Source: Lachnospiraceae bacterium (GTDB lineage: Bacteria; Bacillota; Clostridia; Lachnospirales; Lachnospiraceae). Taken from it: a DNA stretch of 64,000 nucleotides. The notes below the pieces were generated by a model. That model worked only from the letters and a program-made list of their open reading frames with translations. It had not been told where the DNA came from and searched no databases. The stretch lies in the NCBI GenBank assembly GCA_014804755.1, contig JAAUZE010000008.1:100109-164108 (forward strand), read 5' to 3'. Positions 1 through 64,000 of the stretch are shown piece by piece; the first letter of the stretch is position 1; every line of letters starts with the position of its first letter. Made by a program: the position numbers and the translations under genes.

Positions 1-1
1 C

Positions 2-228
2 TGGGAGGAATATACGGAGCATACGAGAGAATGCTATATTGATCAGGACGAATACATGCCGGAGCGAAAAGCGACGACGATGGAGGAACTCATGGAGGGA
101 ATCTGCGAGGTGCTGAAAGAGGATACTCATAAAGAGCAGCGCCATGTCTCGCGCAGACGGATGTTTGCGAAGACGGACGGCAGGTCGTGTGAGCGGTTGA
201 TCCGAAAGATTAAGGATATTAGGAAGTA
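2..228 (+). CDS. 3' end of upstream hypothetical protein (partial)
   Basis: Open frame entering from the window edge and ending with TAA at 226-228; no recognisable motif. Confidence 0.3.
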
Positions 229-271
229 AGGTATCGGAAATGCCCCTAAAAGCGGGCGGATAGGAGCGGTT

Positions 272-982
272 ATGAATGTTGCAATGCTGATCGCCGGCGG
301 AAGCGGGCAGAGAATGAAGCAGGATATACCGAAACAGTTTATCAACGTAAATGACAGGCCTGTCATCGTATATACGTTGGAAGCGTTTCAGAAACATCCG
401 AATGTGGATGCGATCGCAGTCGTATGTCTGCAGGGCTGGGAGGAGATCTTAAGGGCATACGCAAAGCAGTTTAATATCACGAAGCTGCAATGGATTTTTC
501 CGGGTGGAGAAAACGGTCAGGAATCCCTTCGGAACGGTGTGATGGGATTAAAGGAAGTCTGCGACGGTGAAGATCTGGTGATCATTCATGATGCGATCCG
601 TCCGATGGTATCGCAGGAGATCATTTCGGAGAATATCAGCTGCTGCATGCGTCACGGTTCCGCGATCACAGTGATTCCGTGCGCGGAGGCGATGCTTTTG
701 ACGGATGATAAAAACAGCTCCACGGAAATGATACCGAGAGACCGCCTTGCAAGAACGCAGACGCCGCAGGCGTTTCCGCTGAAGAAGCTGGTGTGGGCGC
801 ACGAGGAGGCTGCAAAGCGGGGAATTAAGGAATCCATTGCGACCTGTACGCTCATGATCGAGCTTGGAGAGCAGATTTATTTTTCGACCGGTTCGGAGAA
901 AAATTTGAAATTGACGACGGCGGAGGACATTGAGATATTCAAGGCGCTGCTGCACTCAAAAAAGGATGACTGGATGAAGTAG
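272..982 (+). CDS. IspD/TarI-family cytidylyltransferase (ribitol-5-phosphate or MEP cytidylyltransferase-like)
   Basis: N-terminal LIAGGSGQRM glycine-rich motif typical of IspD/TarI; 236 aa; RBS GGAGCGG upstream; sits in a glycosyltransferase locus. Confidence 0.75.
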   Translation: MNVAMLIAGGSGQRMKQDIPKQFINVNDRPVIVYTLEAFQKHPNVDAIAVVCLQGWEEILRAYAKQFNITKLQWIFPGGENGQESLRNGVMGLKEVCDGEDLVIIHDAIRPMVSQEIISENISCCMRHGSAITVIPCAEAMLLTDDKNSSTEMIPRDRLARTQTPQAFPLKKLVWAHEEAAKRGIKESIATCTLMIELGEQIYFSTGSEKNLKLTTAEDIEIFKALLHSKKDDWMK

Positions 983-996
983 CTCACACTGCAGGA

Positions 997-2106
997 ATGG
1001 AGGACATGATGCTGGAAAGCGCCCTGTATCAGGAGGATCTGAAAAAAATAAATGAGGTCGTCTTTTCGGGAGAGGAACTCGAACAGAAAAATGTTTTGAT
1101 CACGGGAGGAACCGGCCTGATCGGTTCCTGTCTTGTCGATGTGTTACTCTTCAGAAATGAACATCTGGGAACGCATATCGGTATCTGGGTGCTGTGCCGC
1201 AATGAGGCGCGCGCGAAAGAGGTATTCGGAACCTATTTGGATAAAGAATACTTTCACCTGATCGTTCAGGACGTTTCCGTACCGCTGCCGCCGGATGCTC
1301 CGAAATCCATGGACTATATCATTCACGCCGCAAGCAAGGGAGATCCGAACAGCTTTGTCACAGATCCGCTCGGTGTGATGAATGCGAATGTATTAGGAAT
1401 GCATTGGCTTTTAGAATATGCGAAGCAGGTAAAAGTAAAAAAAATCCTATATCTGTCCAGCGGGGAGGCATACGGAAAGGTGGATCTGCCGGAGGATCTT
1501 CCAATCTCAGAGACAATGACGGGGCTGCTTGACAGTCTGAAAGTCAGAAACTGTTATGGCATTTCAAAACGGGCGGCGGAGACGATGTGCGTCAGTGCGG
1601 CATGTGAATATCAGGTTCCGGTATGCATCGCAAGATTGTGCCATATCTATGGACCGACCATGACGACGGGTGAAAACAGAGTGATTTTTCAGTTCCTCCG
1701 GAAAGCATTGGATCAGGAGGAAATTGTATTAAAAAGCGAAGGGCTTCAAAGGCGGTCTTACTGCTATGTGGCGGATGCGGCGGCGGCACTGTTTACGATC
1801 CTTTTCCGGGGCGCTCCGGGGGAAGCTTATAATGTGTCGAATGAAAAATCCGTCGTGACGATCCGCGGGCTTGCGGAAATCCTCGGCAGCTATGCGGGAA
1901 GCGGCGTAAAATATGAACAGCAGACAGAGTCAGAGCGCAGAGGAAATTCCGGCATTATGCACGCGGTGCTTGATAATCAGAAGCTCTTAGAGCTCGGCGT
2001 TCGTATGGAATATGATATGGAGGCCGGATTAAAGAGGACGTTGGAAATTATGAAGGAGCAAGAAGATGAAAAAAGAAATCGGGATTGTCATATGCAATTA
2101 CAATAA
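997..2106 (+). CDS. NAD-dependent epimerase/dehydratase (SDR family)
   Basis: ITGGTGLIGS Rossmann motif and YGISK (YxxxK) catalytic motif; the alternative ATG at 1009 has better SD spacing. Confidence 0.75.
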   Translation: MEDMMLESALYQEDLKKINEVVFSGEELEQKNVLITGGTGLIGSCLVDVLLFRNEHLGTHIGIWVLCRNEARAKEVFGTYLDKEYFHLIVQDVSVPLPPDAPKSMDYIIHAASKGDPNSFVTDPLGVMNANVLGMHWLLEYAKQVKVKKILYLSSGEAYGKVDLPEDLPISETMTGLLDSLKVRNCYGISKRAAETMCVSAACEYQVPVCIARLCHIYGPTMTTGENRVIFQFLRKALDQEEIVLKSEGLQRRSYCYVADAAAALFTILFRGAPGEAYNVSNEKSVVTIRGLAEILGSYAGSGVKYEQQTESERRGNSGIMHAVLDNQKLLELGVRMEYDMEAGLKRTLEIMKEQEDEKRNRDCHMQLQ

Positions 2107-3391
2107 ACAGGACTATGTGCTCAAATGTCTGGAATCTTTATTTGCTTCTGATACGGACGATTTTGATGTCTACGTCGTGGACAACGCATCGCAGGATGAT
2201 TCCGTAAAACTGATCAGAGAACAATTCGGGGATCGCGTAACGCTTTTGGTCAATCAGGAAAATCTGGGCGGCTCCGGCGGGTTCAACACAGGACTCAGAA
2301 AAGTGCTGGAGAGCGATTACAAATATTTGATGTGCGTGGATAACGATATTGTATTTGCTCCCGATGCGGTCAGCGCGCTGCGCCGCTTTTTGGAGGAGCA
2401 CGAGGATACGGCGGTGGTAGGCAGCAAAGCGTACTTTATGGACGAGCCGGATAAGATCTGGAATTTCGGCGGGATCATCCGCTTTGATACCTTTATTCAG
2501 CAGGATCAGCATAAAAATTGTATCGATGCGGGACAACTTCCGGAGGTGGTATACGGCGATTATGTTCCCGCCTGCTCTCTGATGGCGCGGGTGGATGCGG
2601 TCAGGAAGGTCGGTATCATGCCGGAGGATAATTTTATTTATTGGGACGATATGGAATGGGGGTATCGATTCCGGCAGGCAGGCTATAAGGTCGCGTCCTA
2701 CGGAAAATCGAAGGTGTGGCACAAGGCCGGGGGCAGGAATGCGGGAAACACCTTTATTCATTACTATATGTGGCGGAATCGGATTCATTTTTTCAGACAG
2801 TTTCTTCCGCCGGAGGACAGGGAACGTTTTGCGGAAAGTCTGCTGACAGAAATGTTCCGAATGATCTATAGCGTCAACCTAAAAGGAGAGACGAATATCA
2901 TACGGACGCTCATGTATGCCTTTGACGACGCCGTACACGGAGTAAGGGGAAAAGCAAAAGAGGGAAGAATTCTGCCAAGGCCTGCCGTGGCGAACCGGTT
3001 AGAGCAGGCATTGTCGGGAAAAGAAAGCGTGCTGATCCGATTTAACGGAAGCTTTGAGGGGATCGGAAACATTATCAAAAATATACGGAAAACCCTGCCG
3101 GATATGCGGATCGCGATTTCCACGGCGGACTGTCCTGAGCAAGTGAAAGAGCTGACAACGCAGTATCCGGACTGTGAAGTCACGGAGCGCTATGAGCCGG
3201 AGAAATTTGCGGCCCATCTGGTCATGTGCGAGCATATTTTTAAGCTGTCACCGGACATGGAAAAGGACTGTTATATCGATCCGTGGTGCAACCTGATCTA
3301 CACGGCAAAAGATTTTATCTATGCCAGCAGCTTTGAGCAGACCAAGGATTTGTTTGTGCTGTGTAAGAAAGAGCTTTTGTGCGGCGATTGA
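2066..3391 (+). CDS. Family 2 glycosyltransferase
   Basis: IGIVICNYNK...VVDNAS(Q)DDS...CVDNDI GT2 motifs; paralog of 4972..6294. Confidence 0.8.
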   Translation: MKKEIGIVICNYNKQDYVLKCLESLFASDTDDFDVYVVDNASQDDSVKLIREQFGDRVTLLVNQENLGGSGGFNTGLRKVLESDYKYLMCVDNDIVFAPDAVSALRRFLEEHEDTAVVGSKAYFMDEPDKIWNFGGIIRFDTFIQQDQHKNCIDAGQLPEVVYGDYVPACSLMARVDAVRKVGIMPEDNFIYWDDMEWGYRFRQAGYKVASYGKSKVWHKAGGRNAGNTFIHYYMWRNRIHFFRQFLPPEDRERFAESLLTEMFRMIYSVNLKGETNIIRTLMYAFDDAVHGVRGKAKEGRILPRPAVANRLEQALSGKESVLIRFNGSFEGIGNIIKNIRKTLPDMRIAISTADCPEQVKELTTQYPDCEVTERYEPEKFAAHLVMCEHIFKLSPDMEKDCYIDPWCNLIYTAKDFIYASSFEQTKDLFVLCKKELLCGD

Positions 3392-3421
3392 AAGCGGACG
3401 TAAAGTATGGAGGAGGAAAGC

Positions 3422-4847
3422 GATGGATCCGGTTGTAGTATTTGGCGCAGGAACCGGCGGGAAGATCGTGAAGTGGATGCTGAATGATTTTGGTATTCCG
3501 GTCAGGGCCTTTACGGATAACGGCAAGGATAAGTGGGGTACAATACTGGACGGGATTCCGGTGATTCCTCCGGATTCTTTATATGATGACGAAAGCAGGA
3601 TTGTGATCGCAAGCACCTGGGAGAGTGAGATCAGGAAGCAATTGACTGAAATGGGATTGAAAGACCGTGTGGTTGAGAAAGAGGTCTTTATGTATCAATA
3701 CCTGGAACAAAGCGCGGGGGTATATTCCGACCTTTCCGGGTATCCGATCGACAGCAGTAAAAAGCCAACGTTTTTATTCGGCACGGATCTCGGGTTATAC
3801 CAGGGCGGCGTGGAGAGCTGGACCTATACGGTAGCGGACGAGTTAAGAAAAAGGGGATACGGGATCAAGATTCTGACCAATCAGACCTCGCAGCCTGCAC
3901 CGGAACGGTTTCAAAACGACACCTATTATCTGAATATGCGGGGGCGGGAATATTGCAGTGGTTTACGTGATACAGTCCATGTGATCATGGAAAATGCGCC
4001 CTGCGTGGTCATTGATTCCTGGCAGAGCATGACGATGCTTGCGGCGGCAATCGTGAAAAGGCAGAATCAGGTTGCTGTTCGACAACTGATAGAGATAGTA
4101 CATAATAATCTGCCACGGCTCTTTGGAATCGTGAAGAAATTTGAAGCTGAGATCAATGCCTGTATGGGAGTGAGCAGGGATATTAATCGGAGTCTGGTCG
4201 AAGAATATCAAATGGCGCCGGAGAAGGTGCATTATAAAGAGAGCCCGGTAAAATATGATGCAGGCATAGGGCGGGATTATATGTCTGACGAGAGTCAGCC
4301 GCTTCGGATCGGGTACGCGGCGAGGTTGTCGAAAAGTCAGAAAAGGGCGGATTTACTGCCGGAATTGATGGACAGACTGATGGAACGCAAGGTTCATTTC
4401 CGCATGCAGATTGCCGGAAGCGGAGCTCTGCGCGATATGATTCAAAACCATATCACGGAAAAGGGGTACGCGCAGTTTGTGTCCCTTACAGGCTATATTC
4501 CAAGGGAAGAGATGAATCGTTTTTGGAGCAGTCAGGATATTTTTATTAATCTGTCCGAATACGAAGGCACTAGTCTGTCAATGTTGGAGGCGATGGGGAA
4601 CGGATGTGTTCCGATCGTTACGAAAGTCGCCGGATGCGAGGAGTTTGTCGCAGAGGACATGGGATATCTCTGTGAAATCGGTGATCTGGATGCCATGGCG
4701 GAAAAAATTGCATATCTTGACCGGCATAGAGAAAAGCTTGGGCAGATGGGACAGAAAGCGTGTGAATCCGCTAGAAGAAAATGCAGTGTGGAAGCATATG
4801 TGGATCATCTGCTGGGATTGACGGCTGAGGGCAGGGAAAAGGGATAA
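3422..4847 (+). CDS. Glycosyltransferase family 4 (GT-B fold) with N-terminal Rossmann-like extension
   Basis: C-terminal EAMGNGCVPIVT...E GT4 motif; strong RBS GGAGGAGG before ATG 3422; N-terminal VVFGAGTGGKIV domain. Confidence 0.7.
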
Positions 4848-4971
4848 GTTTATACTGCCGTAGGCGGTACGAGTGAAGAATATTGAATAGCCGGGAAATA
4901 TTATGAGGCGTTGCAGGAAGGCATGAGAGAGCATTGATTGTACTGTTAAACGTGTATATAGGAGGCTGCGC

Positions 4972-6294
4972 ATGGGCAAAAAAATTGGTATCGTCATTTG
5001 CAATTATAATAAAAAACAATTTGTATTATCGTGCATCCAATCAGTACTGGATTCAAGCAGAAAGGATTTTGACGTCTATGTGGTGGATAATGCCTCGACG
5101 GACGGCAGTGCGGACGCGGTGAAAGCGGCATATGGAGACAGGGTCATTCTGATTCAGAACGAGCAAAACCTCGGCGGCAGCGGGGGATTCAACACGGGAC
5201 TCCGCGCGGCAAGGCAGACGGGATACCCCTATTACATGTGCGTGGATAATGATATTGTGATGGATGAGCATAATATTGAAAACCTGCTTTGTTTTTTAGA
5301 AGAGCATCATGAGGTGGGAATCGTCGGTTCCAAGATCTGCCGCATGCAGCACCCGGAACGGCTCCAGGAGCTTGGAGCGCGGCTGGATTTTGAAAAATGC
5401 ACACATGTTCCTTATTATAAAGACCATTTAGACAATGAGGATATCCCGGAGGTGCAGGATTGCGATTATGTTCCGGCCTGTTCGCTGATGGTTCGGGATG
5501 AGGTGATCGATAAGATCGGGCTGCTCCCGGAAGAAAACTTCATTTATTGGGACGATATGGAATGGTGCTATAAGGCAAAGCTTGCGGGGTATCGGGTTGC
5601 GGCGTACCGACAGGCGAAGGTGCTGCATGATATGGGAACCAATTCCGGGGATACGTATTTTTCTACTTATTATTTCTGGCGAAACAGAATTCGTTTTTTT
5701 GCGAGGTATACACCGCAGGATCAAAGAGAAGCAGCGATAGGAACCTTGCTGGAAAATGTTTTTCAGACCATGTACGGCTGTTATTACAAGGGGAAGACAA
5801 ATCAGATTTCCATTATGATGCATGCGCTTGACGATGCGATTCATCATCTCACAGGGAAGGCGGCCGAGGGAAAAATCCTGCCGAAGGATGCGATCGAAGA
5901 CCGGGTGGCAGGATTGTTTGAGACCTATCATAATGTGGTCGTTGAATTTAACGGGGATTACAAGCTGCTTCAGGATATTGTGAAAAAGATACAAAAAGCG
6001 GAGACGGAAGTTTCTCTGCGGATTGTCAGTGACGATGCGGAGGAAGTGCAAAGACAATATCCGGAATATCCCGTTATAAAGAGGGATCAGGTGTCAATCG
6101 AAACGGTTGAGGACTTAAGCGTGTTGTGGCTTGCGATGTGTGAGCATGTATCCAAAGTGGAGGATCACAGCCTGAAAAAGGTTTATATTGACCCGTACAG
6201 TAACCTTTTGGAGAATGAGCGGGATTTGCAGCATTTTGCGGGGTATCAATATAATAAGGATTTGTTTGTGCGCATGTGGAAGGTGCTGCTGTAA
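4972..6294 (+). CDS. Family 2 glycosyltransferase (paralog)
   Basis: Same GT2 motifs as 2066..3391, roughly half identical along the whole length; RBS AGGAGG. Confidence 0.8.
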   Translation: MGKKIGIVICNYNKKQFVLSCIQSVLDSSRKDFDVYVVDNASTDGSADAVKAAYGDRVILIQNEQNLGGSGGFNTGLRAARQTGYPYYMCVDNDIVMDEHNIENLLCFLEEHHEVGIVGSKICRMQHPERLQELGARLDFEKCTHVPYYKDHLDNEDIPEVQDCDYVPACSLMVRDEVIDKIGLLPEENFIYWDDMEWCYKAKLAGYRVAAYRQAKVLHDMGTNSGDTYFSTYYFWRNRIRFFARYTPQDQREAAIGTLLENVFQTMYGCYYKGKTNQISIMMHALDDAIHHLTGKAAEGKILPKDAIEDRVAGLFETYHNVVVEFNGDYKLLQDIVKKIQKAETEVSLRIVSDDAEEVQRQYPEYPVIKRDQVSIETVEDLSVLWLAMCEHVSKVEDHSLKKVYIDPYSNLLENERDLQHFAGYQYNKDLFVRMWKVLL

Positions 6295-6490
6295 GCAGCA
6301 CAGAGATGTCGAATGAAAATGTGTATATTATCGCCGGATGTGCCGTTCTTGGGAATAAAATAGTACAAACGGGATAAAGTGTAGTGCAAAATAAAATAAA
6401 GTATGATATGATACAAGTTAGGTTAAATATATCGGACGCGTCCGGAGAGGGCGCAAAAATATCACGTTTATCATTAGGAGGAAAGAAAAC

Positions 6491-6967
6491 ATGAAAAAAG
6501 GCGGCGTAGCAGTATTTTCCACATTGGTCGGAGCGATTGCAGGGTTTGCGGGAAGCTCCTATCTGGGCAACAAGCAGGTTGCACAGAAGGCAGAGAAGGT
6601 TGACAAGTTCAAGGGTTATTACAACATGCTTAATCAGTGGCTTGTATTAAAGCAGGAGGGTAAATCCTTAGAGAAGTACTTCACGGACAACGGTTATAAG
6701 ACGATTGCCATCTACGGTATGGGAGAGATGGGAAACCGTCTGTATGACGAGCTGAAGGGGACTTCCGTAACCGTAAAATACGCGGTTGACAAAAATGCGG
6801 CAAGCACTTACTCCGAGTTGGATGTCATTGATCCCGAGGACGATTATGAAGAGGTTGACGCGATCGTTGTCAGCGCGATCTTCGCTTTTGATGAGATTGA
6901 GGAGATGCTGAGCGACAAAGTTGAATTCCCGATCGTATCCTTAGAGGATGTCGTGTACGAGGTATAA
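6491..6967 (+). CDS. Membrane-anchored hypothetical protein (N-terminal TM, C-terminal Rossmann-like domain)
   Basis: Hydrophobic N-terminus; AIYGMGEMGNRLY segment resembles the N-terminal domain of the GT4 gene product; RBS GGAGG. Confidence 0.45.
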   Translation: MKKGGVAVFSTLVGAIAGFAGSSYLGNKQVAQKAEKVDKFKGYYNMLNQWLVLKQEGKSLEKYFTDNGYKTIAIYGMGEMGNRLYDELKGTSVTVKYAVDKNAASTYSELDVIDPEDDYEEVDAIVVSAIFAFDEIEEMLSDKVEFPIVSLEDVVYEV

Positions 6968-7038
6968 GCGCGGGAAGCGTTTGCCGGGAAGATCACAGAA
7001 GCTGTGATAGAACGGTTTTGTTTATGATGATAGTGGCA

Positions 7039-7070
7039 GGCGCCCAAGTCATAAGACTTGGGCGCTTTTC
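7039..7070 (+). terminator. Rho-independent terminator after the glycan locus
   Basis: GGCGCCCAAGTC-ATAA-GACTTGGGCGC hairpin followed by TTTTC. Confidence 0.6.
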
Positions 7071-7280
7071 TTAGCTTATAGGAAACTCTTTTTTACACGA
7101 TTCAACCGTCAGGTGAATTTTTATATCAAAACATCTGGTCATTGTAACAACGAATAGGATATCTGCTCTTGCTTTTTTGCCGATCAGGATTCATAATATT
7201 TGATAAGCAGCGATTGTGAATCGCAGAACATAATATGTGCGTAACTTTGCTTGTGGATAAGAGATAAGGAGGGATGCACG

Positions 7281-7367
7281 ATGCTGTGTCATATGCGCAT
7301 TGACTTAGGATTCAATCTCTGTACAAGGTCTGATCGTTGGGCAATCCTTGTGCAGAGGGAAAACTAA
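7281..7367 (+). promoter_or_regulatory. Leader uORF (28 codons) with embedded 12-bp hairpin upstream of MFS efflux gene
   Basis: GGAGG 7 nt before ATG 7281; perfect 12-bp stem 7317-7328/7346-7357 lies inside the uORF; followed by a second mini-ORF ATGAAAAAATAA. Confidence 0.3.
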
Positions 7368-7449
7368 GAGAATATTCATTGCCCGCATCGGATTTTGTAC
7401 TTATAGGGAACCGCAAATATGAAAAAATAACTATAAGGAGAGAAATTCG

Positions 7450-8724
7450 ATGAATCATAATTATAAAAAATATATTGTTTTTTGGTTAAGTCAGGCGGTA
7501 TCGCAGCTTGGAAGTCAGCTCACGGGGTTTGCATTGATTCTGTGGGCGTATTCACAGAACCATTCTGCGATGACGGTTTCTTTGATGTCCTTTTTTAACT
7601 ATGTACCTTACATTTTAGTGAGTCTGGCGGCGGGAGCGTTTGTTGACAGCCATAGCAAAAAGGGGATCATGCTGGTATCGGATACGATCGCGGCGATCTG
7701 TTCCGTGGTCGTACTCTTTTTAAGCATGTCGGGAGGGCTGCGGGTCTATCATATCTATATGGTCAATTTTGTGATCGGGCTGACGAGCGCGTTCCAAGGA
7801 CCCGCGTCCGCGGTGGCGGTCGGAAAAATGGTGCCGGAGGAGAAACTTGCACAGGTGAGCGGGATGAACTCTTTTTCGGGTAATCTGATCATGGTGTTGG
7901 CGCCGGTGCTTTCCGCGTCGTTATTTGCATTTGGCGGATTAACGATGGTATTAGTGGTTGATCTGTCAAGCTTTGTTTTTGCATTTGCGGTGCTGCTGTT
8001 ACTGATATATATTCCCGAAAATGAGCGGTTACAAGACGATAAAAAATCAATATTTGAAGGATGTGCGGAAGGGTTTCGTTATCTGGCGCGGCAGAAGGCG
8101 ATTTTCACGATCATCATTACGATGGCGCTGCTCAATTTTTTCTCAAGGCTTACCTATGAGAATATTTTGTCGCCCATGATCCTGGCAAGGAGCGGAAATG
8201 ATTCTTTGACGCTCGGGATCGTAAATGCGGTGATGGGGATCGGCGGCATTGCAGGCGGAATTTTGGTTGCCGCGGGGAAGTTTTCGAAGAATAGCGTAAA
8301 GATGATTTATTTTTCCGCGATGTTGTCTTTTTTGCTGGGCGATCTTCTGATGGGTATGGGACGCGGCGTTGTCCTGTGGTCGTTTGCGGGACTGATGGCA
8401 AGTCTGCCGATTCCGTTTATCAATGCGGGTCAGAATGTCATTTTTTATCGTACGGTGCCGACGGAAATGCAGGGCCGGGTATTTGCGGTGAGAAACGCCA
8501 TTCAGTTCTGCACGGTTCCGGTTGGCATCTTATTAGGAGGATTTTTGGCCGACTATGTCTTCGAACCGTTTATGGCGGCGGAATACGGTGTGGTTTCTGC
8601 GCTTCAATTGCTCGTCGGGAAAGGCGCAGGAAGCGGTATGGCGGTGATGTTTTTGTGCACGGGGCTGTTGGGAAGCTTTTTCAGTTATGTGTGCTACAGA
8701 ATCTATGAGAGTCATGCGGAATAA
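7450..8724 (+). CDS. MFS transporter, DHA3/Mef-like efflux family
   Basis: 12-TM hydrophobic profile; N-terminal WLSQAVSQLGSQLTGFALILWA resembles Mef/EntS-type MFS; RBS AAGGAGAG. Confidence 0.8.
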   Translation: MNHNYKKYIVFWLSQAVSQLGSQLTGFALILWAYSQNHSAMTVSLMSFFNYVPYILVSLAAGAFVDSHSKKGIMLVSDTIAAICSVVVLFLSMSGGLRVYHIYMVNFVIGLTSAFQGPASAVAVGKMVPEEKLAQVSGMNSFSGNLIMVLAPVLSASLFAFGGLTMVLVVDLSSFVFAFAVLLLLIYIPENERLQDDKKSIFEGCAEGFRYLARQKAIFTIIITMALLNFFSRLTYENILSPMILARSGNDSLTLGIVNAVMGIGGIAGGILVAAGKFSKNSVKMIYFSAMLSFLLGDLLMGMGRGVVLWSFAGLMASLPIPFINAGQNVIFYRTVPTEMQGRVFAVRNAIQFCTVPVGILLGGFLADYVFEPFMAAEYGVVSALQLLVGKGAGSGMAVMFLCTGLLGSFFSYVCYRIYESHAE

Positions 8725-8792
8725 AAAGAAGAATTTAACGTAAGAGAATGTATAGCAGCGGAGCGGCAGATAAGGACTGAAAGGGGAAACGA

Positions 8793-9635
8793 TTGGACAG
8801 ACTGTTACTCATTGACGGAAGCAACCTGTTGTTTCAAATGTTTTTTGGCATGCCGGCAAGAATCGTAAACGGGCAGGGAAAAGCGATTCAGGGGACGCTC
8901 GGCTTTGTGGGCGCCATGTTAAAAATCATCCGCATGGTGGAACCCACGCATATGGCGGTCCTATTTGACGGAGAGCATGAAAATCCCCGATGTGAGCTGG
9001 ATTCCGCTTACAAAGCGAACCGGCCGGATTATAGCACGGTATGTGAGGAAGAAAACCCGTTTTCCCAGCTGCCGGATGTATATAAAGCGTTGGATTTCCT
9101 TGGAATCAGGTACATAGAAACGATGGATTGTGAGGCGGACGATCTGATCGCCGGTTATGCGCTGTCATTCGGTCGGAATGAGGAGGTCGTGATCGCATCG
9201 TTTGACAGTGATTTTTTTCAGCTTATCACGGACAAGGTATCCGTGCTTCGTTATCGCGGTGAAAAAACAATGATCTGCACGCCGGAATATGTCAAGGAGA
9301 AATTTGATATTGCGCCGGAGCAATATGCGGATTGGAAATCGCTTGTGGGCGATACGGCGGACAACATTAAAGGTGCGGAAAAGGTTGGCGCAAAGACGGC
9401 GGCTTCGCTGCTTCATGAGTTTGGCACGCTGGAACAGGTTCTTTTTTATGCGGAAAAGATCGCAAAACCGTCCGTGAGACAATCCATCCTCCGGAATGCA
9501 GACAGGCTTCGGGTCAACTATCAAATGATCAAGCTTGCGGGCGGGGCGGCGCTGCCGTTCAGCGGGCAGGAATTGAAGTACCGCTATGACGGAAGGACGA
9601 CCAATGAGGTGTTGACGGGGATCGGATTGCGGTGA
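8793..9635 (+). CDS. 5'-3' exonuclease (FEN/Pol I N-terminal-like)
   Basis: LLLIDGSNLLFQMFFG and helix-hairpin-helix H3TH region (DNIKGAEKVGAKTAASLLHEFG); TTG start. Confidence 0.7.
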   Translation: MDRLLLIDGSNLLFQMFFGMPARIVNGQGKAIQGTLGFVGAMLKIIRMVEPTHMAVLFDGEHENPRCELDSAYKANRPDYSTVCEEENPFSQLPDVYKALDFLGIRYIETMDCEADDLIAGYALSFGRNEEVVIASFDSDFFQLITDKVSVLRYRGEKTMICTPEYVKEKFDIAPEQYADWKSLVGDTADNIKGAEKVGAKTAASLLHEFGTLEQVLFYAEKIAKPSVRQSILRNADRLRVNYQMIKLAGGAALPFSGQELKYRYDGRTTNEVLTGIGLR

Positions 9636-9654
9636 TGAGGAAAGCGGGCTTTGC

Positions 9655-10482
9655 ATGAGGAGCGGAGAGATTGTGGAAAGAGACAAGACTGTGAACAGAA
9701 ATCAGACGATGGAGAACAGTGAGATTATTGAAAGCAATAAGGCGTACTGGAATGAACATGCCGATCTGTGGTTTGGGACAACTGCGCTCCCTGTGTATGG
9801 GGTTCGGTTTCCGACAGGGGATGAGCTGCATCTGTTTGGGGACGTTACGGGTAAGAGGATGTTGGAAATATGCTGCGGCAGCGGGCATTCTTTGAAGTAT
9901 CATGCCGAGAGGGGCGCGGGCGAGTTATGGGGTGTTGATCTGTCGCAGAAGCAGCTTGATAACGCCGCGAGGCTGTTAAAGGAGAGCGGATATTCGGCAA
10001 AGCTGATCTGCTCCAAAATGGAAGCGGAACTCGATGTGCCGAAGGATTATTTTGATTATGTTTATTCCATCTACGGGATCGGATGGACAACGGATCTGCA
10101 GGGGACGTTTGATCATATCGCCTCTTATCTGAAAAAGGATGGGATTTTCATTTTCAGCTGGCATCATACCTTGAATTATTGCGTGGGATGGTCGTGCGAC
10201 GAGAGGAAGGACGTATTTGAAGATGATAAGCTGGTGATGACAAAAAGCTATTACGACGAGTCCTGGTTTAAAATGCCGGTGCATGACAGTGAGGTCATTC
10301 TTTGCAACAGAAAAATGTCAACCTATATCAATGCGCTGGCGAAAGCGGGCTTTGCGATTGAACAGCTGGTGGAGGAAACGGATGACGGGTCCCTGCACGC
10401 CGCAGAGGACGCGGATGCAAAAACGAAAAAAGCACAAATGCTGCCGATCTCATTTTGTATGAAGGCGAGGAAAATGCATTGA
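9655..10482 (+). CDS. Class I SAM-dependent methyltransferase
   Basis: LEICCGSGHS motif I. Confidence 0.7.
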   Translation: MRSGEIVERDKTVNRNQTMENSEIIESNKAYWNEHADLWFGTTALPVYGVRFPTGDELHLFGDVTGKRMLEICCGSGHSLKYHAERGAGELWGVDLSQKQLDNAARLLKESGYSAKLICSKMEAELDVPKDYFDYVYSIYGIGWTTDLQGTFDHIASYLKKDGIFIFSWHHTLNYCVGWSCDERKDVFEDDKLVMTKSYYDESWFKMPVHDSEVILCNRKMSTYINALAKAGFAIEQLVEETDDGSLHAAEDADAKTKKAQMLPISFCMKARKMH

Positions 10483-10622
10483 ATTCGTTAAGTGACTGTG
10501 GTAGGATTTAGGGCGATCATAATGATATAAAAGAGTTTCAGATAAGGCGCGGGTTTAGGCGGATTTGTTGTGCAGAAATATTTAAGATTAAGATGATTCG
10601 TTTCTAAGGGGGTGAAGCAGTT

Positions 10623-10892
10623 ATGATGTATCCTTTTTTGACTTTAGAGGACAACACAGAAATTGTACATTCGGAGCAATTGGAAAATGGGGAGGTAAAG
10701 GTATATGTTGAGACACCTGATGAAAAGGATTGTTTTCACAACATGACCTGTTATCTGCCGTCTTATCGCATGGAGGTTCATGGTTATTCAGAGGAACAAG
10801 TCAAATATTATATGGATATTATTAAATCTACGGCACACCTTATTATGGAATTTTCACGAGAAGGAGGATTTATGAATGCCTCGGGTTTTTAA
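10623..10892 (+). CDS. Hypothetical small protein
   Basis: 89-aa ORF overlapping the start of the DUF4160-like gene; no motif. Confidence 0.35.
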   Translation: MMYPFLTLEDNTEIVHSEQLENGEVKVYVETPDEKDCFHNMTCYLPSYRMEVHGYSEEQVKYYMDIIKSTAHLIMEFSREGGFMNASGF

Positions 10893-11154
10893 AATCGGCT
10901 CCTATTGGGTTTACTTTTGGGCGAATGAAGGAAGACCGAGTGAGCCTGTACATGTGCATGTGTCAGAAGGAAATCCGTCAGCAAACGCTACAAAGATATG
11001 GATTACTGCTTCGGGTAAATGCCTGCTGGCACATAATAATTCCGATATACCACCAAATGCATTGCGGAATATTATGAGAATCATAGAAGCACGCAGTGAG
11101 GAAGTGATTCAGAAATGGATTTTATTTTTTGGGACGGAAACATATTATTGTTAA
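10876..11154 (+). CDS. DUF4160-family small protein
   Basis: MPRVFKIGSYWVYFWANE...PVHVHV pattern typical of DUF4160. Confidence 0.55.
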   Translation: MPRVFKIGSYWVYFWANEGRPSEPVHVHVSEGNPSANATKIWITASGKCLLAHNNSDIPPNALRNIMRIIEARSEEVIQKWILFFGTETYYC

Positions 11155-11239
11155 TGTCGTTGCAATTAGTGAGTTTAGCCAATATTGGGCTTTTAAATTT
11201 GTGAAGAGGAGGTTTCTATGATGAAAGGAAAGCAGTTTT

Positions 11240-11998
11240 ATGAATAGAGATCACTTTAAAACCATTTGGAAACAGGAAGAGGAAATAGCGCATATTCACG
11301 GTTGGGATTTTTCGCATATTCATGGGAGATACGAAGAAGAAAATGACTTGCCGTGGGATTATGAAAAGATCGTCAGAAGTCACTTAAAAAGCCACTTGGA
11401 TATACTGGATTATGATACGGGCGGCGGCGAGCTTTTACTATCCTTACATCACCCATATGACAAAACATCCGCAACGGAAGGGTATCCGCCCAATGTGGAT
11501 TTGTGTAAGGAAACACTACTTCCGTTGGGGATAAATTTCAAGGAATGCAATGATCCGACAAACATCCCATTTGCCGATGAGGCATTTGACTTAATGATCA
11601 ATCGGCATGGTGATTTTGACGCAAGAGAAATATTTCGATTACTGCGGCAGGATGGTGTGTTTATCACAGAACAGGTGGGCGAAGATAATGATAGGGATTT
11701 AGTGGAAATGGTATTGCCCGGAACAGACAAGCCGTTTCCTGATCTGAATCTTGCAAAGCAGCGGAAGAACTTTGAAGAGGCAGGTTTTCAGATTATGCAG
11801 GCGGAAGAAGCCTACCGTCCGATCACGTTCTATGACGTAGGCGCATTCGTTTGGTTTGCACATATCATTGAATGGGAATTCCCTGATTTTTCGGTGGATC
11901 GGTGTTTTGAGCGGCTGTTGAAAATGCAGGAGATGATTGAAAAAGACGGAAAAGTGGAAGGAACTATTCATCGTTATTTGATCGTTGCAAAAAAATAA
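11240..11998 (+). CDS. SAM-dependent methyltransferase-like protein
   Basis: DILDYDTGGGE motif I-like and FDLMINRHG motif. Confidence 0.6.
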   Translation: MNRDHFKTIWKQEEEIAHIHGWDFSHIHGRYEEENDLPWDYEKIVRSHLKSHLDILDYDTGGGELLLSLHHPYDKTSATEGYPPNVDLCKETLLPLGINFKECNDPTNIPFADEAFDLMINRHGDFDAREIFRLLRQDGVFITEQVGEDNDRDLVEMVLPGTDKPFPDLNLAKQRKNFEEAGFQIMQAEEAYRPITFYDVGAFVWFAHIIEWEFPDFSVDRCFERLLKMQEMIEKDGKVEGTIHRYLIVAKK

Positions 11999-12181
11999 GG
12001 AAATGAGCCGTTGCCCGCCGTGGGTGGCGGCTCATTTTGGCAGTTTGATGAAAGATTAAGAAGCAAAGGTCAAAAATATTTTTTTTTGAAAAACGAGAGA
12101 AAGTTTTGCGGTTACAAATCGCAAAACGCATTGATTTTGAGAGAGAATAAGGGTATACTTTTCTTGGAGAGGGGTGATTAC

Positions 12182-13393
12182 ATGATAGATAGGCCAATGT
12201 ATATTGATAAAGTGATGGCGTATACGGATGCGCCTTTCGTTAAAATTCTTACGGGTGTCCGTCGATGCGGTAAGTCTACCATACTTAAAATGATCATGGA
12301 GAGGCTGCGCGATGAAAGAGCCATACCGGAAAGTCAGATCGTTAGTTATCGGTTCGATTCGATGGAATATGAAGACATGACTGCAAAGCAGATGTATGCA
12401 GAATTGAAAAGCAGACTCAGCACGAACGGGAGAACTTACTTTTTTTTGGATGAAATACAGGAAGTTTCGGGTTGGGAAAAGGTTGTCAATTCTTTGGTAT
12501 CGGATTTTGATGTGGATTTGTATGTTACCGGGTCAAATTCTAAAATGATGTCTTCAGAGATATCTACGTATCTAACGGGAAGATATATTGCTTTTCGAAT
12601 TTACACACTGTCTTTTCAGGAGTATTTGACATTCAAAGGTCAGCATACTCTGCTAAAAGATACGAGAACGGAACTGGCAGATTATATTCGGCGTGGTGGT
12701 TTTCCGGCCGTTCATCTTCAAGACTATAGTTTGGATGAAATAGATACGATTGTTCGCGACATCTATAATTCCACGATTTTTTCAGATATTGTAAGGCGGA
12801 ATCAGGTTCGCAAGATTGACCAATTAGAGCGCGTTGTGAAATATACATTCCATAATGTAGGAAATACATTCTCAGCAAAATCAATTTCAGACTATTTGAA
12901 GGCGGAGCGCAGGTCTTTGGATAATGAGACGGTATACAGTTATTTGGAGAAACTGGAAAAGGCTTATCTGCTACATCGTTGCTCACGTTATGATTTGCGG
13001 GGCAAGGAAATATTGAAAACACAGGAGAAATTTTATTTGGCAGATACGTCGCTTCGCTATAGTGTTTTGGGATATCAGGCTAATATGACAGCATCTAGTC
13101 TTGAAAATATCGTCTATTTGGAATTATGCCGCCGTGGATATACGGTATATATCGGAAAGACAGACGATGGGGAAGTGGACTTTGTCGCAGTTCGCCAGAA
13201 TGAGAAAGTTTACGTTCAGGTTACGCAGAAGATTGATTCGGAAAAGACAGAGGAGCGGGAATATAAACGGCTGTTGGAAATTCGGGACAATTATCCGAAA
13301 TATGTGTTGCGGACAGATGAATTTGCCGAGGGTAATTATGATGGAATTAAGACGATGCATGTGGCGGATTTTTTGTTAAGTCAGGAATACTAA
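12182..13393 (+). CDS. AAA-family ATPase (DUF4143-type)
   Basis: Walker A GVRRCGKST, Walker B FFLDEIQ; architecture typical of DUF4143 ATPases; RBS GGAGAGGGG. Confidence 0.7.
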   Translation: MIDRPMYIDKVMAYTDAPFVKILTGVRRCGKSTILKMIMERLRDERAIPESQIVSYRFDSMEYEDMTAKQMYAELKSRLSTNGRTYFFLDEIQEVSGWEKVVNSLVSDFDVDLYVTGSNSKMMSSEISTYLTGRYIAFRIYTLSFQEYLTFKGQHTLLKDTRTELADYIRRGGFPAVHLQDYSLDEIDTIVRDIYNSTIFSDIVRRNQVRKIDQLERVVKYTFHNVGNTFSAKSISDYLKAERRSLDNETVYSYLEKLEKAYLLHRCSRYDLRGKEILKTQEKFYLADTSLRYSVLGYQANMTASSLENIVYLELCRRGYTVYIGKTDDGEVDFVAVRQNEKVYVQVTQKIDSEKTEEREYKRLLEIRDNYPKYVLRTDEFAEGNYDGIKTMHVADFLLSQEY

Positions 13394-13401
13394 TGCCTTG
13401 A

Positions 13402-14316
13402 ATGTGTAAAGGGATCATGTGGTTGGAGGAACTTATGAAAATCGGAGAAGTCAGTCTGCTGACAAATGATATAGCGGAAAGGAACATCCAATTGGACAGC
13501 AAAGACCTTATCCTATCAAAAGTCCATAAGCTGATGGCGGCATATCGGGACGGCCTGCTCGGCGGCGAAAGGCTGAAAGAATGCAATTCTTTCAACCACG
13601 AATCTGTACCGCATAGCACAAATTCACAGGCTGGAAAAGGGGCATGGATCATCAAGATGCCGGAACATGAGAACCCCGGTTTGGACAGGGCCTCGAAAGA
13701 GAACTACTTGTATTTTACGTTGCCGATGGCGTTGAATTATCAAAGAAATTCGTATGTTTTGTGGGAGTGCGCCAATCGGTTATACAAGAATGTGCCGGAG
13801 ATTTTTGACTGCGGACATGTATTGCGGATGGCGGAAGCCGATTTGAAAGATTTGCTGGTTCAATATAAGGTCGCATTGCAGCCGAATAAGCAGTCGGTCA
13901 TTTGGAAAACGCTCTGCGCCACGTTCCACGACAAATACGGTGGCGATGTACGGAGCTTTTTCTCGGCGATGAATTATGAAGTATCTGCCATAAAAGAATC
14001 CATAAGCAGGAATAAAAAAGCATTTCCTTATTTGGGCGGCAGTAAAATATGTAATTACTGGCTGTATGTGATGGAGCAGTACACCGATGCAAAATTTGTT
14101 GACCGCGAACATATTACTGTGGCGCCGGATACGCATGTCATCCAGGCGAGTGAGAAGCTGGGCGTGATCAGTGCGGAAGAGGCAAAAAGAGCAGATGTTC
14201 AGCAAATCGTTGCGGATAGATGGAATGAGCTGCTGCGCGGTACGGAATATGTTCCCATTGATATTCATACGCCGATGTGGCTGTGGAGCAGGGGGAAATT
14301 TAAAACAATATTGTAA
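13402..14316 (+). CDS. Hypothetical protein with HhH-GPD-like (DNA glycosylase superfamily) segment
   Basis: FPYLGGSKICNYWLYVM and VAPDTHVIQASEKLGVIS resemble the EndoIII helix-hairpin-helix/GPD region; no Fe-S cysteines. Confidence 0.4.
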   Translation: MCKGIMWLEELMKIGEVSLLTNDIAERNIQLDSKDLILSKVHKLMAAYRDGLLGGERLKECNSFNHESVPHSTNSQAGKGAWIIKMPEHENPGLDRASKENYLYFTLPMALNYQRNSYVLWECANRLYKNVPEIFDCGHVLRMAEADLKDLLVQYKVALQPNKQSVIWKTLCATFHDKYGGDVRSFFSAMNYEVSAIKESISRNKKAFPYLGGSKICNYWLYVMEQYTDAKFVDREHITVAPDTHVIQASEKLGVISAEEAKRADVQQIVADRWNELLRGTEYVPIDIHTPMWLWSRGKFKTIL

Positions 14317-14393
14317 AGCAAAAGCTAAACAATTGCTTTACAAATACAGAACCGCGTGATAGAATGGAAGGGTAAAAAGAAGGAGCGGTAATT

Positions 14394-14654
14394 ATGGCAC
14401 AGGCAATGATTAATTTTCGGATGGATGAAGAATTAAAAAAGAATATGGAAGAAATTTGCAAAGATTTAGGATTAAGCATGACAACCGCATTTACTATTTT
14501 TGCAAAAAAAATGACAAGAGAAAAAAGAATTCCGTTTGATGTATCGTTAGATCCGTTTTATTCAGAAAGTAATATGTCATATTTGAAAAAGGTAGTAGAC
14601 GATATTGAATCAGGAAAATCGGTTCTTTCTGAGCATGAATTACTCGAGGATTAA
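14394..14654 (+). CDS. Type II antitoxin, RelB/DinJ family
   Basis: 86 aa, INFRMDEELKKNMEEICKDLGLSMTTAF ribbon-helix-helix; 4 nt upstream of the YoeB toxin. Confidence 0.7.
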   Translation: MAQAMINFRMDEELKKNMEEICKDLGLSMTTAFTIFAKKMTREKRIPFDVSLDPFYSESNMSYLKKVVDDIESGKSVLSEHELLED

Positions 14655-14657
14655 TGC

Positions 14658-14921
14658 ATGAAGATACTTTGGGAGGAGCGCGCCTGGGAAGAATACTTAG
14701 AGTGGCAGATACAAGACAAGAAAACATTAAAAAGGATTAATGCTCTCATCAAAGAGATACAAAGGAACTGCTACGAAGGGATTGGTAAGCCGGAACCATT
14801 AAAAAATAATTTAAGTGGGTGGTGGAGCAGGCGTATTGATGAAGTAAATCGAATTGTTTATAAAGAAAAAGATGGAGCGGTTATTATAGCATCATGCAAG
14901 GGACATTATGAGGATACATAA
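14658..14921 (+). CDS. Type II toxin, YoeB/Txe family
   Basis: MKILWEERAWEEYLEWQ...GWWSRRIDEVNRIVY...HYED matches the YoeB fold signature. Confidence 0.75.
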   Translation: MKILWEERAWEEYLEWQIQDKKTLKRINALIKEIQRNCYEGIGKPEPLKNNLSGWWSRRIDEVNRIVYKEKDGAVIIASCKGHYEDT

Positions 14922-14953
14922 TGTCCCTTGTTGCGGTATGAAGATCATTTGGG

Positions 14954-15820
14954 TTAGAAATTGTTGTGCCGCAAATAGCATCGAAACGCTTCCGCAACAT
15001 ATTCCGCAGAACCGGTGCCGTTTTTGGTGTCAAAAACGGATCTCAAATAGTCAGTGGAATAGAGATCGATGATCAGGCGGCAATAATTGGCCTGATCGCC
15101 GACCAATTCAGATGGGGCGTTTCCCTGTGCGCGGGCGATGATTTCCTGAACGATTTGCTGCACCTCATCTGAGGAAACGTCCTTTTCTTTATTGGCGGCC
15201 AATTTCACAAAAAGATCCTGCTTCATTTCTTCGGGGATTTCGGAAACCCATTTTTCCATGATCTCTGAAAAATGAGCCAGATTTTCTTTCATCGCCGCGG
15301 TATACGCTTCCATGCTGCCGAACTGTTTGATAGCAAGCTTTGCGACGTTCGGTTCGTCGTCCTTGATTTTTTGAATAAACAGATCATAATTCTCTACACT
15401 GCCCCAGTATTTGATCACCTCATTGGTATTGCGATTCTTGAACTCCTCCAACGCATGAATATAATCGGATAAGTCAAATTCCTTGAAACTCATACAGTTT
15501 TCTCCTTTCTCTAAACGGTCAAGGAGCTGTATCAGCCGGTCTGTGCGGTTGCGCTTTAACAGAAGCAGTTCTTTTTGCTTTTTGAAAGCAGCGATCCTGT
15601 CAAAATCGGGCTTCTCCAATATATCCCGGATATCCTTTAGCTTGAAACCTAATTCCTTGAAAAATAAGATCTGCTGTAATGTCTGTAACGCTTCATCATT
15701 GTACAGGCGGTAACCGGACGGCGTTGTTTCGCTTGGCTTGAGCAGTCCGATTTCGTCATAATACTGCAATGTGCGTACACTGACGTTGGTCAATTTCGCA
15801 ACTTGGCTTGTGGTCCGCAT
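14954..15820 (-). CDS. MerR-family transcriptional regulator
   Basis: N-terminal MRTTSQVAKLTNVSVRTLQYYDEIGLL HTH; start set at the MRTT methionine. Confidence 0.75.
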   Translation of the reverse strand: MRTTSQVAKLTNVSVRTLQYYDEIGLLKPSETTPSGYRLYNDEALQTLQQILFFKELGFKLKDIRDILEKPDFDRIAAFKKQKELLLLKRNRTDRLIQLLDRLEKGENCMSFKEFDLSDYIHALEEFKNRNTNEVIKYWGSVENYDLFIQKIKDDEPNVAKLAIKQFGSMEAYTAAMKENLAHFSEIMEKWVSEIPEEMKQDLFVKLAANKEKDVSSDEVQQIVQEIIARAQGNAPSELVGDQANYCRLIIDLYSTDYLRSVFDTKNGTGSAEYVAEAFRCYLRHNNF

Positions 15821-15977
15821 GGGAATCAACTCCTTGCCGATCAGGATTGCGGAATGGTTTCGCAATCACTTGTGGGTTTATAGCCAATCAAAACAGGCTT
15901 AACATATCGTAGGAAGCAGGAAGGAACTGCCGGCCGGTATCATTACTGCTCTCCTGAAAAAAGAATACCGTATCACG

Positions 15978-16790
15978 TTACGTTGAAGTCAAGAGTTTTT
16001 TTGCCACAAAGAGAAAATGATTTGTCTTTCCAAGGTGCTCCGGTTTTTCACAATAAAAGAGGTGCAGTTTCAAATATTGCGCATATCCGGCATCATCAAG
16101 CTGATTGATTCGATCCTCCAATAATTCACTCATGCCGTCTGAGGCGATTTCGTGAATGATAGTAAGATCATTACGGGTGAGCATTTCACGACATTGATTT
16201 AGGTTAAAAAATACAAATGGGAAATTAACTGTTTTGAACGTTTCCCTATCATACTCACCGGTCAGAAGATAGTCCGGGTTATAGCCCCATTCCGTGTAGT
16301 GGAGCATGTCATTATTAATAAAAGCGACAAACAGGGTACCGTCTTTTTTCAACACTCGTTTCGCTTCCCTAATTGCTGTGTTCCGATCCTTTTCATCGTG
16401 CAAATGATAAAGCGGACCGAATAACAGGACAATATCAAACGTTTCATCGTCAAAATCGGATAGGTCGAGAGCGTTTCCCTGTCTGAGATCAATCGTAAGA
16501 CCGTCAGTTATCTTTTCACGGAAATCCGCCACGTTTTTATCCGCAAGTTCAACCGCATTCACGTGGTATCCCTTATTTGCAAAATAAAGACTGTACTCCC
16601 CGGCGCCTGCTCCGAGATCAAGAATTTTCATGCCCTGTTTTAGATATTTTTCAATATATGTGATCGTAGTCGTAAACTCAACTCTGGCTGCATTACTGCA
16701 GTTTAATCTGGATTTTTCATCAAAAAAATGGTAAACAGCATTCACGAGTTCCGCATCGTTCTTGATTTTTTTCAGTTCATTCAGATCCAT
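15978..16790 (-). CDS. Class I SAM-dependent methyltransferase
   Basis: ILDLGAGAGEYS motif I. Confidence 0.7.
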   Translation of the reverse strand: MDLNELKKIKNDAELVNAVYHFFDEKSRLNCSNAARVEFTTTITYIEKYLKQGMKILDLGAGAGEYSLYFANKGYHVNAVELADKNVADFREKITDGLTIDLRQGNALDLSDFDDETFDIVLLFGPLYHLHDEKDRNTAIREAKRVLKKDGTLFVAFINNDMLHYTEWGYNPDYLLTGEYDRETFKTVNFPFVFFNLNQCREMLTRNDLTIIHEIASDGMSELLEDRINQLDDAGYAQYLKLHLFYCEKPEHLGKTNHFLFVAKKLLTST

Positions 16791-16831
16791 TTTCGGTACC
16801 TATCTGAGTTGTTTTGGGGGTAATAGGAATG

Positions 16832-17248
16832 TTATTCTCTCCGAATAATCTTTCTCATACCGCAGCCGCAATATTCGTGCGGTATTTTTTTGAAACCGAG
16901 AGATTCGTAAAACGGTTCTTTTCCCGGCTCCGCAATGAGTTGAATACTTGACCTGCCGCCTGCGGGCGTGTGATCGGATACATAGGTTAACAGCATATTC
17001 AGAATGGTGGTGCCGATTTTTTGCTTTTGAAAATCAGGGCGCACGATGACATCCGCGATCAGATCATATTGTCCGTCGCCGATCAATCTGCCCATGGCGA
17101 TCGTTTCATTATGTTCAACCGCGGTTGCGATATACAGGCTGTTTCGGATCGCATTCTCTGATTGCTCCTTTGAAAAGTTGAGCCATCCGACACTTTCGCG
17201 CAGTTTCGCGTAGTCTTCATAAGATAAGGTATTTTCTTTGTATTCCAT
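16832..17248 (-). CDS. GNAT-family N-acetyltransferase
   Basis: Acetyl-CoA binding R/Q-x-x-G-x-G/A-like segment QKQKIGTTIL and C-terminal YESLGF. Confidence 0.65.
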   Translation of the reverse strand: MEYKENTLSYEDYAKLRESVGWLNFSKEQSENAIRNSLYIATAVEHNETIAMGRLIGDGQYDLIADVIVRPDFQKQKIGTTILNMLLTYVSDHTPAGGRSSIQLIAEPGKEPFYESLGFKKIPHEYCGCGMRKIIRRE

Positions 17249-17255
17249 GCTGTGT

Positions 17256-17516
17256 TCATCCTTTCCGATTATTCGGGGTGAAAAAGCCCCAGACACAATT
17301 GCTGAATTCTCCGGCGGCAAATGTATGCTGCTGACCATGAATCTTAGCAGTATAAATAGGAAACTTGTATTCCTGACCGTATAAGGGGTCATGAACCGTT
17401 GCGGATTCATGGGTCGGTTTCCATTTGTACTTAAATATATTGACGCCAAATAGGTTTGTATCTCCATCGACACCGGTTACTTCATGCTGCCATGCTTGTT
17501 CTTTCGGGGATTCCAT
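17256..17516 (-). CDS. Hypothetical small protein
   Basis: 86-aa ORF 8 nt upstream of the GNAT gene on the same strand. Confidence 0.35.
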   Translation of the reverse strand: MESPKEQAWQHEVTGVDGDTNLFGVNIFKYKWKPTHESATVHDPLYGQEYKFPIYTAKIHGQQHTFAAGEFSNCVWGFFTPNNRKG

Positions 17517-17713
17517 ATCGTCGGTTCCTTTCCTTGATAAGCCCTGTCAATCTGGTCTGTTTCATAAAATCATAGCATACTCGCGTTCATATTTCTATAA
17601 CAGTATTGATAAACTGGAATTTTCATGGTATTTGATCGTGAAAGAAATCAGATGGACAACCAGTGTGCGCAATTGCATAATGATTAAAAAACAAAAGAGG
17701 AGCGTGTCTGATT

Positions 17714-18640
17714 ATGAATACGTTACATTGTTGCATGAGGGAATATTTGGAATATTGTCATTATCGGAAGCGGTTGGATTCCAAGACATTGAAGGCTTAT
17801 CGTATTGACTTAAAACAGTATGAGGATTTTTGCGCCGGGGTATCTGATTGTTTTTCCCAAAATGCGGTGGACAATTTTATCACCTGTCTGCACAAACGGT
17901 ATAAGCCCAAAACGGTCAAGCGGAAGATCGCAAGCTTAAAAGCCTTTTTTCATTACATGGAATATAAAGAAATATTGCATGAAAATCCGTTCGTAAAGCT
18001 GGACGTCCGTTTTCGGGAAGCGAAGCTCTTGCCTAAGACCATTCCGTTTCATTCGATACAGGCATTTCTCTCTGCCATCTACACACAAAAAGAACAGGCA
18101 AAATCAGAATATCAGCGGCGATGCTGCGTCAGAGATATTGCCGTGATGGAGTTATTGTTTGCGACAGGAATGCGGATATCGGAGTTGTGTTCGTTAAAAC
18201 CCGCGGATATAGACCTTGAGAGCAATAACATTTTGATATACGGAAAAGGTGCAAAAGAGCGGATGATCCAGCTTGGTAATCGGGAGGTAATCGCTGCGTT
18301 GGTACAGTATCGGGAGACATTTAGAGAGGACATAGAGGTTTGCGGGTATTTTTTTGTGAATCGGTTACAGCATAAGCTATCCGATCAGTCGGTCCGTTTT
18401 ATGATCAATCACTATGCGGAGCTTGCGGGCATCACGCAGCACATCACGCCGCATATGTTCCGGCATTCTTTTGCCACACTTTTATTGGAGCAGGACGTCG
18501 ATATCCGCTATATTCAAAGGATGCTTGGGCACAGCTCCATTAGCACGACGGAGATTTATACGCATGTGTCGAACGCAAAGCAGAAGGATATTTTGGTGCG
18601 CAAGCATCCGAGGAATTTGATGGAGGTGAATGGAGGATAA
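17714..18640 (+). CDS. Site-specific tyrosine recombinase (XerC/XerD-like integrase family)
   Basis: Catalytic box ATGMRISE...HMFRHSFAT...LGHSSISTTEIYTHV (R..H-R-H..Y); stop codon lies inside the left 67-bp inverted repeat. Confidence 0.85.
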   Translation: MNTLHCCMREYLEYCHYRKRLDSKTLKAYRIDLKQYEDFCAGVSDCFSQNAVDNFITCLHKRYKPKTVKRKIASLKAFFHYMEYKEILHENPFVKLDVRFREAKLLPKTIPFHSIQAFLSAIYTQKEQAKSEYQRRCCVRDIAVMELLFATGMRISELCSLKPADIDLESNNILIYGKGAKERMIQLGNREVIAALVQYRETFREDIEVCGYFFVNRLQHKLSDQSVRFMINHYAELAGITQHITPHMFRHSFATLLLEQDVDIRYIQRMLGHSSISTTEIYTHVSNAKQKDILVRKHPRNLMEVNGG

Positions 18641-18700
18641 TAAGAAATTATCTATTGAATAATGATTTGTATATTGTGAAAAACACCAATTTATCGGAGG
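18634..18700. repeat. Left copy of perfect 67-bp inverted repeat
   Basis: Exact reverse complement of 20587-20653, compared base by base; inner end is ...TTATCGGAGG, supplying the SD for ATG 18706. Confidence 0.9.
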
Positions 18701-18705
18701 TTGAT

Positions 18706-19383
18706 ATGCATGTTCCTAAAGACGCTATTTTAATGCTATCTGGAGTATCATGTGTTGGAAAAACAACTGCAGCGTATGAGATAGTGAAGAATTATCCTGA
18801 ATTTAGAAGAGTAAGTGAATATGATTTGCTGAGAACAGTTGTGCGAACCGCATATGAATGTTTGGCTGAAGAAGCTTATATAGACAAGGATGAATTAATA
18901 AGTAAATATCATGCGTTGTTTGAGTCTATTACAAATAGCAATTTTGAAATTACCAAGTTACAGTCAGAACAATTACTTCCCTACGTTAAGGAGATAATTC
19001 TCAGACAACAAAGGCGACGGATACCAACTATAATAGAAGGTACTGGTATTATACCAAGCGCATATTTTCCTAATAATCAGCCATTAGCATGGTTATCAAA
19101 ACACGTAGTATTTATTAATCTATATATCTCTGACGAGGAAGATCACATTTCCCGAAGACAATCGCGTTCGGAGGAACGTGATTATCATGAATCGGCCAGT
19201 AAAACAGAAATAATTATTTCCCAATCTAGAGCAGGAAAAAATCAGTTATTACATATGCAGGCAATTAAGTTGCAGCAAAAATTTAAAAATGTGTTTAGCT
19301 TGGATGTTTCAAATTATACTCCAAGTCATATGGCAAGCAAAATAATGGAACTTGTTTTTGATTATTTTGATACCTATAACTAA
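18706..19383 (+). CDS. P-loop NTPase/kinase-like protein
   Basis: Walker A SGVSCVGKTT and Walker-B-like IIEGTGII; ATG 5 nt after the GGAGG provided by the inverted repeat; the ORF track's upstream TTG start falls inside the repeat. Confidence 0.6.
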   Translation: MHVPKDAILMLSGVSCVGKTTAAYEIVKNYPEFRRVSEYDLLRTVVRTAYECLAEEAYIDKDELISKYHALFESITNSNFEITKLQSEQLLPYVKEIILRQQRRRIPTIIEGTGIIPSAYFPNNQPLAWLSKHVVFINLYISDEEDHISRRQSRSEERDYHESASKTEIIISQSRAGKNQLLHMQAIKLQQKFKNVFSLDVSNYTPSHMASKIMELVFDYFDTYN

Positions 19384-19392
19384 CAATATGAC

Positions 19393-20580
19393 TTATATAT
19401 CGTACAATTCGTTGTAGAGCTTTTCGGTCAAGGGAACCGCTTGTTCCCATACGTTTAAAAATGTATCATAAAGATGTTTTCCACGGCTTTGTATATCATT
19501 TTCGGAAATTTCTATTATTTCAAATGAAGAATTAGTAATTTGGAGAGGGTATCCTTCGCTGTCACATATTATTGGACTATAAAGCACGGCGTTATCACTT
19601 ATGATTATAGATTCTTTGCGTGGGCATTTGTATAGCCTAATCATTTCGCTTATAGGCAAGTGAAATCTATTTTGCATCCTAACAGCCGCTTCCAAACAGG
19701 TTTGTAAATCTGCTAAGAATCTCCTCTCTTTGTCTTTGCTTACAGCTTTGGTCATAGCTTCGCTTTTTGGATGTGGAAATAGACATTTAAAATCCACCCC
19801 ATTATTTATTCCTTCAATGGCTAGATACTTAAAAAAATCATCATTTTCACCTGTAAATATTTTTTTATTCCTTCTGCCATAAAACCATAAACGTTTGCCT
19901 TGATAATCAATTACATTTCGAATAAGTATTTTCGTAAGAACGCTGGTTGAAAATCCTTTATGAAAAAGAATATGCTCCTTGGTTATTTCAGGACTAACTA
20001 TTGTGAAATTTCCATGGTTGTCCTTCATAATTTGCTCAACCAAATCTCTGCAAGTGTCGGGAATCATTTGTTCACGTTGCAAGATCATTTTAACTTCTTT
20101 TATATATGCATTCCAGTGACTATTGAAGTTTTTGATATCTGTATTAGAATCTTTTGCCAATTCTTGTAAAAAACGTTTGAATTCCTCTCGTGATTTCTTA
20201 AAATTATCATTTTCATTATTTAAACGTATAGGGACATAACGATTTAGAGGTTTATCTACCCATGATGACCAATCGGGAATATGTTCAAATAATATTGGTA
20301 TAACTATACTTCCTCCTGGCTCTGCAAAATGTGCACCATACACTACACCTGCTTCATACATTAACCAAGGATTCTTAAAATTATCTGATGTTATACAAAC
20401 GATACATTTATCACTTCTCAAAAGATTATTATGTATTTCATTATCAACGGATGTCCCTTTATACATATCGGGAGAAAAAAACACTTCAATTTTATTTTCT
20501 AATGTATTCAAGATGAATTTTTTTGTTTCTAATGCTAATAATTTACTTTTATCTTTTGACCAGCTAATAAATATTTCCAC
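19393..20580 (-). CDS. TIR-domain protein with uncharacterised ~250-aa C-terminal domain
   Basis: N-terminal FISWSKDK...VFFSPDM...CIVCITSDNFKNPWLMYEAG matches the TIR S-x-x-[FY]-x-x-S-x-W-[CL]-x-x-E motif including the catalytic Glu; GTG start 6 nt after the repeat-encoded GGAGG. Confidence 0.7.
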   Translation of the reverse strand: MEIFISWSKDKSKLLALETKKFILNTLENKIEVFFSPDMYKGTSVDNEIHNNLLRSDKCIVCITSDNFKNPWLMYEAGVVYGAHFAEPGGSIVIPILFEHIPDWSSWVDKPLNRYVPIRLNNENDNFKKSREEFKRFLQELAKDSNTDIKNFNSHWNAYIKEVKMILQREQMIPDTCRDLVEQIMKDNHGNFTIVSPEITKEHILFHKGFSTSVLTKILIRNVIDYQGKRLWFYGRRNKKIFTGENDDFFKYLAIEGINNGVDFKCLFPHPKSEAMTKAVSKDKERRFLADLQTCLEAAVRMQNRFHLPISEMIRLYKCPRKESIIISDNAVLYSPIICDSEGYPLQITNSSFEIIEISENDIQSRGKHLYDTFLNVWEQAVPLTEKLYNELYDI

Positions 20581-20586
20581 TTTGTT

Positions 20587-29632: not shown

Positions 29633-30865
29633 ATGTTCGTATTGTATAACGAGAATACAAGATTTCCGGTAAAGGTGTGGCTGAAAGATGAGAGTGGGCT
29701 GGAGGGAAAATGTCTGGAGCAGGCATACAACCTGTCGAAGCTTCCTTTCATACATAAATGGGTATGTCTGATGCCTGATACCCATGCGGGTAAGGGAATG
29801 CCCATCGGCGGAGTGATCGCCACAAAGGATGTGATCATCCCCAATGCGGTTGGGGTAGATATCGGATGCGGTATGGATTTTATTCCTACCAATATTCGCG
29901 TGGAGGACATAAAAGGCATTCAGACCGGAAACGGCACCCTGATCCAGTCCATCATCGGAAGCATCATGCGGACGATTCCGCTAAATACAGAGAGATACAA
30001 GGTTCCGCAGGAGTCGGAAGTGCTGGATCGTGCACAGCGGGAAATGGAAAAATATGAGGAGGATGCAGAGCTGGTGCCATTGATTGAGGACGGATATTTT
30101 CAGGTGGGAAGTCTGGGCGGCGGTAATCATTTTATCGAGCTTCAGGAAGATCAGGAAGGATATCTCTGCATTATGATCCACTCCGGAAGCCGTCATCTCG
30201 GAAAGGCAATCTGCGATTACTTCCATAAGAAGGCGGGAGAGCTGAACAGAATGTGGCACAGCGAAGTCAAGGATGAGTATCATTTGTCTTTCTTGCCTGT
30301 CCAGACAAAAGAAGGGCAGCAGTATATCAACTGGATGAATCTGGCGCTGGATTATGCCTTCGAGAACCGCGCCCGTATGCTGGATAAGACCTGTGGCATT
30401 GTGAAAGAGCAGATTGAGAAGCACACGGACCTCACAGTGGAATTCGGAGAGGAGATCAACTGCCATCACAACTATGCGGCATTGGAAAATCATTATGACG
30501 CTAATGTCTGGGTACATAGGAAAGGCGCTACCAGAGTGAGGGAAGGAGAAATGGCTGTGATACCGGGAGCCATGGGATCTTACAGCTATGTGGTGGAAGG
30601 AAAAGGAAATAAGGAATCCTTCTGCACCTCCTCCCACGGTGCTGGCAGAAGATACTCCAGATCCGGCGCCATGCAGGCATTCAGCACAGAGCAGGTCATG
30701 GTGGATCTGAAGGAACAGGATGTTGTGCTGGGAAAGCGCAAGAAAAATGATGTTGCCGAGGAGTGCCGGTTTGCCTATAAGGATATTGACCAGGTTATGG
30801 CACAGCAGCTGGACATGGTCACGCCGGTGAGGAAGTTAAAGACAGTGGGCGTGGTGAAAGGATGA
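29633..30865 (+). CDS. rtcB: RNA-splicing ligase RtcB
   Basis: MPDTHAGKGMPIGG, GVDIGCGM, GGGNHFIEL, HNYA and CTSSHGAGR metal/GTP-binding motifs of RtcB. Confidence 0.9.
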   Translation: MFVLYNENTRFPVKVWLKDESGLEGKCLEQAYNLSKLPFIHKWVCLMPDTHAGKGMPIGGVIATKDVIIPNAVGVDIGCGMDFIPTNIRVEDIKGIQTGNGTLIQSIIGSIMRTIPLNTERYKVPQESEVLDRAQREMEKYEEDAELVPLIEDGYFQVGSLGGGNHFIELQEDQEGYLCIMIHSGSRHLGKAICDYFHKKAGELNRMWHSEVKDEYHLSFLPVQTKEGQQYINWMNLALDYAFENRARMLDKTCGIVKEQIEKHTDLTVEFGEEINCHHNYAALENHYDANVWVHRKGATRVREGEMAVIPGAMGSYSYVVEGKGNKESFCTSSHGAGRRYSRSGAMQAFSTEQVMVDLKEQDVVLGKRKKNDVAEECRFAYKDIDQVMAQQLDMVTPVRKLKTVGVVKG

Positions 30866-31053
30866 GCTCAGCGGGGGTCAAATACCCCGCAGTATACTGA
30901 ACAGAAAAGCTGATATGGTGTCAGTATACTGTGGGATATTTGACAAGGCACGGGTATTGGAAGTCACTTCCTGCCCGGCGGTGCCGACAGCGTGCTGTGC
31001 GGTATTCCACGAATATTCCAACCGGCTTAACGTGGTGTTAAGTGAAGGTTTGT

Positions 31054-31160
31054 GGTGTCGAGGGTTCGAATCCCTCCCGTGTAAACGGTAGCTCAGTGGG
31101 TAGAGTGCACAACATTATGGCAAGACCTGTAAAGTCTGCGGTTCGAATCCGCCCAAAGCA
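31054..31160 (+). ncRNA. tRNA-like modules (two GGTTCGAATCC T-arms, one AGCTCAGTGGGTAGAG D-arm, CTGTAAA loop) that do not fold as canonical tRNAs
   Basis: T-arm 31060-31076 (GAGGG-TTCGAAT-CCCTC); D-arm-like 31089-31106; anticodon-like hairpin AGAC-CTGTAAA-GTCT 31123-31137 abuts second T-arm 31137-31153 with no variable region; no complementary acceptor strands. Confidence 0.3.
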
Positions 31161-31447
31161 ATACTTTTATCCCGATTTCAGGCAAATTCTGCATCTCTGT
31201 GAAGCGCAAAGGATTGCGAAGCAGGGAAAGCGTGAGGGCGCCAAATCAGTCTGCGGCCTGAAGGCCGGGGATACCGCAGATCGGAAGGAGGAACAACACT
31301 CTGTAAAGAATATTGAGAAACGGTGATGATATCCCTTTACAGAGTGCCCTTCCTCCCCACGGTCTGCTGAACCGGGCTTCCGCTTCAGACTGATGAATGA
31401 GGGATATCAGTATTACTAAAACAAATTAAGATCAGGAGGAGTAAGTT

Positions 31448-32554
31448 ATGAAGTATATTATCAGAGATAATCAGGCAGGGTTTGTATTGAAGAATGGCGT
31501 ATTTCAAAAGATGATCACCGCGGGAACCTGGCATTTTCCTAAGATAGCAGGTTACACGGTCGAGATTGAGGAGATGTCGAATGAACTGGATTATCAGGAG
31601 GTTCCCTATCAGGTGCTTTCCGGAGATGCTGCATTCCTTAATGCCACTGTACATACGGAAATACCGGATGGCTCTGTGGGTTTCATCTACATGAATGGCA
31701 AGCTGACAGCCTTTGCGAGCAGGAAGGATTATGTATTCTGGAATGTGTTTGATACGTATGAGGTCAAAGTTGTGTCCATGGCGGAGACGTTCATCGGAGC
31801 AGAAGTGACGAAGCAGATGCTTTCGCTGGTGCCGAAGCACCTTTATACGGAGGTGTCGGTGGGAGAGGGAGAAATCGGTCTGGTATACTATGACAACGTC
31901 ATGCAGACCCCACTTTCCAAAGGCGTATATCGTTTCTGGAATTACCATCATGTCGTTTCCTGCTGCGTGATTGATATGAAGCAGAAAGAACTGGATATCG
32001 TGGGTCAGGAAATTCTGACCAAAGACAAGATAGGCATCAGAATGAACGTTGCATGCATGTATAAAATACGGGATGCAGTAGAATTCGTTGCAACGATCTC
32101 GGATCTGAAAGGACAGCTTTACCCTGCGGTACAGCTTGTGATCAGAGAGGTCGTGGGCAATTACAAGCTGGACGAGATACTGGAGGCAAAGGAGCAGATC
32201 TCCGGGGAAATCTACGAGGCGCTTAAGGGGCGGGAAGAGATGTTCTGTGTGAATTTCCTCACCGCGGGAATCAAGGATATCATACTGCCCGGCGAGATCA
32301 GGGAGATCATGAATTCTGTCCTTGTGGCGGAAAAGGCAGCTCAGGCAAACGTGATCGCCAGAAGGGAGGAGGTGGCCTCTACCAGATCTCTGCTCAACAC
32401 GGCGAAGCTTATGGACGAGAACCAGACACTCTACAAGCTGAAGGAGCTTGAGTATCTGGAGAAGATCTGTGAGAAGGTAGGCGACATATCTGTCAATGGC
32501 AATGTGGGAATCATGGAGCAATTGGGGAAAATGATGGGGACGAGACAGGGATGA
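31448..32554 (+). CDS. SPFH/band-7 domain protein
   Basis: C-terminal AEKAAQANVIARREEVASTRSLLNTAKLM...LKELEYLEKI typical of SPFH; RBS AGGAGGAG; the 378-aa antisense ORF is rejected. Confidence 0.65.
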   Translation: MKYIIRDNQAGFVLKNGVFQKMITAGTWHFPKIAGYTVEIEEMSNELDYQEVPYQVLSGDAAFLNATVHTEIPDGSVGFIYMNGKLTAFASRKDYVFWNVFDTYEVKVVSMAETFIGAEVTKQMLSLVPKHLYTEVSVGEGEIGLVYYDNVMQTPLSKGVYRFWNYHHVVSCCVIDMKQKELDIVGQEILTKDKIGIRMNVACMYKIRDAVEFVATISDLKGQLYPAVQLVIREVVGNYKLDEILEAKEQISGEIYEALKGREEMFCVNFLTAGIKDIILPGEIREIMNSVLVAEKAAQANVIARREEVASTRSLLNTAKLMDENQTLYKLKELEYLEKICEKVGDISVNGNVGIMEQLGKMMGTRQG

Positions 32555-32728
32555 TCTAATTAGTTCTTCATGTTTTGGTTATATTGTGTTAAAATAACAG
32601 ATATGGCTCCGGCGGGGAGCCATATCTGTGTTATAAATTCAAATTTGTTTAAACAACCATTACTACAACTGAATAAATAACACAACGTCAGAGCGAAATC
32701 CCAATCGTAATTCACGGAGGAACATAGA

Positions 32729-33163
32729 ATGATAAAACAGGCAGAACAAGCAGATGCGTTAACCTTGGCAGAATTGGCAATCCAGATGTGGGAAGACAAT
32801 ACCATATCGGAGCTGGCATCCGAATTTGCGGAAATGATTGGCAGCGAGGATGCGGCTTGCTTTATTCAATATGCGGAGGACAAGCCGATCGGATTTGCGC
32901 AGTGTCAGCTTAGGCATGACTATGTCGAGGGCACGGAGACATCACCGGTCGGTTATTTAGAAGGAATCTTTGTTCAGGACGAGTTTCGCCATAAAGGCTA
33001 TGCAAAAGAACTGCTGCAGGAATGCGAAAAGTGGGCAAAGGGAAAAAACTGTTCTGAATTTGCAAGTGATTGTGAATTAGACAATGTGAATAGTCTCAAA
33101 TTTCATTTGGCAATGGGGTTTGAAGAAGCCAATCGGGTTATTTGTTTTCGAAAAGACATTTGA
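32729..33163 (+). CDS. GNAT acetyltransferase, AAC(6')-I-like
   Basis: GYLEGIFVQDEFRHKGYAKELL...KWAKGKNCSEFASDCELDNVNSLKFHLAMGFEE resembles aminoglycoside 6'-N-acetyltransferase type I. Confidence 0.55.
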   Translation: MIKQAEQADALTLAELAIQMWEDNTISELASEFAEMIGSEDAACFIQYAEDKPIGFAQCQLRHDYVEGTETSPVGYLEGIFVQDEFRHKGYAKELLQECEKWAKGKNCSEFASDCELDNVNSLKFHLAMGFEEANRVICFRKDI

Positions 33164-33201
33164 GCAAGGTTAATTGATGCGGGACGAAAGGAATATATAA
33201 A

Positions 33202-33633
33202 GTGGAAAAGCTGAATCAGGAAACAAAAAAGATCATGGAAGAACGGTTCGGAAAAGACAATATTATCGCATTGGCGACGTTGGAAGGCGATATGCCCAGC
33301 GTCCGCAATGTGGACGGATTTTATGAGGATGGGGCGTTTTATACGATCACGTATGCGCTTTCCGACAAAATGAAGCAGATCGAAAAAAATCCGAATGTGG
33401 CGATTGCGGGAGAATGGTTTACCGCGCATGGGAAGGCGGTCAGTCTCGGTTATTTTGGCAGGGCGGAGAATGAGGACATTGCCGGAAAGTTGCGGACGGC
33501 TTTTGCAGAGTGGATTGATAACGGACACAACAATTTTGAAGATGAAAACACAGTCATCCTCTGTGTGCAGCTGACGGACGGTGTTCTTTTTTCACAGGGA
33601 GCAAGATACGAAATTGATTTTAGTGCGGATTGA
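33202..33633 (+). CDS. Pyridoxamine 5'-phosphate oxidase-family (FMN-binding split barrel) protein
   Basis: NIIALATLEGDMPSVRNV...FYTITY pattern. Confidence 0.55.
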   Translation: MEKLNQETKKIMEERFGKDNIIALATLEGDMPSVRNVDGFYEDGAFYTITYALSDKMKQIEKNPNVAIAGEWFTAHGKAVSLGYFGRAENEDIAGKLRTAFAEWIDNGHNNFEDENTVILCVQLTDGVLFSQGARYEIDFSAD

Positions 33634-33650
33634 GGAGGGAATAGAAGACC

Positions 33651-34091
33651 ATGATTCATTTTGAAGCGATAACGGAAGAAAATTTTGATGCGGTCATCCA
33701 AATGAAGCGTCCACCGGAGGAGCATTTTGTAGCGTCAAATGCGTACTCTCTTGCGCAGGCGTGGCTGTATCGGGATGCGGGCGATGTGTATCCGTTTGCG
33801 ATCTGCAATAGCGGCGTATCGGTCGGTTTTATGATGCTGGATGAGGATTTGGAAGAACGCTGCCTCATCATATGGAGGATCATGTTCCCGCCGGAGCATC
33901 AGAACCAGGGTTATGGAACACAGGCCATCCAAGAGATTATTCGCATGGCCAAGGAATCCGGGAAATATGATTTTTTGCTTCTGAACTGCGCGCCCGAAAA
34001 TCACATTGCGGCGCATGTTTATGAAAAGCTGGGATTCAAACCGACCGGCGTTGTCAGTCACGGAGAGACGGAGTTAAAGCTGCTTTTTTGA
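33651..34091 (+). CDS. GNAT-family N-acetyltransferase
   Basis: HQNQGYGTQAIQEII...EKLGFKPTG. Confidence 0.65.
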   Translation: MIHFEAITEENFDAVIQMKRPPEEHFVASNAYSLAQAWLYRDAGDVYPFAICNSGVSVGFMMLDEDLEERCLIIWRIMFPPEHQNQGYGTQAIQEIIRMAKESGKYDFLLLNCAPENHIAAHVYEKLGFKPTGVVSHGETELKLLF

Positions 34092-34118
34092 AGCTATATA
34101 ACATTTTTAAGAGGCAGA

Positions 34119-34685
34119 ATGTTTCTGATGACAAGGAGGAGTACGCCTATGAAAAGATGCAGATTATCCTATGATGAATGGAAATGTATCCTGTCAAAAG
34201 AGATGACCGGCAAAAGAGTGGTTGGGGACTTTTTTGAGGGATATATTGGTCTGATCGACATTCGACAGGTAAGTGAAGTGCAGAAATGGAAATTGGGCGG
34301 GGAAGAGATCGTGGTCTGCGACGGAGGCATCAAATGGCTGAGTATTTTGCCGCAGAATGATTTTTATTGTATCACTGCCATGATGAATGAAAAAAGCGAT
34401 ATATTGTTATGGTACATTGATATGATCGCGGGTCAGGGAACGGATACGGACGGTATGCCGTGGTTTGACGATCTGTACTTGGATCTGGTGGTTTATCCGA
34501 ACGGAGAAATTAAAGTGGATGACATGGATGAACTGGAAGAAGCGCTGCGGCAAAAAGACATCACGCAGGAACAATTTGATCTTGCGCTTCATACGGCCGA
34601 TCAATTGAAAAAAGGATTGTTAAAGGACATCCATTCTTTTAAGGACTATACATATGCATGCTATGAGCTCCTATGCAAAGATTGA
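34119..34685 (+). CDS. DUF402-like hypothetical protein
   Basis: YLDLVVYPNGEIKVDDMDELEEA resembles DUF402. Confidence 0.4.
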   Translation: MFLMTRRSTPMKRCRLSYDEWKCILSKEMTGKRVVGDFFEGYIGLIDIRQVSEVQKWKLGGEEIVVCDGGIKWLSILPQNDFYCITAMMNEKSDILLWYIDMIAGQGTDTDGMPWFDDLYLDLVVYPNGEIKVDDMDELEEALRQKDITQEQFDLALHTADQLKKGLLKDIHSFKDYTYACYELLCKD

Positions 34686-34794
34686 AAAATCAAAGATTTT
34701 TCTAAAGCGAACAAGTTCGCTTTGCAAATTTGTGCTGACGCCCAAATTCGCGGGCTGTTGGCAGCATGGAGGATTAGTTTGAAGGGAAAAACAA

Positions 34795-35396
34795 TGAATA
34801 TAGGCTTTCAGATCATAGCGATCGTGATATTACTCGTTTTTTACGGGTGCTATTTTACAAAAATGATATTGCAGAGAAAAAAGGGTATACAGACCAATCA
34901 GATGGGAAAAGGGAAAACGGGGCTTGTGAAGCGCATTGAGATTACAATGAAAATCACGTCACTCCTCGTCCCTGCGGCGGAGATTGTCAGTATTGTTTTG
35001 GACGTATCGCCCTTGCCGCTATGGGCAAGAATAGCGGGCGTGCTGATCGGAATCTGCGGAGCGGTGGTTTTTATTTTGGCGGTGGTGACGATGCGGGACA
35101 GCTGGCGTGCAGGCGTTTCGGAAATGGAGCGCACGGAGCTTGTCACAGGCGGTATTTATCAGATCAGCCGCAATCCGGCTTTCCTTGGATTTGACCTTGT
35201 TTACATAGGGATTGTGCTGATGTTTTTTAACTGGGTTCTGCTTGCGGTATCGGTATTTGCCGGTCTGATGTTCCATTTGCAGATCGTGAATGTGGAGGAA
35301 GATTTTTTGGTCCGAACGTTTGGACAAGCTTACCTTGATTATCGAAAAAAGGTGAACCGATATTTGGGGAGAAAGATTGGCAAACAAAATGGGTGA
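34795..35396 (+). CDS. Isoprenylcysteine carboxyl methyltransferase (ICMT)/PEMT-family membrane methyltransferase
   Basis: Multi-TM with C-terminal NPAFLGFDLVYIGIVL...EEDFLVRTFGQAYLDYRKKVNRY. Confidence 0.65.
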
Positions 35397-35436
35397 GATT
35401 TGGGATTCTGTTTGAGCAGAATCATGGAGGATTAAC

Positions 35437-36159
35437 ATGAACATACACGAATTGGGAACGTGGGAACAGCTTCAGAAAAAATTGACATGGGAGCAGCTCG
35501 GGGGATTTTCGGGAAAACGGATTCTGGAGTTCGGCTGCGGAAACGGCGTGATGGGCGCGCATTATGCAAAGGATAACACTGTGATCGCGATAGAGCCGAA
35601 TGCGCAGGTTTTAACGGAGAATCCGTATGAAGATGTGGAGCAGATCTGCGGGGATTTCAAATTATTATCCCGATATGAGGACGAATCGTTTGATGTGATT
35701 TTTTGTCATAATGTACTGGAATACGCCGCAGAGCGCGCGGAAATCTTAAAGGAATTCCAACGACTGTTAAAAAAAGACGGACTTCTTTCCGTATTGAAGC
35801 ATAACCGTCCGGGGCGCGTCATGCAGATGACGGTACTGCTGAACAATTTTGAACATGCGAATGAATTGCTGGACGGAGCATGTGGCGTGAGTCCGCAGTT
35901 TGGGGAAATTCATTATTACGAGGACGAGGATCTGATCAAATGGGCACCAAAGCTGCGGATTGAAAAGATCCTGGGTATGCGGACATTTTGGGATTTACAG
36001 CAGAATCAGGACATACAGAAGGAAGAAGAATGGCAGCAAAAGATGATGCGTTTGGAGCAGCGGGTTTCCGGCATGGAAGAATATCGGAACATCGCGTTCT
36101 TTCACCATGTTTTTTTGAGAAAAGGGAACTGTTCAGAAAGTGCATCTTCAAAGCTGTGA
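35437..36159 (+). CDS. Class I SAM-dependent methyltransferase
   Basis: ILEFGCGNGVMG motif I. Confidence 0.7.
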   Translation: MNIHELGTWEQLQKKLTWEQLGGFSGKRILEFGCGNGVMGAHYAKDNTVIAIEPNAQVLTENPYEDVEQICGDFKLLSRYEDESFDVIFCHNVLEYAAERAEILKEFQRLLKKDGLLSVLKHNRPGRVMQMTVLLNNFEHANELLDGACGVSPQFGEIHYYEDEDLIKWAPKLRIEKILGMRTFWDLQQNQDIQKEEEWQQKMMRLEQRVSGMEEYRNIAFFHHVFLRKGNCSESASSKL

Positions 36160-36303
36160 GGAACGAGGTTTTGAACACTTACGAAGAAATAAAGTCAGCA
36201 TGAGCGAGGGAATACAAGCATGGACTTGTTCTCTATACGAATATGGCGCCTGTGGCATGAACGCATGCGCGTCGCGGTTTGCAGAAAGGCAGGGGGACTT
36301 TTA

Positions 36304-37070
36304 TGATCTTAACAGAGTTTGATTCGATAAAAAAAGCAGTCATCAATCCGGAAGATATTATCAAGCCGGTGGAGGGCATGCCGGAGGTGGCGGTCGCCTG
36401 CTATTCTCATATGACGTTTGAAAGAATGGTCGAGGAATTGGATGCAAAGATCTTTGCGGAGACAAGTACCGCAAATGGTGTGAAACCGGTTTACAAGGCA
36501 GTGTACAAGGGCATGGATGTTGCGCTGTTTATGGTCGACGTGGGCGCGCCTATGAGCGTGGGGATGTTGGAAGATGTATTTATGATGGGCGTTAAGAAAG
36601 CGATCATTTTCGGAACCTGCGGCGTGCTTGACAAAAGCATCGACGACTGTTCTGTCATTATTCCTGATTGCGCGGTGAGGGACGAGGGAACAAGCTACCA
36701 CTATGCGCCAGCATCGGATGAGATCGAAGTAAATAGGAAGTATCTGGAAGTGTTTACCGGTATGCTGGATGAACTTCAGGTGAAATATACGGTAGGGAAA
36801 ACATGGACGACGGATGCGTTTTATCGTGAGACGCCGGAAAAAGTCAGGCGCAGAAAAGAGCAGGGCTGTATCTGTGTGGATATGGAATGCTCGGCGGATG
36901 CGGCAGTCGCGCAGTTTCGCGAAAAAGACCTGATCCAGTTTTTCTATGCGGCGGATAATCTGGATGCGGAGGAATGGGATGTGCGGAGCTTAAGCAATCA
37001 TTCCAAATTGGAGGAAAAAGACCGGATCGCCATGATCGCGCTGGAGCTGGCGGCGCGGGTTTCGCGTTAG
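36304..37070 (+). CDS. Nucleoside phosphorylase-family (PNP_UDP_1-like) protein
   Basis: VACYSHMTFERMVEEL...IFGTCGVLD...VDMECSA pattern. Confidence 0.5.
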
Positions 37071-37130
37071 GAGACGGTCCGGCCAAGAAAAGCGGTGCGG
37101 ACGATTGAAACGGTGAGGAAGGAGAGAAAT

Positions 37131-37760
37131 ATGAACGCGTATTGGAAGAAAAATCTTTTTCCGCTGGCGGTAGAAATTGCTTTTATCATTTCGTGCTTTG
37201 TGATTCCGGCGGAGTATTTTATCTATACGAATTTTCTGTTTTATTTTGTGCTGCTCCTTTATTTCGTCGCGGTAAAGGATTTCTCGGTAAAGGAGTGGGG
37301 AAGAAGCTTAAAAGCTGGGAAAGCGTTTTGGAAGCCCGTGGGGATCACCGTATTCTTTTTTATGCTGGCGTTTGCGGCAACCATGATATTGGAAAGCACG
37401 TTTCCGCAATGGGATACGGGAATGATCGGATTAAGGCGTGACAATTGGTTCACGCTTGTATTGTTTGCCATTTCGACGATCGTTCTGCCGCCCGTTGTAG
37501 AGGAGACCTTTTATCGGAAAAACCTGATTTTGACGGGAAATAAAAACGTGATGGCGGCGACCGTGATATGCAGCATGCTTCTTTATGCGGCGGAGCATTC
37601 CCTGACGCCATGGGGGATTTTTCTCACGATGCTCTGGGCGCTGCCGCTCAGCGTTTCCTATGTAAAAACCAAGAATGTATTTATCCCGATGACGGCGCAT
37701 TTCATGGTTAATTTCGTGGGAAACGGCGCGGACGTGGTATTTACGATCATCGGCATGTGA
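37131..37760 (+). CDS. CPBP-family intramembrane metalloprotease (CAAX protease-like)
   Basis: VVEETFYRKNLI (EExxxR) and AAEHSL...MTAHFMVN motifs; multi-TM. Confidence 0.7.
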   Translation: MNAYWKKNLFPLAVEIAFIISCFVIPAEYFIYTNFLFYFVLLLYFVAVKDFSVKEWGRSLKAGKAFWKPVGITVFFFMLAFAATMILESTFPQWDTGMIGLRRDNWFTLVLFAISTIVLPPVVEETFYRKNLILTGNKNVMAATVICSMLLYAAEHSLTPWGIFLTMLWALPLSVSYVKTKNVFIPMTAHFMVNFVGNGADVVFTIIGM

Positions 37761-37799
37761 TAGTCGGCACGGATGGATCGCAGAAAAAGGAGGAATGGC

Positions 37800-38018
37800 A
37801 TGTTCGGAAAAAAGAAGCTTCAAGTGGAATACTATGACAAAGAAAATGTAAAGCCGGTCATCCGCGCCAGCATCTGCACGGGAGAGCAGGTTGCCGGATT
37901 TAAGAATATTCATACCGGAAAGTTTGAGGAGATCATGCTGATCCGGGACGAGCGGGATAAAGAAGTATTTTTGAGCAGGTACGGCATTTCGGCGGGGGAA
38001 ATCACAAAGGAATATTAA
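37800..38018 (+). CDS. Hypothetical small protein
   Basis: 72-aa ORF starting MFGKKKL; no motif. Confidence 0.3.
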   Translation: MFGKKKLQVEYYDKENVKPVIRASICTGEQVAGFKNIHTGKFEEIMLIRDERDKEVFLSRYGISAGEITKEY

Positions 38019-38043
38019 TTGCTGCAGAGAAAGAGAGATAAAT

Positions 38044-38787
38044 ATGCAGATAGATTTTTATTATTGGGGCGGCATGTGTCCTATTTCAGACGAAATCATT
38101 CAAATGCTGTCACGTTGGGATAACAAATTTGATATTCGGTTGCATGACATAACAAATGATTTTGATCTGGCAAAAAATAAAAGCATGTTCTTTCCGTTCC
38201 TCACGATTGTGAATCATAAAGAAAGATATTATGGCCCTGTTTCAGAAGCATTCTTACAAACGTTAAGTACGGGAATGCTGCCAAAAGAAACTCCATATAG
38301 AATTACGATGGGAACAGTCGAAAAAAGCGAGGTCATTCAGCCGATACATAAGGATAATTATTTTCTTGCGTCACAGTGTACCGGTAGAAGGAATTGTTCA
38401 GGATGTAGTTCAAAGGTTAAAATGTATCAGGATTTTCCGGATGGAATAATCGGGTTTATGAATATGGATAACGAAACATTGTTGGGGGGCGCGGAGTACG
38501 TTCCATCTTTGTACGTCCCATATGATATTCCTAAGGGACAGGAAATTGCATTTATTACCTGTGTTTATTTGTCAGATGAGACTTTTGATTATAAATCAGC
38601 ACCATTGAGGGCATTAGAACAATATCTGTCAAAGCGGTACAAAAAAGCGATTGTTATTTCAGATGAAGAAGGTACTTTTCCGAATGGGGATTTACAATTT
38701 TTCGAGAAAAACGGATATCATGATGAGAAAGTGATTTTTGAGGATCGTTATTGCAGACTGCATCTCTTAGTGAAAGATTTAATTTAA
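38044..38787 (+). CDS. Hypothetical protein
   Basis: 247-aa ORF; no confident motif. Confidence 0.4.
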   Translation: MQIDFYYWGGMCPISDEIIQMLSRWDNKFDIRLHDITNDFDLAKNKSMFFPFLTIVNHKERYYGPVSEAFLQTLSTGMLPKETPYRITMGTVEKSEVIQPIHKDNYFLASQCTGRRNCSGCSSKVKMYQDFPDGIIGFMNMDNETLLGGAEYVPSLYVPYDIPKGQEIAFITCVYLSDETFDYKSAPLRALEQYLSKRYKKAIVISDEEGTFPNGDLQFFEKNGYHDEKVIFEDRYCRLHLLVKDLI

Positions 38788-38802
38788 TAAATAAAAATTT
38801 GA

Positions 38803-38831
38803 TTGACATAGTTGAACTCCATTTATATAAT
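38803..38831 (+). promoter_or_regulatory. Consensus sigma-70-type promoter (TTGACA-17-TATAAT)
   Basis: TTGACA 38803-38808, 17-nt spacer, TATAAT 38826-38831. Confidence 0.6.
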
Positions 38832-38837
38832 ACTAGT

Positions 38838-38950
38838 ATAGATGAGCAATCATCAGGTGAGTCCTACCGATAAGTGGAATCGATAAGAGAGTATTTCCGT
38901 TGCGACGGATACTACCGAAAGGCTATGCTTTGGCGTAGCCTTTTCTATTA
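38838..38950 (+). ncRNA. Candidate ~110-nt sRNA or riboswitch-like leader with intrinsic terminator
   Basis: Driven by the consensus promoter; ends in GGCTATGC-TTTG-GCGTAGCC + TTTTCTATTATTTTTT (38921-38956); internal hairpin CCGT-TGCG-ACGG; repeated CTACCGATAAG / CTACCGAAAGG. Confidence 0.4.
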
Positions 38951-39072
38951 TTTTTTAACACAAACATGACACACAGATGTCATGTTTTGCGTTCTATGAT
39001 AAATAAAAGCGGAGACAGAAGCGATAAAAGCGATGTGCCGCGGGCGAGGGTGCGGCATACAGGAGGACCGCC

Positions 39073-39987
39073 ATGAAAATAGACAGACTGATCGGAATTT
39101 TGTCCATATTACTGCAAAAGGATACCGTGACCGCGCCTGACCTGGCGGAGAAGTTTGAGGTTTCCAGACGAACGATCAACCGGGATATTGAAGATCTGTG
39201 TAAAGCGGGCATTCCCATTGTGACGCGGCAGGGAGCGGGCGGCGGCATCTCGATCATGGACAACTATAAGATAGACCGGACACTAGTGAATCACGCGGAG
39301 ATGCAGGATATTCTCGCGGGGCTTCGCAGCTTAGACAGCGTAAACGGAACCAATCGGTACGGACAATTGATGGAAAAATTATCGGTCGGTTCCTCGGATT
39401 TTTTAGTCGGAAATCAGTCAGTGCTGATCGATCTCTCCTCGTGGTATAAAGAATCACTTGCGCCCAAGATCGAATTGATACGCGCCGCGATCGATGTGAA
39501 AAAAGAACTGCTGTTTACCTACTATTCTCCGAGCGGTGAATCCGTCCGGCGCATCGAGCCGTATTATCTGATCTTTCGATGGTCAAGCTGGTATGTGTGG
39601 GGCTTTTGCAAAATGCGGGAGGATTTCCGGCTGTTCAAGCTAAACCGCATGGAGGATGTGCGCGTGTCGGAGGAGGTGTTTGTAAAGAGGAAAGCAGATG
39701 TGCCGGATTTAAATGATGAGGGTATCTTTCCCGGCGGAATCAAGGTGAAAGCACTTTTTGAACCGGAATGCAAATGGAGACTGGTCGAAGAGTTCGGGAC
39801 GGAATGCTTTCGGGAAACGGAGAACGGGAAGCTGCTTTTTCAGGCGGATTATACAAACAGGGAAAATCTGATCACGTGGCTCATGACGTTTCGGGAAAAA
39901 GTGGAGCTTTTGGAACCGGAGGAGATCCGGGCGGAGCTTATCGCGTGTTTTGAGAGGATACGCAGAAAATATGATTCGGGCAGCTAG
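39073..39987 (+). CDS. WYL-domain transcriptional regulator (HTH N-terminus, YafY-like)
   Basis: N-terminal KIDRLIGILSILLQKDTVTAPDLAEKFEVSRRTINRDIEDL HTH_11-type; middle WYL-like and C-terminal WCTD-like regions. Confidence 0.7.
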   Translation: MKIDRLIGILSILLQKDTVTAPDLAEKFEVSRRTINRDIEDLCKAGIPIVTRQGAGGGISIMDNYKIDRTLVNHAEMQDILAGLRSLDSVNGTNRYGQLMEKLSVGSSDFLVGNQSVLIDLSSWYKESLAPKIELIRAAIDVKKELLFTYYSPSGESVRRIEPYYLIFRWSSWYVWGFCKMREDFRLFKLNRMEDVRVSEEVFVKRKADVPDLNDEGIFPGGIKVKALFEPECKWRLVEEFGTECFRETENGKLLFQADYTNRENLITWLMTFREKVELLEPEEIRAELIACFERIRRKYDSGS

Positions 39988-40088
39988 AGAACGGCGGTTC
40001 GGGGGTAAATGGTACAGGCGATGGAGAGAAATAGGATACCTTGTGCATATACTTAAACGCATAGATGGAGTAAGATAGGAGGACAAAG

Positions 40089-40841
40089 ATGAGATATACA
40101 TGGATCGATGAATTTTTGTTAAGCAAACCGGGAGTGACGAAGGATTTGCAGAATGATTGGAATTGGCTTCGCTATCAGATCGGCGGCAAGATGTTCGCGG
40201 CCATCTGCATGGGGGAAAACGATGAGCCTTACTATATCACATTGAAACTGGAACCGATGGAGGGGGAGTTCTTCAGACAGCAATATGAGGACATTGTTCC
40301 CGGCTTTTATATGAATAAAGTGCATTGGAATTCCGTGAAGCCGGACGGCGCAGTACCGGATGAGCTGTTAAAAGATATGCTGGACAAGTCGTATCAGCTG
40401 GTACTTGGCGGACTGAGCAAGAAAAAGCAGAAGGAGATATTGGAAGGCGCGGCTTGCGGTCAGATTGCGGACAGCGAAAAAGGAGCATCGGGCGGAAGCG
40501 GGGATTATGGCAGGGAGGCTGCGCACGAAGCCGGAAACACTTGCGGCGGTACTGCGCACGAAGCACTCAGCTGCTGCGGTACGCAGTGCAGGGAATGCGC
40601 CTGCTATGGAACGATGTGCAAGGGCTGTAATGAGAGTGCCGGAAAAGTGTTCCACGCGCCGGAGGGACAGGCCTGCCCCATTTATGAATGCTCGGTTAAT
40701 CAAAAAAAGCAGAAAAACTGCGGCGGCTGTCAGAACCTTCCGTGCGATATTTGGAGAAACACGAAAGACCCGTCCATGTCGGATGAGGAATTTGAAAACA
40801 ATATCCGGCAGCGAGTCGAAAATGTGAGAAAAACTTGTTGA
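40089..40841 (+). CDS. MmcQ/YjbR-family domain fused to Cys-rich DUF3795-like domain
   Basis: N-terminal YjbR-like region; C-terminal CCGTQCRECACYGTMCKGCNESAG...CPIYEC...CGGCQNLPCDIW cysteine array. Confidence 0.5.
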   Translation: MRYTWIDEFLLSKPGVTKDLQNDWNWLRYQIGGKMFAAICMGENDEPYYITLKLEPMEGEFFRQQYEDIVPGFYMNKVHWNSVKPDGAVPDELLKDMLDKSYQLVLGGLSKKKQKEILEGAACGQIADSEKGASGGSGDYGREAAHEAGNTCGGTAHEALSCCGTQCRECACYGTMCKGCNESAGKVFHAPEGQACPIYECSVNQKKQKNCGGCQNLPCDIWRNTKDPSMSDEEFENNIRQRVENVRKTC

Positions 40842-40956
40842 ATTCGCGCTAATGATCGCAAACGCAGGAGAAACGAAAAAACCTAGGGCGGTATGCGTTT
40901 ACGGCGGAATGTTCGAAAACATGCAAAAGTAGAAAGAAAAGAGGAAGGAAAGCACA

Positions 40957-41591
40957 TGGCATTTGATTATAAAAAAGAATACAAGCAATTTTACATGCCC
41001 AAAAACAAACCGGGTATTGTGGAAATACCGCCCATGAATTATCTGGCGGTTCGCGGCAGCGGAGATCCGAATGAAGAAGGAAGCGAGTACAAGCAGTCCA
41101 TCGGACTGCTCTACGCGATCGCGTTTACAATCAAAATGAGCAAAATGGGTGATCACCGGATCGAGGGATATTTCGACTATGTTGTTCCGCCGCTGGAAGG
41201 CTTTTGGTGGCAGGATGGTGTAAAGGGAATCGATTATAGCCATAAAGAAAATTTTCAATTTATTTCCGTTATCAGACTGCCCGATTTTGTGACAAAAGCA
41301 GATTTTGACTGGGCAATCGGGGAAGCGGAGCGGAAAAAGAAAGCGGATTTTTCAAAAGTGGAATGGATGACCTACAATGAGGGTCTGTGCGTGCAATGCA
41401 TGCATATCGGCGCATATGACGATGAGCCGAAAACGGTCCGACTGATGCATGATTTTATGGAGGAGCAGGGTTATGAGCTTGACATTACGGAAAGCCGTTA
41501 TCATCATGAGATTTATTTAAGCGACGCAAGAAAGGTGGCGCCTGAACGGCTTAAAACTGTTTTAAGACATCCAATCAAAAGCGCACTGTGA
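40957..41591 (+). CDS. GyrI-like small-molecule-binding domain protein
   Basis: MAFDYKKEYKQFYMPKNKPGIVEIPPMNYLAVRGSGDPNEEGSEYKQSIGLLYAIAFTIKMS typical of GyrI-like family. Confidence 0.65.
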
Positions 41592-41712
41592 TGAAAGGAT
41601 TGACATACGGGAGAGCAATTATAGTCTTATTCTTTTTACGGAATTGTGCACCCGTTTATAATTGGTTATAATTGCAATAACAATAAGAATTATACGGAAA
41701 AGGAGACTGAAA

Positions 41713-42135
41713 ATGCAGATCGTACCTACGCTAAGTTTTGGAGGAAATTGTCGGGAAGCCATTCATATGTATGAAAAGGCATTTAATGGGAAGATTAGTT
41801 GTCTGATTACATATGGAGAAGCGAATGATCCCGAATATAATCCGTTGCTTAAAGAAAATCAAAAAGAGTATATATACCATTCGGAACTTGTATTGGGCAA
41901 TCAAAGAATCATTATGAGCGACCATGTGGATATTGAATTTCAAACGTGCTATTCAAATTTCCTCACTGTTATGTATGATACAAAAGAAGAAGTGCAAAGA
42001 GCATATGAAATCATGAAAGAAGGAAGTAAGACAATATATCAACTGGAAGCGACTCCATATAGTTCTTGTCGAGTTGTTTTTGTTGATAAGTTTGGAATTC
42101 GTTGGGGAATTATGACCGAGCAAACAGCGGAATAA
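41713..42135 (+). CDS. VOC/glyoxalase-family (PhnB-like) protein
   Basis: MQIVPTLSFGGNCREAIHMYEKAF pattern. Confidence 0.55.
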   Translation: MQIVPTLSFGGNCREAIHMYEKAFNGKISCLITYGEANDPEYNPLLKENQKEYIYHSELVLGNQRIIMSDHVDIEFQTCYSNFLTVMYDTKEEVQRAYEIMKEGSKTIYQLEATPYSSCRVVFVDKFGIRWGIMTEQTAE

Positions 42136-42159
42136 AGCAGAGATGCGGGAGAGTCAGTT

Positions 42160-42873
42160 ATGTGCGGACGCTACTATATGGAGGATGATACTGCAAAAGA
42201 GATCGAGAAAGTCATTCGCTGGGTGGATGAAAAACTGCGCGCACAGCGGACTGTGCAGGAAGCAACGCGGAAACAGGAGGCAGGAATTACGCAGGAGAAG
42301 AACCCTTGGAATGAAGGAAAAGGGAACGTTGCGGCAGGAATCGGGAAGGCGGGAGACATTTACCCTGCGGCACTTGCACCCGTGCTCGGCGCCGGGATGG
42401 AAACCGCCGGATACAGAACCTTAGATTGCCGCATGCTGCGCTGGGGACTGCCGGGATATACGCTGAAGGGAAACGGCAAAAAAGGACAGGTTATTTTTAA
42501 TGCACGGAGCGAAACTGCGATGGAGAAACCGACCTTTCGGGAGGGGATAAAAAACCATCGCATTGTGATCCCGGCGGCGGGCTTTTATGAGTGGAACCAC
42601 AAAAAAGAAAAATATCGTTTTCGCAGAACCGATTCGCCCGTACTTTTTATGGCGGGATGTTTTCGGCGTTATGAGGACGGCGATCGGTTTGTCATCCTGA
42701 CAACGGCGGCGAATGCATCTATGGAACCGGTGCATGACCGCATGCCGCTTATTTTGGAACCGGACGAGATCGCGGATTGGATATGGGACGGGGAGCGGAC
42801 GAAAAATCTGTTGGAAAAACAACCCTGCCTTTTAGAGCGCACGACGGACTATGAGCAGATGACGCTCTTTTAA
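42160..42873 (+). CDS. SOS response-associated peptidase (SRAP/YedK family, abasic-site processing)
   Basis: N-terminal MCGRY with catalytic Cys2; RBS GGGAGAG. Confidence 0.8.
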   Translation: MCGRYYMEDDTAKEIEKVIRWVDEKLRAQRTVQEATRKQEAGITQEKNPWNEGKGNVAAGIGKAGDIYPAALAPVLGAGMETAGYRTLDCRMLRWGLPGYTLKGNGKKGQVIFNARSETAMEKPTFREGIKNHRIVIPAAGFYEWNHKKEKYRFRRTDSPVLFMAGCFRRYEDGDRFVILTTAANASMEPVHDRMPLILEPDEIADWIWDGERTKNLLEKQPCLLERTTDYEQMTLF

Positions 42874-42895
42874 GCGCATGGAAAAAAATACCCAC
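42826..42895. repeat. Direct repeat copy A (3' end of SRAP gene plus 22 nt)
   Basis: ~70 bp with ~6 mismatches to 45539-45608. Confidence 0.8.
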
Positions 42896-43257
42896 AACGT
42901 GCATTTTAGATATATTCCTGAATTGTAAAGTTAACTTCCATATGAAACGGTAAATTCTACATGCACTTTGAAAACGCCATAAATTTTAAAGTTTTTAGTT
43001 ACGATAACTTCCGAAATGTGGTATACTCATCTCAAATTTATGCTAAAAATCGTGTTTAGAAGCATGGCAAACAGGCCTCTGGAAGATGGGTGTGTCAGAC
43101 TAACTTCTACAGGCCGTTAGAGATATGTTTGATTTCTGACCAGCGGCGGTTTTGCATAAGTTTATAAAGCTACTTAAGCAGCTTCGGGGACAGCTTTACT
43201 TCATCGGGTGCGATGTACCGGAGCTGCAGCTTTTGTAGCGTCTCCAGATCTGAGAGG

Positions 43258-43503
43258 ATGGTTCCTTTAAAAATAGTTAGTGCATTATTAATTGTTTCAC
43301 CAATTATTGTACCCATTTCTCCAATTAACAACATTGATATTATATTATCTATTCCGCTAGCATTTTTGGGATTGGCAATTATTGTTGCATGCTCTGTTAA
43401 TGATTATGAGAGCAAAGAACCTTTAGAGTTGAAAGATAAAATTGACCATAATAAATGTACAATAGGTTCTTGTAATCAACTAATTAATTATTTATCAAAA
43501 TAA
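43258..43503 (+). CDS. Hypothetical small hydrophobic protein
   Basis: AT-rich ORF inside the islet; weak. Confidence 0.25.
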   Translation: MVPLKIVSALLIVSPIIVPISPINNIDIILSIPLAFLGLAIIVACSVNDYESKEPLELKDKIDHNKCTIGSCNQLINYLSK

Positions 43504-43737
43504 GCATTTAAGTCAAACACATAGTCGTAAGTAACAGGTAGTAAAATTTGAAATACTTAAAGCATAATATAGTGTTACAAAAGAAATAAGACATCAACTA
43601 ATGTGTTTTTATTGTACGACTACCCTTTCATATTATGCAAAAATATGTTCTGTATAGTATTGACACGCAATATGTAGTATAATGTCAATATTGGTATTTT
43701 ATTATAAAACCATTGACAATTGCGAGGAAAATATTAA

Positions 43738-44480
43738 TGAAATCGATAGGAACTTCAATGCATGAAGATTTATCACTATTTATAGATGAATCTGGCAGCA
43801 TAACTAAAACTAATATATCTTTTAATAGGTACTTTATTATTGCCATTCTATTTACACGGAAATATAGTAGATTGCAAAGATATTTTCAAAAGGGAATTGC
43901 GTCTTTATTGCAAAACCCCAAATATAAAATAATGCTGGAAGAAAATGGAGAAATAAAGGGAAGTAAGTTATCGGAAACAAAAAAGAAACCTATTTACGAT
44001 CGTATTATAAGAAATTGCTCAGAAGATTTTGAATTGGGAATAATTGTTTTAGATAATACATATACTACAGATGAGTTTATAAAAAATCATGCTAGAACAT
44101 TCAATTATATATTGCAACTCTACTTAGATAATATGTTTAGACATTGTAGTAAGTATTCTAAAAATACAAGAGATATGAGAATATTGATAGATGAACAAAA
44201 TATTTCTACAGATGCTAAGTATACATTGGATGATTATCTAGAACAGCATTTTACTGTTATGAATCCATTATGTCGCACGGTAGATGTTAAATATACAGAT
44301 TCTAAAAACCACCCTATGATTCAATTAATTGACTTTATATCTAACACTTTTTATCGAAACCTTGAAAAACATGATAAAACAAGTATAGAAACTGTAAAAA
44401 TGTTACTTCCCTATGTTTGTGGCGGAAAAATATTTGATTTTTCAACTAATCATGACACAAGATTAATGTTGGATGAATAA
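43738..44480 (+). CDS. DUF3800-family protein
   Basis: N-terminal LSLFIDESGS motif characteristic of DUF3800; RBS GAGGAAA. Confidence 0.55.
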
Positions 44481-44493
44481 TATAGAATGTACT

Positions 44494-44522
44494 TGACAAC
44501 ATTATTATGGTATGTTATATTT
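44494..44522 (+). promoter_or_regulatory. Sigma-70-type promoter with extended -10 (TTGACA-17-TGT-TATATT)
   Basis: TTGACA 44494-44499, 17-nt spacer, TGTTATATT 44514-44522. Confidence 0.45.
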
Positions 44523-44528
44523 ACTTCA

Positions 44529-44684
44529 CCAAGTAATTTCCCTTATACGGTGCATGAGGATGTAAGGCGGCTGTAATGTCGTCCACCATAGGGTTTTGGT
44601 AGAAAGACATTCCAGATATGGGATGTTTTTTCGCTTTATAAGTAAATATTTTCATATATAAAAGAGACGGGATTGATCACCTCG
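44529..44684 (+). ncRNA. Candidate ~155-nt sRNA within islet, antisense to a 44-codon minus-strand ORF
   Basis: Promoter upstream; intrinsic terminator AGAGACGG-loop-CCTCGTCTCT + TTTTATT at 44652-44687; no ORF >30 codons on plus strand. Confidence 0.35.
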
Positions 44685-44970
44685 TCTCTTTTATTACAAT
44701 GCCCTTTTATTAATTTTAGAAAGGATGTGATCTGATCAATCTAATACTACCACATAGTCCTACAATTAGATTGTGTCAATCACCAAAGCTGTTAACCAAG
44801 CTTTTACAGACTCAGGAGAAACTTAAGAAGAATGTTGTGAAAAAGCAAGAAATGTTGACGTGTGTTTGCTGTTCTTATTTATGTTGAACTGCAGGCCTTT
44901 TTCGGGTATAATTCATTCATGGCAGGAAAATAGGTTTCCGATTGGTTCGATCATGAGAGGGGGATTTCCC

Positions 44971-45213
44971 ATGAGCACTTTAGATGCAACAGTTTCCATG
45001 CTGGAAGCAATGCCGGAGGAGGCAAGAATCAAGGTTTTGGAATTTACGAAGCAGTTGTTCAACTCCAGAAAGCCGGCCAATCCGTTTGTCCCGGTCAGTC
45101 AGAGGCAGGTTCATTCCGACCTTACGGAATCACGTCAGCAGATTGCTGCCGGACAGGGATTGAATATGGAAGACGCTTTAGACAGAATGGGAAAACAGCA
45201 TGAATTCATTTGA
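44971..45213 (+). CDS. Type II antitoxin (RelB/DinJ/Phd-like)
   Basis: 80-aa acidic protein whose stop overlaps the ParE/RelE-like toxin start; RBS GAGAGGGGGA. Confidence 0.5.
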   Translation: MSTLDATVSMLEAMPEEARIKVLEFTKQLFNSRKPANPFVPVSQRQVHSDLTESRQQIAAGQGLNMEDALDRMGKQHEFI

Positions 45214-45523
45214 TGTAATTATTTCACCAAAAGCATTGTCTCAACTGAACAGTTATGTTGATTATCTGCAATATACGCTGCTGAATGATCAGGCAGCTCG
45301 TAATGTGTGGCAGGATGCCATGGAAACACGGGATCAGCTTTCAAAAGCTGTCGAGGGTCTGAAACCCTGTTCTTATCCTCTGCTAAAAAAGAACGAATAC
45401 TGTGTCATCCATTTCATGCGGCACCGCTATCTGATGCTTTATCGGATAGAGGGATCGACCATTTATGTGGATGCGATATATCATCAGCTTCAGGACTATG
45501 AAAATATTTTTGCAGATGAATGA
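45200..45523 (+). CDS. Type II toxin, RelE/ParE family
   Basis: 107 aa; ...HFMRHRYLMLYRIEGSTIYVDAIYH C-terminal pattern of RelE/ParE. Confidence 0.6.
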   Translation: MNSFDVIISPKALSQLNSYVDYLQYTLLNDQAARNVWQDAMETRDQLSKAVEGLKPCSYPLLKKNEYCVIHFMRHRYLMLYRIEGSTIYVDAIYHQLQDYENIFADE

Positions 45524-45538
45524 GGCCGGTCAAAGCAC

Positions 45539-45608
45539 AAAGGCGGCCCTGTCTTTTAGAGCGTACGACGGACTATGAGCAGATGACGCTCGTTTAAACA
45601 TATGGAAA
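45539..45608. repeat. Direct repeat copy B (displaced SRAP 3' end)
   Basis: Matches 42826-42895; coding-frame differences are synonymous (Cys TGC/TGT, Arg CGC/CGT) plus F->V. Confidence 0.8.
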
Positions 45609-45618
45609 AAAATACCGG

Positions 45619-45647
45619 TTGAAAGCAGAACGTATGTTTGCTATAAT
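45619..45647 (+). promoter_or_regulatory. Promoter (TTGAAA-17-TATAAT) with Cheo/LexA-box-like AGAACGTATGTTTG in spacer
   Basis: TTGAAA 45619-45624, TATAAT 45642-45647; GAAC-N4-GTTT at 45628-45639. Confidence 0.5.
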
Positions 45648-45661
45648 GTGTCACACAGGAG

Positions 45662-46936
45662 GTGAACACACGTTTGAAATCAGTGATATTTCATATTGAT
45701 GTGAATGCAGCCTTCCTTAGTTGGGAGGCTGTTTATCGTCTGTATCATAAAGGAGGGACAGTGGATCTTCGCGAGATCCCTTCAGCGGTAGCGGGAGATG
45801 CAAGTCTGCGCCACGGCATTATTCTTGCCAAGTCCATACCGGCGAAGCGATATGGCATACAGACGGGCGAGAGCATACCGGAGGCAAAAAGAAAGTGTCC
45901 GGGGCTCACGCTTGCCGCGCCGAACTATAACCTGTATGAGCGCTGCTCTGCGGCGGTGATGGAGATCCTGCGGGAATACTCGGACACCGTGGAGCAGTAC
46001 AGCATTGACGAGGCATTTGTGGATATGACGCAGACCTGCCATTTGTTCGGGGAGCCGGAGCAGACTGCGGAAATGATAAAGGATCGGATTCATCGTGAAT
46101 TGGGATTTACGGTGAATGTGGGGGTGTCGGAAAACAAGCTGCTCGCTAAGATGGCGTCTGATTTTCGGAAGCCGGATAAGGTGCATACACTGTGGAAGTC
46201 GGAAATACAGAGGAAAATGTGGCCGCTCTCCGTATCGGAGCTGTTTTTTGTGGGAAGGGCGACCGCGAAAAAACTATTTTCTGTCGGGATCAGGACGATC
46301 GGGGAGCTTGCGCAGGCGGATCCGGCATATATCAAGAGCATACTCAAAAAGCAGGGAGAGATCGTGTGGGCATTTGCGAACGGGCTGGATTCTTCCCCGG
46401 TGATGAAGCAGGCTCCGGCCAACAAAGGATACGGGAACAGCACAACCACTCCTTTTGACGTGACGGATGCGCCGACAGCCAAAAAAGTGTTGTTGGCGCT
46501 GTCGGAAACGGTGGCGGCAAGGCTTCGCGCAGATGGCGTGCAGATCGGTGTGGCTGCCGTGGGGATCAAAGGAACGGATTTCTCCTACTGCTCGCACCAG
46601 CGTGTACTGCCGGTTTCCACCAATATTACGCTGGAGATTTATCAGGCGGCGTGCGGGCTGTTTGACGAGCTTTGGGGCGGGAGTCCGATCCGGCATCTGG
46701 GCGTGCATACCTCCGGCGTATGCAGAGAGAACTTCACAAGACAGATGAGCCTGTTTGACGGGGCGGACTACGAAAAGCTGGCACGACTGGATACGGCGGT
46801 GGACGCTGTTCGGGAACGGTTCGGCGCGGATGCGTTGATGAGGGCAGCCTTTTTAAATCAACCGATTGACCATATGAGCGGAGGAATCTCAAGAGAAAAG
46901 AGAGAGGCGGATTACAGCGGAATGAAACCGGAATAG
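45662..46936 (+). CDS. Y-family DNA polymerase (DinB/UmuC-like)
   Basis: IFHIDVNAAFLSWE (DMDAFFAS-like), SIDEAF, little-finger domain; the in-frame TTG at 45674 may be the true start. Confidence 0.85.
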   Translation: MNTRLKSVIFHIDVNAAFLSWEAVYRLYHKGGTVDLREIPSAVAGDASLRHGIILAKSIPAKRYGIQTGESIPEAKRKCPGLTLAAPNYNLYERCSAAVMEILREYSDTVEQYSIDEAFVDMTQTCHLFGEPEQTAEMIKDRIHRELGFTVNVGVSENKLLAKMASDFRKPDKVHTLWKSEIQRKMWPLSVSELFFVGRATAKKLFSVGIRTIGELAQADPAYIKSILKKQGEIVWAFANGLDSSPVMKQAPANKGYGNSTTTPFDVTDAPTAKKVLLALSETVAARLRADGVQIGVAAVGIKGTDFSYCSHQRVLPVSTNITLEIYQAACGLFDELWGGSPIRHLGVHTSGVCRENFTRQMSLFDGADYEKLARLDTAVDAVRERFGADALMRAAFLNQPIDHMSGGISREKREADYSGMKPE

Positions 46937-46946
46937 GAGGTGCGCG

Positions 46947-47258
46947 ATGGCATTCGGGGCAGGAAAAGAACATCAGGACGGGCATGCAGGGCAGATACGC
47001 GGGAGGCAGCAGGAGGTTGCCTGTGAGTGCTGGTTTACCAGTACCGGGAGGCTGATACCATTGATGCTGAAGTTAAAAGACGAGGACGGAATGTGCCGAA
47101 CCGTCAGACCGATCATGGTGCATTCCGCTGAGAAAAAAATGTATGCGGGCACGCCCTTTATCGAGTTTGACTGTGAGATTGTGGTGAGGGAACAAAGGAT
47201 ACGCGTATGGCTGATCTATTATCAGAGTGAGAACCGCTGGGTGTTGAACTTCCGGTGA
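46947..47258 (+). CDS. YolD-like small protein (putative UmuD-like accessory)
   Basis: 103-aa ORF immediately downstream of the Y-family polymerase, as in B. subtilis uvrX-yolD; assigned from context more than sequence. Confidence 0.4.
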   Translation: MAFGAGKEHQDGHAGQIRGRQQEVACECWFTSTGRLIPLMLKLKDEDGMCRTVRPIMVHSAEKKMYAGTPFIEFDCEIVVREQRIRVWLIYYQSENRWVLNFR

Positions 47259-47270
47259 CGGTGGGAACTG

Positions 47271-49178
47271 TCACCGGAAATTTTCTTTCTTAATAAATTC
47301 AATAAATGCCTTTGCTTCCAGGGGCTTTGAGAAATAATAGCCTTGGATATAGTCGATACCCAGCTCTTCAAGCACGGTCAACTGCTCTTTTGTCTCCACG
47401 CCCTCAGAGACGACCTTTAAGTGCATATCGTGGATCATGTTCATGGCGGCGCGCAGGACGAACTTTGCTTTTTCACCCTTAAAGTATGACTGCGTCATAT
47501 CGCGGTCGAATTTCACGATCTGAACCGGCATGTCCACGATATAGTTTAAGTTCGACTGCCCGCTTCCGAAATCATCCAGCGAAAAGGACACGCCGTAATC
47601 GATTAAGCACCGCATGTTTTCAAGCAGCGTCTTTCGCGTGTTGATCGATGCGGATTCCGTGATTTCCAGATTGATGGATTCGGGAGCGATATGATGTTTT
47701 TGCATAATACTGATGTACGTGTTTGCGAGGGCCTCGCTGTCGCACTGTATGACGGAGAGGTTTGCCTCAATATATTGAATGCCGTAGTCGTTCAGATTCT
47801 GCTCTTTTATAAAACGGCAGGTTTTGTCGAATAGGATCTCGCCGACCTCGCTGATAAGCCCGGTCTCCTCCGCGATGGGGATAAAAAGTCCCGGCGGGAT
47901 GATGCTGCCGTCTTCCCTGCGGATACGCGCCAATGCCTCTGCGGATACGAATTTCTTTTCTTTTGTGGAGTAAATGGGCTGATAAAACACCTCAATCCGG
48001 TCTTCCTTTATGGCGCGCACAAGCGTGCCGAGCATTTCGTCATGCTCGCGTCGTTTTTTCACACTGTCTTCATCTATCGTTATGACAGAGTCCTCCGATG
48101 ATTCCGCACAGTGAGAACGGAAATATTTGAGAACGCCGAGCATTTCCTCTGCATTTTCTGCCACCTTGCAGGAGGGAATGAGGATGTAATTCGGCTGTAA
48201 AAATACCGGCTCCTCATCAGCGTGGTCTGTAAGCCAGCTGCGTCGAAAACGGTCGTAAATGATGCCGCAGGCGTGATAGAGTGCCTCTTTCTCTTCAAAT
48301 TCCAGTGAAAACTCCCGATCGTCCGTCTTGAACACCCGGACTTTCGGAATCCGGCGGATAAACTGTACGATCTCCGCCATGGCTTTCTCCATTTTGGCAG
48401 GCGTCATATTGTTGATGACATGCACATTTTCAAGGGAAAGAAGGATGCCGCAGCAGTCAATGTCCATGTGGTAGCGCTGTTTGATAAATTCAACAAATGC
48501 ATAGCTGTTAAAAAAACCGGTGCTCCTGTCAATGTAAATTTCAGGATTTTCAAGCTCGAAAAATAAAATGACCATTCCCATAACGCTCGCGAAACCGACC
48601 AACAAAAGCTTGCTGTTTAAGAATTGGGTCAGGGCAGCCACAATCCATATCAGCAGCCACAGACGGATGGCGCTGCGGCGTTTGGGGTTCATTGTTTTTC
48701 CGTGCAGAAAAATCTTGAGCAGCGTTGCCAGAATCAAGAGCAGCGCGCCTGCATAGGTGGCGGAGCACGCCAGACCGTGTGTGTATACAATATTGTGACC
48801 GTCATAATAAGTAGAAATGGGAAGCGCAAAGATCAGGATGCCGATCACAATGACCACAACTCCCAGTCTGCGGGTAAACTTGTCCGCCTTGACTAAATGA
48901 TGAATATCGGCGCTTGCGTAGGCAAATGCGATATAACCGGTAGTGATGAGGGAGACGAGATACGCCTTGCATTCGGTTTTCACCAGCCATATCGGGAGAT
49001 GCGCCTGATTGATGATGAGAACGATCGATAAAATATCCAGGATCAGACAAGCGATCGTAATGTAAAGCGCACGCAAAAAGAGTCTTCCGGTATACAGCCC
49101 GATGGTATGCTGGCGTTTGTAGAAATAAAGCAGCAGTAATAGAATGAATACGCCGCCTGTTTGCATCTGAATATTCAT
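47271..49178 (-). CDS. Membrane-anchored EAL-domain protein (c-di-GMP phosphodiesterase-like) with degenerate GGDEF-like middle domain
   Basis: C-terminal EAL...LEITES...DDFGSG...QGY motifs; ~8 N-terminal TM helices. Confidence 0.75.
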   Translation of the reverse strand: MNIQMQTGGVFILLLLLYFYKRQHTIGLYTGRLFLRALYITIACLILDILSIVLIINQAHLPIWLVKTECKAYLVSLITTGYIAFAYASADIHHLVKADKFTRRLGVVVIVIGILIFALPISTYYDGHNIVYTHGLACSATYAGALLLILATLLKIFLHGKTMNPKRRSAIRLWLLIWIVAALTQFLNSKLLLVGFASVMGMVILFFELENPEIYIDRSTGFFNSYAFVEFIKQRYHMDIDCCGILLSLENVHVINNMTPAKMEKAMAEIVQFIRRIPKVRVFKTDDREFSLEFEEKEALYHACGIIYDRFRRSWLTDHADEEPVFLQPNYILIPSCKVAENAEEMLGVLKYFRSHCAESSEDSVITIDEDSVKKRREHDEMLGTLVRAIKEDRIEVFYQPIYSTKEKKFVSAEALARIRREDGSIIPPGLFIPIAEETGLISEVGEILFDKTCRFIKEQNLNDYGIQYIEANLSVIQCDSEALANTYISIMQKHHIAPESINLEITESASINTRKTLLENMRCLIDYGVSFSLDDFGSGQSNLNYIVDMPVQIVKFDRDMTQSYFKGEKAKFVLRAAMNMIHDMHLKVVSEGVETKEQLTVLEELGIDYIQGYYFSKPLEAKAFIEFIKKENFR

Positions 49179-49392
49179 AGCCTGAGTAACTCTCCTCTCC
49201 GATATGACCTCATTTTACCATATTTTACATTTAGATGACAATTCCTGTCAGAGTTATTTTTATGCTGTTTATGACAGGAAAAAATAACTGTGGTAGATTT
49301 TCCTGTCATACGTTATAATGAATTACATGGAGCAGCACAGATGCTGCATGTAAAAATGTTCTGACAAAGAATAGCAGGAGAACGAAACACAT

Positions 49393-50049
49393 ATGGGGAA
49401 GGTAACTGATAGCAGGGAAAACACAGGGCGGGGCAGTCTGATCGCCCTAGAGGGCATTGACGGGAGCGGAAAGAGCACACAGGCGGCGTATCTTTATGAG
49501 CGGTTAAAAAAAGAAGGCGTCTGCTGTGAGCTGACAATGGAGCCGACTGCTTCGCCGATCGGGGCGTTGATCCGGCAAATTTTGAAGGGGGAGTTTCGGA
49601 CGGACAACCGTGTGATCGCGGGGTTATTTGTTGCGGATCGTTTAGATCATTTATTAAACGAAGCGGACGGGATCGCGGCGAAGGTGGAATCCGGTACGAC
49701 CGTGATCACGGACAGATACTATTTTTCTTCCTATGCCTATAACAGTGTGGATATGCCGATGGACTGGGTCATTCAGGCAAATAAGCCGAGCAGCGCGATC
49801 CTAAGACCCGCCGTGAATCTGTTTATTGACGTTGATCCGGATGTCGCGTTGGAGAGAATCGCGAAGAACCGCCGTCATGTGGAGCTGTTTGAGACAAAGG
49901 AAAGACTGAAGCTTGTGCGGGAAAATTACAGGAAAGCGTTTCAGATGCTGGAAAATGAGGAGCGTTGTGTGATCATTGACGGAAACCGCCCACAGGAGGA
50001 GATTGCGGAGAGCGTATGGGAAGCCGTACGGGAGATCCTGTCTAAGTAG
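49393..50049 (+). CDS. tmk: Thymidylate kinase
   Basis: LIALEGIDGSGKSTQ P-loop, DRY motif (ITDRYYFSSYAY), LID region. Confidence 0.85.
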   Translation: MGKVTDSRENTGRGSLIALEGIDGSGKSTQAAYLYERLKKEGVCCELTMEPTASPIGALIRQILKGEFRTDNRVIAGLFVADRLDHLLNEADGIAAKVESGTTVITDRYYFSSYAYNSVDMPMDWVIQANKPSSAILRPAVNLFIDVDPDVALERIAKNRRHVELFETKERLKLVRENYRKAFQMLENEERCVIIDGNRPQEEIAESVWEAVREILSK

Positions 50050-50269
50050 ACCTCTCATTGGATCAGCGATTCCCAGAGTAAAATATATAGAAACCCTGAT
50101 TGAATCCGTGTTTCCGTAAAAAACAGACCGACCTGGTACAATGGTGTATCGGATCGGTCTGTTTTTATGTATCGGAATTTTCGTGCGCTCATTTTTTTTA
50201 TCAACAGAAACTTTCGTGCACGCGAGTTTTGCGTAGCAAAATCTCGCAAAGAATGCCTTGCATTCTTTT

Positions 50270-50702
50270 TTATTCTATCGTGGAAATCTCTTCCTGCTCC
50301 GCTGCCTTTGCCTTTTTGCGGTCAAAGGGTTTGGTTGACGGATCAGCCTGAGCGGTCGTCATGGTACACTTGCCGTCAAAGCATGCATCCTCGTCCACGA
50401 TCAAAGAGCGCGCGGTAACATTGCCGGTAACTTTTGCGGTGGAGAAAAGCTCCAGCCTGCCCTGCACGTGAATATCGCCCGTTACCCTGCCTGAAAGTGT
50501 GACATTCAGAGCCGATATATTGCCGATGATCACGCCGTCCGTGCCGAGTATGACATTTTCCTTACACGTACAGTCGCCGTTTAAGCTGCCGTCAATGCGG
50601 ATGGTTTCGGGGGCGTTGATGTTTCCGTCAAAAACGGCTCCGGCGCCGATCAGTGTGCCGACTGTCTGTGTTTTTCCAACGTCAGTATTTTTTTTTCTCA
50701 TA
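50270..50702 (-). CDS. Bactofilin-family polymer-forming cytoskeletal protein
   Basis: Repetitive beta-helix-like G-x-V/I-x-G-D/N segments (DUF583); RBS GGGAGG. Confidence 0.7.
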
Positions 50703-50767
50703 AATTTGTTCCTCCCTTTAGTGCATTGCATTTTGCGATGCCTGTGTTAATGTACGAAGCTCATTTT

Positions 50768-51541
50768 TTAGCCCTTGGTATCCATAATGGAGAGCGGATC
50801 GATCCATTCTTCTCCAAACAGTACCCCATAATCTAATTCCGTGCCTTCAGAAGTGATCGTGAACAGGGAATCTCCTTTATTTACCTGTGCACCTTCTTCC
50901 ACCTTCAATTCGGCATTCTGGCGGTAGAGATAGTAGGTCGTATAGCCGCTTTCATGCACGATCTCGATCATGTAGCGGTAGGTGTCATCCGAATTGATCG
51001 ACCTGACCGTGCCGTTGCCGGCTGCGATAACATCGGTTCCCGACTCAACGGTAAATGAGGTGTACGGGTGTTCATTAGAAAAGGTGGAAGTGATTACTCC
51101 CACGCCGGAGGATGGATATAAAGTGGGAACCAATGCCTCCGCCGCTTCGCGTTCCGCCGCTTCCGCCGCTTCCCGCTCGGCATCTGCGATCGCCTGCAGC
51201 TCCTGTTCCCGCAAATCCAAATCTGAGCGAACTGCAGCCAGTTCCTCCTCCAATGCCTGTTTTTCCTGTGTCCAATTATCTTTTTCGTCTTCCCATTCCG
51301 AAACAAGCCGTTCTTCCGCAAGCTGTTGTTCACGAAGCTGCTGCTGCAATCCGCTCTCGTGCTGTATCTGGGTCAGCGCCTGATAGCTGAGCCATCCGGC
51401 AGCGGCAAGGATCGTGAAAAAGAGAACAAACAACAGACGCAGCGTAGAGCGTGCAATGCGAAAACGCCGATTGCGTCTGTCTATGTTGGAGACAAAAAGT
51501 ACGGAATAGGATTCCTTGCGTTTATGTCGTCGGTTCTTCAT
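50768..51541 (-). CDS. M23-family peptidase with N-terminal TM and coiled coil
   Basis: C-terminal LytM-like HESGYTTYYLY...GDSLFTITSEGTELDYGV; EREAAEAAEREAAEA tandem repeat. Confidence 0.7.
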   Translation of the reverse strand: MKNRRHKRKESYSVLFVSNIDRRNRRFRIARSTLRLLFVLFFTILAAAGWLSYQALTQIQHESGLQQQLREQQLAEERLVSEWEDEKDNWTQEKQALEEELAAVRSDLDLREQELQAIADAEREAAEAAEREAAEALVPTLYPSSGVGVITSTFSNEHPYTSFTVESGTDVIAAGNGTVRSINSDDTYRYMIEIVHESGYTTYYLYRQNAELKVEEGAQVNKGDSLFTITSEGTELDYGVLFGEEWIDPLSIMDTKG

Positions 51542-51821
51542 ACGCAAAACCTCCCTCGGAGTCCTGTAAGTACTCGGTACGCATATTATAGTAGCAAATC
51601 GCAAGAAAAGCAAATGGAAAATGCGTTTTAGGGGGTAGAAATTACCGCGTTTTGGTAAAATAAAGCGATGGAAAGCACTTTGCAGCGATTTTTGCTCTTG
51701 TTTTTACCGGGGAGGCACACTATAATGGGAATGCAGGAATCCGGCGTGCGGGGGCATAAAGAGCGTGTGCCGGAAAAAGAAAACCGGATTTGCGGGCAGC
51801 AGAAAGGCATGAGTATCGGTT

Positions 51822-52916
51822 ATGAAAGTAGTTTTACAGAATTTGACAAAAAAATTTCCGAACCGCAATAAAAAAGCGGGCGGCGAGGTCGTTGCAGTGG
51901 ATGATTTTTCCTTTGAAATTCCGGACGGGAAGCTTGTCGGGCTGCTCGGACCCTCGGGCTGCGGAAAAAGTACGACGCTTTTTATGATATGCGGGCTGCA
52001 AAAGCCGACAAGCGGTAAAATCTTTTTCGGCGAGGACGATGTGACGGATTTACCGCCCGAAAACAGGGGGGTCGGTGTGGTGTTCCAAAATTATGCGCTC
52101 TATCCGCATTTGACAGTCAGACAGAATATCACGTTTCCGCTGGAGAACCTCAAGGGTGAGGACAAGCTCACGAAGCAGCAGATGCAGGACAAAGCGCATG
52201 AAGCGGCAAAGCTCGTGCAGATCGAGGAATTGATGGACAGAAAGCCGAACGAGCTTTCCGGCGGTCAGCAGCAGCGCGTTGCGATCGCGCGTGCGATGGT
52301 GAAGATGCCGAAGGTGCTTTTGCTGGACGAGCCGCTTTCGAATCTCGATGCGCGCCTGCGCTTACAGACGCGGGAGGAAATTCGGCGCATTCAGCGGGAG
52401 ACGGGCATTACGACCGTGTTTGTGACGCATGATCAGGAGGAAGCGATGAGCATTTCCGATGTGATCGTCGTTATGAAGGACGGCGTAGTGCAGCAGATCG
52501 GAAAGCCGCAGGAGGTGTATGACGATCCGGTCAATTTATTTGTTGCCAAATTTTTAGGCACGCCGCCGGTCAATCTCTTTGACGGCGAGGTCAAAGCGGG
52601 AATGCTCCATATCGGTGACGACGCCGTACTGTCTGTTCCGGGCGCAGCGGACGGGGCAGTGGATGTCGGCATCCGTCCCGAGGGCTTTCTTTTAAAAGAA
52701 GACGGGGTATTATGCTGTGCGCTGACGGGAGTAGAGGTCATGGGACGCGATATCAGCGTCGTATCGACGAATCCGCATGCGCAGAGCAAGGCGATCCGCT
52801 CCATTATCAACGCGGAGAACAAGGTGGACACGGATGCAAAGGACGTCCGGTTTGCGTTAAAACCGAATAAGGTGCTTCTGTTTCAGAAAGAGACGGGAGA
52901 ACGGATTTATTTTTAA
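51822..52916 (+). CDS. Sugar ABC transporter ATP-binding protein (MalK/UgpC/MsmK-like)
   Basis: Walker A GPSGCGKST, LSGGQQQR signature, Walker B LLLDEP, C-terminal TOBE-like domain. Confidence 0.85.
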   Translation: MKVVLQNLTKKFPNRNKKAGGEVVAVDDFSFEIPDGKLVGLLGPSGCGKSTTLFMICGLQKPTSGKIFFGEDDVTDLPPENRGVGVVFQNYALYPHLTVRQNITFPLENLKGEDKLTKQQMQDKAHEAAKLVQIEELMDRKPNELSGGQQQRVAIARAMVKMPKVLLLDEPLSNLDARLRLQTREEIRRIQRETGITTVFVTHDQEEAMSISDVIVVMKDGVVQQIGKPQEVYDDPVNLFVAKFLGTPPVNLFDGEVKAGMLHIGDDAVLSVPGAADGAVDVGIRPEGFLLKEDGVLCCALTGVEVMGRDISVVSTNPHAQSKAIRSIINAENKVDTDAKDVRFALKPNKVLLFQKETGERIYF

Positions 52917-52937
52917 TACTCAGGAAGGCAGACTAAC

Positions 52938-53708
52938 ATGTCGAAGATTAGTTCCTATGACGAATATATCGAAAAGTTGGATGGGCGGGGCGATGTCATT
53001 GTGTTCCGAGGACAGGCAAACAGCGAGTTTGTGCTGATCCCGTCAGGGCTTCGCGGGGATCACATCCACATTGCGGACAGTCAGATGTTCCGCTTTGTTG
53101 ATGAAATGAAGCAACTGTTTAATTTTGATGAGCTGACCTGTATTGAGATCGCGCAGCATTTTGCACTTCCGACGAGAATGCTGGATTTTTCCTATTCCTT
53201 TGACGTGGCCTTGTTTTTTGCATGCCATGACGCCAAGGGGCGGTACGCGGAAAATGACGGCAAGGTGTTCATTTTTAATAAGAGTAAATATGAGCAAGCG
53301 CTCAGGGAAAGAAGAAAGCTTTCCAGCGAGGTCATCCGGAATAATAAATTTCTGTATGAATGGCTGCAAAAATACATAGATAAGGAATCAACGCTCATGG
53401 GAAACGAGGGCGTTGATATGCCGATCTTTGTGGATGCGACGCAGCAGTTCGACCGGTTGTATATGCAGAAGGGATTGTTCCTGCTCTGGGGGCGGGACGA
53501 GTGCTCCCTTGAAAAAATACTGGAAAATGAACGAATACCGATGTCGCAGCTCATCGATACGATCACGATCGACGCGTGCGCCAAGCCGCGTATTTTGTCC
53601 GAGCTTGCAAAAAAACACATCAGTGAGGATACACTGTATATGAACATCGGAAAGATCAAGGATTTGGTTTACCATATCAAGTATGGAGATAAACCAAAAC
53701 AGGAATGA
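52938..53708 (+). CDS. FRG-domain protein
   Basis: VFRGQANSEFVLIPSGLR FRG signature; lies between the ATPase and the permease genes of the ABC operon. Confidence 0.6.
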   Translation: MSKISSYDEYIEKLDGRGDVIVFRGQANSEFVLIPSGLRGDHIHIADSQMFRFVDEMKQLFNFDELTCIEIAQHFALPTRMLDFSYSFDVALFFACHDAKGRYAENDGKVFIFNKSKYEQALRERRKLSSEVIRNNKFLYEWLQKYIDKESTLMGNEGVDMPIFVDATQQFDRLYMQKGLFLLWGRDECSLEKILENERIPMSQLIDTITIDACAKPRILSELAKKHISEDTLYMNIGKIKDLVYHIKYGDKPKQE

Positions 53709-53716
53709 GGAATTGT

Positions 53717-54610
53717 ATGGAAAAAAATAAATTGAAGGGTTGGCTGTATCTGCTGCCGGCTATTTTGTTTTTGGGATGCTTTATGGTATATCCGCTCATT
53801 GACGTATTTGTGTATTCGTTCGAGGAAAGCTACAATTTTGCTTCCCAGACCTATCAGGGAACCGGTGGCTATAATTTTGCGTATGTTCTGCATGACACGT
53901 ATTTTTTGCAGGCGGTAAAAAATACCTTCCTCATGGTGGTCATCACCGTGCCGCTCTCAACAGGCATCGCGCTTTTGATCTCCGTGGGTTTAAGCTCCAT
54001 CAAACCGCTTCGCAGGCTTTTTCAGACGGTTTATTTTCTGCCGTATGTGACGAATACGCTTGCCGTCGGTCTTGTCTTTATGATCCTGTTCAAAAAGACG
54101 GAGTATACGGACGGACTCGTGAACCTGCTCATTCATTGGTTCGGCGGAGAGTCGGTCGATTTTATTTCCGGACCGTACTGGGCGAAAATGTTTGTCATGT
54201 GTTTTTATATCATATGGGTCGTTATGCCGTTTAAGATCCTGCTCCTCACAAGCGCGCTCTTATCTGTGGATCAGAGCTATTACAACGCGGCAAAGGTGGA
54301 TGGCACGTCGGGCGCGCGTATTTTTAGAAAGATCACGCTGCCGATGATTTCGCCTACGATCTTTTATCTTGTCATCACGGGCTTTATCGGCGCGTTCAAG
54401 GAATACAGCGACGCTGTCGCATTATTCGGGACGAACTTAAATGCGGCGGGAATGAATACGATCGTCGGATATGTGTACGACATGCTTTACGGGGACAGCG
54501 GCGGCTATCCGTCGTATGCCTCGGCGGCGGCGATCATATTATTTGTGATCGTCTTGACGATCACCTGTATCAACCTGCTCATCAGCAGTAAGCACACGAC
54601 GTACAATTAA
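53717..54610 (+). CDS. Carbohydrate ABC transporter permease (MalF/UgpA-like)
   Basis: 6 TM with EAA-like loop (YYNAAKVDGTSGARIFRKITLPM). Confidence 0.8.
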   Translation: MEKNKLKGWLYLLPAILFLGCFMVYPLIDVFVYSFEESYNFASQTYQGTGGYNFAYVLHDTYFLQAVKNTFLMVVITVPLSTGIALLISVGLSSIKPLRRLFQTVYFLPYVTNTLAVGLVFMILFKKTEYTDGLVNLLIHWFGGESVDFISGPYWAKMFVMCFYIIWVVMPFKILLLTSALLSVDQSYYNAAKVDGTSGARIFRKITLPMISPTIFYLVITGFIGAFKEYSDAVALFGTNLNAAGMNTIVGYVYDMLYGDSGGYPSYASAAAIILFVIVLTITCINLLISSKHTTYN

Positions 54611-54623
54611 GGAGGAATCCTTC

Positions 54624-55499
54624 ATGGCAAAAACGGATACTTATAAGGAGATTGAGCGCACGGCGGCGCGGCGCAAAAAAGGTGTGCGCACGGTCACTTA
54701 TATCCTGCTCACATTGTGGGCGCTCATCGTGCTGTTTCCTTTTTACTGGATGCTGCTGACGAGCATCAAAAGCTACGGCGCGTACAACTCAGAATATATT
54801 CCGCAATTTATTACCCTGTCGCCGACGCTTCAGAACTATGCGGATGCGTTCAGCGCCGTTCCGCTCGGCAGATACCTGCTCAACACGTTTATTTTTACGG
54901 TGGCGACGACCGCGATCATGATGGTGGTCATCACATTGGCGGCGTTCGCGTTTGCGCGTTTGAACTTTCGGGGAAAAAATCTCGTGTTCACGCTGTTTCT
55001 GGCGCTGATGATGATACCGAACGAGCTTGTCATCATTACGAACTTTGCGACGATCACAAACATGAACATGCGCAATTCGTTTTTGGGACTGATCTTACCG
55101 TCCGTCACATCCGTTTTTTATATCTATTTGCTAAAAGAGAATTTTGCGCAGGTGCCGGATTCGCTTTATTATGCGGCGAAAGTGGATGGTACCTCCGACT
55201 TAAAGTATCTGTGCAAGGTGATGGTGCCGATCTGCCGCCCGACGCTCATTACGATCGTGATCTTAAAGGTGATCGAGTGCTGGAATTCCTATGTGTGGCC
55301 GCGCCTCATCACCGACGACGAGCGCTATTTTCTGGTGTCGAACGGCATTCAGGAGATCCGGGAGAACGGTTTCGGCCGTGAAAATATCCCCGCGATGATG
55401 GCGGCGGTCGTTGTGATCTCGCTGCCGCTCATCGTGCTGTTTCTCATTTTCCGCGAAAAGATCATGGCGGGTGTATCAAGAGGGGGGACAAAAGGGTGA
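54624..55499 (+). CDS. Carbohydrate ABC transporter permease (MalG/UgpE-like)
   Basis: EAA loop YYAAKVDGTSDLKYLCKVMVPICRP. Confidence 0.8.
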   Translation: MAKTDTYKEIERTAARRKKGVRTVTYILLTLWALIVLFPFYWMLLTSIKSYGAYNSEYIPQFITLSPTLQNYADAFSAVPLGRYLLNTFIFTVATTAIMMVVITLAAFAFARLNFRGKNLVFTLFLALMMIPNELVIITNFATITNMNMRNSFLGLILPSVTSVFYIYLLKENFAQVPDSLYYAAKVDGTSDLKYLCKVMVPICRPTLITIVILKVIECWNSYVWPRLITDDERYFLVSNGIQEIRENGFGRENIPAMMAAVVVISLPLIVLFLIFREKIMAGVSRGGTKG

Positions 55500-57097
55500 C
55501 GAAAAAAAGAAAGACCGTTCGTTTTTTGCTGTTATCTCTGCTTTTTGCATTTGCCGCGCTGCTTGCAGGCTGTCACGGGTCGAAGGGGCTTGACCCGTTC
55601 GGGATGCCGGAAGAATTCGACACCTCAAGGAATTATACGATCACGTTTTGGGCAAAAAACGATACGAACAAGACGCAGGCGGACATTTACGAGCGGGCGA
55701 TCGCTGAGTTTGAACAGCTGTATCCGAATATCAAGGTGAATCTGCGTTTGTATACGGATTATGGAGTGATCTATAATGACGTCATTACGAATATTTCCAC
55801 GAATACGACGCCGAATGTCTGTATCACTTATCCGGATCACATCGCAACTTATCTGACCGGAACAAATGTCGTGGTTCCTCTGGACGAATTGTTTGCCGAT
55901 GAACGTTATGGTTTCGGAGGGAGCGAGGTGCGTTTTGACGCGGTGGCACAAAACGAGGTCGTTTCCCGTTTCTTGGAAGAGGGTGCGTTTGACGGGCACT
56001 ATTACGCGATCCCGTTCATGCGTTCCACCGAGGCGTGCTATGTGAATAAAACCTATGTGGAAGCGCTGGGTTATACACTGCCCGATGTGCTGACATGGGA
56101 TTTTGTGTGGGAGGTATCCGAGGCGGCTCTGGCGGCGGACGCGGACGGAAATTATATCGTCAACGGGCAGAACGTGCTGATCCCGTTTATCTACAAATCC
56201 ACGGATAACATGATGATCCAGATGCTTAAGCAGACGGGCGGCGACTATTCCACGGATGAGGGGGACATCCTTCTTTTTAACGATACGACGAAGGCGCTTC
56301 TCTATACGATTGCGGAGCATGGAAAGACCAAAGCGTTTTCCACATTTAAGATATCGAGTTATCCCGCCAATTTCCTCAATGCGGGACAGTGTATTTTTGC
56401 GGTCGATTCCACGGCGGGCGCGACATGGATGGGAACGGATGCGCCGCTTCGGGACATCAGCGATGAGAAACTGGTGCAGTTTGAGACCGAGATCAGGATG
56501 GTCCCGCAGTTTGACACGGATGCGCCGCAGATGATCTCGCAGGGACCGTCCGTGTGCTTGTTTAACAAGTCTGACCCGCAGGAGGTATTGGCGTCATGGC
56601 TGTTTGCGCAGTATCTTCTGACGAACAACGTGCAGATCGCGTATGCCGAGACGGAGGGTTATATCCCCGTGACAACGAGGGCGCAGAATGCGGCGGAGTA
56701 TACGGACTATCTGGCGAGGGGCGGCGAGGACAACGCTCTGCACTATGACATCAAGATCAAGGCGGCGAAGCTCCTGATTGACAATATTGACAATACTTTT
56801 GTTACGCCGGTGTTTAACGGCTCGGCATCCTTGCGCAATGCCGCAGGGCAGTTGGTCGAGGAGACAGTGAAGGCAGTCAGGAGGGGGCAGACCGTGGATG
56901 AGGCGTTTATAGAGACGCTCTATGCCGACACGACATCACTGTACCGCTTAGATCAGGGCGGGTCATCCGCGACGGGAAAAACAGACTTAGGTCCGCTCCC
57001 GAAAACGGCGGTTGTTCTGCTTGTTTCGCTGGCGGTCGTATGGATTTTGATCATACTTTATGTCATTTTGCAGGCAAAAAAGCAGAAAAGCTATTGA
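55496..57097 (+). CDS. Extracellular solute-binding lipoprotein with C-terminal TM anchor
   Basis: Lipobox LLAGC; family-1 SBP-like; C-terminal hydrophobic helix. Confidence 0.75.
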   Translation: MTKKRKTVRFLLLSLLFAFAALLAGCHGSKGLDPFGMPEEFDTSRNYTITFWAKNDTNKTQADIYERAIAEFEQLYPNIKVNLRLYTDYGVIYNDVITNISTNTTPNVCITYPDHIATYLTGTNVVVPLDELFADERYGFGGSEVRFDAVAQNEVVSRFLEEGAFDGHYYAIPFMRSTEACYVNKTYVEALGYTLPDVLTWDFVWEVSEAALAADADGNYIVNGQNVLIPFIYKSTDNMMIQMLKQTGGDYSTDEGDILLFNDTTKALLYTIAEHGKTKAFSTFKISSYPANFLNAGQCIFAVDSTAGATWMGTDAPLRDISDEKLVQFETEIRMVPQFDTDAPQMISQGPSVCLFNKSDPQEVLASWLFAQYLLTNNVQIAYAETEGYIPVTTRAQNAAEYTDYLARGGEDNALHYDIKIKAAKLLIDNIDNTFVTPVFNGSASLRNAAGQLVEETVKAVRRGQTVDEAFIETLYADTTSLYRLDQGGSSATGKTDLGPLPKTAVVLLVSLAVVWILIILYVILQAKKQKSY

Positions 57098-57213
57098 TTT
57101 CAAAAGAAATCTATTGATTTCTTTGCGATTGTTGAGTACAATGTCAACGTGTGATTGTTGAAGGGAGCTCTGAAAGGGACTTCCGCGCATAAAGAAAAAG
57201 AGGAGAGAAAAAA

Positions 57214-57939
57214 ATGAAAAAAAGTGTGGCATTGATTTTAACGTTTTCCCTGATGCTTGCGCTCGCAGGCTGCGGTGGAAAGGGTGATGCAGGAAGCGAT
57301 GTAAAGTCCGAGGGTGTCATGACCCATGCGGAGTACGTGGCTGCGGCAGTGGACGCGCAGGTCGTCGTAGAGACCTATGTACAGGCAAAGCAGGCTTGGT
57401 GGGATAATAAGGCGACGATTTATACGCAGGATAAGGACGGCGCATATTTTATTTACGAGATGGCTTGCTCCGAGGCGGACTACGATAAGCTGACGCCGGG
57501 TACGAAGATCAAGGTTACGGGCTATAAGGCAGAGTGGTCAGGCGAGGTTGAGATTATTGACGCAACGTTCGAGATCGAGGATGGCAATTATGTTGCATCA
57601 GCGCTTGACGTAACGAGCATGCTCGGATCGGATGACCTGATCGCACATCAAAATGAATTTGTATCGTTCAAGGGGATGACCGTGGAGGATGCGGGCAACG
57701 GCGCTGCATTCATGTATAAGTGGGACAATTCCGGTACGGACGGCGACGATCTGTACTTCAATGTTTCCTTAAACGGACAGACCTATACGTTTACGGTAGA
57801 GTCCTATCTGTGTGATAACACGACGGATGTTTACGCGGCAGTCAAGAATCTACAGATCGGCGATGTAGTCGATATGGAAGGTTTCTTATACTGGTATGAG
57901 GGCGTGAATCCGCACATCACATCCGTGACTGTAAAGTAA
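57214..57939 (+). CDS. Lipoprotein, hypothetical
   Basis: Signal peptide with lipobox LALAGCGG. Confidence 0.5.
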   Translation: MKKSVALILTFSLMLALAGCGGKGDAGSDVKSEGVMTHAEYVAAAVDAQVVVETYVQAKQAWWDNKATIYTQDKDGAYFIYEMACSEADYDKLTPGTKIKVTGYKAEWSGEVEIIDATFEIEDGNYVASALDVTSMLGSDDLIAHQNEFVSFKGMTVEDAGNGAAFMYKWDNSGTDGDDLYFNVSLNGQTYTFTVESYLCDNTTDVYAAVKNLQIGDVVDMEGFLYWYEGVNPHITSVTVK

Positions 57940-58039
57940 TCGGACAAAAGGATCATAGCACGTAAAATGAGCGATACATTTGCCAAAACGGCGGGGTACC
58001 GCTCATTTTGTTATCATTGGCGTAAAGAGGAAGCACATT

Positions 58040-60169
58040 ATGAGGTATCAGATACGGCATGCGCTGGTGCAGTACGGCGCGGACACGATTATAGAGGATG
58101 TAAATTTTGAGATTCACGACCATGAGAAAATTGCGGTGGTCGGACGGAACGGCTGCGGAAAGACAACGCTCCTAAAGCTGATCAACGGTGACATTACCAT
58201 GAATAATTTGGACAGCGACGAGACGTGCGGCATTACGATGGCGGGAAAGCAGGAGATTGGTTTTTTACATCAGATCAGCTTTCCGGACGCGGACCTCAGC
58301 GTGGAAGAGGAGATCAAGAAAACCTTTGCCGCGGTGTTTGCCTGCGAGGCGCGCATGAAAGAGATTGAGTGTCAGTTGGAGAGCGGCACGGCGTACAGAA
58401 ACGGCAGCGAAGAGGAAGCTGACGGGATGCAGGACGCAGAACCGCAGAGCGAAGAACAACGGCGGCTGCTCGGCGAATACAATGCGCTGCAAAGGCGGAT
58501 GGAGGCGCTCAGAGGATATAGCTGGCGCAGGGACATGGAGATCATGTTTCAGCAGTTCGGTTTTGCGCTTGCGGACTTACAGCGTCCGATTGGGAGCTTT
58601 TCGGGCGGGCAGCAGACGAAGATCGCGTTTATTAAGCTGCTGCTCTCAAGACCGGACATCATGCTATTGGACGAGCCGACCAACCACCTTGACCTGCAGA
58701 CGATCGAATGGCTGGAAGATTATTTGAAAAAATATGACAAAGCTGTCGTTATTGTATCGCATGACCGCATGTTCCTGGACCGCGTGATCGACGTGACCTA
58801 TGAGATCGAGTATCACCGCATCAAGCGTTATCCGGGCAATTACAGCGCATTCATGAAGCGCAAGGAGGAAGACCTGCAGAAGCAGGAGAAGGATTATGAG
58901 GCGCAGCAGAAGGAGATCAAGCGTCTGACGGAGTGGATCGAAAAGTGGAAGAACACGCCGACAAAGGTGGCGTCCGCGCATTCCAAGCAGATGGCGATCG
59001 AGCATATGGTGAAGATCGAGAAGCCGAGGCGGTTTGACACAAAAACCTTCCGCGCCATGTTTATGCCGCGCATCGAAAGCTATACGGAAGTATTGAATGT
59101 CAAAAACCTAAAGATCGGTTATGACAAAGAGCTTGCGGAGGTTTCTTTTTTATTGGAAAAGGGGCAAAAGCTGGCGATTCTCGGGGAGAACGGTATCGGA
59201 AAATCGACGCTGCTCAAAACGCTTGTCGGGTTGATCCCGCCGCTTTCGGGGAGATTCTCATTCGGTCACAATGTGGAGTGGGGGTATTTCGACCAGCAGG
59301 AAGCGGTCATGAAAGACGCGCCGCCGGAGCAGACGATATTGGATAATTTTTGGGAGGAATATCCGAAGCTTTTGCGCGAGCAAGTGCGGAGCGCGCTCGG
59401 TGCGTTTCTTTTTTCGGGGGAGGATGTCATGAAGCAGATGGGGCAGCTTTCCGGAGGGGAGAAAGTGCGCCTGGAGCTCTGTAAAATGTTTTATCGTAAG
59501 CCGAATCTGCTCATTTTGGATGAGCCGACCAACCATATGGATATGGCGGGAAAGGATGCGCTGGAAAAAATGCTGGGGGATTTTCCGGGGACGATCCTGT
59601 TTGTTTCGCATGACCGCTATTTTGTCAGCCGGATCGCGACGGGCGTGCTGGAATTTGACTTGGGCGAGGTGCGGCAGTATCGGGGCGGTTACGAGGAATA
59701 TTTAGAGGAAAAACAGAAGCGCATGAGCGGGGTCGTGAAGGATACCGTGCGGGAGAACGGAACCGCCGCGCAGGGAAAAAAGAATGCCGCCGGAGAGAAA
59801 GCGGGCGGTGCGGGAACGAATGGCAGTCCGGTACAGGCCGGGCAAAGTAATGCAGGGATGAACGGCAGCGGGAACGCCGCAAAGAATCCGACGCTGGACG
59901 ATGTATTTGACAAGAAAACATATTATAATCCGGGAAAGGTTCTGTCCCGGCTCAAAAAGCAGCTGGAAAAGTATGAAAAGCAGCTTGAGGAGAGCGAGGC
60001 GCGGGCGGCGGAGCTGTCTTTACGCCTCATGGAGCCAGAGCTTGCCTCGGACTATCAGAAGCTGATGGAGCTGCAGGAGCAGTTAGACGGCGAGGAGCAT
60101 TTGCAGGAGACACTGTTGGAGCGGATGATGGAGACCGAGACCGAGTTGCAGGAGATGGAGCAGGCATAA
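58040..60169 (+). CDS. ABC-F family ATPase (Uup-like) with low-complexity C-terminal extension
   Basis: Two ABC cassettes (GRNGCGKTTLL; GENGIGKSTLL) joined by charged linker; C-terminal G/A/N-rich region plus coiled coil. Confidence 0.8.
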   Translation: MRYQIRHALVQYGADTIIEDVNFEIHDHEKIAVVGRNGCGKTTLLKLINGDITMNNLDSDETCGITMAGKQEIGFLHQISFPDADLSVEEEIKKTFAAVFACEARMKEIECQLESGTAYRNGSEEEADGMQDAEPQSEEQRRLLGEYNALQRRMEALRGYSWRRDMEIMFQQFGFALADLQRPIGSFSGGQQTKIAFIKLLLSRPDIMLLDEPTNHLDLQTIEWLEDYLKKYDKAVVIVSHDRMFLDRVIDVTYEIEYHRIKRYPGNYSAFMKRKEEDLQKQEKDYEAQQKEIKRLTEWIEKWKNTPTKVASAHSKQMAIEHMVKIEKPRRFDTKTFRAMFMPRIESYTEVLNVKNLKIGYDKELAEVSFLLEKGQKLAILGENGIGKSTLLKTLVGLIPPLSGRFSFGHNVEWGYFDQQEAVMKDAPPEQTILDNFWEEYPKLLREQVRSALGAFLFSGEDVMKQMGQLSGGEKVRLELCKMFYRKPNLLILDEPTNHMDMAGKDALEKMLGDFPGTILFVSHDRYFVSRIATGVLEFDLGEVRQYRGGYEEYLEEKQKRMSGVVKDTVRENGTAAQGKKNAAGEKAGGAGTNGSPVQAGQSNAGMNGSGNAAKNPTLDDVFDKKTYYNPGKVLSRLKKQLEKYEKQLEESEARAAELSLRLMEPELASDYQKLMELQEQLDGEEHLQETLLERMMETETELQEMEQA

Positions 60170-60175
60170 GGCAGT

Positions 60176-61081
60176 ATGGATGAGAAGCTATTTAGGATAC
60201 TAAAAAAGGTATATTATAAAAAAGACTATATCAAAGATGAAAAAGGAAATAAAATACGAGTCAAAACGGGGGATGTATTTGATCTGAAATCGAATACCAG
60301 ACAGTATTCTATAGAAAATCTTTCACCAGAAGAGGTCCTGTATTTACAGGAAAGCGGATTTGTTGTAAATGACATCGTCTATGATACACATGACGATAAC
60401 ATTCATAAGTTAAAGGAAATAATCGGTAATTCAAATCTGACATTGCATAATGTGCTTTCTGCCTATATTGCTGGGTTTGGGAGTTTCCCAAGGGGACGGC
60501 AGCCGATTATGAGCTATTTGTTCGCGCGTGCAGTGCCGCTTCATCATTTTTGCAATTCGCAGGGGAGAGATATATGCGAAATCTGCACAATAAAAAGGGA
60601 TTTTTGGTCCGAAAGGGGAAAGGAAATATTTCGCAGATATTGGGGATATTCCTGGAATGAGTTTGTCGATCGGTTTTATATTGATTTAGAAGAATTTGTG
60701 AAATTGCCCCCACGGACAGCTACGGAAGAAGATTTGCAGATTTTCCGCTCTGTAATTGATATGATACGGAATGCGCCGGAGGATGAAACACCCGGACAGT
60801 TGGAACAACGTATCAAAAAGTCAAAACTGATTCCAAACTGTGAAAAATATAGGTTGCGGGGGCAGCTCATGACATTAGCAGAGCTTGGTGTTATGTATAA
60901 TCCATTTATCAAACCATTGTTTGATGGTTTTACGAATTTTAATACCCGCTGCGAGATAGGACGGAAAGTGCCGGGAAGCAGCCGTTCAGATATAATCCTT
61001 CCGCTAAGCGGTTGGCGTGGCAAATATGGAGTCTGTGAAGAACGGTTTGAGGAACTCTTCGGTTCGTTCTATCGCGAATGA
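60176..61081 (+). CDS. Hypothetical protein
   Basis: 301-aa ORF; no motif. Confidence 0.4.
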   Translation: MDEKLFRILKKVYYKKDYIKDEKGNKIRVKTGDVFDLKSNTRQYSIENLSPEEVLYLQESGFVVNDIVYDTHDDNIHKLKEIIGNSNLTLHNVLSAYIAGFGSFPRGRQPIMSYLFARAVPLHHFCNSQGRDICEICTIKRDFWSERGKEIFRRYWGYSWNEFVDRFYIDLEEFVKLPPRTATEEDLQIFRSVIDMIRNAPEDETPGQLEQRIKKSKLIPNCEKYRLRGQLMTLAELGVMYNPFIKPLFDGFTNFNTRCEIGRKVPGSSRSDIILPLSGWRGKYGVCEERFEELFGSFYRE

Positions 61082-61137
61082 GGATCAAATGATACAAGAT
61101 GCATTTTATAAAGAGCTCAGAAAGTAGGAGAACCGGC

Positions 61138-61998
61138 ATGGACGTGCAATGTCTGATCGTGGACGATGAGGTGGAACTTGCGCAGATGACCTGCGAGTAT
61201 TTTGAGATGTTCGGCGTAAGCTGCAAGTATGTGGAGTCGGCGCGGGAGTGCCTTGCTTTTTTAGCCGAAAACACGGTGGGGCTCATTCTGCTTGACATTA
61301 ATCTGGTGAACGAGAGTGGTTTTTCTCTGTGTAAAAAAATAAGGGAAACCTTGGATATTCCTATCTTATTCATCAGTGCGCGCGATAGCGACAGTGATGT
61401 GCTGATCGCCTTAAACATCGGCGGGGACGATTATATCAAAAAGCCCTATTCTTTAAGCGTGCTGCTTGCGAAGGTACAGGTGGTCTTAAAACGCATGGAA
61501 GCGGGGAGGCGGGCGGCAGCGTGTATAAAAGAAGAAGCATTGCAACAGGAAGCCGGCAGGATGGATGGGACAGGAACGGTGAATGATGCAGAGATGGACG
61601 GCGGAGCGGACAATGTCAAAGGAGCCGGAAGCGCTGCGGGAAGCGGGACGGATCAGGGCGGCGCGGACGCGGGGGAACAGGACGGTCCGCTCCGCCTTGC
61701 GGAGGAAAAGCTGTGCGTGTACCTGAAAAAGAATAGGACCGGAGCAACGAGCAGCGCGGAGGAACAGGAGATTCCCTTAAAGGCGAAGGAGTTTGCGCTG
61801 CTTAAATGCTTATATGAGCACCGCGGAACGATCGTGACGAAGGAGCAGTTGTTTCTTTCGGTGTGGGGCGATGCGTTTTACAGTGACGGCACCCTGAACG
61901 TTCATATCAGGAGGCTGCGGGAAAAGCTGGAGGAGGATCCGTCCGATCCCAGGCTCATCAAAACGATCTGGGGAACGGGATATATGCTGGAAGGATGA
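61138..61998 (+). CDS. Response regulator, OmpR/PhoB-type, with long G/A/D-rich linker
   Basis: Receiver domain (LIVDDE...LLDINL...K), winged-helix C-terminus (LTKEQLF...IWGTGY). Confidence 0.8.
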   Translation: MDVQCLIVDDEVELAQMTCEYFEMFGVSCKYVESARECLAFLAENTVGLILLDINLVNESGFSLCKKIRETLDIPILFISARDSDSDVLIALNIGGDDYIKKPYSLSVLLAKVQVVLKRMEAGRRAAACIKEEALQQEAGRMDGTGTVNDAEMDGGADNVKGAGSAAGSGTDQGGADAGEQDGPLRLAEEKLCVYLKKNRTGATSSAEEQEIPLKAKEFALLKCLYEHRGTIVTKEQLFLSVWGDAFYSDGTLNVHIRRLREKLEEDPSDPRLIKTIWGTGYMLEG

Positions 61999-62083
61999 TC
62001 AGGATGCCCGCCCGCAAGATGGAAAGTGCAGGCTTTTGGGGGGCGGCGTTGTCGGTACGACGTAATCAGGGAGAGGAAATTTC

Positions 62084-63349
62084 ATGACGAAACTGCGGTA
62101 TTGGCTTTTCTGTTATCTGGCGGTCATGCTTTTGCTTTTACTGTTCATCGGATACGGTTTTGAGCGGACGGATGCGGAAGGCAGAGACATGGTTTTTTAT
62201 CATGAGCAGCGCACATTGGCACAGCAGGCGCTGAGGCGGGGGGAGAACCGGGAGCGCGTGGAACGGGAATACGGCTGCCGGATTCTTCTTTTTTCTGATG
62301 AGGATTATGAGATTGCGCTTGGCAGCGCATACCAAAGTGAGGCGCTCATCATGGATTTGATGTGGGAACAAGAGCCGGAGACAGTCCGGCAGGATGGGGA
62401 GTGCGCCGGCAAGATCGTTTGGAATGTGTCTGAACAACGTTATCGGAGCATGGAGCGGATATTATACAGGCGCATGCTGATCATGTGGGGGATTCTTTTG
62501 GCTGGCGGTCTGCTGCTATTCGGTTTTTTCTATGTGCGCTTTATCCGTCCGTTTACGCAATTGCAGACATTTGCGAGGCAGATCGCAAAGGGGAATCTCG
62601 ATTTTCCGCTGCCGATGCGGAAACGCCAGTATTTCGGCGCATTTACGGAAAGCTTTGACCTGATGCGCGAGGAGCTGAAGCGGGCGAAGGAGAGCGAGTA
62701 TCAGGCGAACCGAAGTAAAAGGGAGCTGGTCGCGGAGCTGTCGCACGATATTAAGACGCCGATCGCCACGATCCGGGCAACCTGCGAGGTATTGCAGGTT
62801 AAGGAACAGAATCCCGATACAAAGGCAAAGGTTGCGGTCATTCATGCGAAGGCGGGTATGGTGGATGCGCTGGCGAACAATCTGTTTCAGGCAAGCTTAG
62901 AGGAGCTGGAGGTTCTGAAAGTGGAACCGGCGGAGGAGCAGTCCCCGTGTATCCGCGAGATGTTTGAAGAGTTACAGGATTACAGCGAGATTCGTATAGA
63001 GGGGGATGTGCCGCACTGCCTTGTGTGGATGGACAGGCTCAGGCTTCGTCAGGTCATTGATAATGTTGTCAGCAATTCGTGGAAATATGCGGGTACGCCC
63101 GTGACAGTTACTTTTTTTGAGACGGATCAAAGGCTCGGAATGCGGATCCGGGACGAGGGTGCGGGCGTGGAGACGGACGAGCTTGTCCTGCTCGGCGAGA
63201 AATTTTACCGGGGAAGCAACGCGAAGGGAAAGAGCGGTTCGGGACTCGGGCTGTATCTGGCAAAGCTGTTTATGGAGCGGATGTACGGAGAAATTCATTT
63301 TTGGCAGGAGGGAGGCTTTGTTGTGGAGCTTTCCCTGAAAAAAGTATAA
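62084..63349 (+). CDS. Sensor histidine kinase
   Basis: Two TM helices, HAMP, H-box ELSHDIKTPIATI, N/G boxes (NSWKYAG, GSGLGLYL). Confidence 0.8.
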   Translation: MTKLRYWLFCYLAVMLLLLLFIGYGFERTDAEGRDMVFYHEQRTLAQQALRRGENRERVEREYGCRILLFSDEDYEIALGSAYQSEALIMDLMWEQEPETVRQDGECAGKIVWNVSEQRYRSMERILYRRMLIMWGILLAGGLLLFGFFYVRFIRPFTQLQTFARQIAKGNLDFPLPMRKRQYFGAFTESFDLMREELKRAKESEYQANRSKRELVAELSHDIKTPIATIRATCEVLQVKEQNPDTKAKVAVIHAKAGMVDALANNLFQASLEELEVLKVEPAEEQSPCIREMFEELQDYSEIRIEGDVPHCLVWMDRLRLRQVIDNVVSNSWKYAGTPVTVTFFETDQRLGMRIRDEGAGVETDELVLLGEKFYRGSNAKGKSGSGLGLYLAKLFMERMYGEIHFWQEGGFVVELSLKKV

Positions 63350-63507
63350 AAGACAAAAGAAACAGCATCGAAGCCATAAACGGTTTCGATGCTGTTTTTA
63401 GGCCCGGATGAATAGTCTTGCCATTCCTTCGATAAAGGAATTTTCGTAAAAGGCCGCACATTCCGCATGGCGAAAACGTTATACATGATGAGAGGAGGTT
63501 ATAAGCG

Positions 63508-63957
63508 GTGAATGATCTGGCTGACATTTATGATAAAATATACCGTTTTTGCTTTTATAAAGTGAGAAATTCCTTTGTCGCCGAAGACATCACGCAGGAA
63601 ACCTTTCTCAAATATTTCGGGCAGCAGTCCAAAATACGTCGCGGTCAGGATATGGCTTATCTGTACACGATCGCCAAGAACCTGTGTGTCGATCACTTCC
63701 GGCGAAAGCAGGCTTTGGGATTGACCGAAGATTACCCTGCGGAGGATTTCGCGGAGCAGAGAGAAATCAAGGTAGCTGTCCGAGGCGCGCTCGAAAAGCT
63801 TGACGAGCGGCAGCGCGAGATCATTGTTTTACGATATATCGGCGAGTTGTCAGTGAACGAAACCGCATGCGCGGCGGGAATTTCAAGATTCGCGGTATAT
63901 CGTCTTGAGAAAGCTGCCTTGAAAGAATTGAAAAAACTGATGGAGGGAGTGTTGTAG
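63508..63957 (+). CDS. ECF-subfamily RNA polymerase sigma factor
   Basis: Region 2 (EDITQETFLK...LYTIAKN...DHFRRK) and region 4 HTH; GTG start after GAGGAGG. Confidence 0.75.
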   Translation: MNDLADIYDKIYRFCFYKVRNSFVAEDITQETFLKYFGQQSKIRRGQDMAYLYTIAKNLCVDHFRRKQALGLTEDYPAEDFAEQREIKVAVRGALEKLDERQREIIVLRYIGELSVNETACAAGISRFAVYRLEKAALKELKKLMEGVL

Positions 63958-63959
63958 TA

Positions 63960-64000
63960 TGAAAATCAGGGAGGCTCTGCGAGGCGCTTTTACACCGCCC
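63960..64000 (+). CDS. 5' end of downstream gene (likely anti-sigma factor; partial)
   Basis: ATG 3 nt after the sigma factor stop; truncated by the window edge. Confidence 0.2.

Follow-up and report, generated by a model that had tools for sequence, protein, structure and literature searches.

Why should a TIR-domain protein and a small P-loop kinase be enclosed together between two copies of one sequence facing in opposite directions? The pair lies in a 64,000-nucleotide stretch of DNA from a Lachnospiraceae bacterium (contig JAAUZE010000008.1; the window hereafter), in which a sequence-only reading had pointed to a repeat-bounded, potentially invertible cassette. That invertible cassette is the central feature of the locus. 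Its inverted repeats are perfect, with 67-nt arms at 18634-18700 (plus strand) and 20587-20653 (minus strand) that are 100% complementary, form the only long inverted repeat within the 64-kb window and enclose a 2.0-kb segment with two convergent genes. Each arm carries a 19-bp recombinase core (GGATAAT-N5-ATTATC) outermost and a GGAGG ribosome-binding site innermost; in the left arm these are GGATAATAAGAAATTATCT at 18635-18653 and the Shine-Dalgarno sequence at 18696-18700, and those of the right arm are identical. Within the window the core motif is confined to the two arms; roughly 0.2 occurrences would be expected by chance, and none of 100 shuffled sequences reached the observed count. 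The arms stop 5-6 nt before the start codons of both genes (6 nt in the case of the TIR gene), and the two stop codons are 9 nt apart.

A gene for a XerC/D-like tyrosine recombinase of 308 aa (17714-18640, plus strand) adjoins the cassette and runs directly into the left arm, in which its stop codon falls; there is no terminator between the two. The protein matches the Pfam families Phage_integrase (E 8e-42) and Phage_int_SAM_1 (E 1.5e-8). Among NCBIfam models it matches XerD at E 3e-73, which is under the equivalog cutoff, and tyrosine-type DNA invertases at E 2e-18. The catalytic motifs R, H-x-x-R and H...Y can all be seen in its translation. Recombinase gene and segment together span about 3 kb, and the arrangement of inverted repeats with a conserved core beside a recombinase gene is the one found in programmed inversion by tyrosine recombinases.

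Evidence for inversion comes from a homologous locus in a related species. Two genomic copies of this locus (L032 and L034), belonging to the same species and encoding an identical TIR protein, align at 99.9% identity over the cassette in one direction; both flanks are swapped and reversed and remain 99.5-99.8% identical. With identical flanks on either side, the cassette is thus found both ways round, so inversion happens in nature. An A/G difference in the arm goes along with the outer flank, from which the crossover can be placed at the core spacer or beyond it. About 13 contigs are in one state and 5 in the other. Compared between lineages, the kinase gene is the one that the recombinase reads into in five cases and the TIR gene in five. 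The window's own locus is on record in a single orientation (the window and L001), and for this site we infer inversion from its homologue. In the best-sampled close relative (P0007) a comparison within the species gave no evidence of inversion, all 10 long contigs among those listed having the same orientation.

The TIR gene (20580-19393, minus strand) starts with GTG; its product is 395 aa long, begins MEIFISWSK and, as the earlier reading had claimed, carries a TIR domain at its N-terminus. The domain covers approximately residues 1-130 (20191-20580, minus strand) and has both the TIR fold and the conserved glutamate of the W-x-x-x-E helix that characterize TIR domains of the NAD+-cleaving type. 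This residue, Glu76 in NPWLMYEAG (codon at 20353-20355), is invariant among 29 homologues and pairs, in a weak sequence match (E 0.14), with the SxWCLxEL glutamate of the plant TIR 7xoz. From fold and conservation, Glu76 is probably the NADase-type glutamate of a TIR effector that can be swapped for others. The Pfam match of the protein is TIR_2 rather than ThsB_TIR, and its closest structural match is SpbK, a Bacillus TIR protein of abortive infection. The PADLOC model TIR-TM is matched at profile positions 1-163 of 293 and not as a whole; unlike that candidate, the remainder of our protein is modelled as a soluble alpha/beta domain.

A helical linker (approximately residues 131-195) joins the TIR domain to this C-terminal domain (approximately residues 196-395; 19393-19995, minus strand). 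The region had been described as lacking any recognized motif. That holds as far as families are concerned, since it belongs to no Pfam family and matches no Pfam PLD family even at E 10, but its fold can be identified as that of the PLD/HKD phosphodiesterase superfamily, here lacking the His and Lys of the catalytic HxK(x)4D motif. The invariant residues are G235, R236, D263, Y317, D329 and T349. In our reading of the sequence, rather than from a superposition, D329 and N350 may be the equivalents of the HKD Asp and Asn. Because neither His nor Lys is conserved, activity as an HKD nuclease or phospholipase was rejected. The family is small, comprising 149 clusters at 50% identity among 1.84 billion representatives, and the partners to which it is fused are TIR, GT4-conflict, Metallophos or PNP_UDP_1 domains. 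One Metallophos-PLD-like protein (P0216) is encoded outside any cassette, so the domain is not limited to invertible loci. Fold and conservation suggest that it could be a regulatory module, one that would sense a ligand or target and oligomerize.

The second gene (18706-19383, plus strand; ATG start) encodes the 225-aa P-loop protein that had been proposed as the partner, with the Walker A motif GVSCVGKTT (Lys19 codon at 18760-18762) and IIEGTG as described. It has the fold, the Walker A motif and the LID arginines of an NMP-kinase-like small-molecule kinase. Its scores are under all Pfam and NCBIfam cutoffs for AAA_33, AAA_18, adenylate kinase, 2-phosphoglycerate kinase and nicotinamide riboside kinase, and the best match in a profile search of the PDB has an E-value of 0.009. 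Assignment of a substrate from the sequence was attempted and set aside, the only hints (2-phosphoglycerate kinase, adenylate kinase, nicotinamide riboside kinase) being sub-threshold.

The kinase is a genuine functional partner, because it is fused to the TIR and PLD-like domains in a single protein (P0195), whose kinase part is 33% identical to that of the window (E 2e-28), and because it is kept where GT4 replaces TIR: a GT4-conflict-PLD-like protein is paired with a kinase homologue in a convergent cassette likewise bounded by repeats. In a distant relative (L016) the TIR-PLD gene is co-directional and translationally coupled with a gene of the guanylate kinase family. Judged from fold and conservation, it is with the PLD-like domain that the kinase probably belongs functionally. 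Neither protein has a secretion signal or membrane segment that models recognize.

The whole arrangement recurs. The convergent pair, the inverted repeats (21-133 nt) and the core are found together at more than 25 genome and metagenome loci, in gut Clostridia and down to about 30% protein identity. The core, generalized as RRATAAY-N5-RTTATY, is inverted at both cassette ends at more than 20 loci and is missing from those whose TIR-PLD gene is outside a cassette. At all loci checked the 3' ends of the paired genes abut or overlap (-14 to +21 nt), and at most the ribosome-binding site lies within the repeats or just inside them. One close relative (L003) has no recombinase gene within 5 kb. A ThsB-type TIR gene, a PNP_UDP_1-STALD (ThsA-like) gene or both adjoin the cassette in three lineages. 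Around the cassette of the window there is no obvious defence island; its neighbours are GNATs, a methyltransferase, a HAD hydrolase and kinase-like genes, with a MerR gene also near, and known defence genes are not among them. No full-length match to the cassette was found in phage, plasmid or IMG/VR viral-contig collections, and a phage- or plasmid-borne element was rejected on these grounds; such absence counts neither for nor against a role in defence.

We next consider the signals from which the two genes could be transcribed. A promoter-like site, TGGACA-17-CATAAT (17653-17681, plus strand; 10 of 12 consensus matches), precedes the recombinase gene, and it is a candidate only, because such sites are no commoner in the region than in shuffled sequence. 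On the other side, a consensus scan yields a candidate outside promoter, TTGAAA-17-TACAAT (20800-20772, minus strand), aimed into the right arm. Next comes a weak T-tailed hairpin (20688-20672, minus strand), which points the same way; the leader folds no better than shuffled sequences (z -0.46). The 67-bp repeat itself was searched for a promoter by eye and by scan, and no convincing -35/-10 pair emerged. An intrinsic terminator between the convergent genes was likewise rejected, the 9-nt gap being too small and the local folds AU-rich and weak. Some relatives have repeats of 100-133 nt with the same upstream signals, including a TATAAT box, on either side. As these long repeats duplicate the upstream signals, flipping would leave the promoter context there unchanged save for read-through from flanking genes. 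We infer that inversion affects expression.

Does the locus belong to a system that has already been described? Searches of PADLOC, Pfam, PDB sequences and the literature returned no description of an invertible TIR-PLD/kinase system. PADLOC gave a domain-level TIR match only, with neither the kinase family nor the C-terminal domain being matched; the sequence-only reading had expected no match to known systems, and neither of the two outcomes that it named as fatal to its proposal, an N-terminus other than TIR or a match of the pair to a characterized system, arose. Thoeris pairs a ThsB-type TIR with a ThsA-type effector (a SLOG or Macro sensor with SIR2, TM or another effector) at one locus. 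Membership was rejected for the window locus because the window contains no ThsA-like gene: tblastn with two PNP_UDP_1-STALD proteins found no match in the 64 kb, and PADLOC found no Thoeris match among eight neighbouring genes. A MADS system was also considered and rejected; the MerR and methyltransferase neighbours match mad1 and mad2 and some kinase homologues weakly match mad8, these being generic HTH, SAM-binding and P-loop matches.

With Thoeris, SpbK, TIR-STING and TIR-SAVED the locus shares a TIR domain with a catalytic Glu, and ThsB_TIR and SLOG (STALD) genes flank some of its relatives. However, the window lacks a ThsA/SLOG, SIR2, STING or SAVED partner. Unlike in Thoeris and other TIR systems, the TIR domain is fused to an HKD-less PLD-like domain outside all Pfam families, a P-loop kinase accompanies it as conserved partner, and the unit is invertible. 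Pseudo-enzymes of the PLD/HKD superfamily, such as the C-terminal domains of the TrmB family and DUF1669 of FAM83, show no detectable sequence relationship to our domain, whose family is small and joined to conflict effectors.

Among programmed inversion systems, R64 (Rci/sfx) has a multiple-inversion shufflon in which Rci is a tyrosine recombinase, and phage Mu has G/Gin. In these and in hsdS invertons, as here, a site-specific recombinase gene adjoins segments with short core sites in inverse orientation at their ends and two convergent coding units apiece, and populations contain both orientations side by side. Tyrosine recombinases also act in the hsdS invertons of Type I R-M systems (PMC7672463), and gene-altering inversions are a known class of programmed inversion (PMC9881135). 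In contrast to all of these, the units of our cassette are complete, non-homologous genes with their own start codons and a ribosome-binding site supplied by the repeat, and no constant 5' exon is rejoined to alternative 3' exons. The arms lie upstream of both starts, whereas in a gene-altering shufflon repeats inside the coding sequence exchange C-termini. The cargo is an effector and kinase pair rather than a specificity subunit or a tail or pilus tip. A further likeness is to Clover, composed of the dGTPase CloA and the nucleotidyltransferase CloB in an ordinary operon, whose effector is regulated by a small molecule that the partner enzyme produces (PMC12265719). In both, an effector equipped with an allosteric or regulatory module has as its partner a small enzyme that works on nucleotides or small molecules. 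They differ in that our cassette has a P-loop kinase instead of a nucleotidyltransferase, TIR instead of an HD dNTPase and an invertible convergent pair instead of an operon.

Taken together, we give roughly even chances to a self-contained programmed-inversion module that constitutes a phase-variable conflict system of effector and kinase, probably anti-phage. Recombination between the two cores would flip the segment, exchanging the gene that is co-transcribed with the recombinase for the one driven from the other flank, and the transcript of each gene would continue antisense into the other. Control of the effector may lie with a small phosphorylated ligand that the kinase makes or removes. 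Inversion would alter the effector-to-kinase ratio and give rise to "armed" and "safe" subpopulations. The whole unit would be a phase-variable conflict system, probably an anti-phage defence of the abortive-infection type, a role suggested by domain content and context.

Might the cassette instead be a switch that is strictly either/or, as in shufflons or Mu-G, so that only the gene on the recombinase-operon side is made and the TIR-PLD protein and kinase never occur together? The identical ribosome-binding sites 5-6 nt from both start codons suit such a switch, as does the convergent, abutting arrangement without a terminator, which would make one transcript antisense to the other. One relative (L044) has the classic gene-swapping layout, with paralogous TIR-PLD proteins as its two alternatives and arms that cover only their first five codons. 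However, the TIR-PLD-kinase fusion and the coupled operon of L016 argue that both activities are needed simultaneously in one cell. Furthermore, candidate promoters or co-directional genes enter from both sides (in the window, L013, L022 and L044), and long repeats place upstream signals on both sides. We regard a strict switch as unlikely.

Slightly less probable still is that repeats and recombinase serve mobility, with cassettes captured at docking sites or swapped between them by double crossover at the two cores and inversion a by-product that has no regulatory role. Cassettes 89-92% identical to that of the window do sit in unrelated flanks, in MAGs placed in different families and beside recombinases that share only 46-58% identity. 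Long arms carry two or three tandem cores with differing spacers, as if nested; a second repeat-bounded cassette with an unrelated convergent gene pair lies beside the TIR/kinase cassette of one relative (L063); and GC content is about 0.33 in the cassette versus 0.41-0.46 in its flanks. Mobility is, however, compatible with regulation, the two not being mutually exclusive. The occurrence of both orientations at one site in one species, with nearly identical sequence, and the ribosome-binding sites in or just within the repeats at most loci argue against a mere by-product, and excised or empty-site forms were not seen. The least probable of these alternatives, and one that we doubt, is a phase-variable module of NAD/nucleotide metabolism or host interaction rather than an anti-phage system, the analogy being with some bacteria whose TIR proteins act against host signalling. 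Host-interaction factors are typically phase-variable, gut bacteria are the source of the loci, and the neighbours in the window are of the kinds listed above rather than known defence genes. Against this, the proteins have no recognizable route out of the cell in models, Thoeris-like genes recur as neighbours, and the exchange of TIR for GT4-conflict, PNP or Metallophos domains is a signature of intracellular conflict systems.

If the phase-variable conflict system is the correct reading, the locus would represent a new candidate defence family that combines a sensor-like, HKD-less PLD fold and a dedicated small-molecule kinase with interchangeable effectors (TIR, GT4, PNP or metallophosphatase). 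More tentatively, and on balance doubtfully, it could stand for a new class of immune module whose control layer is the shufflon-like inversion of whole genes. Two non-homologous partners behind identical ribosome-binding sites would be reassigned between transcription contexts, giving armed and safe lineages, in a format that would be exchangeable between recombinase docking sites and would take other convergent pairs as cargo. Whole-gene inversion of a toxic immune effector would be a possible way to balance the cost of autoimmunity against protection at the population level. Short-read assemblies break at these loci and leave repeat-to-repeat contigs of about 1.9-2.0 kb; contigs of 1.9-2.05 kb, the distance from repeat to repeat, carry about 35 of the 94 homologue clusters. 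Defence-discovery pipelines that rely on gene neighbourhoods therefore likely under-detect TIR/kinase cassettes. Finally, the compact natural pairing of a recombinase with a 19-bp core, by which 2-kb cassettes of gut Clostridia are flipped and perhaps exchanged, may serve as a genetic tool.

The cassette is built from two convergent genes, a plus-strand gene for a 225-aa P-loop protein (18706–19383, ATG start) and a minus-strand gene for a 395-aa TIR protein (from a GTG at 20580 to the stop at 19393), whose stop codons are separated by 9 nt; the sequence-only reading had called both open reading frames with these positions and lengths. Perfect 67-nt inverted repeats (18634–18700 and 20587–20653) bracket the pair, and a search of the 64-kb window returned no second long inverted repeat. 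Read towards the cassette, each arm starts with GGATAATAAGAAATTATCT and ends with the ribosome-binding site GGAGG, leaving 5 nt between the left arm and the kinase ATG and 6 nt between the right arm and the TIR GTG. Directly upstream of the kinase gene lies a plus-strand tyrosine recombinase gene (308 aa, 17714–18640) whose stop codon is contained in the left arm. Its product matches Pfam Phage_integrase (E 8e-42), an NCBIfam XerD-like model (E 3e-73, under the equivalog cutoff) and NCBIfam tyrosine-type DNA invertase models (E 2e-18). No terminator-like site was found by consensus scan between the recombinase and kinase genes. The GC content of the cassette segment is ~0.32–0.34 versus 0.41–0.46 in its surroundings. 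The recombinase-gene leader ATTGCATAATGATT (17672–17685) overlaps a candidate −10 element and resembles the inner arm part ATTGAATAATGATT (18654–18667), a likeness that may point to a shared regulatory element or to what is left of a third half-site.

Protein searches with the TIR protein and the kinase yielded ~95 clusters each. About 35 of 94 TIR matches sit on contigs of 1.9–2.05 kb, which is the repeat-to-repeat length; a repeat exceeding the assembly k-mer would break the assembly graph at such points. The convergent kinase gene follows the TIR-PLD gene in 19 genome and 16 metagenome loci, down to ~30% identity, with flanking inverted repeats of 21–133 nt. Common to all of these repeats is a 19-bp imperfect palindrome, RRATAAY-N5-RTTATY, that occurs at both cassette ends in inverted relative orientation, ~40–50 nt from each start codon, and is absent from loci where the TIR-PLD gene lies outside a cassette. 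In most loci a tyrosine recombinase gene adjoins the cassette, and its relative orientation differs: it reads towards the kinase gene in five lineages (the window, L013, the L022 group, L049, L052), towards the TIR gene in five (L004, L005, the L054 group, L060, L044) and away from the cassette in four (L007, L009, L010/11, L064). The locus L003, from a Butyrivibrio sp. MAG, has a cassette 89% identical to that of the window with 113-nt repeats, no recombinase gene in the 5 kb to its left or right, and a methyltransferase gene directed into the kinase side. Decay is visible at L055 (~4700–6270), where a ~1.5-kb insertion separates the TIR and kinase genes, and at L062 (3507–4691), where the TIR gene, probably a pseudogene, aligns in three pieces that overlap and are frame-broken.

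The suggestion that the cassette could invert, made earlier from its sequence, is borne out by the perfect repeats in the window and by a homologous locus found in both orientations. Compared with the window, L005 has its recombinase gene in the same direction (77% nucleotide identity) and its cassette reversed (85%). The decisive case comes from one species, represented by several successive Logan assemblies that encode one identical TIR protein. Between its loci L032 and L034 the cassette is 99.9% identical, while both flanks are exchanged and reverse-complemented at 99.5–99.8% identity, one flank bearing an IS element and the other a ThsB_TIR gene, a PNP_UDP_1-STALD gene and the recombinase gene. 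Where the two loci differ by A versus G, in the core's outer half, the base travels with the flank, putting the crossover at the core spacer or within it. Inversion in nature is shown by this locus, with about 13 contigs in one state and 5 in the other. The window's own locus is on record in one orientation only, and in another well-sampled relative the 10 contigs listed are all oriented as in the window; from the perfect repeats and the behavior of the family, we infer that the exact locus of the window may invert as well.

The N-terminal part of the TIR protein matches Pfam TIR_2 above cutoff, and its first 172 residues alone match the PADLOC TIR-TM model. Glu76 (NPWLMYEAG) is invariant in 29 homologues spanning 37–91% identity, and a weak profile match (E 0.14) pairs it with the catalytic Glu in the SxWCLxEL motif of plants, so that the TIR domain with a conserved Glu proposed in the sequence-only reading stands. 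For residues ~196–395, sequence searches of Pfam and PDB found nothing even when the thresholds were relaxed. The structural model of this region, however, resembles PLD-fold proteins (SauUSI 10.9, TrmBL2 9.6, phosphatidylserine synthase 9.6, Nuc 9.2, FAM83A 9.1, PLD 9.1, Zucchini 8.8, NucT 8.5). At the position of the HKD motif, mapped by inference rather than by superposition, neither the His nor the Lys is conserved among homologues; the conserved polar residues are instead G235-R236-x-N238, D263, R321, D329 and T349-N350. Because of the PLD-fold match and the missing HKD residues, we read this region as a putative non-catalytic PLD-like domain for binding or oligomerization. The P-loop partner reached no curated family in Pfam, NCBIfam or a PDB profile search, and its predicted fold says that it is a small-molecule kinase. 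Invariant among its homologues are the Walker A motif, an E38-x-D40 pair, RQQ, IIEG and four LID-type arginines.

Searched with a C-terminal-domain profile, 1.84 billion representative proteins gave only 149 clusters. Most have an N-terminal TIR domain, and the others include GT4-conflict (three clusters), Metallophos (two) and PNP_UDP_1 (one). GT4 is an effector domain known from bacterial conflict systems (PMC8195603). One GT4-PLD-like protein is encoded on a 2.6-kb contig whose ends are repeats of the same type, with core and GGAGG, together with a convergent kinase homologue (E 8e-18). In P0195, a single 589-aa protein, TIR, PLD-like domain and kinase are combined, the kinase part being 33% identical to that of the window (E 2e-28). 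Its gene lies in a 2.9-kb invertible segment facing a second TIR-PLD gene, with a recombinase gene on one side and a PNP_UDP_1-STALD gene reading in from the other. At L016, a distant and non-invertible TIR-PLD gene shares 4 nt with the end of a guanylate-kinase-family gene running in the same direction. Because of the GT4 cassette, the fusion and the L016 arrangement, we argue that the effector-PLD protein and the kinase probably act together in the same cell and that the N-terminal domain may be an interchangeable ‘weapon’. At L046 (4001–6232), a 743-aa Metallophos-PLD-like protein with an extra ~230-aa C-terminal region is encoded in an ordinary co-directional row with an AIRS-family gene and GAPDH. 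This locus has neither repeats nor kinase, and therefore the PLD-like domain also exists outside invertible cassettes.

We propose that the recombinase would flip the segment by recombination between the two cores, exchanging the transcription contexts of the kinase and TIR genes, because the cores lie between any outside promoter and each ribosome-binding site and this cassette has no space for gene-specific promoters. One context would be read-through from the recombinase operon, and the other the far flank with a candidate TTGAAA-17-TACAAT promoter (20800–20772) followed by a weak hairpin. Since the 3′ ends abut with no terminator between them, each transcript would be antisense to the other gene and would sharpen any asymmetry. 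The PLD-like domain would sense a phosphorylated ligand, which the kinase would supply or remove, and would control the TIR NADase accordingly; inversion would determine the ratio of effector to kinase and so produce armed and safe states. Clover offers a precedent: there, a partner enzyme produces a nucleotide that regulates a toxic effector (PMC12265719). A strict either/or switch between the two genes is disfavored, as both the P0195 fusion and the L016 operon speak against it.

The sites could instead serve mainly for cassette capture or exchange, a reading that also fits several observations. Cassettes ~90% identical to that of the window are paired with recombinases only 46–58% identical and with unrelated flanks, and promoter predictions in the window region are no more numerous than expected by chance. 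The long perfect arms of L049 (3362–3494/5493–5625), L052 (1480–1582/3564–3666) and L003 (4882–4994/6881–6993), 103–133 nt in length, hold two or three cores in tandem, whose 5-nt spacers differ, with a TATAAT box in between. In these loci the signals upstream of the two genes are identical, and a flip at the inner core would be almost silent. The cassettes seem to be nested inside successive pairs of sites, and in L052 the outer core is identical to the only core of the L022 group. L063 also fits the capture reading: directly beside its TIR/kinase cassette it carries a second, invertible-looking cassette, a repeat-bounded convergent pair (2014–4712; 28-nt perfect inverted repeat, core AAATAACAAACAATTATTT) encoding a pentapeptide-repeat protein of 491 aa and a protein of 391 aa that matches nothing in Pfam or PADLOC.

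We rate the system as a TIR conflict system combined with programmed inversion, for which the anatomy and comparative genomics are solid and the function putative. It shares with shufflons and the hsdS inverton a tyrosine recombinase, short inverted cores and convergent units (PMC7672463, PMC9881135), but whole non-homologous genes are swapped here rather than exons. Its protein layer resembles TIR abortive-infection and Thoeris-type defenses, whose defining partners are nevertheless absent from the window; an undescribed sensor-like domain and a kinase as constant partner are found instead. As had been anticipated, no known system matched: neither the kinase nor the PLD-like domain has a model in PADLOC (2023), and no description appeared in the full-text literature searched. 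Searches of phage, plasmid and viral-contig collections did not recover the cassette. Hints of a putative defense role come from the effector repertoire, the closest structural match (SpbK) and Thoeris-like neighbors in three lineages.

These neighbors are PNP_UDP_1-STALD/SLOG effector genes (nucleosidase plus sensor domain) directly adjoining the cassette at L032 (4963–6978), L044 (6934–8526) and L011 (3486–4763). In the L032 lineage a 170-aa ThsB_TIR gene accompanies the effector gene, and the flanking genes of two lineages, L032 and L044, are directed into the cassette. The window contains neither gene type. It does encode another small P-loop protein (158 aa, Walker A GTTCCGKTT) 3 kb from the cassette (23453–23929), among GNAT, HAD, DUF4037 and phosphatase genes; this protein had no Pfam match and, as far as tested, its sequence shows no relationship to the cassette kinase. 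At 14954–16790, a MerR-family regulator and a SAM methyltransferase resemble mad1 (E 2e-12) and mad2 (E 2e-20) at the PADLOC domain level, and some kinase homologues weakly match mad8; these were judged generic domain matches and the MADS system was rejected. The MerR, methyltransferase and GNAT genes ahead of the recombinase gene are bordered on their left by a RelB/YoeB toxin-antitoxin pair (~14394–14921) and an AAA_14/DUF4143 ATPase gene (~12011–13393; both coordinates converted from L001).
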